From the NCBI GenBank assembly GCA_030688225.1, contig JAUYIO010000039.1:1-32707 (forward strand): DNA of 32,707 bases, read 5' to 3'. The notes under the pieces were generated by a model. It was not told the DNA's origin. It ran no database searches and worked only from the letters and a program-made list of their open reading frames with translations. Made by a program: the position numbers and the translations under genes. Source of the stretch: Nanobdellota archaeon (lineage in GTDB: Archaea > Nanobdellota > Nanobdellia > Pacearchaeales > GW2011-AR1). Positions 1 through 32,707 of this stretch are shown here, one piece after another (position 1 is the stretch's first letter; every line of letters starts with the position of its first letter).

Positions 1-183
1 AGAGATAATAAAAAACTTGTTCGCGACAAAGTTAAATTACCCTCAGAAAAAGGTGAATACAACATAAGATATTATCTTGAAAAGCAGATTCTTCCTGCTG
101 TTGAAAACATTTTTCATGTTTTTGGAGTAAATACTAAAGAACTTTTAGATGGAAAAAAACAAATGACTTTAGGGGAGTTTTAA
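1..183 (+). CDS. polB: Family B DNA polymerase, C-terminal fragment (5' part lies outside the window)
   Basis: Frame 1 is open from the window edge to TAA at 181-183. The translation ...GEYNIRYYLEKQILPAVENIFHVFGV... matches the conserved C-terminal 'YY(I/L)E.Q(V/I)LPAV' block of archaeal PolB. Confidence 0.75.
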   Translation, partial: RDNKKLVRDKVKLPSEKGEYNIRYYLEKQILPAVENIFHVFGVNTKELLDGKKQMTLGEF

Positions 184-184
184 G

Positions 185-376
185 ATGAAAAAGAAAAAAC
201 CAACAGGAAAAATAAAATACATCAAACCAGAAATGAGGTTTAATCCAGGAACTCAAAAATACGAACCAATTCTTGCAACAAAAAAAGGAAAACCAAAAAT
301 AAATATTGACTGGTTTTGGATAATGATTATTATTCTCCTCGCAATATGTATCTTAATTTGGAGAATTATGTTTTAA
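185..376 (+). CDS. Small Lys-rich protein with a C-terminal TM helix (63 aa), hypothetical
   Basis: The ATG lies 1 nt after the polB stop and is preceded by GGGGAG. There is a hydrophobic C-terminal segment, WFWIMIIILLAICILIW. I recognise no family. Confidence 0.45.
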   Translation: MKKKKPTGKIKYIKPEMRFNPGTQKYEPILATKKGKPKINIDWFWIMIIILLAICILIWRIMF

Positions 377-1011
377 TTATCTCTTCTTAAAATAAAAAAA
401 ATACCTCCACATCCAATTAAAAACAAAACAATACCGAAAAAATTTCCAGAGTTAGATAAACCAATAGTATTTCCTGTAACCCCTGAAAAAAGAAAAATTC
501 CTGAAAGAGCAACCAATCCAAAAATTGAAGTCAAAATTTTCTTCTCTAAACCTGATTCTTTTTTTAATTTTAATTTATTCTCATTTAAAACAACAAGTTC
601 ATTATGATTCCCTAACAAAGGAGACTCCAATCTAACTGCATCATAACCTTCTTCCCTTAGATAATCCGTAAATGCTTTTTGAAATTCTTTAGTAACAGGT
701 TTATAACTTGAACCTTTTCCTTTCCTAAAAATTTTAAATTCATTCATATAAGCTTCATTTCCATCCAAAATCTTTGCATCATCATCAAGAGATGCCTCAA
801 TAATCTCCCCTCTCTTCCCATATTTCTTCTCTGCTGCATCAATTAAAGGTTTGTAATCTTCAAGATCTTTTAAATTTTCAAAAAAATATGTTCCAAAAAG
901 AGATGCTCCCTTGGCCCCTATTCCTTTATCAATATTTCTACTACCTTGAAATCCTTGAGATTTTATCTTATCTGGATTAAGAGTAAAATGATATAAAACT
1001 TTATTCCCCAT
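373..1011 (-). CDS. Membrane-anchored protein with a putative H-Y-E (PARP/DarT-like) ADP-ribosyltransferase-fold N-domain and a C-terminal 2-TM hairpin
   Basis: The ORF is 373..1023, but the track start is TTG. I prefer the ATG at 1011 because a TTAATAAA box sits 22 nt upstream. Motifs are LYHFT, GTYFF and NHNELVVL. The C-terminal TMs are SIFGLVALSGIFLF and FFGIVLFLIGCGGIFFIL. Confidence 0.6.
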   Translation of the reverse strand: MGNKVLYHFTLNPDKIKSQGFQGSRNIDKGIGAKGASLFGTYFFENLKDLEDYKPLIDAAEKKYGKRGEIIEASLDDDAKILDGNEAYMNEFKIFRKGKGSSYKPVTKEFQKAFTDYLREEGYDAVRLESPLLGNHNELVVLNENKLKLKKESGLEKKILTSIFGLVALSGIFLFSGVTGNTIGLSNSGNFFGIVLFLIGCGGIFFILRRDN

Positions 1012-1060
1012 TAAAACGTCCAAAGAAAGGATATTTATTAAATTTTTCTTTTAAAATAAT

Positions 1061-1279
1061 TTATTTCTTTCTAAAATAAAAAAACGCACCGACTATTCCT
1101 AAACAAAATAAAATCCCTCCTGTCCATGTTGAAGCTGTTGAGTTAGTAAAATTCCCAATAACACGTCCTGTAAATGCAGGTGACAAAAATATTATTCCTC
1201 CAAGAATTCCAATAACACTCATTGCTCCCCAAGCTTTTCTTAAACCATTAGCGTGTTCTTCTTTTTTCCTTTTAACCAT
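1061..1279 (-). CDS. Small 2-TM membrane protein (72 aa), paralogous to the C-terminal anchor of the downstream 212-aa protein
   Basis: The ATG at 1279 has TTTATAAA (1301-1308) 21 nt upstream. The TM-TG..IG-TM pattern (FLSPAFTGRVIG...GGILFCLGIVGAFFYFRKK) resembles FLFSGVTGNTIG...GIVLFLIGCGGIFFILRR of ORF 373-1011. Confidence 0.55.
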   Translation of the reverse strand: MVKRKKEEHANGLRKAWGAMSVIGILGGIIFLSPAFTGRVIGNFTNSTASTWTGGILFCLGIVGAFFYFRKK

Positions 1280-1339
1280 AAATTAATCAGGAAAGATATT
1301 TTTATAAAGATTTTTATAATATCTTTTCTCAGTAAAACA

Positions 1340-2230
1340 ATGGATAAACAAAAGATAATTCAGGCAGGGAGAATTGCAAAGCAAGTAAAAGAATATGCAA
1401 GAACAATTGTAAAAAAAGACACTCATTTATTAGATATTGCAGAAAAAATAGAATCCAAAATAATTGAACTCGGAGGAAAACCAGCATTTCCTGTAAATCT
1501 AAGCATAGATAATATCGCAGCCCATTACACTCCTTTTCCAGAGGACAAAACTCTTGCTCACGGACTTCTAAAAGTTGATTTTGGAGTTCACATAGACGGA
1601 TGGGTTGCAGACAATGCTTTCTCAATTGATTTGGAAAATTCAGAAGAAAATAAAAAATTAATAAGAGCATCTTCAGACGCTTTGAAAAACGCTATTGAAT
1701 TAATCAAAAAAAATAAATCAAAAACAACAACTTCTCAAATAGGGAAAATCATAGAAGAGACAATTGAATCACAAAAATTTTCCCCAATAATAAATCTTTC
1801 AGGACATTCAATGGAAGAATATGATTTGCATGCAGGAATTACAATTCCAAACATTGACGACAAAAAAGAAATTGAACTGAAAAAAGGAATTTATGCGATT
1901 GAACCTTTTGCAAGCACAGGTGTGGGGAAAGTTCACGATGGAAAACCCTCTGGAATTTACTCCCTTGTTAATGAAAAAACTCCAAGAAGTCAAACAGCGA
2001 GGGAAATTCTAGAATTTATTCAAGAAGAATATCAAACTCTCCCATTCTGCTCAAGATGGATTGTAAAAAAATTCAATTCAAGAGGACTAATTGGATTGAG
2101 ACAACTTGAAGAAAACGGAAACTTGCATAATTATCCAGAACTTGTTGAATCATCAGATGCAAAAGTTTCCCAGGCTGAAAACACAATATTAATAGACGAT
2201 AAAAATGAGGTTATTGTTACGACGGATTAA
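1340..2230 (+). CDS. map: Methionine aminopeptidase, type 2 (archaeal)
   Basis: The product MDKQKIIQAGRIAKQV...AAHYTP...VDFGVHIDGW.AD.AF...LSGH....LHAG..IPN...AIEPFAS.G.G shows the typical MetAP2 pita-bread motifs and is 296 aa long. The internal ATG at 1340 was chosen because TTTATAAT lies 19 nt upstream. The track's 1253 start adds an implausible poly-Phe leader. Confidence 0.9.
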   Translation: MDKQKIIQAGRIAKQVKEYARTIVKKDTHLLDIAEKIESKIIELGGKPAFPVNLSIDNIAAHYTPFPEDKTLAHGLLKVDFGVHIDGWVADNAFSIDLENSEENKKLIRASSDALKNAIELIKKNKSKTTTSQIGKIIEETIESQKFSPIINLSGHSMEEYDLHAGITIPNIDDKKEIELKKGIYAIEPFASTGVGKVHDGKPSGIYSLVNEKTPRSQTAREILEFIQEEYQTLPFCSRWIVKKFNSRGLIGLRQLEENGNLHNYPELVESSDAKVSQAENTILIDDKNEVIVTTD

Positions 2231-2391
2231 AATTGCTTCGTGCTAACGCACTCAGTTATAAAAATATGTTAATGTGTAAAATCCAAGATAAATGACTAAA
2301 TTCAATTTCTTCAATAAAAATTCTGTATCAATATGCGAACTTTAGTGAGTGCTATTATCAGCGAGCCTTTAGACGAGCGTCTCTCTCAAAG

Positions 2392-2616
2392 TTATCTCTC
2401 AGAATTATACTTCCCAATAATTCTCTGCAAATATTCTTTAGCAAAAGGATTTGTTAATTCAGGTAAGAGATTAGAAGCTATTCCAAGATAAAAAGGCCTT
2501 ATATGTTCCCATTCACCATTAATTTCCATTCCACACGGATTTTCTATATGTTTCCCTAAAAAAATAACAAGTTCTATATCTGTTGCTTCTGGTTTAAAGA
2601 TTTTTTCTTTAGGCAT
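2392..2616 (-). CDS. Hypothetical 74-aa protein (last gene of the five-gene operon)
   Basis: The ATG lies 2 nt after the upstream stop, with an AGGTGA SD 7 nt upstream. I recognise no motif. Confidence 0.55.
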   Translation of the reverse strand: MPKEKIFKPEATDIELVIFLGKHIENPCGMEINGEWEHIRPFYLGIASNLLPELTNPFAKEYLQRIIGKYNSER

Positions 2617-2618
2617 TT

Positions 2619-2816
2619 TTATTCACCTTCTGAACGATATTTTATTTTGCAATCTCCACAATACCCAGGACTTATTTTTTCAATATACTCGCTTACAAGA
2701 GCATGATATATTTCTGAATCAGTTTTTTTATGAAACCAAACAACAGGCTTTTCGCTAATTTTAATAGCTCCACAATCAGAGCACATTACCAATAGTTTTG
2801 ATTCTTTTGATTTCAT
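2619..2816 (-). CDS. Zn-ribbon protein (65 aa)
   Basis: There are two CxxC pairs (CSDC ... CGDC). The start overlaps the REC stop by 4 nt, with a GAGGAG SD upstream. Confidence 0.6.
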   Translation of the reverse strand: MKSKESKLLVMCSDCGAIKISEKPVVWFHKKTDSEIYHALVSEYIEKISPGYCGDCKIKYRSEGE

Positions 2817-3208
2817 TTTCCATCTCCTCTATTCAAAGCCCTCCCAACAATTTCTGAAAGTGTTGAAAATCTATAAGGTTTTTTCAAATAAGCAAAAGCC
2901 CCATCTTTAACAGCCTGCTCTCCAATCTCATTATCTCCTGCATACACTAAAATCATCGGAGCATTTATTTTCCTAGCATATTCTCTGATTAAACTAGAAC
3001 CTTGATAACCAGGCATTTCATTATCAGTAAGAACCAATTTAATTTCTGTTTCTTTTCCAACTATTTTTTCTAATCTATTTTTTAATGAATTTCCATTTTC
3101 ACAAAATTCAATATTGTAATCAGAAAAATCCATCCCAATCATATCCCCAACTAATTCTCTAGTGTCTTTCTCATCATCTGCAATTAGGATTTTTTTATCG
3201 TTTGTCAT
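2813..3208 (-). CDS. Stand-alone response-regulator receiver (CheY-like REC) domain protein
   Basis: The sequence is KKILIADDEKD...KLVLTDNEMPG...PMILVYAGD...AFAYLKKPY. It has the acidic DD pair, the phospho-acceptor D in LTD and the K-P motif. There is no output domain. Confidence 0.85.
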   Translation of the reverse strand: MTNDKKILIADDEKDTRELVGDMIGMDFSDYNIEFCENGNSLKNRLEKIVGKETEIKLVLTDNEMPGYQGSSLIREYARKINAPMILVYAGDNEIGEQAVKDGAFAYLKKPYRFSTLSEIVGRALNRGDGK

Positions 3209-3348
3209 TTCCCTTCCTCCTTATCCACAAATCTTTTTATGGAATATTCAATAATATGAGATTTGTTTCTGAACAATCCTTCACCAATTATCTTTTCTAT
3301 TTTAGCAATAAGTTCCCTGTCAATTGAAATGCTCATTTTTGTTTTCAT
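3205..3348 (-). CDS. Ribbon-helix-helix (CopG/Arc/MetJ-type) protein, 47 aa, absent from the ORF track
   Basis: Hand translation of the minus strand gives MKTKMSISIDRELIAKIEKIIGEGLFRNKSHIIEYSIKRFVDKEEGK*. This shows the beta-strand (SISID), helix, G-loop, helix pattern of RHH proteins. ATGA overlaps occur with both the upstream stop (3345-3348) and the downstream REC start (3205-3208). Confidence 0.7.
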   Translation of the reverse strand: MKTKMSISIDRELIAKIEKIIGEGLFRNKSHIIEYSIKRFVDKEEGK

Positions 3349-4100
3349 CTTCCCTTTCCCCTATAATTTTTTCTCATCTTTTTTTTATTTTCAAGACCAA
3401 ATTTTATATGAGAATCAATCTCAGCAAAATATCTCACCAAATTGTCCTTGTTAAGATATAATCCTCTTCTTGCTGAATCATCTCTATGTGAAAAAGGATC
3501 AACAGAAGAGGTTGAACCACAACTTAAATCCAACCATCTTGGATTACTAAAGTAATCTTCCCACGTAAATCCTTTAGCTTCTAAATCAGATAAAGCATCT
3601 TCGTCAGAACAGAGAGTTATAAATCCCTTGGAAGTTGTTAATCCATGACCTGCAGTATAAATCTTAGAATAATTTTCAGAGCCCAAAATTTTCCTGAATA
3701 CTTCATCAGAATTTAAACCGAAAATATCATCATTATAAAAAAAATTTATAATTCTTGGTTTTACAGAAAGATTTGCATCTTTCAAAACATTTTCCACAGT
3801 TTTTCTTGTTCTCTTTGAATTTCTTGCTGTTAATTTTGTGAAATACGGGGGATTAGAGATTTTGTTTGACAATATAAAAATTTCAAGAGTATCGTTTGGA
3901 CAATTATTATCTAAGAATTGAACAACTTCTTGAGTAAATTTTGTTGCGTCTAAGAATGTCAAAGAACTCGGCATAAGTAAAATGTGTTTTTCAGAATATT
4001 TTTTCTCATGTAGAGAGTAATGATTCACTGCGCCAGCCAAAATTCCAGCCACTGCTAAAGGCAAAACAATTCTCCCTATTTTCTTAATTAAATTTTTCAT
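3345..4100 (-). CDS. Signal-anchored (N-terminal TM) protein with a putative clan-CD (caspase/CHAT/legumain-like) His-Cys dyad
   Basis: The N-terminus is MKNLIKKIGRIVLPLAVAGILAGAV. KIYTAGHG lies 42 residues before RWLDLSCGSTS. The track start at 4106 is TTG, so the ATG at 4100 is preferred. Confidence 0.55.
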   Translation of the reverse strand: MKNLIKKIGRIVLPLAVAGILAGAVNHYSLHEKKYSEKHILLMPSSLTFLDATKFTQEVVQFLDNNCPNDTLEIFILSNKISNPPYFTKLTARNSKRTRKTVENVLKDANLSVKPRIINFFYNDDIFGLNSDEVFRKILGSENYSKIYTAGHGLTTSKGFITLCSDEDALSDLEAKGFTWEDYFSNPRWLDLSCGSTSSVDPFSHRDDSARRGLYLNKDNLVRYFAEIDSHIKFGLENKKKMRKNYRGKGR

Positions 4101-4207
4101 CTTCAAGTATTATTTTTTACTTGAAAGTAGTAAGAAATACTACTATATAAACCTTACTATTGTTGTAACTTTGAAATTAAGACACATAACCAAAACTACT
4201 TACAGAA

Positions 4208-6505
4208 TTACCCCAAATAACTATTTGCCGAAGGCAAAGCCGCTTTTGCAGACTTCAGAAAATTTTCCTCAATCTTTTTATAAACTTCAATAGTAGGTTT
4301 ATTTACACTTGGTTTTATCTTATTCAAAGCGTCTTCAAAATGTTTGAGTTTTATTTGTTTTGCATCAATAGACTCTCTCAAAGCAAGCATTGCAGCCTCT
4401 CTCGTCAAAGACTCTAAATCAGCCCCTGTATAACCTGCTGTTTTTTTCGCAATTTCCTTAAGATTAATATTTTTTGCAAGAGGCATTTTCTTTGTATGAA
4501 TTTTCAAGATATTTTCTCTTCCTTCTTGTTCCGGAGCATTCACAAGTAAAATTTTATCAAATCTTCCAGGTCTTAACAAAGCAGGATCCAACATATCTGG
4601 CCTGTTAGTAGCCCCAACAACCAACACATCACTCATATCTTCCAACCCATCCATTTCAGCAAGCATCTGATTCAAAACTCTCTCTGTAACTTTTGTTCCT
4701 GTTTCAACTCCTCTTTTACCTGCTAAAGCATCAACTTCGTCAAAGAAAACAATGCAAGGCGCAACCTGTCTTGCTCTCTCAAAAACTTTTCTCATTCCTT
4801 CTTCTGATTTTCCAACCCACATACTCAATAAAGAGGGTCCTTTAATTTGAATAAAATTTGCTTCAGATTCTTTTGCAACTGCTTTTGCTAAAAGTGTTTT
4901 TCCTGTTCCAGGTGGCCCATAAAGTAAAATTCCTTTTGAAGGCCTAATTCCCATTCTCTCAAAAATCTCAGGATGTTTCATCGGCCATTCAACAGCTTCT
5001 TTTAATTCTTGTTTGATATTATTCAATCCTCCAACATCTTCCCAATTTACATTAGGAGTTTCAACCAAAACTTCTCTCATCGCACTCGGACGAACAATTT
5101 TCAGAGCACTTGTAAAATCTTCTTGAGTAACAATCAACTTTTCCAAAATATCCTGAGGAATTTGCTCTTCTGCATCAAGCTTCATCTTCGGAAGAACTTT
5201 TCTCAAAACATTCATTGCAGCTTCCTTACTCAATGCTTCCAAATCAGCTCCCACAAAACCATGCGTAACAGAAGCTAATTCTTCAAGATTAACATCTTTC
5301 AAAGGCATCCCTCTCGTATGAATTTTCAAAATCTGTAATCTTCCAGATTTATCAGGAACACCAACTTCCAATTCTCTATCAAATCTCCCAGGACGTCTAA
5401 GCGCAGGATCAATAGCATTAACTCTATTTGTAGCTCCTATAACAATAACTTTCCCACGAGATTTCAAACCGTCCATCATTGTCAAAATCTGCGAGACAAC
5501 TCTTCTTTCAACTTCTCCTGAAACTTCTTCTCTCTTCGGTGCAATCGCATCCAATTCGTCAATAAAAATAATTGAAGGTGCAGTCTTTTCAGCCTCTTCA
5601 AATAAATCCCTAATTTTCTTTTCACTCTCTCCATAAAATTTTGACATTATTTCAGGCCCATTCAATAAAATAAAATTCGCTTCTGATTCATTTGCAACTG
5701 CTTTTGCTAAAAGTGTTTTTCCTGTTCCAGGAGGTCCATGCAATAAAACTCCTTTAGGAGGTTCAACACCAAGTTTTTCAAAAATCTCAGGATGCTTCAA
5801 AGGAATCTCAACCATCTCTCTAATTTTCTTGACTTCTTCATTCAAACCACCAATATCTTCATAAGTTATTTCAGGTATTTTCTCGTCAGAAACTTCAACA
5901 GCTTTTGGACTCAAAACAACATCTGTATTTTCTGTAATTAAAACAGGTTGATTAGGGTTAGCATTAACAACAACAAATCTTATCTGAGCAACACCTCCAC
6001 CTAAATTCCCAAATCCCATATTTCCTAAAGCTTCACCAAAAATATCTCCAAAGTCATCTCCAAATCCCATTTCTGAAAATAAATCTTTTCTTCTTTGAAC
6101 ACCACCAAGAACAACAATATCTCCTTTAACAACAGCTCTTCCCAAAAGTCCTCGTCTTAAACTTTCAGGATCTGCCTGAACCATTATCCCTTTTTGTGCA
6201 GGGGCAATCATTATTTTTTTTGCTTCTTTAATTTCTGCTTTTGAAATTGAAACCATATCCCCAATCCCTGTTCTCGCATTTCTTCTCAAAATACCGTCAA
6301 TTCTGATTATCCCTTCGCCAACATCTGCAGGATAAGCCCTGTCAGCAATTGCAACAGTCTCGTGATTTCCTTTAATCAAAATAATATCTCCTTTCTTAAT
6401 TTCCAATTCTCGCATTATCTCGGAATCCAATCTTGCAATCCCTTTATACGCATCATCTTGCAATGCTTCTGCAACACTTAACTTAATTTGTTTTTTTACC
6501 ATCAT
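4208..6505 (-). CDS. cdc48: Cdc48/VCP/VAT-type AAA+ ATPase (two AAA domains)
   Basis: The product is 765 aa. The N-domain reads ...GIARLD..M..L....GD.I.I.G. There are two [15 protein letters not shown] Walker A motifs, two DE(L/V)DA Walker B motifs and SRH regions. Confidence 0.95.
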
Positions 6506-6990
6506 TCCTTTGTTTTTTTAATCACAAATGATTTATTATTTCTTGGATTTGCAGAGTCGTAAAATTGTTTGGAGTGAAAAACAGGCTTTCCGTTCTTAAC
6601 AAATTTTACTTCTTTGGCTTTCACAATCCTAGCATTTTTATCTTCATTTCCAAAATTTAAACTTAATCTTCCAAAATCTTCAAAGCATAATCTAACCATT
6701 TCGTCCATTATTTTTGTTTGCTCGTTCATAAATGAAACAATTTCTTTAGGTATGGAAACAGCATAACTATTTCCGACTAATCGCATCTTAACGTGGAATT
6801 CTTTCTTTTTTAAGTTTACGAATTTGTTATATTCTTGCTCGTCAACAGGATGAATTATTTTTTCATTGCATTTTTGGTTAGGACATACAAGAGCCCTGAA
6901 TAGAAATCCATTTTTTGCAAGCTGAGCTTTTTTCATTTGCGTATTGCAATTCTTACACAAAATTTTGTTGTCAAATATATCGTGTGTCAT
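6502..6990 (-). CDS. Zn-ribbon plus AbrB/SpoVT-like (swapped-hairpin) domain protein, translationally coupled to cdc48
   Basis: The N-terminus is CKNC...CPNQKC. The central VGNSYAVSIPKEIV is the typical AbrB/MazE strand-loop motif. The stop overlaps the cdc48 ATG by 4 nt. Confidence 0.65.
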   Translation of the reverse strand: MTHDIFDNKILCKNCNTQMKKAQLAKNGFLFRALVCPNQKCNEKIIHPVDEQEYNKFVNLKKKEFHVKMRLVGNSYAVSIPKEIVSFMNEQTKIMDEMVRLCFEDFGRLSLNFGNEDKNARIVKAKEVKFVKNGKPVFHSKQFYDSANPRNNKSFVIKKTKE

Positions 6991-7001
6991 TTTGAATATG
7001 A

Positions 7002-7027
7002 GCCAGCCTCATTTTATAGAGGATGGC
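7002..7027 (-). promoter_or_regulatory. TATA box (ATTTTATA, loop) flanked by the inverted repeat GCCAGCCTC/GAGGATGGC; promoter/operator of the 6990-4208 operon
   Basis: The TATA lies about 21 nt upstream of the ATG at 6990. The 9-bp arms pair with a single G.A mismatch. Confidence 0.45.
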
Positions 7028-7127
7028 AGCTCGCGACCCCACTAAAATTTTTGAGGTTATATCGTGAAATCGCTCGGGATGAGGTTGTGGAACCTTGAAG
7101 GTTCCTGAAAGGAGGTAATATACAGAA

Positions 7128-7181
7128 ATGTATATACCTTACGTATACACAGAGAAATATATACTATTTAAATGTTTCTAA
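7128..7181 (+). CDS. Possible 17-codon small ORF (MYIPYVYTEKYILFKCF)
   Basis: A perfect AAGGAGGT at 7109-7116 lies 11 nt upstream of the ATG. The same octamer precedes the ATG at 25570. The ORF is very short and this call is speculative. Confidence 0.2.
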   Translation: MYIPYVYTEKYILFKCF

Positions 7182-7230
7182 AAAAAAGATTATAAAACAT
7201 TTTAAAAACTCTTTTTAGTTTTAATTGTCT

Positions 7231-7872
7231 ATGGATATTAAAGAGGGATGGAAAAAATTCTGGCATTTGTTGTGGAAAGATAATAGCTGGAAAGGTTGGA
7301 TTTTCTCGTTGGTGTTCTTGTTAGTTTTTTTCAAATTAATTTTTTTTCCAGGATTATCATTGATAACAGGGAGTTCTCTTCCTCTTGCAATTGTAGAATC
7401 CTGTAGCATGTATCATGAGAATAATATGTTTTCAAATTATGATAAGTGGTGGAACGAACATGAACAGAAATATTCAAAATACAACTTGACAAAACAAGAA
7501 TTTGAAGATTTCTCTTTCTACAAAGGATTCAGCAAGGGAGATATTCTGTTAATTGTAGAAGCAAATCCTGAAAAATTAAAAGTCGGTGACATAATCATTT
7601 TCCAATCAGGAACAGGAACTCCTGTAATTCATAGAATAATAAACATAGAGAATAAAGACGGAGAATATTTTTTTGACACAATTGGAGATAACAATAATGA
7701 AATTCTCACACCTTCAAATAACGCAGGAGGAGTAGACGAAAGAAATATAAAAGAAGAACAATTAGTTGGAAAAGCTGTATTCAGAGTTGCTCCTTACCTT
7801 GGATGGATGAAATTAATTTTTTATGAGCATCTTCGTCCAGAATATGAAAAAGGATTGTGTCATGAAAATTAA
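7231..7872 (+). CDS. Signal peptidase I, archaeal/Sec11 type (S26B)
   Basis: It has an N-terminal TM, the Ser box LAIVESCSMYH (compare SGSM.P) and the His box GTPVIHRIINI. The track start at 7225 is TTG, so the ATG at 7231 is preferred. Confidence 0.8.
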   Translation: MDIKEGWKKFWHLLWKDNSWKGWIFSLVFLLVFFKLIFFPGLSLITGSSLPLAIVESCSMYHENNMFSNYDKWWNEHEQKYSKYNLTKQEFEDFSFYKGFSKGDILLIVEANPEKLKVGDIIIFQSGTGTPVIHRIINIENKDGEYFFDTIGDNNNEILTPSNNAGGVDERNIKEEQLVGKAVFRVAPYLGWMKLIFYEHLRPEYEKGLCHEN

Positions 7873-7915
7873 AAATAAACAAAAAACTTAAAAAGAGGTT
7901 AAATTAAAACATACG

Positions 7916-8224
7916 ATGGAATTTTGTCCAAAATGCGGAGCAGTATTGATTCAGAAAACAAAAAATTACGGATGTCCCAGATGCAATTACTCTTCAAAAG
8001 AAAAAGTAAAAATAAAAGCGTCTGAAAAAATAGGTGAGAAAAAGAAAATCACAGTCATAAGGGAAAAAGATTCCCAGGTGTTCCCAGTTATTGCAGAGAC
8101 ATGTAAAAAATGTGGGCACGAAGAAGCTTATTTCTGGACAGTTCAAACACGTTCAGGAGATGAAGCCGAAACAAAATTCTTCAAATGCACAAAGTGTAGT
8201 AATACTTGGAGAGAGTATAGATAA
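7916..8224 (+). CDS. tfs: Transcription factor S (TFIIS/RpoM-like)
   Basis: The N-terminal Zn ribbon is CPKCG...CPRC. The C-terminal ribbon is CKKCGHEEAYFWTVQTRSGDEAETKFFKCTKC, carrying the acidic RSGDE hairpin. Confidence 0.9.
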   Translation: MEFCPKCGAVLIQKTKNYGCPRCNYSSKEKVKIKASEKIGEKKKITVIREKDSQVFPVIAETCKKCGHEEAYFWTVQTRSGDEAETKFFKCTKCSNTWREYR

Positions 8225-8275
8225 TATATTCTAAAGTATAATTTATTTTAAAAAGAAGAGTCTCATAAAATAATT

Positions 8276-8653
8276 ATGGAACTTATAACGCATATTTTTG
8301 GAAGAGAAAAAATTAAACCTGTTAGAAAAGCGCAAAGATATCCCTGTCCTTTTTATGGATTTTCTTTGGATTTGGGGATGTTAACAGATACGAAAGGGAA
8401 TCAATGTGCATTAATCACAGAAAGTTGCAGCCCATGCAGAATGGAGATGGATGGTCAAACGCCAAGCTGGGTAAATTGTAATTACATAAATAATGAAAAT
8501 AATACAAACTCTATAGAAAAGATTGATAATGCAAGAGATAATATTAGGGTTTTCCCTGATGAGTTTTACCAAGAGGAAATGAGAGTATGGACTGGAATAA
8601 AATTTAAAGATTGGATTAAATATACTTTAGGAAAAAATAGTCTGATTTCTTAA
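8276..8653 (+). CDS. Hypothetical Cys-rich protein (125 aa)
   Basis: This is a clean ORF with five Cys in its N-terminal half. I recognise no family. Confidence 0.45.
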   Translation: MELITHIFGREKIKPVRKAQRYPCPFYGFSLDLGMLTDTKGNQCALITESCSPCRMEMDGQTPSWVNCNYINNENNTNSIEKIDNARDNIRVFPDEFYQEEMRVWTGIKFKDWIKYTLGKNSLIS

Positions 8654-8660
8654 TAGATAA

Positions 8661-8669
8661 AAATATAAA
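8661..8669 (+). promoter_or_regulatory. TATA-like box for the tRNA gene
   Basis: AAATATAAA lies 24 nt upstream of tRNA position 1. Confidence 0.35.
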
Positions 8670-8693
8670 CAAAATATTTCTAGTAAAATTATT

Positions 8694-8787
8694 GGCTCCG
8701 TAGCTCAGCCTGGTTAGAGCACCGGACTCTTAGGAAATTAATTTCAAAGAAATCCGGGTGTCGTGGGTTCAAATCCCATCGGGGCCA
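8694..8787 (+). tRNA. tRNA-Lys (anticodon CUU at 8729-8731) with a roughly 19-nt intron at the canonical 37/38 position (about 8733-8751); CCA not encoded
   Basis: The cloverleaf was folded by hand. The acceptor stem is GGCTCCG/CGGGGCC and the D stem is GCTC/GAGC. The anticodon stem is CCGGA/TCCGG. The T arm is GTGGG-TTCAAAT-CCCAT and the discriminator is A. The intron contains the GAAATT/AATTTC self-complement. Confidence 0.85.
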
Positions 8788-8838
8788 TATTTGTTATAAA
8801 ACAATAATTCTTAAAAAGTATTTATTTATTAAAAGATA

Positions 8839-9231
8839 ATGAATCAAAGAAAAATTCTGGAAGGATTATTAAAACACTTACAGGAAATGAATCTTGGAGA
8901 GAAAATAGAAGGAGAAGATTTGCATTTTTCTATATGGTTTTATTATAATGGAAGACATTTTCAAATGGAGGAGTACAACCAATCAAGCAAGTTAAATTTT
9001 TGGTTATGTAAAAAAGATAATATTATATGGTATCAAATATCCTCAAAAGAAAAAATGTTAGAAATATTCTCAAGGGGAAAAGGTTGGGAAATTTGCGAAG
9101 GAATAATAAGCCAAGATAATCCATTGGGAAATCACTATCTAAAACTATATCCTTTAACAAACTTTTCTGATAAATTTGAAGCAAGAATTTATTCTACCAA
9201 AATAGTTAAAGACCAGACTATAATGAATTAA
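8839..9231 (+). CDS. Hypothetical protein (130 aa)
   Basis: This is a clean ORF with an ATG start. I recognise no motifs. Confidence 0.45.
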   Translation: MNQRKILEGLLKHLQEMNLGEKIEGEDLHFSIWFYYNGRHFQMEEYNQSSKLNFWLCKKDNIIWYQISSKEKMLEIFSRGKGWEICEGIISQDNPLGNHYLKLYPLTNFSDKFEARIYSTKIVKDQTIMN

Positions 9232-9234
9232 ATT

Positions 9235-9261
9235 TATCCCCTATGTTTCCAAAACTCAATA
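9235..9261. repeat. 27-bp perfect direct repeat, copy 1 (TATCCCCTATGTTTCCAAAACTCAATA)
   Basis: It is identical to 9897-9923. It overlaps the stop codon region of ORF 9256-9864. Confidence 0.9.
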
Positions 9262-9864
9262 AACAGGAGAGACTTCAACAAATAGATTATAAGTTATAGG
9301 AGAATTCGTAGTTTCAATAATCAAATTATAATTCCCTGAAGATAGATAAAAATTGTTTAGAAAATAAATAGTAGAATTTTCAGATGATTCTAAATAGTAG
9401 AAAAGTTCTCCTTTTTCATAACGATAAAACTCGTTTCCTTCAAGAAGATAAATATTAGAATTAGAATTTGAACTGAAATTAAGATTCAAATAAGAAGAAT
9501 CATATAAATTAATAGCATAAGATTGGTAATAATCATTTTCAAGAACTTGATCTTTTTCATCAAGTAAAATTTGACTACTATAATCTAAAGAAAATATCCT
9601 TACTAAAACAATCAATAAAAAAATAGAAGAAAAGACCAAAGCAACTATTGCAAAAGGTTTTTTCTTATATCTAACAAGATGGATTATTGAAACAACAAAA
9701 TTAAAAAATATAGAAACTCCCACAAGAAATGCGAGAAATAGTTCTCTATTAGTTTCAAAAGAAAAATCAAAAACTAACGCTAATAATAATAAAACAATCA
9801 TCAGATAAAAAGAAATTCTAAGAGAATACCAAACAAACCCTTTTTTAGATTCTTTTCCAGACAT
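9256..9864 (-). CDS. Membrane protein (3 N-terminal TMs) with an Asn/Ser/Tyr-rich beta-type C-terminal domain
   Basis: The ORF is 202 aa. It has hydrophobic segments in the first ~95 residues and a low-complexity NLNFSSNSNSNIY region. Confidence 0.55.
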   Translation of the reverse strand: MSGKESKKGFVWYSLRISFYLMIVLLLLALVFDFSFETNRELFLAFLVGVSIFFNFVVSIIHLVRYKKKPFAIVALVFSSIFLLIVLVRIFSLDYSSQILLDEKDQVLENDYYQSYAINLYDSSYLNLNFSSNSNSNIYLLEGNEFYRYEKGELFYYLESSENSTIYFLNNFYLSSGNYNLIIETTNSPITYNLFVEVSPVY

Positions 9865-9895
9865 TAAAAAAATAAAACAAACAAATTATTTAAAC

Positions 9896-10093
9896 CTATC
9901 CCCTATGTTTCCAAAACTCAATAGCTCTGAATCTCTTCATAACTTTTTCATAACTTCCTTTTGGAACAAGAACTTTTGTCTTCGCTTCATTCAACAATCT
10001 AAAATCATATCGCGAAACAGAAAATTTCAGCTTGGATTTTCCAGGATATTTTTTCCACCTTGATTCAGATTTTAGTTTATACTGCAAAACCAT
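9896..10093 (-). CDS. Hypothetical basic protein (65 aa)
   Basis: The ATG at 10093 has TTTATATT 22 nt upstream. I recognise no family. Confidence 0.4.
   Translation of the reverse strand: MVLQYKLKSESRWKKYPGKSKLKFSVSRYDFRLLNEAKTKVLVPKGSYEKVMKRFRAIEFWKHRG
9897..9923. repeat. 27-bp perfect direct repeat, copy 2
   Basis: It is identical to 9235-9261. Here it encodes the last 8 codons plus the stop (IEFWKHRG*) of ORF 9896-10093. Confidence 0.9.
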
Positions 10094-10419
10094 TTAACAA
10101 ATTAACAAATTAAGAAATATAAATTTTACTATGAGATTATGTTCACAATAAAATACTCTGCTCCAAAGTCGCAGTTATAAAAGAATATTTAATATAATCT
10201 GGGTAATGAATTAATACGATAAAAAATATTTTTCCTCTATTAACAATTATAAATTAATCGTGAGCAACTTGTTGCGAACCTATTCTAAGCGAACGTAATG
10301 CGAGAATAGAGAATCTATTTTAACAAACTTCTTTCGGAAAATCGTGACAAAGTCCGATTTGGAGAAATCTAATCAATCGCAAGGCTTAAGCCGAGCATAT
10401 CTTTCAGGGGCATGAATTG

Positions 10420-10686
10420 TTATCTAACTAATTTCTGTATATTCTCTATTGCATCTGCAACTTCTTTTCCTTTCTTAGTCAGTTGTATCACCTTTATTCG
10501 CCCCTTTTTTTCAAAAACAACCAACTTCAATTCTTCAAGTGTCTGCAAAATTTTTACTGCATGGCTATAAGTGCAATCAACTTCTTTAGCCAAAACACTT
10601 CCATACCTCATCCGCGTATTCTTCTTCAAAGAAACCAACATCAAAGCCGGCTTTCTCCTGAAAAAGATATCAAAGTTATCTTTCAT
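10420..10686 (-). CDS. Winged helix-turn-helix transcriptional regulator (88 aa)
   Basis: The sequence RYGSVLAKEVDCTYSHAVKILQTLEELKLVVFEKKGRIKVIQLTKKG fits the helix-turn-helix plus beta-wing pattern of ArsR/MarR/TrmB-type proteins. Confidence 0.65.
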   Translation of the reverse strand: MKDNFDIFFRRKPALMLVSLKKNTRMRYGSVLAKEVDCTYSHAVKILQTLEELKLVVFEKKGRIKVIQLTKKGKEVADAIENIQKLVR

Positions 10687-10828
10687 TTTATTTGAACATA
10701 GATATTTTAACCTATATATCCCGATAATGTCTTCCTTTTAAATGTTTTGTAGAATATATTTCACTTACGCATAGTAATAATAACTTTGAACTTCAAAATA
10801 TTTATAATTAACAAAAATATGTAATTCT

Positions 10829-11440
10829 ATGGAAAAGAAAAAAACAAGAATACTTGCAGTAGGAGATATTCATGGGGACACAAGACTTGTAAGCAGACTA
10901 GCAAAAAAAGCACAAAAAGAAAACATAGATTTAGTCATTCTTGCAGGAGATTTAACAAGCCATAGCGAAACTCCAAATTTGATAAAACCATTTAAAGAAG
11001 CAAATAAAAAAGTCTTGTTAATTCCTGGAAACTGGGACTCTTTCGCAACAACTGATTTTCTTGCAGAAATTTACGGAGTGAGAAACATTCATGGCTATTC
11101 TGTTAAATATGACGACATAGGATTTTTCGGGGCAGGAGGAGCAGAAGGTCCTGGAGAAGGAAGAATCACAGACGAAGAAATTTTTCAAACATTAGTAAAA
11201 GCTCATTCAGGATTAAAAGACGTCAAAAAGAAAGTCATGATTACCCACATGCATCCTGCAAACTCAAAATCAGAATTCTCAGGAGTTCCTGGGAGCAGCT
11301 CTATAGAAAAAGCAATAAAAAAATTCAAACCAGATTTCTTGCTGCACTCCCACATTCACGAAGCAGGAGGAGTTGAAGAAAAAATAGGGAAGACAAGAGT
11401 GATAAATGTTTCAAGAAAAGAAAAAATTTTTGAAATTTGA
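10829..11440 (+). CDS. Calcineurin-like metallophosphoesterase
   Basis: The motifs are GDIHGD, LAGDL, GNWD, THMHP and HSHIHE. Confidence 0.85.
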   Translation: MEKKKTRILAVGDIHGDTRLVSRLAKKAQKENIDLVILAGDLTSHSETPNLIKPFKEANKKVLLIPGNWDSFATTDFLAEIYGVRNIHGYSVKYDDIGFFGAGGAEGPGEGRITDEEIFQTLVKAHSGLKDVKKKVMITHMHPANSKSEFSGVPGSSSIEKAIKKFKPDFLLHSHIHEAGGVEEKIGKTRVINVSRKEKIFEI

Positions 11441-11474
11441 AAACCCTTAAAAACCCCTATCATTCATAATAAGA

Positions 11475-13886
11475 ATGCCAAAAAAACCTAAAAAATCAAA
11501 AGAAGAGAGAATAGCTGAAAATTATTTTCCGGTTTATAAAGAAGATTTAAAGAGGACTATTGAAAAAGAATACAAAGAAATTGACCCAAAATCTCTTGAA
11601 AAAATAGAAGAGGTGAAACAGATTAAAACAAAAAGAAAATATTCTAGAAAAAAATCTTCCAAAAATAAGACAAGTCCAAAAAAGAGAAAAACAATAGAAA
11701 AAAAATTCATTCCTCCGAAGATTTCTCTGAAACCAAATGGTTATGAATTCATCATAACAGAAAAACCACAGGCAGCATTGAAAATCGCTTCTGCTTTAGG
11801 AAAATCAATTCAAAAAGATATTAACAAAATTCCTTATTATGAAGTAAATCGGCAAGGAAAAAAAATAATAGTTGGGTGTGCTGTAGGACATTTATTCACA
11901 TTAAAACAAAACGAAAGTGGATTTCAAATCCCAATCTTCAACATAAGCTGGACTCCAAATTATCTTGTAAAAAAGAATGATTTTACAAAAAGATATTATG
12001 ATGCTCTTCTAAAACTTGCAAAAGATGCTGGAAACTTGACAGTTGCAACAGATTACGATACAGAAGGTGAAGTCATTGGTTTAAACGTTGTAAGATTTAT
12101 CTGCGGACAAAAAGATGCAAACAGAATGAAATTCTCAACCTTAACAGAAAAAGAATTAAATGAATCTTATGAAAATAAATCTTCAAGAATAGATTGGGGA
12201 CAGGCAATTGCAGGAGAAACACGCCATTATCTTGATTGGTTTTATGGAATAAATCTTTCAAGAGCTTTAATGAATGCGATAAAAAGCACAGGGAATTTCA
12301 GGATAATGTCAATAGGGAGAGTTCAAGGTCCTGCACTAAATCTAATTGTAAAAAAAGAAAGAGAAATTGGAAAATTCATCTCAAAACCTTTTTGGCAGGT
12401 TTTTATAAACGTCAGCGATGGAAAAAACAAAGTTGAATTAAGATACCATAAAGATATCTTTGACAAAAAAGAATTGGAAAAGTTCAATAATCTTGTTGGA
12501 AAAACTGCAAAAGCCCAAACAAAAAAAACAGAACAGATAATTCCTCCAAATCCTCCTTTTAATCTGACAACTCTGCAAACAGAAGCATACAAATTTCATG
12601 GGATAACTCCTTCAGAAACCTTGAGATTTGCACAATCCCTTTATCTCGCAGGATTAATTTCTTATCGAAGAACTTCAAGTCAGAAACTTCCAGCATCAAT
12701 AGATTATCAGACAATTCTAAAAAAACTTGCAAGAGAATATAATGTAGAAAAATTAATCACAAAAACAAAACCTATAGAAGGAAAAAAATCAGACCCTGCT
12801 CACCCTTCAATTTATCCAACAGGAAACACACAAATTTTAGCAGGACAAGAAGAGAAAATATATAATTTAATTGTAAAAAGATTCCTTTCTCTTTTCTGCG
12901 ACAATGCAATAATCCACAAAAAGACAGTAAAAGCAGAGGTTGAGATTAACGCAGAAAAAATTTTGAAGTTATCGCAGCAAAAAGGAGAGGGTGAGGGGCA
13001 AAAGAATTCAGTATCAGAAATTGGGGGAAAAGCGATAACTCAAGAAAAATTAATCTTCACTGCAAATGGTGCTTCAATAAAAAAGAAAAATTGGATGGAG
13101 ATTTATCCTTTCAAACTCCAAGAAAAAGAAATTCCTGATTTAGAAGGCGATGTAAAAATAATTGACTTAAAAACAGAAGAGAAAAAAACACAACCTCCAA
13201 AAAGATATTCTCCTGCATCAATTGTTTCAGAACTTGAAAAGAGAAATCTTGGAACAAAAGCAACAAGATCTTCAATACTTGAAACACTTTACGATAGAGG
13301 ATACATAAAAGAAAAAAGCATTGAAGCAACTTCTTTGGGAATGTCTTTAATCTCAACGCTTGAAAAATATTCTCCGATAATAATTGATGAAAAACTTACA
13401 AGAACTTTTGAAAATGAAATGGAAGACATCCAAAAAAGTAAAAAAGATTTTGAAAAGAAAAAAGAAAAAGTCATTAACGAAGCCAAAGAAACAATAAGGA
13501 AAATCTCAGAAGATTTTGAAAAGAAAGAAGATAAGATAGGAAAAGAACTTTTGCAGGCAAATAATGAATTAATAGAAAAACAAAAAGAAGAAAACAAACT
13601 GACAATCTGTCCTGTTTGCAAAAAAGGATATTTAGCAATAACTTATTCCAAGAAAACAAGAAGATATTTTGTAGCTTGTAATGCTTATCCAGAATGCAAA
13701 ACAACATATTCTCTTCCTCCAAACGGCTTAATAAAAAAAACAGATAAAATTTGTGAAGGATGTGGTTTTCCAATGTTAATGCTCTTGAAAAAGGGAAGAA
13801 AACCTTGGATTTTCTGCTTTAATAGAGAATGTCCAACAAACAAAAAGAGAATTGAAGAATACAGAAAAAGACAAGAACAACAATAA
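11475..13886 (+). CDS. topA: DNA topoisomerase, type IA (TopA-like), with a Lys-rich N-terminal extension and C-terminal Zn fingers
   Basis: The Toprim motifs are EFIITEKPQAA and DYDTEGE. The active-site Tyr region is GLISYRRTSS. The C-terminal fingers are CPVC...C..YPEC and CEGCG...CFNREC. There is no helicase domain, so this is not reverse gyrase. Confidence 0.9.
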   Translation: MPKKPKKSKEERIAENYFPVYKEDLKRTIEKEYKEIDPKSLEKIEEVKQIKTKRKYSRKKSSKNKTSPKKRKTIEKKFIPPKISLKPNGYEFIITEKPQAALKIASALGKSIQKDINKIPYYEVNRQGKKIIVGCAVGHLFTLKQNESGFQIPIFNISWTPNYLVKKNDFTKRYYDALLKLAKDAGNLTVATDYDTEGEVIGLNVVRFICGQKDANRMKFSTLTEKELNESYENKSSRIDWGQAIAGETRHYLDWFYGINLSRALMNAIKSTGNFRIMSIGRVQGPALNLIVKKEREIGKFISKPFWQVFINVSDGKNKVELRYHKDIFDKKELEKFNNLVGKTAKAQTKKTEQIIPPNPPFNLTTLQTEAYKFHGITPSETLRFAQSLYLAGLISYRRTSSQKLPASIDYQTILKKLAREYNVEKLITKTKPIEGKKSDPAHPSIYPTGNTQILAGQEEKIYNLIVKRFLSLFCDNAIIHKKTVKAEVEINAEKILKLSQQKGEGEGQKNSVSEIGGKAITQEKLIFTANGASIKKKNWMEIYPFKLQEKEIPDLEGDVKIIDLKTEEKKTQPPKRYSPASIVSELEKRNLGTKATRSSILETLYDRGYIKEKSIEATSLGMSLISTLEKYSPIIIDEKLTRTFENEMEDIQKSKKDFEKKKEKVINEAKETIRKISEDFEKKEDKIGKELLQANNELIEKQKEENKLTICPVCKKGYLAITYSKKTRRYFVACNAYPECKTTYSLPPNGLIKKTDKICEGCGFPMLMLLKKGRKPWIFCFNRECPTNKKRIEEYRKRQEQQ

Positions 13887-13914
13887 TTAAAAACAAACTT
13901 TTTCTCAAGGGATT

Positions 13915-14259
13915 ATGGTAGAAATATTAGATCAAAAAGAAATTGATAGACTTATGACCATGGCTATGTCTCCTGATGAAAGCGGAGAAAGTTTAGATTC
14001 AACTCATCCTGCCTTGGGTGAAGAACCAGTTGATGGAAGAAAATATTTTACGCCTCCTAAAAGAAATCCGATAGGATTTGAAAAAAGATACAAAACTCCT
14101 CTTTTAAAAAGGAGGAAAATCATTTACAATCCTCCAACAGAAATAGAAGAAAATCCATTGCATTGCACTCGCGAATCTCCTGTTGTTGTAAGAACTCTTG
14201 ATAATTATAATCAAATGATAGAAAAAAGAAACCAGTATGCAAAAAGAAGAACTGCTTAA
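13915..14259 (+). CDS. Hypothetical protein (114 aa)
   Basis: This is a clean ORF 28 nt after topA. It is Pro/Lys/Arg-rich and I recognise no family. Confidence 0.4.
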   Translation: MVEILDQKEIDRLMTMAMSPDESGESLDSTHPALGEEPVDGRKYFTPPKRNPIGFEKRYKTPLLKRRKIIYNPPTEIEENPLHCTRESPVVVRTLDNYNQMIEKRNQYAKRRTA

Positions 14260-14987
14260 AATAGTCTCTTCTTAAAAATACCCTCGTTCTTGATTTCAAA
14301 AGCTAATTCCTTTTCTTTCAAACTTCTATGCTTCAACAAAATAGCTTTTCTCTTGCTCCCTTCTTGTTGCAATTCAATTATGCATTTACTCCAATATTTC
14401 AAGAGATTTCCTCCGACAATATTAACTTCTCGCTTAACACCTTTTCTCCAATCTTCTTCAGACAAAAAACCTTCATAAACCTGATTAGTTACAATTACAG
14501 GGATGCCTTTTTTTCTCGCAATTTCAGAAAGAACTCTCATCTGCTTTGCAACTTCTCTATTAACTTGTTTTATTTGAGAATCTTCTTTAGACTGAACAGC
14601 ATCCCCTAATTCAAGCCTGTAAAGAGTCGCCATCCCATCAATAACAATTAAACTTATTTGCTCCTTTTTTATTTTCTCAAGCAATTTAAGGAAAAATTTT
14701 TGCTGTTCTTGAAAACTAGTCGGTTCTAACAAAAAAATATTCTCTAAAACTTCTTTATAATTATCTCCAACAATTTGCTTGACTCTTTCAACAGAAAAAC
14801 CTCCTTCAGTATCCACAAAAATAACTTTGTTTCCTTTTTTCGCCTGACTACACGCAACAAGAACACAAAAATTAGTTTTCCCACTTCCAGGCGGTCCTGC
14901 AATCATAGTCACAACATCTGTTTCATAACCTCCATAAAGCCATGTATTCAAATCATAACTCCCAGTTGAAATTCTTCCCATACTCAT
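14256..14987 (-). CDS. radB: RadB/KaiC-like RecA-superfamily ATPase
   Basis: The sequence is ISTGSYDLNTWLYGGYETDVVTMIAGPPGSGKTNFC (Walker A). It also has VIFVDTEG and the Walker B LIVIDG. The 243-aa size is typical of RadB. Confidence 0.75.
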   Translation of the reverse strand: MSMGRISTGSYDLNTWLYGGYETDVVTMIAGPPGSGKTNFCVLVACSQAKKGNKVIFVDTEGGFSVERVKQIVGDNYKEVLENIFLLEPTSFQEQQKFFLKLLEKIKKEQISLIVIDGMATLYRLELGDAVQSKEDSQIKQVNREVAKQMRVLSEIARKKGIPVIVTNQVYEGFLSEEDWRKGVKREVNIVGGNLLKYWSKCIIELQQEGSKRKAILLKHRSLKEKELAFEIKNEGIFKKRLF

Positions 14988-15036
14988 AAAAAAATCAGAG
15001 ATTTAGAATTAATAAGATTTTGTGTGATAAATTAAT

Positions 15037-15438
15037 TTAAGGAATCATACTTTCTATATTCTTAAAATAAAAAGACATGACTGCCAAAACAGCAGAAACC
15101 TGAGAAGGACCATCCATATTGTAAGAACAATATGCCAGCCTATCAAAATCCTCTTCAAGTCCAACTCCTGCCGCATTTCCCGGAACTCTCACATGATGAA
15201 GTAGTCCAGTAGGATTTCCATTCTCACAAACCCAGTTGCATATTTTATATAAAGGCTGGTAATCTCTCCAACCAGAATTTCTTATTGCGCTAAGACCAAT
15301 TTCTTCATAGTGTTCATGATTCAACTTTTGCTGTTTGGCAAATTCAGCAAATTCTTTTGAAATTCTAAAAGAAATATGAAAACCTCCTGCTCTCTGAACA
15401 GGAAAATAATCAATAAGATAATTAGATTTGTTAATCAT
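15037..15438 (-). CDS. Hypothetical protein (133 aa)
   Basis: This is a clean ORF. I recognise no family. Confidence 0.45.
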   Translation of the reverse strand: MINKSNYLIDYFPVQRAGGFHISFRISKEFAEFAKQQKLNHEHYEEIGLSAIRNSGWRDYQPLYKICNWVCENGNPTGLLHHVRVPGNAAGVGLEEDFDRLAYCSYNMDGPSQVSAVLAVMSFYFKNIESMIP

Positions 15439-15486
15439 AAGAATTTAGATAAGTTATACTTTAAAAAAACTATTGCTCTCTAACAA

Positions 15487-15750
15487 TTATTTCAGCTTCT
15501 TAAAATCAGCTTCAACCCTGTCCAAATCCTTAACAATCGCTTTAACAGCGTCGTCAACTGCCTTTTTCGCTGTTTTCCCTTTTGTCTTAACCAAAAGAGC
15601 AGGTTTTTCATTCGGATGATTTCTCTTCCAAACTGCAAGTTTAACAGAAGAATCTTTATTCAGATAAACTCTTAAAAGTTCAGGAAGAGTAAGATTATCA
15701 AACTCAACTTTCATTTCTTCTTTTGAACTTTCAATAATTTTTAATTCCAT
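15487..15750 (-). CDS. rpoL: DNA-directed RNA polymerase subunit L (Rpo11)
   Basis: The product is 87 aa. The layout MELKIIESSKEEMKVEF...LLRVYL...V.LAVWKRNHP...P.LLVKT.G....KAV..A matches archaeal RpoL. TTTATAAA lies 21 nt upstream of the ATG. Confidence 0.75.
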   Translation of the reverse strand: MELKIIESSKEEMKVEFDNLTLPELLRVYLNKDSSVKLAVWKRNHPNEKPALLVKTKGKTAKKAVDDAVKAIVKDLDRVEADFKKLK

Positions 15751-15771
15751 ATTAAAAGAGATTAAAATTCA

Positions 15772-15779
15772 TTTATAAA
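15772..15779 (-). promoter_or_regulatory. TATA box (TTTATAAA) of rpoL
   Basis: Exactly 21 nt separate the box from the ATG at 15750, which fits a leaderless mRNA. Confidence 0.5.
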
Positions 15780-15825
15780 GTTTTGGTTGAGAAATTGGCT
15801 CGCGTAAAACGCTAGCTTATAAAAA

Positions 15826-16182
15826 TTAATTCATAATTTTTTCAAGAAATCTATAAATTATTTCTCGTGACTCTTCATCTTCAGAGTTTAATATAAACTT
15901 AAGTGCATAATGCCCATTATCTGCTAAAAACTCTACTCTAGAATTTTCCTTAGGAACTAGTACAGCCAATCCATAACCCTTCTTCTCAAAAATGTTACAA
16001 TCTTCTAAATTTTCTCTTGTTGTTTGAGAATAATATTCTTTAAATGCATTTAACCATCCCTCAGAACCTAATTCTAGAAAAAGACAACTTGTAAGACCCA
16101 TATCGATATAGTGCCCAATATCTTTGATGTCTATAATTAATTTGTCTATTCCATTTTCCTTAGGAATTTTTTCTAAATACAT
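15826..16182 (-). CDS. Hypothetical protein (118 aa)
   Basis: This is a clean ORF with TTTATATA 21 nt upstream of the ATG at 16182. Confidence 0.45.
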   Translation of the reverse strand: MYLEKIPKENGIDKLIIDIKDIGHYIDMGLTSCLFLELGSEGWLNAFKEYYSQTTRENLEDCNIFEKKGYGLAVLVPKENSRVEFLADNGHYALKFILNSEDEESREIIYRFLEKIMN

Positions 16183-16230
16183 AAAAATCCGATCTTAGAT
16201 TAGTATATAAATCTTATCAAAATTCTTCTC

Positions 16231-16250
16231 AAAAACTTGCACTGCAAAAA
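16231..16250 (-). terminator. Candidate archaeal terminator: two T5 runs (minus strand) flanking the palindrome TTGCAcTGCAA
   Basis: It lies 16-35 nt downstream of the stop at 16266. Confidence 0.35.
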
Positions 16251-16265
16251 TTTCTCTCAACAAAT

Positions 16266-17006
16266 CTACCTTCTCCCATAAATTATGTCTTCAACTTCTT
16301 CAGGAGTCAGCTCCCTGTCTTCATCATATTTTTCTTTTTCCTCAGGAGGTAAATTCTCACCTGTAAATTCAGGAATATCTTCTTCCATAATTTTTCTCTT
16401 CTTTTTCATTTCTTGCAAATCTGCAATAGTCAGCATTTTTGTGACGTCCGTGTCAAAACTAAGTCTTTTCGGTTGTTTCTTGAGTTCTTCTGCAACTTCT
16501 GTTTTTATAATTCTTATTCTCAAGAAATTCTCAAGTTTATTGACAAGCCTATAATCATCATCCGGAAAAGTCCCTTTCTCAGCCAGTTTAATTGCTGTTT
16601 CAGACTCGCCAATTTCTTTTGCCAATTGTTCAGGTGTCAATTTTTTTGCTCTTCTCGCCCTCATAATTACCCAGTGAAAATTATCAATCAAATCAACCCT
16701 TGGTTTAACTCCTTCTTGAATTTTAATCTTAACATTCCTGTCAAGAATGTCCTTAAGAGTTGTCTCCTGTTTTTTCAGTAAATCATTCTCAACAATTTTC
16801 TTTTTTTCAAATTGCTTAACATAATCTCTAAACCTCAATGGCTCTTTTTCTGATTCTTTAAGTTGAAAAGTTGTAGGTTTTTTTATGATAGGCAAATCCT
16901 CATTAAGAGCACATTCATGGCAAACCTGAACAATCCCATTCTCAAGAATAACATCAAACAATCTTGCTTTGTTTCCTTGCACACCACATTTAAAACATTC
17001 GTTCAT
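16266..17006 (-). CDS. MBF1-like protein: N-terminal Zn ribbon plus HTH (XRE/Cro type), with a long acidic C-terminal tail
   Basis: The Zn ribbon is CFKCG...VCHEC. The HTH region is IMRARRAKKLTPEQLAKEIGESETAIKLAEKG. The C-terminus is Glu/Asp-rich. Confidence 0.7.
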   Translation of the reverse strand: MNECFKCGVQGNKARLFDVILENGIVQVCHECALNEDLPIIKKPTTFQLKESEKEPLRFRDYVKQFEKKKIVENDLLKKQETTLKDILDRNVKIKIQEGVKPRVDLIDNFHWVIMRARRAKKLTPEQLAKEIGESETAIKLAEKGTFPDDDYRLVNKLENFLRIRIIKTEVAEELKKQPKRLSFDTDVTKMLTIADLQEMKKKRKIMEEDIPEFTGENLPPEEKEKYDEDRELTPEEVEDIIYGRR

Positions 17007-17033
17007 TCAAAAATCAATAAAATCCTCTTTTTT

Positions 17034-17052
17034 AATATTGCTGTGATGAAAT
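17034..17052. repeat. 19-bp direct repeat, copy 1 (ATATTGCTGTGATGAAATG), abutting the putative TATA of gene 17006
   Basis: It is identical to 17107-17125, giving a 73-bp period. Confidence 0.85.
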
Positions 17053-17078
17053 GCTATTGTATTTTTTTCTACCACTGT

Positions 17079-17103
17079 AGTTTCTTTTTTTCTAAAAAAG
17101 AAA
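17079..17103. other. Perfect 11-bp stem / 3-nt loop hairpin (GTTTCTTTTTT-TCT-AAAAAAGAAAC) between the two 19-bp repeats
   Basis: All 11 base pairs were checked by hand and are Watson-Crick. Confidence 0.8.
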
Positions 17104-17106
17104 CCC

Positions 17107-17125
17107 ATATTGCTGTGATGAAATG
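17107..17125. repeat. 19-bp direct repeat, copy 2
   Basis: It is identical to 17034-17052. On the minus strand it is immediately preceded by TTTATATA. Confidence 0.85.
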
Positions 17126-17188
17126 TTTATATAAATATTTATTTTCACAACATAAAGGCGAGCGTAGCGAGGGGGATGTGGGAAATTC

Positions 17189-17195
17189 AAAAAAA
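17189..17195 (-). terminator. Oligo-T (T7 on the minus strand), candidate terminator of gene 17212-17862
   Basis: The run lies 17-23 nt downstream of the stop codon. Archaeal termination typically uses T-runs. Confidence 0.35.
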
Positions 17196-17211
17196 TTGGG
17201 GAAAGTGAAAA

Positions 17212-17862
17212 TCAATTCAAATAGTCTTTAATATTCTGCAGAGAGTCTATGCTTTCAAATTTATACTTCTCATCCACAAAAATAACTGGCAGCTCTGTGA
17301 TATTATATCTGTCTAAGAGAAGATTAACAGAAGGCAAATCATTATCAGCAGCGATAGGAATCAACATTACATTATTTCCTTTTTCTTGCTTTATCTGAGA
17401 CAAGAAATTTGAAAAAACATCCTGTGCTGCATCTTTTTCAAGAGGAACATTATTGTATTGATACAAATAAACAATATTATGATAATCAGCATTACATTTT
17501 TCTTTTATTTTCATGCTTTCCATCCAAAATAAAGTTCTCAATAAATCATATCGTTTATGCTGAAAGATTATATCAGAATTAATCTTGTTTGCTTCTTCAT
17601 AATCCCTTATCGTAAGTGCTTCCTGAAAAATCCTGTCTGCAAAATTTATATTCTCCTGAATAACTGCATCACAATTTAAGTCAACCAAATCTAAAGCAAT
17701 TTCCTGAATCCTCTGATCAAGTAACTCCATTTCTGATTCAAGATACCATTCATTAATCTTGTCTATTCTTGAGGCTTCCAGTTTATATCCTAAAAAAACT
17801 CCTATATTAAAAACTACGATAGTTATAATCAACGCTTGCAAAAAAACATATTTTTGATTCAT
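17212..17862 (-). CDS. Membrane-anchored hypothetical protein (216 aa)
   Basis: It has an N-terminal TM (FLQALIITIVVFNIGVFLGY). The C-terminal YNITELPVIFVDEK vaguely recalls a thioredoxin-fold cis-Pro loop, but no CxxC is present. Confidence 0.5.
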   Translation of the reverse strand: MNQKYVFLQALIITIVVFNIGVFLGYKLEASRIDKINEWYLESEMELLDQRIQEIALDLVDLNCDAVIQENINFADRIFQEALTIRDYEEANKINSDIIFQHKRYDLLRTLFWMESMKIKEKCNADYHNIVYLYQYNNVPLEKDAAQDVFSNFLSQIKQEKGNNVMLIPIAADNDLPSVNLLLDRYNITELPVIFVDEKYKFESIDSLQNIKDYLN

Positions 17863-17975
17863 TCTATTTTTCCATCTTTACTATTTTAGTTTCTTTTACA
17901 CAGTAGCTTTTCTTCCGGCGGTTTTCTCTGGAAAATCGTCGCAAATCCTTAAGGATTTCTCTCTAAAGAAAAACC

Positions 17976-19199
17976 CTATCTCCATTTTCTGGTTCCTTTT
18001 ATATAATGGTATATCGCGTTTATAGATATAAAAGGATATACAGGCAAGTAAAGAATAAAATAAAATAAGATTTTAAAAATATTCTGTTTGTTCAAAATAC
18101 TCTCTTTCATAATATATAATGCAAGAATAGTAAATAATCCTCCTATAATGAACAAAACAATTCCAAGATAATTCAAAACACTAGGGGTTATATGCAAAGC
18201 ACTTGAAGTTACAAGAGGAGATTTTAAATTCAAAGAATATGTAATAAAAATGTACTTATCAAGAATTCTTCTTGTCATCAAATAAATAAAAATTCCCATT
18301 CCCACAACTCCTAAAGACAATTGCAAAACAAAAAAAGGAAGAATAAACATTCCAAGCATTCCTTTCTTAAAAAAATTCTTTTTATATTTCAAGATACATT
18401 GAAGCCCTCCCATGCTCCACCTTCTCCTCTGATTAAACCATGCTTTGTATTTGTTTGGAACTGTTGTAGTTACTTTTCCAGAAAGATTCATTTCTCTTCT
18501 ATAACCTTCCTTAACCAAATGCCAAGTAGCCTCTATATCTTCAGTCATGTTCTCCTTATCAAAACCTCCAATCTTAATTAAAGCAGATTTTCTGTACAAG
18601 GCTAAAGGACCAGGGGTAACATAAATTCCATCAACAAAACCCAAAAGTTTTCTTGTGAAAGCAATAACATTATATTCAATAACCTGCATCTTCTCAAGAA
18701 AATTATTCTTGTTTTTTGGAACAATAGAACATGTGGCAACTCCAACTTTTTCATCATCAAAATATCCGACAAGTTTTCCAAAAGCATCTTTTGAAGGATA
18801 ACTATCTGCATCAACAACTGCAATTAAATCTCCTTTTGCAATTTTTATTCCTTGATTCAAACTATCTGCCTTTCCAGAATTCTTCTTGTTGAGAATTTTC
18901 AAACGAGAATATTTCTCCATTAATTTTCCAACAACTTTTTCAGTATTATCTTGTGAACCATCATTCAAAACTATTATTTCCTTAACAGGATAATCAGAAT
19001 CAAAAATTGCCCCAATGGTATCACTTATTGTTTTCCCTTCATTATAAGCAGGAACTAAAACAGAGATGGAATACTTCTTCTTTGTTGTAGGAGAATCAAA
19101 TAAAAATTTCCTATTTCTAAAGAATAAAGTCATAAAAAAGGACAGGAAATAAATTGCTACAAACATATATGCTAAATAAATTATCGGTAGAACTTCCAT
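17976..19199 (-). CDS. Processive family-2 glycosyltransferase (chitin synthase/NodC/PgaC-like), integral membrane
   Basis: It has an N-terminal TM, SVLVPAYNE...VLNDGSQDNT, a DAD motif (AVVDADS), QRRRWSMG (the Q(R/Q)xRW motif) and 3-4 C-terminal TMs. Confidence 0.85.
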   Translation of the reverse strand: MEVLPIIYLAYMFVAIYFLSFFMTLFFRNRKFLFDSPTTKKKYSISVLVPAYNEGKTISDTIGAIFDSDYPVKEIIVLNDGSQDNTEKVVGKLMEKYSRLKILNKKNSGKADSLNQGIKIAKGDLIAVVDADSYPSKDAFGKLVGYFDDEKVGVATCSIVPKNKNNFLEKMQVIEYNVIAFTRKLLGFVDGIYVTPGPLALYRKSALIKIGGFDKENMTEDIEATWHLVKEGYRREMNLSGKVTTTVPNKYKAWFNQRRRWSMGGLQCILKYKKNFFKKGMLGMFILPFFVLQLSLGVVGMGIFIYLMTRRILDKYIFITYSLNLKSPLVTSSALHITPSVLNYLGIVLFIIGGLFTILALYIMKESILNKQNIFKILFYFILYLPVYPFISINAIYHYIKGTRKWR

Positions 19200-19207
19200 T
19201 TTATCAC

Positions 19208-19756
19208 TTAATCTTCAGTTGTTTCTATCTCTTTTAAAGATTCTTGTGATAAACCTTCAGTTTGTTTCACATTAAAATAATCATAAAATTCATCACTCAA
19301 ACTTAGTTCATTCGTGTGCCCCATTTTTTTCTTCTTTATAAGATTCAATTCTGCAAATTTTTTAATATGGTCATATGCTTTGTTCCCACGAATCTTAATC
19401 AAGACAGATTGTTTAATCGGTTGCTTGAAAGCAATAATTGCAAGTGTTTCCTGCTCTGCCTTTGAAAATTCAGCACTTCCCGTAGCAATCTTATTAATTA
19501 TTCCAGAATATTCCTGTTTGACATCCATCTTCCACAAGCCATTTTTTTCAACAATCTCAATTGCAGAATCAGCCTCACGATATTTTTCTCTAAGCTTCTC
19601 AATTAATTCTTTTATTATAATAGGATTCAAATCACTAAGAGAAATCAAATCCTGCATATTCAAAAATCTCCCTGACACGAAAAACACAGCTTCAAGTTTT
19701 TTCAAATTCTCTTTTTCAGTTTCCTCATCAATTTCTTTTATTGTATCACTTCTCAT
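19208..19756 (-). CDS. scpB: Segregation and condensation protein B (ScpB)
   Basis: The sequence LEAVFFVSGRFLNMQDLISL......AEQETLAIIAFKQPIKQSVLIKIRG shows the two wHTH repeats typical of ScpB. Confidence 0.8.
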   Translation of the reverse strand: MRSDTIKEIDEETEKENLKKLEAVFFVSGRFLNMQDLISLSDLNPIIIKELIEKLREKYREADSAIEIVEKNGLWKMDVKQEYSGIINKIATGSAEFSKAEQETLAIIAFKQPIKQSVLIKIRGNKAYDHIKKFAELNLIKKKKMGHTNELSLSDEFYDYFNVKQTEGLSQESLKEIETTED

Positions 19757-19834
19757 ATTTTAAGAAAACTAACCAATATTTTAAAGGTTTTGAATACATC
19801 AACAAATATTTAACCTCAGAATCTTTTTACTTTC

Positions 19835-20320
19835 ATGAACAAAATAATTATAATTGCAATAATTATAGTTGTGATTTTTTTACTTTTAGCAATAATAAGG
19901 GCTTTAAGCCCAAAAGAGATAGACGATGTTTCTCCAGAAATTTCTTGCGAGGAAATAGAAAGATACAATCCAGATATTTTATGGGTAATTCCAAAATTCA
20001 ACAATAAACCTGCTTCAGAAAATAAAGAATGGTGTAAATATATCTTATCTTTGAACAAAACAATAGGAATGCACGGAGTAACTCATGAATATCACGAATT
20101 TGAAACAGACAGGAATCAAGAATACATCCAAGAAGGGATAGACATTTTTGAAAAATGCTTTGGATTCAAACCAAAAATGTTTAAAGCTCCACAGTTAAAA
20201 ATTTCGCAAAACAATATAGAATTAATTAAAAAAAATAATCTTGAACTAAAAGGCAGATTAAACCAATATACCCGAAAAGTTTATCATTGCGAAGGTTCTC
20301 AAAATCCAAAACTAGCCTAA
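19835..20320 (+). CDS. DUF2334-like putative polysaccharide deacetylase with an N-terminal TM anchor
   Basis: The sequence is DDVSPE...ILWVIPKFNN......IGMHGVTHEYHEFE...GFKPKMFKAPQLKIS. This is the vhDvsP / HGytH..EF / F.aP pattern that I associate with DUF2334. Confidence 0.6.
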   Translation: MNKIIIIAIIIVVIFLLLAIIRALSPKEIDDVSPEISCEEIERYNPDILWVIPKFNNKPASENKEWCKYILSLNKTIGMHGVTHEYHEFETDRNQEYIQEGIDIFEKCFGFKPKMFKAPQLKISQNNIELIKKNNLELKGRLNQYTRKVYHCEGSQNPKLA

Positions 20321-20340
20321 TCTTAAAAATCAATCTTAAG

Positions 20341-20940
20341 CTACTTTTTAAATTTTCTTATCAAAAAATTAATTAATAAATTAACTGGGAAGACAACAAG
20401 AAGGATATAAAATATTGGGAAAATTACAGAATAAAAGGAGATAATCGGTAAAAAACCAAGATTATGTTGAAAAAAGAAATTAAGATTATACTCCCGTCCA
20501 TAATACAATATAATGGGGATTAAAATTGAAAAAAGAACAAATGAAAATTTCCAAGCACGCTTACTCTCTTTTCCAATCAAAAAAATAGCCGTTAATGACA
20601 AAGGCAAAACAAGGAAATGAACACTTATTGAAGCAATTTGTGAAAGAAGAGTTTCATTCAAAACATACATAGAACTCCCTATTGGGAAATTTTTTGTAAA
20701 GAGAAAATAAAAAAAGTCTAAACTCCATAAAAATTGTGGAATAAAGATAATTGAAAATTCTCCAATTAATACAAAAGAACTTCTAAATAAAATTGCAAAG
20801 CCTGCAATAAGAGGAGAAGAATTGCAAAGCCAGAAATAGCGTGGAAAATCTTCTGCAATATAGATTATCTGAAGAAGACGGTAGATTCCAACAATAATTA
20901 AAATTATTCCAATTAAGTTTATAAATAAATCCTTTCTCAT
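20341..20940 (-). CDS. Polytopic membrane protein (about 6 TM), hypothetical
   Basis: The ORF is 199 aa and hydrophobic throughout. Confidence 0.5.
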   Translation of the reverse strand: MRKDLFINLIGIILIIVGIYRLLQIIYIAEDFPRYFWLCNSSPLIAGFAILFRSSFVLIGEFSIIFIPQFLWSLDFFYFLFTKNFPIGSSMYVLNETLLSQIASISVHFLVLPLSLTAIFLIGKESKRAWKFSFVLFSILIPIILYYGREYNLNFFFQHNLGFLPIISFYSVIFPIFYILLVVFPVNLLINFLIRKFKK

Positions 20941-21002
20941 TTTTCTTGCACGAAGAATAGATATAATAAATTTTGGGTTTCACTAAATAAATCTTCTTGT
21001 AA

Positions 21003-22088
21003 CTAAATCTTATACCTTAAAATAGCTCCCATCCCTCCGAGATTCTTAAACTGCTGTCCTTCTTCTGTTTCATTGGAAATTATCTCAATCTCAGAACCAG
21101 TATTAATCGCCATTTCTTTAAGTTCTTTCACAATCTTTTTGTCAGAATCTTTAGATAAAAACAAAGTTTTTACAGCTCCATATTGCAGAGCTTTCTTGGT
21201 TTGTTCTTCTCCTAATGCAGACAATTCTCTTTTCTCGCCAAGAGTTTCAAAGAATTTCTCCATGAGTTTTTTCTCTTTCATTATTTCCTGGCTCGCAAGA
21301 ATATCTCTTGACTTCTCCACCAGTTCTTTCAATCCAGATTCATCAGTATCGCCAATATCAATTCTCCCAATAACCTTGTCTCTTAATTGAGTTGTCATAT
21401 ATTCTCCTTCAATAAATTCGTCCTTCGTAGGAATCGGGCCCCCAACAAGAATTCCTTTAAGTTTTGGCATTTCAAAAAAGATATTTTTCATTTCTTCTGC
21501 AATTCTTTTGTAAAAATCTTTTGTTAACCCTTCTGTAATCCTATGAAACCTCTGACTTGACTGCCCTCCAGCTCTTACTTTGCTCGGAATTCCAGAAGTC
21601 ATTTTCTGCAAACACTCAATTCTCTTTCCTTCAAGCAAACCAATAGTTGCTTCTTTTCTGTCCATAACAAGCAAACCAAAAACCTCGTCAACTTCAAGCA
21701 TTTCTTTCAGAGAATCTAAAACAAATTCTTTGTCGCATCTGTATAATCTGTTTTTCAAGGGCGTGGGAGGTTCAATGTCCCATAATCTCAAATCACTTTC
21801 TCCAGGGACTCCAGAAATATTCCCACAAAAAACTGCAAGCCCATTTTCAGGAGTTTTTTTGAAAGTCTTCAAAAACCGAACAATTTTATCAAGAGCATCA
21901 ACAACATTCTTTTTTGTTGACGCAGATTTAATATTCTTAGCAGTCGCTCTTTCTGCTTCCAACTGCTTCTGAACAGAATTCACATCATACCCTGAAGGAA
22001 CATAAACACTAATCAATTCTGTCTGCCTTCCTTTATACTGCTCAAGTTCTTCAAGAACTTCTTCAAGCTCATTCTTAGTCATTGCCAT
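21003..22088 (-). CDS. prf1: Peptide chain release factor aRF1
   Basis: It carries the NIKS motif (TAKNIKSAS) and the GGQ motif (RAGGQSSQRF). The ATG at 22088 was chosen because TTTATAAA (22110-22117) lies exactly 21 nt upstream. The track's 22136 start adds 16 implausible residues. Confidence 0.9.
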   Translation of the reverse strand: MAMTKNELEEVLEELEQYKGRQTELISVYVPSGYDVNSVQKQLEAERATAKNIKSASTKKNVVDALDKIVRFLKTFKKTPENGLAVFCGNISGVPGESDLRLWDIEPPTPLKNRLYRCDKEFVLDSLKEMLEVDEVFGLLVMDRKEATIGLLEGKRIECLQKMTSGIPSKVRAGGQSSQRFHRITEGLTKDFYKRIAEEMKNIFFEMPKLKGILVGGPIPTKDEFIEGEYMTTQLRDKVIGRIDIGDTDESGLKELVEKSRDILASQEIMKEKKLMEKFFETLGEKRELSALGEEQTKKALQYGAVKTLFLSKDSDKKIVKELKEMAINTGSEIEIISNETEEGQQFKNLGGMGAILRYKI

Positions 22089-22109
22089 AATTAACAAAGA
22101 AAGAGATAG

Positions 22110-22117
22110 TTTATAAA
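22110..22117 (-). promoter_or_regulatory. TATA box (TTTATAAA) of the aRF1 gene
   Basis: There is a 21-nt spacing to the ATG at 22088. Confidence 0.5.
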
Positions 22118-22179
22118 ATTGGTGGGAAGATTTCAAAATAAACCGATAATCTTTTAAAGATTTAATTTATGAGAAAGAA

Positions 22180-22728
22180 ATGGAAAATACATATATCTTG
22201 AGATTAGGGAGCCTGAATGAAATACTTGCTGGTGAAGGGGAAGAAGTTGAAACAGTGGAAGATTTATACTGCTCTTCAAGAAATGCTCCTTTGATATTAG
22301 TTCCAAAATTTGTTGGAGTTTATCAAGAAAGCCCTAATGAAGAGGGTATGGAGATTTTGAACCAAATAGAATCGTTTATGATGAACGTAATGGATTTAAT
22401 GAATTTCAATGAAAAAGATAAGGTACAACCTAATTTGATAAGCATAATTTATGATCAAGATACAATAAGTAGGGATATAATTAGAAGTTCTCTTCCAGAA
22501 AATTTTACAAGCAGGATAAGTATCTTTAATTACAGAAATATGCCTATTTTTGAAGGCAAATCTTTTTTAGATTATGGAAAAATAGAAAAACTTTTAGAAT
22601 TAAAAGAAGAAAAAACATTTAAGGACTTTATAAAAAACATAAATTCCCTGAGAAATAGTTATGGATTAACAAAAAGAGAAGAATGCTTTTATGAAGCAAT
22701 TCATAAAAAATTAAGGACATTATTGTAA
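22180..22728 (+). CDS. Hypothetical protein (182 aa)
   Basis: This is a clean ORF. Its stop abuts the valS stop with no gap (convergent genes). Confidence 0.45.
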   Translation: MENTYILRLGSLNEILAGEGEEVETVEDLYCSSRNAPLILVPKFVGVYQESPNEEGMEILNQIESFMMNVMDLMNFNEKDKVQPNLISIIYDQDTISRDIIRSSLPENFTSRISIFNYRNMPIFEGKSFLDYGKIEKLLELKEEKTFKDFIKNINSLRNSYGLTKREECFYEAIHKKLRTLL

Positions 22729-25017
22729 TCAAAATTTTATATTATGCATAGCGATTAAATCCTTTTTATAATCTTCCAATTCTTTCGGAATCTTGATTTT
22801 AATTTCATCTCTTAAACTAATTCCTCTTTCTTTCTTAATCTTCCAAACTTCTGAATTGAAGTTCATAATCTTAGAAAACATTTTCTTATTATTCTTCACA
22901 GTAATTTTTCTTGGCCATTCACAGAGGTGTATACTTTTCTCTTTTTCATTTTTCCTAAAATAATTTTGATAAATTTCTTCTGTAACAAAAGGAGTTATTG
23001 GAGAAATTAATTTCAAAAGAACGAGCAGAGAATTATAAAGAGTAAATAATGCAGATTCCTTTTCCCCCTTAGAACCGTTATAGACTCTCCACTTAACCAT
23101 TTCAAGATAATTACTACAGAAATCATTCCAGAAGAAATTTTCAATTTCTGATTTTGCCCGAGAATATTCATATTTCTCAAAATTCTCTGTTACCGTTTCT
23201 ATTAAGTTATTAATTTCAGATAAGAATAACTCATCAAGGTTGATTAATTTAACTTTTTTTGGTTTATAATTTCTTAAATTCATAAAAATAAACTTAGAAG
23301 CATTAATCAATTTATTCACAAATCTTTTTCCTGCAATTAAATCATTTTCAAGATAATCCAAATCATTTCCTAACTTAGAACCAGAAGCCCAAAATCTCAA
23401 AGCATCTGCACCATATTTTTCTAAAATGTCTTTTGGTTCAACAACGTTTCCTTTTGATTTTGACATTTTTTCTCCACCAAGAGAAACAACCCCTGAAATA
23501 ACAATATCTTTCCAAGGAATTTTACCTTCGTGTAAGTAACCCTTTACAATAGTGTAAAATGCCCAAGTCCTGATTATATCATGAGCATTTGGTCTCAAAG
23601 AGAAAGGAATATTAACTTTATTTCCAAATAAAGATGAAGCTATTTGAGGAGTAAGAGAAGAAGTTGCCCAAGTATCTAAAACTTTTTCTTCAGGTTCTGC
23701 AAGGGAATTGCATTTGGAACATTTCTTTTTTGTTTGTAGAGGATCAACAGGAAGTTCTTTTTCAAGGGGTAAAATAACCTCATTACATTTGCTACATTCC
23801 CAAACAGGAATAGGAATTCCAAAATGCCTCTCACGAGAGATGTTCCAATCCCATTCTAAACCATTCACCCAATTTTCATATCGCTTAAACATGAATTTAG
23901 GATACCAATTAATTTTTTTCCCCAACTCAACAAATTTCTTTTTTTTATCAAGAATTTTAATAAACCATTGCTCTGTTGTGATAAATTCAATCGCAGTCCC
24001 ACATTTATCATGAACATTTACAATATGCTCAATCTCTTTTTGTTCATTAATCAAATCATCTTTTCTCAAATCTTCTAATATTTTTTTTCTTGCTTCTTTA
24101 ACTTTCAATTCAGAATACTTTCCCTCAGAAATTTTGCCTTGTTTGTTTAAAATCAATCTTGGAGTAAGTTTATGCCTATTAATAGCTTCTACATCAAACT
24201 TGTCACCATAAGAACAAATCATCAAAACACCTGTTCCTTTTTCAATTTCAGCTGATTTATCTGCAAGAATTGGAACTTCAAAATTGAATAAAGGAACTTT
24301 TGCCTTTTTCCCAATTATTTTTTTATATCTTTTATCAAGAGGATTAACAAAAACAGCTACGCAAGCGCCAAGCAATTCAGGACGTGTTGTGGCAATTAAC
24401 AAATCCTTTCCATCGCAGGAAAAATTTAATGTTGAAAATAAACTTTTCTCACTTTTATCTTCTAATTCTGCCTGTGCAATTGAGGTCTGACATTCAGGAC
24501 ACCAAATCGTGGGGAATTCTTTTTTATAAATTTCTTTCTTCTTAAAAAGTTCAATAAAAGATTTTTGAGAGATTTTCCTTGAATTATCATCAATAGTTGA
24601 ATAAATTTTTTCAAAATCACAAGACATTCCTAAATCTTTCCAGTCCTGCATAAAATCAGGGGTAATTTTTTTGATAGTTTTAAGGCAAAGTTCAATAAAT
24701 TCTGCTCTTGACATATCTTTACTTTTAACATTGTTTAATTTTTCAACTAACCTCTCTGTTGGAAGTCCATTATCATCTGTTCCAAAAGGATAAAAAATAT
24801 TCTCTTTTTTTTGTGCGGCAAGCATTCTCCTAAATCTTGCAATAAAATCTTGTTGAGAATATGAAAAGGCATGCCCAATATGCATTTTCCCAGAAACTGT
24901 TGGAGGAGGAGTGTCAATAGAATAACCTGTTTTCCTGTTTAAATTAGTTCTAAAAATCTTTTCTTTTTCCCAGAGTTTCTTTAATTTATTTTCAACTTCC
25001 TTAAAGTTATAATCCAT
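22729..25017 (-). CDS. valS: Valyl-tRNA synthetase
   Basis: It has IDTPPPTVSGKMHIGHAFSY (the HIGH region in its archaeal ValRS form), FGTDDNGLPTE, KMSKSKGN and Zn-binding CPEC/CSKC pairs. Confidence 0.88.
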   Translation of the reverse strand: MDYNFKEVENKLKKLWEKEKIFRTNLNRKTGYSIDTPPPTVSGKMHIGHAFSYSQQDFIARFRRMLAAQKKENIFYPFGTDDNGLPTERLVEKLNNVKSKDMSRAEFIELCLKTIKKITPDFMQDWKDLGMSCDFEKIYSTIDDNSRKISQKSFIELFKKKEIYKKEFPTIWCPECQTSIAQAELEDKSEKSLFSTLNFSCDGKDLLIATTRPELLGACVAVFVNPLDKRYKKIIGKKAKVPLFNFEVPILADKSAEIEKGTGVLMICSYGDKFDVEAINRHKLTPRLILNKQGKISEGKYSELKVKEARKKILEDLRKDDLINEQKEIEHIVNVHDKCGTAIEFITTEQWFIKILDKKKKFVELGKKINWYPKFMFKRYENWVNGLEWDWNISRERHFGIPIPVWECSKCNEVILPLEKELPVDPLQTKKKCSKCNSLAEPEEKVLDTWATSSLTPQIASSLFGNKVNIPFSLRPNAHDIIRTWAFYTIVKGYLHEGKIPWKDIVISGVVSLGGEKMSKSKGNVVEPKDILEKYGADALRFWASGSKLGNDLDYLENDLIAGKRFVNKLINASKFIFMNLRNYKPKKVKLINLDELFLSEINNLIETVTENFEKYEYSRAKSEIENFFWNDFCSNYLEMVKWRVYNGSKGEKESALFTLYNSLLVLLKLISPITPFVTEEIYQNYFRKNEKEKSIHLCEWPRKITVKNNKKMFSKIMNFNSEVWKIKKERGISLRDEIKIKIPKELEDYKKDLIAMHNIKF

Positions 25018-25050
25018 TATTCTCTAAAACCCGAAGAAATTTTTAAACCT

Positions 25051-25353
25051 TTACATCAAAACCAAAGCAAACGGAATTCCCTGAATTTCCTTAATTCCTT
25101 CTTGAGAAATAATCTCTGCTTTCAAACCAGCATTCACAGAATTTTCCCCAATAATATTAAACGTAGCATCCTCTACAGACATTTTCTTCATAATTTTAAT
25201 AGTCTCTTCTTCTGAAAATTCTTCTCCTTTGAAAAAATTTTCTTTAACATCTAATTGGAATTTCCCATCTTCAGATTCAAAATTTTTTCCAACAATGTCA
25301 GAATCACAAACAGCAACTACATCTCTATATGATTTATGAATTTTAATAAACAT
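25051..25353 (-). CDS. DUF424-family conserved archaeal protein
   Basis: The sequence is MFIKIHKSYRDVVAVCDSDIVGKNFE.....L.V...FFKGEE, the pattern of DUF424. Confidence 0.65.
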   Translation of the reverse strand: MFIKIHKSYRDVVAVCDSDIVGKNFESEDGKFQLDVKENFFKGEEFSEEETIKIMKKMSVEDATFNIIGENSVNAGLKAEIISQEGIKEIQGIPFALVLM

Positions 25354-25375
25354 AATAAAAAAGAAAAAAAGAAAT

Positions 25376-25570
25376 TTAAAAAGCTTTCTTAGCTTCGCCA
25401 GACTTCATAGCTTTTTCTGCATTTTCTTTAGACATCATAGCACACATAGATGTCCCACAATCAGGACACTTCCCCTTTGCCATGTAGCCTCCTCTTGAAG
25501 TCTGAGTCATCATAGCCTCTTTCATTTTTTGTCCCTTTTTTTTGCATTTGACACAATAAGCTTCAACCAT
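25376..25570 (-). CDS. Small Zn-ribbon protein (DUF5679-like)
   Basis: It has AYCVKCKKK...GKCPDCGTSM. AAGGAGGT lies 5 nt upstream of the ATG. Confidence 0.6.
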   Translation of the reverse strand: MVEAYCVKCKKKGQKMKEAMMTQTSRGGYMAKGKCPDCGTSMCAMMSKENAEKAMKSGEAKKAF

Positions 25571-25627
25571 TTTTAACCTCCTTGAAATATTTAGTAATTT
25601 TCTAAAGAAAATCCCCCTTTTAAAGAT

Positions 25628-26041
25628 TTAGATTTTCCCCCTCACAGAATGTTTAGCACCGCAAGCAAGACAATGAATAAAAGTCAGTCTATTTTCTTTA
25701 ATCAGTTCAGTATCTGGTTTCCCACATTCTTTGCACAAAACAAATTCCTTAACGTATTCTTCAATCTTTTGATTTATTTTTCCAGAAGGAACCTTAATAT
25801 TCAAAACAAGTCTGTCTCCCTCTCTCTGCCCAGAAGCTGCAAGCTCTTTCAACATAAATTTTTGAAAATGTTCAGGATTTCTTCTAATGTGTGATACAAT
25901 CTGAAAAAAATTAGTCAATATTGTTTTCTTCCCTTCAATATGTCCTTCAATCTTAGGAATCTCAAATCTCTGACTACCTTTAACATTCTCAGGTTGTTTA
26001 ATCTCCTTATACGCCTCGTCCAATAATTTTTCATATTCCAT
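25628..26041 (-). CDS. eif2b: Translation initiation factor aIF2 beta subunit
   Basis: The sequence is YEKLLDEAY...RFEIPK...GKKT.LTNF..I...IRR.PEH..KF.LKELA..G, ending in the C-terminal CKECGKPDT...CLACGA zinc ribbon. Confidence 0.9.
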   Translation of the reverse strand: MEYEKLLDEAYKEIKQPENVKGSQRFEIPKIEGHIEGKKTILTNFFQIVSHIRRNPEHFQKFMLKELAASGQREGDRLVLNIKVPSGKINQKIEEYVKEFVLCKECGKPDTELIKENRLTFIHCLACGAKHSVRGKI

Positions 26042-26091
26042 AAAAAAACTTATTTCACTAAGTTTATAAATGTTTTATGTATCAATAGATT

Positions 26092-26277
26092 ATGAAAGAT
26101 AAAAATAAGATTTTATTTTTATTATTCTTCACAATTCTAACTTTAATTAGTGTTTTTAGATTATATTCTCTAAACCAAGATAAGATTCTCCTTGTGGTAA
26201 TTGCATTTTTTAGTCTATTGTTAATCTTAGAAGTTATATCTATTTTTTCAAAGAAAATTCGTAAATTCTTTGATTAG
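26092..26277 (+). CDS. Small 2-TM membrane protein (61 aa), hypothetical
   Basis: It has two hydrophobic segments and no recognisable homology. Confidence 0.35.
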   Translation: MKDKNKILFLLFFTILTLISVFRLYSLNQDKILLVVIAFFSLLLILEVISIFSKKIRKFFD

Positions 26278-26333
26278 AATCTATAAACAAAAATAACAAA
26301 AACCTTTATAATCCTTGACAATTTTATTCAATT

Positions 26334-26870
26334 ATGTCTTTGAAAAATTTAGTTATCGGAATTGCAATAATAATCCTAACAATTTCAGTTGTGGTTTACG
26401 GAGTTAGCACTTTTTACGAAGAACCAAAATATGAAGATTTTTGTGGAGATTATAGAACACAAGAAATAATTGAAACACAAGAAAGATGTGAAGAAATTGG
26501 TGGAATGTGGAATTCTTATGGAGAAATTCCTAAACCTGTCAACGGAGAAACAATTGAAGGATATTGCGACAGAGATTACACTTGCAGACAGGAATATGAA
26601 ACAGCAAATGAAAAATATTCAAGAAATCTTTTCCTGATAACTCTCCCAATTGGAATTGCGATTATTGCTCTCGGCGCAATTGTTTTCGGACTTGAAGCTG
26701 TCGGAGCAGGACTAATGGGTGGAGGAGTCGGAACAATTCTCTGGGGGGTAACTGGTTTTTGGAGATTTGCAGACGACTGGCTTAAATTCATATTATCTTT
26801 AGTAGGATTGATAGTATTAATCTGGCTTGCATATTATTTCAATAGAAAATTTTCTGGGAAAAAAAGATAA
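26334..26870 (+). CDS. Membrane protein with a Cys-containing extracytoplasmic loop (178 aa)
   Basis: It has an N-terminal TM, a loop with 4 Cys and a Gly-rich C-terminal TM region. Confidence 0.5.
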   Translation: MSLKNLVIGIAIIILTISVVVYGVSTFYEEPKYEDFCGDYRTQEIIETQERCEEIGGMWNSYGEIPKPVNGETIEGYCDRDYTCRQEYETANEKYSRNLFLITLPIGIAIIALGAIVFGLEAVGAGLMGGGVGTILWGVTGFWRFADDWLKFILSLVGLIVLIWLAYYFNRKFSGKKR

Positions 26871-27269
26871 TCACCTACTATACATAAGAGATTCTAAAAA
26901 AGTACGAGGAAGTCCATATTTTTCTCTAATAGAATCTAAATTTTCTTCTGTAACTGCCCCCTTCTCTTTCATAATTCCTTCTAAAGATTTTTTCAACTCC
27001 ACAAACCTTTCACATTTTCTCTCATCAAATCCCAAAAGAAGAATTTCAACTTTCCCATTAGTTGCTCCAGACAAATTCATAAATTGTCTGTATAAAACTG
27101 CTCCTTCTCCTTCTGCCTCATATAATTTATTATAAACTGTACTAAAAGGCTCTACATCTTCCTTCATAACTTCCCCTACTAACTTAGAAGAGTGCGTGAT
27201 AATTGTTTCCATTAAAGGAGGCAAAAGAGCATCATCTTCATTGTTATATTCAAAATCAATTTTATACAT
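26871..27269 (-). CDS. Hypothetical protein (132 aa)
   Basis: This is a clean ORF. I recognise no family. Confidence 0.45.
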   Translation of the reverse strand: MYKIDFEYNNEDDALLPPLMETIITHSSKLVGEVMKEDVEPFSTVYNKLYEAEGEGAVLYRQFMNLSGATNGKVEILLLGFDERKCERFVELKKSLEGIMKEKGAVTEENLDSIREKYGLPRTFLESLMYSR

Positions 27270-27322
27270 ACCTAACCCATTAATAAAGTCTATTTAAAAT
27301 TAATTATATCAAGAAATATATA

Positions 27323-27952
27323 TCACCCCAAATATTTCACCATTCCAGGACGAGGTTCAAAAATAATTCCCTCTTCTAAAAATTTCTGAATTTCCTGTTT
27401 AATTATCACAGGAGAAATATCTCTCAAAATCATTACAAGTTTATCAACCTCAATTCCAGAATCTTCTTCAGCGCTTTTTATAGCTCCAAGAATCTTATCT
27501 TTGACAGCAACCATCTGCTCTTTTGCAGGAACTTCTGAATTCTGTCCTTTTTGTTTTTCAATTTCAAGTTTTCTCACAAGAAGATATTTTGGGTCAACAA
27601 TTTTCATAATCTCGGGAGAAATATAAATTTCATTATTCCAATATCTCAAAACACCTATAACAACAAGTGTTTCTCCTTGATTCACCTCTCCAAATATTTC
27701 AACATCATCACCAAAAGCCCTTAATTTTATTTGCCCAGAGCCATCATCAAGAGTAAATGAAGAAAATTTCCTCTCACCTTCCCTTTCAAATTTATCAACA
27801 ATATTCCCGATAACATTCACCCTTACTATATTCTTCCCACTTAATTCCAAAAATAAAAATTTCTCTCCGTTCATGTTCGGCTTCCCTGCGAGGATATCTC
27901 CGATTCTTAATTTGTATGCAACATTTCGTTTGAATTGATTTTCTTCAGGCAT
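27323..27952 (-). CDS. RPA32/Stn1-like OB-fold protein with a C-terminal winged helix
   Basis: The OB-fold pattern is VRVNVIGNIVDK.......FTLDDGSGQIKLRAFGD....VVIGVLRYWNNEIYISPE. The C-terminal region ...ILRDISPVIIKQEIQKFLEEGIIFEPRPG is wH-like. The start overlaps the upstream gene by 8 nt. Confidence 0.6.
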   Translation of the reverse strand: MPEENQFKRNVAYKLRIGDILAGKPNMNGEKFLFLELSGKNIVRVNVIGNIVDKFEREGERKFSSFTLDDGSGQIKLRAFGDDVEIFGEVNQGETLVVIGVLRYWNNEIYISPEIMKIVDPKYLLVRKLEIEKQKGQNSEVPAKEQMVAVKDKILGAIKSAEEDSGIEVDKLVMILRDISPVIIKQEIQKFLEEGIIFEPRPGMVKYLG

Positions 27953-28457
27953 CTGAAATTATTATCTCCATTGTTTTGCTTAATCTTTCGTAATTGTGAA
28001 AAGGAATTTTTAATTTATCTAAAAGATAATCAAATTGCTCATCCACTCTTTTTTGAAATTCGGGTTTTGTTGAGCGCACACCATCATCTACCAAATATCC
28101 TTCCTTAATAGGAATTCTGAAAAGATGTTTATAAGTTTTTATCTTCTCAACAACAAATAATTCTAAAAGACTATTTTCTTCAAAAAGACTTGTGTAATAA
28201 ACATAACCATCTAAAATGCTCCTATCACAAATTAATAGTCTGCATCTATCCTCAAGAACCATTTCATTCACATATTGGTTATACATTATCCATTCCTGAG
28301 TTTGCTTTGTTGCTTGTTCATTTATCGGGAAAGGACAATTCCTCACAGTCTCTCCTAAAAATTCCACATTCAAATTTAATTTTTTTAACTGTGCAACCAA
28401 ATCATGGACAACCACAGTCTTTCCTGTCCCATGTGTTCCAATTAAAGCGACTTTCAT
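27945..28457 (-). CDS. P-loop NTPase (AAA_28/NadR-C-like)
   Basis: The Walker A is MKVALIGTHGTGKT and the Walker-B-like motif is LLICDRS. The start overlaps the MCM stop by 4 nt. Confidence 0.7.
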   Translation of the reverse strand: MKVALIGTHGTGKTVVVHDLVAQLKKLNLNVEFLGETVRNCPFPINEQATKQTQEWIMYNQYVNEMVLEDRCRLLICDRSILDGYVYYTSLFEENSLLELFVVEKIKTYKHLFRIPIKEGYLVDDGVRSTKPEFQKRVDEQFDYLLDKLKIPFHNYERLSKTMEIIISDA

Positions 28458-30502
28458 GTCCTCTGAACATAACCCTTCCTTGGTCTGAAAATATCTCCAG
28501 AAGAGTTTAATTTAATTATTGCATCTTCAATTTCTTCTTTTCCAAGTTTTCCTTCAAGCTCTTTTTCAATTTCTTCCACAGGAATTAATTTTCCAATCTT
28601 ATCTTCAAGCCCGATTATTACTTCTCTTACTGTAATGATTTTATTCCTCTGCGACGTTGCAATCCCTGTTGAAATCCTGTCTATGTCAATTGTCTTGGAT
28701 TCATAATCATAACCAACTTGCATCAAATAATATTTCATTAAATCAATAGATCTTTTTGCATCTTCTTTTGAAACAACATTACTCAGTCTCAACTTTGCAG
28801 ATGCTTCTGACATTCTTATCAAAGCTTGCAATTGCCTTGCAGAAATTGGAATTGGCCTTACAATGCTTTCAGATGCAACAGGTTTATTTCTCAAGTCAAC
28901 ATAAAATCTCTTGATAGTTTCAACAGCTTCATCACTAAGAACAGGTCTTATCCTTTGTTTTGCATAAGCAACATATTTCCTGAAAAGTTCTCTCGGAATT
29001 TTCATTGATTCTCCCTCTCTTTGATGTTCAAACAAAACATGTTCTGCAATTCTTTCATCTTTTGATTTATTCGGCAAATCTCTCAAAGTAAAAATAACAT
29101 CAAAACGATTAATCAATGTTGGAGGCAAATCAATCTGCTGCGCAATTGGTTGATAAGGATCAAATCTTCCAAACTTAGGGTTCGCAGCTGCAAGAACACT
29201 TGTCTCTGCTCTCAAAGTCGCCTGAACATTTGCTTTTGAAACAGTTATTGTTTGCTGCTCCATTGCTTCATGCATCGCACTTCTATCATTAGGATCCATT
29301 TTCTCAAGTTCATCAATGCAAACTAATCCTTTATTTGCAAGAACCATTGCACCTGCTTCCAAGCTCCAACCTCTCAAATATTCATCTCTCACAACCGTCG
29401 CTGTAAGTCCTGCTCCTGATGCAGATTTACCAACAACATATCTTCCTTTTGGAGAAATATTTGCCATGAAATTCAGTGTAACACTCTTTGCAACACCAGG
29501 ATCTCCTATCAACAAAATATGAATGTCTCCTCTACTTTTTTGCCCGTCAGTATGGGTTTTTTTAACCCCACTAAATAATTGCAGAACAAGAGAGCCTTTT
29601 ATTTCTTCATAACCCCAGATACTTGGAGCAATACTACTTGCAAGATTTTCAAAAATATGTGGATCTTTTGACAGTTCAATAATCTTTTTCTCATCTTCGT
29701 CACTTATATCTAATTCTTCAAAAGTTTCTTCCATAGGAATTAAATTATTAACTTCTACTGCAAGTTCAAATCTTGTTGATAAACCACCAGTGCTTAATGG
29801 AACAGGGACTTCTTTCAGAATTCCAATAACTTTTATTCTGCTTCCAGGAGTTGTCTTTTCTTCCATTTTCGGTTCAACCAAATCTTCCTTAACAAAAACA
29901 TTTATTCTCTTTGGCTGTTCTCCACCCGAAAGAGATTCTGGAGATTCTTCAAGAACAAGTCTTTGAGTATCAACCATTTCTTTGCTCAATAATTTAAATC
30001 CTCCTCTTCTACCACAAGAACAACGTGAAGGTTCGTGGAATTTTTTTTCAATCTGCAAAACAGAGATAACAGTTCCGCAACTTGGACATTCAAATTTCGC
30101 ATTCACAACCTGTGGCCTCACATCTGAAGACTGCCTGATTATTCCCTCTATAACAATCATCTCATTCAAATGTTTAGAACGAATATTTCTCACTTTTATT
30201 TCCTGACTTTTTGGAAGATCAAACAATCTAACTCTAACATCTTTCATAAAACCAGACTCTTCAATCGCAAGTTCAATCAATCTTAAAGTTTCTTCAGGGT
30301 GTGAAAGAATTTCATCAGAAAGCCTACTTGAGAATTCTGTAAGTTTCATAAAATCAAGATAAACAACATTCCCTCCTTTACGAATAGACTGCCCTAAATC
30401 TTTTTTATAAAAATCAAAAAAACCCTTCGCCTCTATAATCAGATCCTCCATCTTAGGCCGAATCTGTTTCGCTTCTTTTTTTAACAACCCCTCTTCTGCC
30501 AT
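28454..30502 (-). CDS. mcm: MCM replicative helicase
   Basis: The Zn finger is CPSCG...CSCG. The Walker A is GDPGVAKS and the Walker B is CIDELEKM. The arginine finger region is SVLAAANP. A C-terminal wH is present. Confidence 0.95.
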   Translation of the reverse strand: MAEEGLLKKEAKQIRPKMEDLIIEAKGFFDFYKKDLGQSIRKGGNVVYLDFMKLTEFSSRLSDEILSHPEETLRLIELAIEESGFMKDVRVRLFDLPKSQEIKVRNIRSKHLNEMIVIEGIIRQSSDVRPQVVNAKFECPSCGTVISVLQIEKKFHEPSRCSCGRRGGFKLLSKEMVDTQRLVLEESPESLSGGEQPKRINVFVKEDLVEPKMEEKTTPGSRIKVIGILKEVPVPLSTGGLSTRFELAVEVNNLIPMEETFEELDISDEDEKKIIELSKDPHIFENLASSIAPSIWGYEEIKGSLVLQLFSGVKKTHTDGQKSRGDIHILLIGDPGVAKSVTLNFMANISPKGRYVVGKSASGAGLTATVVRDEYLRGWSLEAGAMVLANKGLVCIDELEKMDPNDRSAMHEAMEQQTITVSKANVQATLRAETSVLAAANPKFGRFDPYQPIAQQIDLPPTLINRFDVIFTLRDLPNKSKDERIAEHVLFEHQREGESMKIPRELFRKYVAYAKQRIRPVLSDEAVETIKRFYVDLRNKPVASESIVRPIPISARQLQALIRMSEASAKLRLSNVVSKEDAKRSIDLMKYYLMQVGYDYESKTIDIDRISTGIATSQRNKIITVREVIIGLEDKIGKLIPVEEIEKELEGKLGKEEIEDAIIKLNSSGDIFRPRKGYVQRT

Positions 30503-30525
30503 ATTTAGAAAATATATAGTTTCTT

Positions 30526-30532
30526 TTTATAA
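30526..30532 (-). promoter_or_regulatory. TATA-like box upstream of mcm
   Basis: On the minus strand, ATTATAAAAA lies about 23 nt upstream of the ATG at 30502. Confidence 0.4.
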
Positions 30533-30603
30533 TTTTATGTTAATTAGAAGATAGGTTTTAGAAAGAAATGATTATAGCAAAGGGGTGAAATTATCTATTT
30601 GAA

Positions 30604-31017
30604 TTATACCAAATCACAAGTATTTTCTACAAAATTTCTCTCAATAACATTCCCTTCTTCATCAAGAATTATTGAAGCTTCTAACATTCCATTTCTTGTG
30701 TTCCATCCAAATATGACTCCAATTTTCATGTCTATTACATAATTTTTGTCTTCTTTATTTATCATATATTCAACCATAAAATTGGCAGTTTTAGAAAAAT
30801 TCTTAACAAGTTTATATTCCTCTATTTTACAAGTAGCACAATGAGAAACAAATGCTTTTTCTTCAATTCTCTCACAATAGTCATTAACTTCTGATTTTAT
30901 TGATTCTAAAATTTTTTCTTCAGACAATCCCTCTTTTAAAGGATTTATAAAAATTATCAAAATTACCAATATAACAGAAAGAATTATTCCTATAATTAAC
31001 TCTTTTTTCATTTTCAC
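30604..31017 (-). CDS. Signal-anchored hypothetical protein (137 aa), translationally coupled to tbp
   Basis: It has an N-terminal TM (LIIGIILSVILVILIIF). The start overlaps the TBP stop by 4 nt. Confidence 0.5.
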   Translation of the reverse strand: MKMKKELIIGIILSVILVILIIFINPLKEGLSEEKILESIKSEVNDYCERIEEKAFVSHCATCKIEEYKLVKNFSKTANFMVEYMINKEDKNYVIDMKIGVIFGWNTRNGMLEASIILDEEGNVIERNFVENTCDLV

Positions 31018-31574
31018 TTCTTATAATTCTTCAAAGCAGCCTTAACATTCTTCAAAAGCTCTGCCATGCTTTCCTCAAGTTGCTGTTTGTTTTTTGTTCC
31101 TGTGCAAACAAGCTTCCCATTGCTGAACAATAAAAAAGTAGCATTAGGTTCTATCAATTTATAAACCAAACCAGGAAACTGCTCTGGCTCATATTCTGTA
31201 TTTTCCATTTCCAAAGCCAAGAAATTCAAATTAAGTTTAAGTTCAATTGTTCCAGAAGCAACAATATTTTGAACAGTGATTTTTGGCTTTGCAGTAACAT
31301 TAACATTTATTTTTCTCAATTGTTTTATCACAGCCTGAATAACTTGTCTTACTTGTTGAACCGATTTTGTCCCTGTGCAGACAAGATTTCCCGAAGAGAA
31401 AACAAGAACAGCTGATTTAGGTTCTTTAATTCTCAAAACCAAACCTGGAAAAGTCTTAGGATTATATTCAGTATTAGGTTGAGTCTTTGCAAGTTTTGTC
31501 AGAGGAACAGGTTTCTCTAAAGAGGCAGTTGCAACAATATTCTGAATTTTATAAGTGCTTTTTCCTGCAGACAT
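31014..31574 (-). CDS. tbp: TATA-box binding protein
   Basis: It has two direct repeats, IQNIVATA...FPGLVLRIKEPKSAVLVFSSGNLVCTG and VQNIVASG...FPGLVYKLIEPNATFLLFSNGKLVCTG. Confidence 0.95.
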   Translation of the reverse strand: MSAGKSTYKIQNIVATASLEKPVPLTKLAKTQPNTEYNPKTFPGLVLRIKEPKSAVLVFSSGNLVCTGTKSVQQVRQVIQAVIKQLRKINVNVTAKPKITVQNIVASGTIELKLNLNFLALEMENTEYEPEQFPGLVYKLIEPNATFLLFSNGKLVCTGTKNKQQLEESMAELLKNVKAALKNYKK

Positions 31575-31595
31575 ATATTATTTAGAAAAATTTCA

Positions 31596-31603
31596 TTTAT
31601 AAA
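31596..31603 (-). promoter_or_regulatory. TATA box (TTTATAAA) of tbp
   Basis: There is a 21-nt spacing to the ATG at 31574. Confidence 0.5.
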
Positions 31604-31666
31604 GGTATTGACGATACTGAATTGAAAAATACAAATCTTTAAATAGGAAAAAATAAGAAAGAATTA

Positions 31667-31858
31667 ATGACATTGTCAGAAGAATTAATAGAATCCTGTA
31701 AAAATATGAAAGGTAAGAGATACATTGATAGACATAACGGAAAAGAATACATAATAATAAGAATTGACATTGGTAAAGGAGAAATGCATGCAGAATATGA
31801 AGGCGGACTCAATGGGAACTTTGGATTAAAATATCATTTGGATGACGAACCTATTTGA
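31667..31858 (+). CDS. Hypothetical small protein (63 aa)
   Basis: This is a clean ORF and resembles the next ORF. Confidence 0.4.
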   Translation: MTLSEELIESCKNMKGKRYIDRHNGKEYIIIRIDIGKGEMHAEYEGGLNGNFGLKYHLDDEPI

Positions 31859-31866
31859 AAAATAAA

Positions 31867-32136
31867 ATGATGAAAACATTGGGACAAACTTTAATTGGAA
31901 GAGAAGCATATTTTGAAAATGGGAGAAAATACAAAATCACAAATGTAATCCCAAATCATCACGGAGATTTAATTGAAGTTAATAATAGGGGAGAAATAAA
32001 ATTATATCGTCTGCATGAGCATCTAAATGATATTATTGTTGAAGAATCCGCCCCTGTGAAAGATTTTACTCAATTAGATAAAACAACAAGAGTAATCCAA
32101 AAAAGATCTAGAGAATATCACATTATGGACAATTAA
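31867..32136 (+). CDS. Hypothetical small protein (about 89 aa), tandem paralogue of 31667-31858
   Basis: The track start at 31855 is TTG. The first ATG is at 31867. The pattern G(K/R).Y.....G(K/R).Y.I ... G(E/D)....... (K/L)YHL(D/N)D is shared with the previous ORF. Confidence 0.4.
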   Translation: MMKTLGQTLIGREAYFENGRKYKITNVIPNHHGDLIEVNNRGEIKLYRLHEHLNDIIVEESAPVKDFTQLDKTTRVIQKRSREYHIMDN

Positions 32137-32707
32137 CCATACCTCCAATTCCTCTTCTGATGTTCAAAATCTTTTTCAATTTCTTCAAGAGAAGTTATTT
32201 CTGAAAGAGGTTTGTCAGGCCTTAAAGCTGTAAATCTTGGAAATCTTAAAGCCCATCCAGAATTATAATTTGGAGATCTCTGAATTTCTTGATAAGTAAC
32301 AGAGACTATTATCTTTGGCTTTATTTTAACTTTTTTTCCTTTCTCCTCGGTAATAAAAGGTTTTAATTTTTCAGTCAGTTCTTTAAAAGTGACTTTATTA
32401 TTCTCATTTTCCTTTTCTCCAATTCCTGTTCCCATTTTTCCAATCTCTAAAAATTTATTTCCTTTTCTACACGACAAAATAAAACTTGACATCCATCCCA
32501 TTCTTTTTCCAGCTCCGTATTCTGCACCAGTAATTACCAAATCCAAATCTCTCTCTTCTGGTTTAATCTTCAACATGTTCCCAACTCTTCTCCCCGGCTT
32601 GTAAGGAGCCTTAAGATTTTTCATCATAATTCCTTCCTGATTATCTTTAAGAGCTTTTTTATAAAATTCACTTGCCTTTTTTTCATCTCCAGTTATAATT
32701 TGATTTG
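32133..32707 (-). CDS. lig: ATP-dependent DNA ligase, C-terminal (OB-fold) part; the N-terminal part lies outside the window
   Basis: The frame stays open upstream of the track's Met at 32627, right to the window edge. The translation is ...EGIMMKNLKAPYKPGRRVGNMLKIKPE.DLDLVITGAEYGAGKR.G....F.L. These are ligase motifs IV-V followed by the start of the OB-fold domain. Confidence 0.85.
   Translation of the reverse strand, partial: NQIITGDEKKASEFYKKALKDNQEGIMMKNLKAPYKPGRRVGNMLKIKPEERDLDLVITGAEYGAGKRMGWMSSFILSCRKGNKFLEIGKMGTGIGEKENENNKVTFKELTEKLKPFITEEKGKKVKIKPKIIVSVTYQEIQRSPNYNSGWALRFPRFTALRPDKPLSEITSLEEIEKDFEHQKRNWRYG

Follow-up and report, generated by a model that had tools for sequence, protein, structure and literature searches.

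We propose, with moderate confidence, that the five real open reading frames lying between cdc48 and map in the stretch of DNA analysed here (32,707 nt, hereafter the window) represent a lineage-specific mosaic, which was built up by insertions at a variable slot around an ancestral receiver gene, and not a conserved module. The host is a DPANN archaeon, in line with the first-pass annotation of this DNA, which had joined the five genes into a protease-linked signalling or conflict module. This proposal fails on the point that had been fixed beforehand for deciding it, namely co-occurrence in other genomes, because the set was never found together at the 12 loci carrying orthologues of the receiver gene (REC) or at the 9 loci carrying homologues of the first gene, p251 (8 compared with their DNA and 1 from called genes only), in a comparison where many of the related contigs are short and all genomes are distant (77-84% identity between cdc48 and the neighbours of REC orthologues, 44-52% among REC orthologues). 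Gene structure, homologies, synteny and this lack of co-occurrence are direct observations. The claim of a new five-gene system is thus not upheld, which spares follow-up work on a false module.

Reading the sequence directly, we found all five minus-strand ORFs at their expected places, together spanning positions 2392-4100. In the direction of reading these are p251 (3345-4100 from an ATG, 251 aa, the form adopted by public gene calls, with an alternative TTG start giving 3345-4106); RHH47 (3205-3348, 47 aa), a predicted bare ribbon-helix-helix (RHH) domain; REC131 (2813-3208), a stand-alone receiver domain of the PF00072 type; Zn65 (2619-2816, 65 aa), a putative zinc ribbon with a CxxC...CxxC pattern; and p74 (2392-2616, 74 aa), which belongs to a small-protein family. 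The slot is flanked upstream by cdc48 (4208-6505, minus strand), encoding a double AAA+ ATPase, and downstream by the convergent map (1340-2230, plus strand), encoding an M24 methionine aminopeptidase, with a gap of 161 nt between map and the p74 stop. ATGA overlaps at 3345-3348, 3205-3208 and 2813-2816 and a 2-nt gap at 2617-2618 were read as had been described, so that the cluster is indeed packed without real spacers (4/4 junctions of at most 2 nt), and the purine-rich motifs GGAGG, GAGGAG and AGGTGA precede REC131, Zn65 and p74, respectively. Elsewhere in the window 5 of the 23 co-directional junctions measure 10 nt or less, which makes the cluster tighter than the local norm. This start-stop coupling of four junctions exceeds what chance would lead one to expect and speaks against the mosaic, since selection for stoichiometric co-expression, and hence a shared function, could lie behind it. 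Overlaps of 4 nt are frequent in this compact genome, as between g162 and cdc48 at 6502-6505.

At a distance of 43 nt before the start codon of p251 (ATG at 4100), a TATA-like box (TTTATATA, 4144-4151, minus strand) was confirmed. It is probably the promoter of the cluster, and the five ORFs would very probably be read from it as one transcription unit; comparable AAGTTTAAA-type boxes are found upstream of REC and p74 in relatives. The promoter/terminator scan that was run is of the bacterial type and uninformative here because the host is an archaeon. Two adjoining perfect inverted repeats, AGTAGTA-N5-TACTACT at 4126-4144 and TTCAAGTA-N8-TACTTGAA at 4102-4125, occupy the space between the TATA-like box and the start codon. 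In a post hoc test, a pair of such repeats (perfect, not overlapping and with arms of 7 bp or longer) arose in 101 of 20,000 shuffles of the 107-nt spacer (0.5%). The repeats are possibly operators for the RHH protein, or else hairpins of the 5'-UTR.

Only REC proved to be syntenic across the 12 related loci, which derive from Nanoarchaeota, Woesearchaeota and Pacearchaeota, and at 10 of the 12 it is directly adjoined by cdc48, map, or both. The order cdc48 -> REC <- map occurs in L002, L016, L017 and L018, where REC is the sole occupant of the slot with spacings of 30-80 nt upstream and 3-40 nt downstream, and REC <- map occurs in L003, L005 and L019; the related map genes share 57-67% identity and end 3-40 nt from the REC stop. 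The wider conserved block comprises TFS, a signal-peptidase-like gene, g162, cdc48, the slot and the convergent map. We surmise that REC is the ancestral occupant of the slot, that p251 and RHH47 would have been added upstream of it in this lineage and the recurrent pair of Zn65 and p74 downstream, and that genome compaction would then have merged starts and stops into the ATGA overlaps.

Slot content differs from lineage to lineage. In the Hainich lineage (L015, L054, L055) an insert with p74 separates cdc48 from REC and is flanked by a direct repeat of 117 nt that copies the 3' end of cdc48; in L053 the slot contains Zn-p74-Zn and REC is absent; a different Cys-rich ORF is present in the slot region of L004 and L005; and in L020, which has a cdc48 paralogue, REC follows the paralogue. 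With its conserved cdc48/map flanks, its lineage-variable content and the cdc48 3'-end duplication bounding the insert in one lineage, the slot is similar to integration or recombination hotspots, from which it differs in that the islet is tiny (0.4-1.9 kb) and lacks integrases, tRNAs and recognisable genes of mobile elements. Insertion scars, duplicated gene ends and repeats were also sought around the cluster of the window itself and none was found, and this lack of scars and flanking repeats counts against the mosaic. A sharply bounded micro-hotspot between two housekeeping genes, with one insertion accompanied by a 117-nt target duplication, could be informative about de novo operon assembly in streamlined genomes. 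Besides, Rfam returned a single tRNA for the window, at 8694-8787, which lies outside the cluster and is unrelated to it, and ARAGORN returned none.

The stand-alone receiver suspected in the first-pass annotation is genuine: REC131 matches PF00072 with 50.8 bits (cutoff 30.2) over residues 7-121 and matches receiver domains in the PDB with E-values down to 1e-14. The acidic pair Asp11/Asp12, the phospho-acceptor Asp62 (in TDNEMPG, codon at 3023-3025 on the minus strand) and Lys110-Pro111 are invariant in 6 orthologues. REC131 is a full receiver without an output domain, as are the single-domain regulators of the CheY/CpdR/DivK type (PF00072), whereas its subfamily has an invariant LVYGG motif (LVY89-G/A-G91) whose Tyr-Gly may take the usual site of the switch Thr/Ser; an ungapped alignment puts the Tyr at the Thr/Ser position and HMMER puts a two-residue gap there. 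Further differences are the constant place of the REC gene next to cdc48 in Woesearchaeota-like archaea and the lack of a kinase in the 32.7-kb window. The latter had been remarked on before and was borne out, as neither HisKA nor HATPase_c was found in a scan of all non-shadow ORFs of at least 90 aa apart from cdc48 and map, both of which had been identified by homology, the 90-aa limit applying outside the cluster. The value of this finding lies in an orphan receiver that keeps its place next to cdc48 throughout Woesearchaeota-like lineages, apparently without a nearby kinase. A literature search on a link between REC and Cdc48 returned nothing specific.

The recurrence of this neighbourhood raises the alternative that cofactors or regulators of Cdc48 replace one another in the slot that follows cdc48, with REC as a phospho-switch adaptor, Zn65 and p74 as further adaptors, and p251 and RHH47 as passengers. 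In different lineages REC, p74, Zn-p74-Zn and the Cys-rich ORF each follow cdc48 directly and on the same strand, the position of REC after the paralogue in L020 would fit as well, and CpdR and RssB, bacterial single-domain regulators controlling ClpXP, offer a possible analogy. Nevertheless, this adjacency falls inside the larger conserved syntenic block and may therefore be plain inherited gene order, and p74 occurs at 13 other loci without cdc48 nearby, some of them bacterial-looking. We thus regard interchangeable cofactors as an unlikely explanation of the slot. Under the mosaic that we favour, REC would keep its role beside cdc48 as in related archaea, and Zn65 and p74 would be small proteins travelling together or alone.

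Zn65 has just two relatives, both in L053 (1116-1319 and 1520-1726; blastp E-values of 4e-9 and 3e-11), where they flank a p74 homologue between cdc48 and map, and the CxxC...CxxC pattern retained in both upholds the zinc-ribbon call. The two surfaced indirectly, as genes adjoining p74 in L053; scans of metagenome and viral collections with Zn65 peptide patterns yielded no relative. The p74 family is widespread, with homologues of about 66-84 aa at 16 metagenome loci and in L015, and an alignment of 14 sequences displays the invariant motifs H-I-x-N-P-C (HIDNPC) and I-R-x-F-Y; Pfam gave no match, and neither single-sequence nor profile searches of the PDB gave a meaningful one. Viral contigs scanned with p74, p251 and the p74 profile yielded no match. 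Most copies of p74 stand in unrelated contexts. At the cdc48-map slot, p74 is found beside REC or Zn65 in three independent arrangements, and this recurrence, which suggests that the small genes may be functionally linked, counts against the mosaic. Outside the window, the only recurrences among the cluster genes are Zn65 with p74 in one other genome (L053) and p74 adjoining REC in the Hainich lineage, and p251 and RHH47 were never found with REC, Zn65 or p74 at the loci compared.

The evidence for RHH47 is of a different kind. Its RHH assignment is plausible, as several RHH profiles match, but marginal, as the score against PF01402 (RHH_1) is 19.4 bits and thus just below the cutoff of 20.5 (E-value 1e-3). 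Further marginal matches are the NikR N-terminal, CdrS and ParD profiles (E-values of 0.009-0.03) and an Arc-like PHROG (E-value 0.016), and four RHH-type profiles align across all 47 residues. No homologue of RHH47 is present in any fetched locus, and the protein forms a singleton cluster. These observations could also be taken to mean that part of the cluster is non-coding, RHH47 above all being a chance ORF, and that the count of five genes is an artefact; the lack of homologues and the score below the Pfam cutoff would agree with this. However, the four independent RHH-type profiles cover RHH47 over its full length, the ORF fills the space between p251 and REC131 exactly and is start-stop coupled to both through ATGA, and the remaining three small or unknown genes have homologues, which makes a chance ORF highly improbable in our eyes.

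With its pattern of beta-strand, helix, Gly-turn and helix, RHH47 is probably a small DNA-binding repressor, comparable to CopG/Arc/MetJ repressors and RHH antitoxins, and the inverted repeats in the promoter adjoining the p251-RHH47 cluster add to the likeness with CopG/Arc/MetJ-type proteins. RHH47 would repress via these two repeats between the TATA-like box and the ATG, and may in this way regulate its own expression. Unlike RHH antitoxins, it does not carry a C-terminal toxin-binding tail, and in contrast to type II toxin-antitoxin systems its neighbours are a receiver (downstream) and an exported protein (upstream), neither of which is a recognised toxin. A type II toxin-antitoxin pair made up of the RHH protein and a neighbour was considered and rejected because there is neither a toxin partner nor an antitoxin tail; none of the cluster products matches a toxin family.

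The caspase-like fold that had been ascribed to p251 gained no support from profiles, Foldseek or hhalign. Profiles of Peptidase_C14, C13, C25, C11, C80 and similar families (Pfam/NCBIfam) did not match p251 at E-values up to 1, nor did the same clan CD profiles match 9 p251 homologues at E-values up to 0.1, and hhalign of the p251 family profile against a sequence-verified caspase-3 gave a probability of 0.07%. An AF2 model built with the family alignment reached a pLDDT of 81 and a pTM of 0.79 (single-sequence AF2 gave a pLDDT of 39). When this model was compared with the PDB in Foldseek, the best 50 matches were partial ones to USP-like, GT-B and other Rossmann-like folds with TMq values of at most 0.35, without a peptidase among these 50, and BFVD returned the same generic Rossmann-like partial matches.

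What p251 shares with clan CD (caspases, metacaspases, legumain, gingipain) is the order of His-Gly and then Cys, about 42 residues apart, each placed just after a hydrophobic beta-strand in an alpha/beta domain. His152-Gly153 would follow the strand 146-149 and Cys194 the strand 189-191 of the predicted structure, and the residues are invariant in 10 sequences (His152 codon at 3645-3647, Cys194 codon at 3519-3521). This residue order appears to be the sole clan CD resemblance of p251, and compared with the clan CD fold the model has one extra beta-alpha unit before the His strand. The family motifs read xTxGHGxT and DxSCGST; they recall the SGHG and DSCHSG motifs of metacaspases.

These results also bear on whether the five genes form a dedicated protease-linked signalling or conflict module, in which an exported Cys-protease would act or sense outside the cell and REC131 and RHH47 would transduce and regulate. 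Such a module would account for three ATGA overlaps and a 2-nt gap that are tighter than the window norm, for a single promoter-like region and for the invariant His/Cys residues of the p251 family. It is largely refuted by the lack of co-occurrence, as neither the set nor any pair that includes p251 or RHH47 is found at the 9 p251-homologue and 12 REC loci, and in distant relatives REC occupies this place while the other four genes are missing; nor is there support from caspases or clan CD, or from defence families. PADLOC and PHROGs searches with all five products gave no defence or phage family match, the generic hits being receiver-type PHROGs (REC131), marginal Arc-like ones (RHH47) and one marginal PADLOC match (E-value 0.033). 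We consider a dedicated module very unlikely. None of the five proteins clusters with another sequence at 90% identity and the sampled relatives include no same-genus genome, and the set may therefore be conserved over short evolutionary distances.

Judged by its sequence, p251 is a member of a rare, uncatalogued archaeal exported family without a Pfam model. In p251 a signal or anchor at the N-terminus (residues 2-27) precedes an alpha/beta domain; the predicted export of the protein agrees with the earlier assignment, as a hydrophobic N-terminal segment is shared by 10 of the 11 family members, some of which have lipobox or twin-arginine signals. Exhaustive phmmer searches returned 9 true homologues and a spurious repetitive match, and a subsequent search with a profile brought the number of homologues to ten with P0021. 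The spurious match, P0012 (2679 aa, 20 matched stretches), was dropped as a repetitive protein. A word-indexed homology search returned the query alone, so that the exhaustive HMMER search was needed to reveal the relatives; a scan of genome contigs with p251 gave no match, and the 10-sequence alignment contains no stretch conserved enough for locus scanning. Sequence and profile searches against Pfam and the PDB at permissive thresholds produced nothing meaningful, the domain did not match Tox or Ntox families of Pfam, and a literature search on His/Cys families of this type found nothing specific. Invariant in the family are His152-Gly153, Asp191, Cys194-Gly-Ser-Thr197, Asp201, Ser204, Asp219, Arg223 and Lys239, which would give the exported p251 an enzyme-like character with a His/Cys(/Asp) centre.

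In P0017, P0018 and P0019 the p251-type domain directly follows an RHS-associated core (TIGR03696, 67-75 bits, cutoff 32.5), and in P0021 an RHS-type N-terminal region, judged by eye, precedes it. The position right after the RHS-associated core, with its DPxG end, is the canonical position of the toxin in polymorphic toxins (Zhang et al., 2012; PMC3482391). P0017-P0019, which have signal peptides, are similar to RHS/YD toxins with C-terminal toxin domains in this placement, whereas p251 itself has the signal or anchor only, without an RHS part or repeats, and its RHS-core homologues are minimal (382-481 aa) and without long repeat shells. As the family also supplies the C-terminal cargo of minimal RHS-core proteins, p251 is likely an extracellular hydrolase or effector, with a catalytic activity that its invariant residues would suggest.

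A further difference from RHS/YD toxins is that no immunity gene is adjacent at any p251-homologue locus. The homologues stand alone among housekeeping neighbours, and REC, RHH, Zn65 and p74 are absent from their surroundings within up to 10 kb. Wherever the downstream flank is visible (L006, L007, L009 with its short duplicate contigs, L069 and the P0018 contig), a convergent gene follows, which leaves no co-directional downstream partner. This bears on the possibility that p251 and the small genes downstream make up a polymorphic-toxin-like cassette of effector and immunity, with RHH47 (or Zn65/p74) as the immunity or antitoxin partner, for which the toxin position of the domain in P0017, P0018 and P0019 and the translationally coupled small gene directly 3' of p251 can be adduced. 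Besides the missing downstream partner elsewhere, the 349-nt gap that follows the homologue in L008 contains no convincing ORF, RHH47 is a predicted cytoplasmic DNA-binding fold without a toxin-binding extension while p251 is exported, p251 lacks RHS repeats, and p74 and Zn65 are also present where no p251 homologue is found. We hold such a cassette to be improbable and return to the mosaic, for which p251 is one lineage-specific addition to the slot. It is quite unlikely, but conceivable, that in this episymbiotic-type archaeon the mosaic has given rise to a young, lineage-specific effector-control circuit of an RHS-cargo-type His/Cys effector (p251), its own RHH repressor, the cdc48-linked REC131 and the cofactors Zn65 and p74; if so, the slot that follows cdc48 would more generally act as a cassette site, receiving partner proteins of Cdc48 or of the receiver.

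Classical polymorphic toxins have been reported to be generally absent from most archaea (PMC3482391), and a novel effector domain that host-dependent archaea secrete could thus inform on their interactions with hosts or competitors. The p251 family would supply such a domain, as an uncatalogued archaeal exported His/Cys family that minimal RHS-core proteins carry as cargo in DPANN-type genomes without immunity genes.

Re-reading of the window sequence placed five minus-strand genes exactly where the first-pass annotation had put them: p251 (3345-4100, ATG start, 251 aa as in the public gene calls), RHH47 (3205-3348), REC131 (2813-3208), Zn65 (2619-2816), and p74 (2392-2616). An alternative TTG start at 4106, two codons upstream, gives the 253 aa reported earlier for p251. 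Also visible in the sequence are three ATGA overlaps of stop and start codons, one 2-nt gap, purine-rich motifs ahead of the starts, and the TTTATATA box at 4144-4151, 43 nt before the p251 ATG. A second copy of the locus is on Logan contig SRR13727534_43138. The operon-like packing of the cluster is real and denser than the local norm, because 4 of 4 junctions are of at most 2 nt, against 5 of 23 co-directional junctions of at most 10 nt elsewhere in the window of this compact genome, where 4-nt overlaps are frequent. The surrounding DNA is an archaeal chromosome segment rich in housekeeping genes (TFS, topoisomerase I, RadA-like, eRF1, class I aaRS, eIF2-beta, RPA, MCM, TBP, and DNA ligase). 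Besides, a 94-nt tRNA (8694-8787, plus strand) found by Rfam (58 bits) and absent from the ARAGORN output is probably an intron-containing archaeal tRNA.

The receiver assignment of REC131 was upheld by PF00072 (50.8 bits, cutoff 30.2) and by matches to PDB receivers down to E 1e-14. Among orthologues at 44-52% identity, D11, D12, K110-P111, and the acceptor D62 within TDNEMPG are all retained. An invariant LVYGG appears to occupy the position of the usual receiver switch Thr/Ser in this subfamily. As had been claimed, no histidine kinase domain was detected among the scanned window proteins (non-shadow ORFs of >=90 aa other than cdc48 and map and, below 90 aa, those of the cluster). RHH47 scored marginally in all libraries, with RHH_1 at 19.4 bits below its cutoff of 20.5, the NikR N-terminal domain, CdrS, and ParD at E 0.009-0.03, and an Arc-like PHROG at E 0.016. 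A bare ribbon-helix-helix (RHH) is the most reasonable call from these profiles, because the marginal alignments cover all 47 residues; the earlier RHH claim is plausible but marginal. That RHH47 is a chance ORF is unlikely in view of its exact fit between the neighbouring genes and the agreement of four RHH profile alignments. Zn65 carries CxxC...CxxC and has no match in the profile libraries; its only detectable relatives are ZnA and ZnB of a single locus, L053 (blastp E 4e-9 and 3e-11).

The first-pass annotation proposed a dedicated five-gene signalling or conflict module, which is disfavoured by a co-occurrence test. REC orthologues were placed in 12 loci, namely four short contigs reached through protein-database entries (L002-L005), six GTDB MAGs (L015-L020) with a Nanoarchaeota, Woesearchaeota or Pacearchaeota annotation, and two Hainich groundwater contigs (L054, L055). 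Homologues of p251 were placed in nine (L006, L007, L008, L009 of 20.8 kb, its duplicates L010-14, L069 of 11.7 kb, and the contig of P0018, known from called genes alone). The five genes never co-occur in either set. Wherever the flanks are visible and carry no insert, the REC loci read cdc48, REC, and convergent map; REC starts 30-80 nt past cdc48 and ends 3-40 nt from map in these relatives, so that no room is left for the other four genes. The p251 homologues are solitary among housekeeping genes, with a convergent gene next wherever the downstream flank is visible, and no REC, RHH, Zn65 or p74 was found near them by tblastn; nor was any RHH47 homologue found in any fetched locus. No close relative is sampled, and all five cluster proteins are singletons at 90% identity; how far the set is conserved over short distances, and whether insertion or deletion shaped it, is therefore judged from distant relatives, many of them on short contigs. 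The gene cluster itself is therefore confirmed, although the claim of a novel architecture is not borne out, and the five genes are best viewed as a mosaic operon, specific to this lineage, that occupies a variable slot around an orphan receiver which is itself conserved. The main by-products are a new family of predicted exported His/Cys proteins with RHS-cargo members in DPANN-type archaea and, further, a cdc48-linked receiver and a p74 insertion bounded by a duplication.

The slot lies between cdc48 (4208-6505, minus strand) and the convergent map (1340-2230, plus strand). Upstream, the conserved block includes a 162-aa gene (g162), a signal-peptidase-like gene, and TFS, and in L018 extends up to a phosphoesterase and a topoisomerase; it breaks past map. 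One could regard the slot as a site for Cdc48 cofactors in which REC, by analogy, would be a CpdR/RssB-like adaptor, but this is quite improbable, as cdc48 and REC are adjacent inside a longer stretch of inherited synteny and p74 is mostly found elsewhere. The p74 family, which has no match in the profile libraries and no Pfam family, is real and widespread; it comprises 16 metagenome loci plus L015 and has an invariant core (H-I-x-N-P-C and I-R-x-F-Y). Most copies occupy unrelated, in part bacterial-looking contexts, adjoining RuvC, PanD, DUF167 or MsrA. In L056, L063, L066, and others, p74 with its HIDNPC motif lies beside bacterial-type RuvC, PanD, DUF167/YggU, and MsrA on contigs of 33-52% GC, and the family therefore seems to be common to CPR-like bacteria and DPANN archaea.

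Within the cdc48-map slot, p74 occurs in three arrangements. In the Hainich lineage (L015, L054, L055) it separates cdc48 from REC and belongs to a 345-346-nt unit. A direct repeat of ~117 nt, 96-98% identical, bounds the unit and is the cdc48 3' end with its stop codon (L054 4040-4156 and 4386-4502; L055 5849-5965 and 6195-6310; L015 4565-4677 and 5066-5177, a MAG region that also includes a scaffold gap of Ns). The p74-carrying cassette between the copies measures ~229 nt in these groundwater Nanoarchaeota, a 346-nt unit thus consisting of this cassette and a single 117-nt copy, and the whole looks like an insertion with target duplication. The slot of L053 holds a tightly packed ZnA-p74-ZnB without REC, and that of the window holds REC-Zn65-p74. 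In other lineages, REC is preceded by a different Cys-rich ORF (L004, L005) or by a cdc48 paralogue (L020). Since its contents differ among lineages, the cdc48-map region is a micro-hotspot. REC is the gene usually found there and probably the ancestral one, Zn65 and p74 are a recurrent pair, and the combination of p251 with RHH is particular to this genome.

Several minor features of these loci were also recorded. The small Cys-rich ORF of L004 (18-215) and L005 (18-272), with a C-x2-C-D-[GA]-T-G motif, lies 1 nt upstream of the REC orthologue and is unrelated to Zn65. In L020 (1-702, 1421-3610, 3618-3959), the cdc48 orthologue is in tandem with a 48%-identical paralogue, and the REC orthologue comes after the paralogue, with no map gene downstream. 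The L017 cdc48 orthologue is a single 1725-aa ORF (2243-7420) whose AAA domains are split by two insertions of ~1.4 kb, probably inteins. In the window, g162 (6502-6990, minus strand) codes for a protein with a zinc ribbon at its N-terminus and a segment of AbrB/SpoVT-like type (marginal MazE_antitoxin match), and an ATGA joins it to the cdc48 start. All related loci (L015-L018, L054, L055) have it, ~70% identical, as the gene next upstream of cdc48, and the two may form a conserved operon.

For p251, no Pfam, NCBIfam, PADLOC, PHROG or PDB sequence match was obtained, and a word-indexed search returned no homologues. Exhaustive HMMER searching yielded nine true homologues (E 6e-23 to 5e-4), and a profile search added one; another HMMER match, a repetitive protein, was rejected as spurious. 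The alignment has invariant H152-G153, D191, C194-G-S-T197, D201, S204, D219, R223, and K239. The family is predicted to be extracytoplasmic, because 10 of 11 members have a basic and hydrophobic N-terminus, some with lipobox or twin-arginine features (P0014, RRRTFLAG...LAGC; P0015, ...LQGC), in line with the export proposed earlier for the first gene of the cluster. In a confident AlphaFold2 model built with a 10-sequence alignment (pLDDT 81, pTM 0.79; pLDDT 39 without alignment), an N-terminal helix leads into an alpha/beta domain, where strand 146-149 precedes His152 and strand 189-191 precedes Cys194. The Foldseek matches in PDB and BFVD were all partial and of a generic Rossmann-like type (USP-like, GT-B; TMq <=0.35), with no peptidase among them, and hhalign of the family profile against caspase-3, its sequence checked against PDB entries, gave 0.07% probability. 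With both searches negative, the caspase-like label is left with the His-then-Cys motif order as its sole basis. Alignment and model support a new family of putatively exported, enzyme-like proteins with His and Cys, to which p251 belongs; p251 would probably be an extracellular effector or Cys/His hydrolase.

In three homologues (P0017-19), the p251-type domain directly follows an RHS-associated core (TIGR03696, 67-75 bits, cutoff 32.5), which is the cargo/toxin position of polymorphic toxins (PMC3482391). A fourth candidate, P0021, resembles them in its kind of signal peptide and in its length, the TIGR03696 scores covering P0017-19 alone. They lie on archaeal contigs, their neighbours being Rpr2, RpoN, ribosomal-protein genes in archaeal order, deoxyhypusine synthase, and ATP-dependent ligase. 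The RHS link would suggest that p251 and a downstream small gene form an effector/immunity cassette, but this reading is weakened, since such partners are absent from the p251-homologue loci and an RHH that binds DNA in the cytoplasm is a poor match for a p251 that is exported. We surmise that the activity would be harmless to the producer, for instance with a target that is extracellular or absent from the producer, since no immunity gene adjoins the RHS-fused homologues in any of the loci seen. RHS-type toxins are reported to be rare in archaea (PMC3482391). P0017-P0019 and the putative P0021 (L069 4925-6370; L007 55-1245) represent a minimal, "RHS-core only" type of secreted archaeal protein, 382-481 aa long and laid out as signal peptide, few repeats, RHS-associated core, and His/Cys cargo domain; their genes stand single among housekeeping genes, without an immunity gene.

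The 107 nt preceding p251 are the sole promoter-like spacer of the cluster, and a single polycistronic transcript with translational coupling would be expected. Two adjacent perfect inverted repeats, AGTAGTA-N5-TACTACT (4126-4144) and TTCAAGTA-N8-TACTTGAA (4102-4125), lie between the TATA-like box and the p251 ATG; two repeats of this kind arise together in 0.5% of spacer shuffles, in a post hoc test. At these repeats, the bare RHH may repress its own promoter. The separate spacer upstream of REC in relatives is lost here, and REC would thus now rely on the p251 promoter or on cdc48 read-through. At the other end of the cluster, 161 nt (2231-2391) separate the stop codons of p74 and the convergent map, and no ORF homology, RNA family or repeat was detected there; in relatives, REC and map are 3-40 nt apart.
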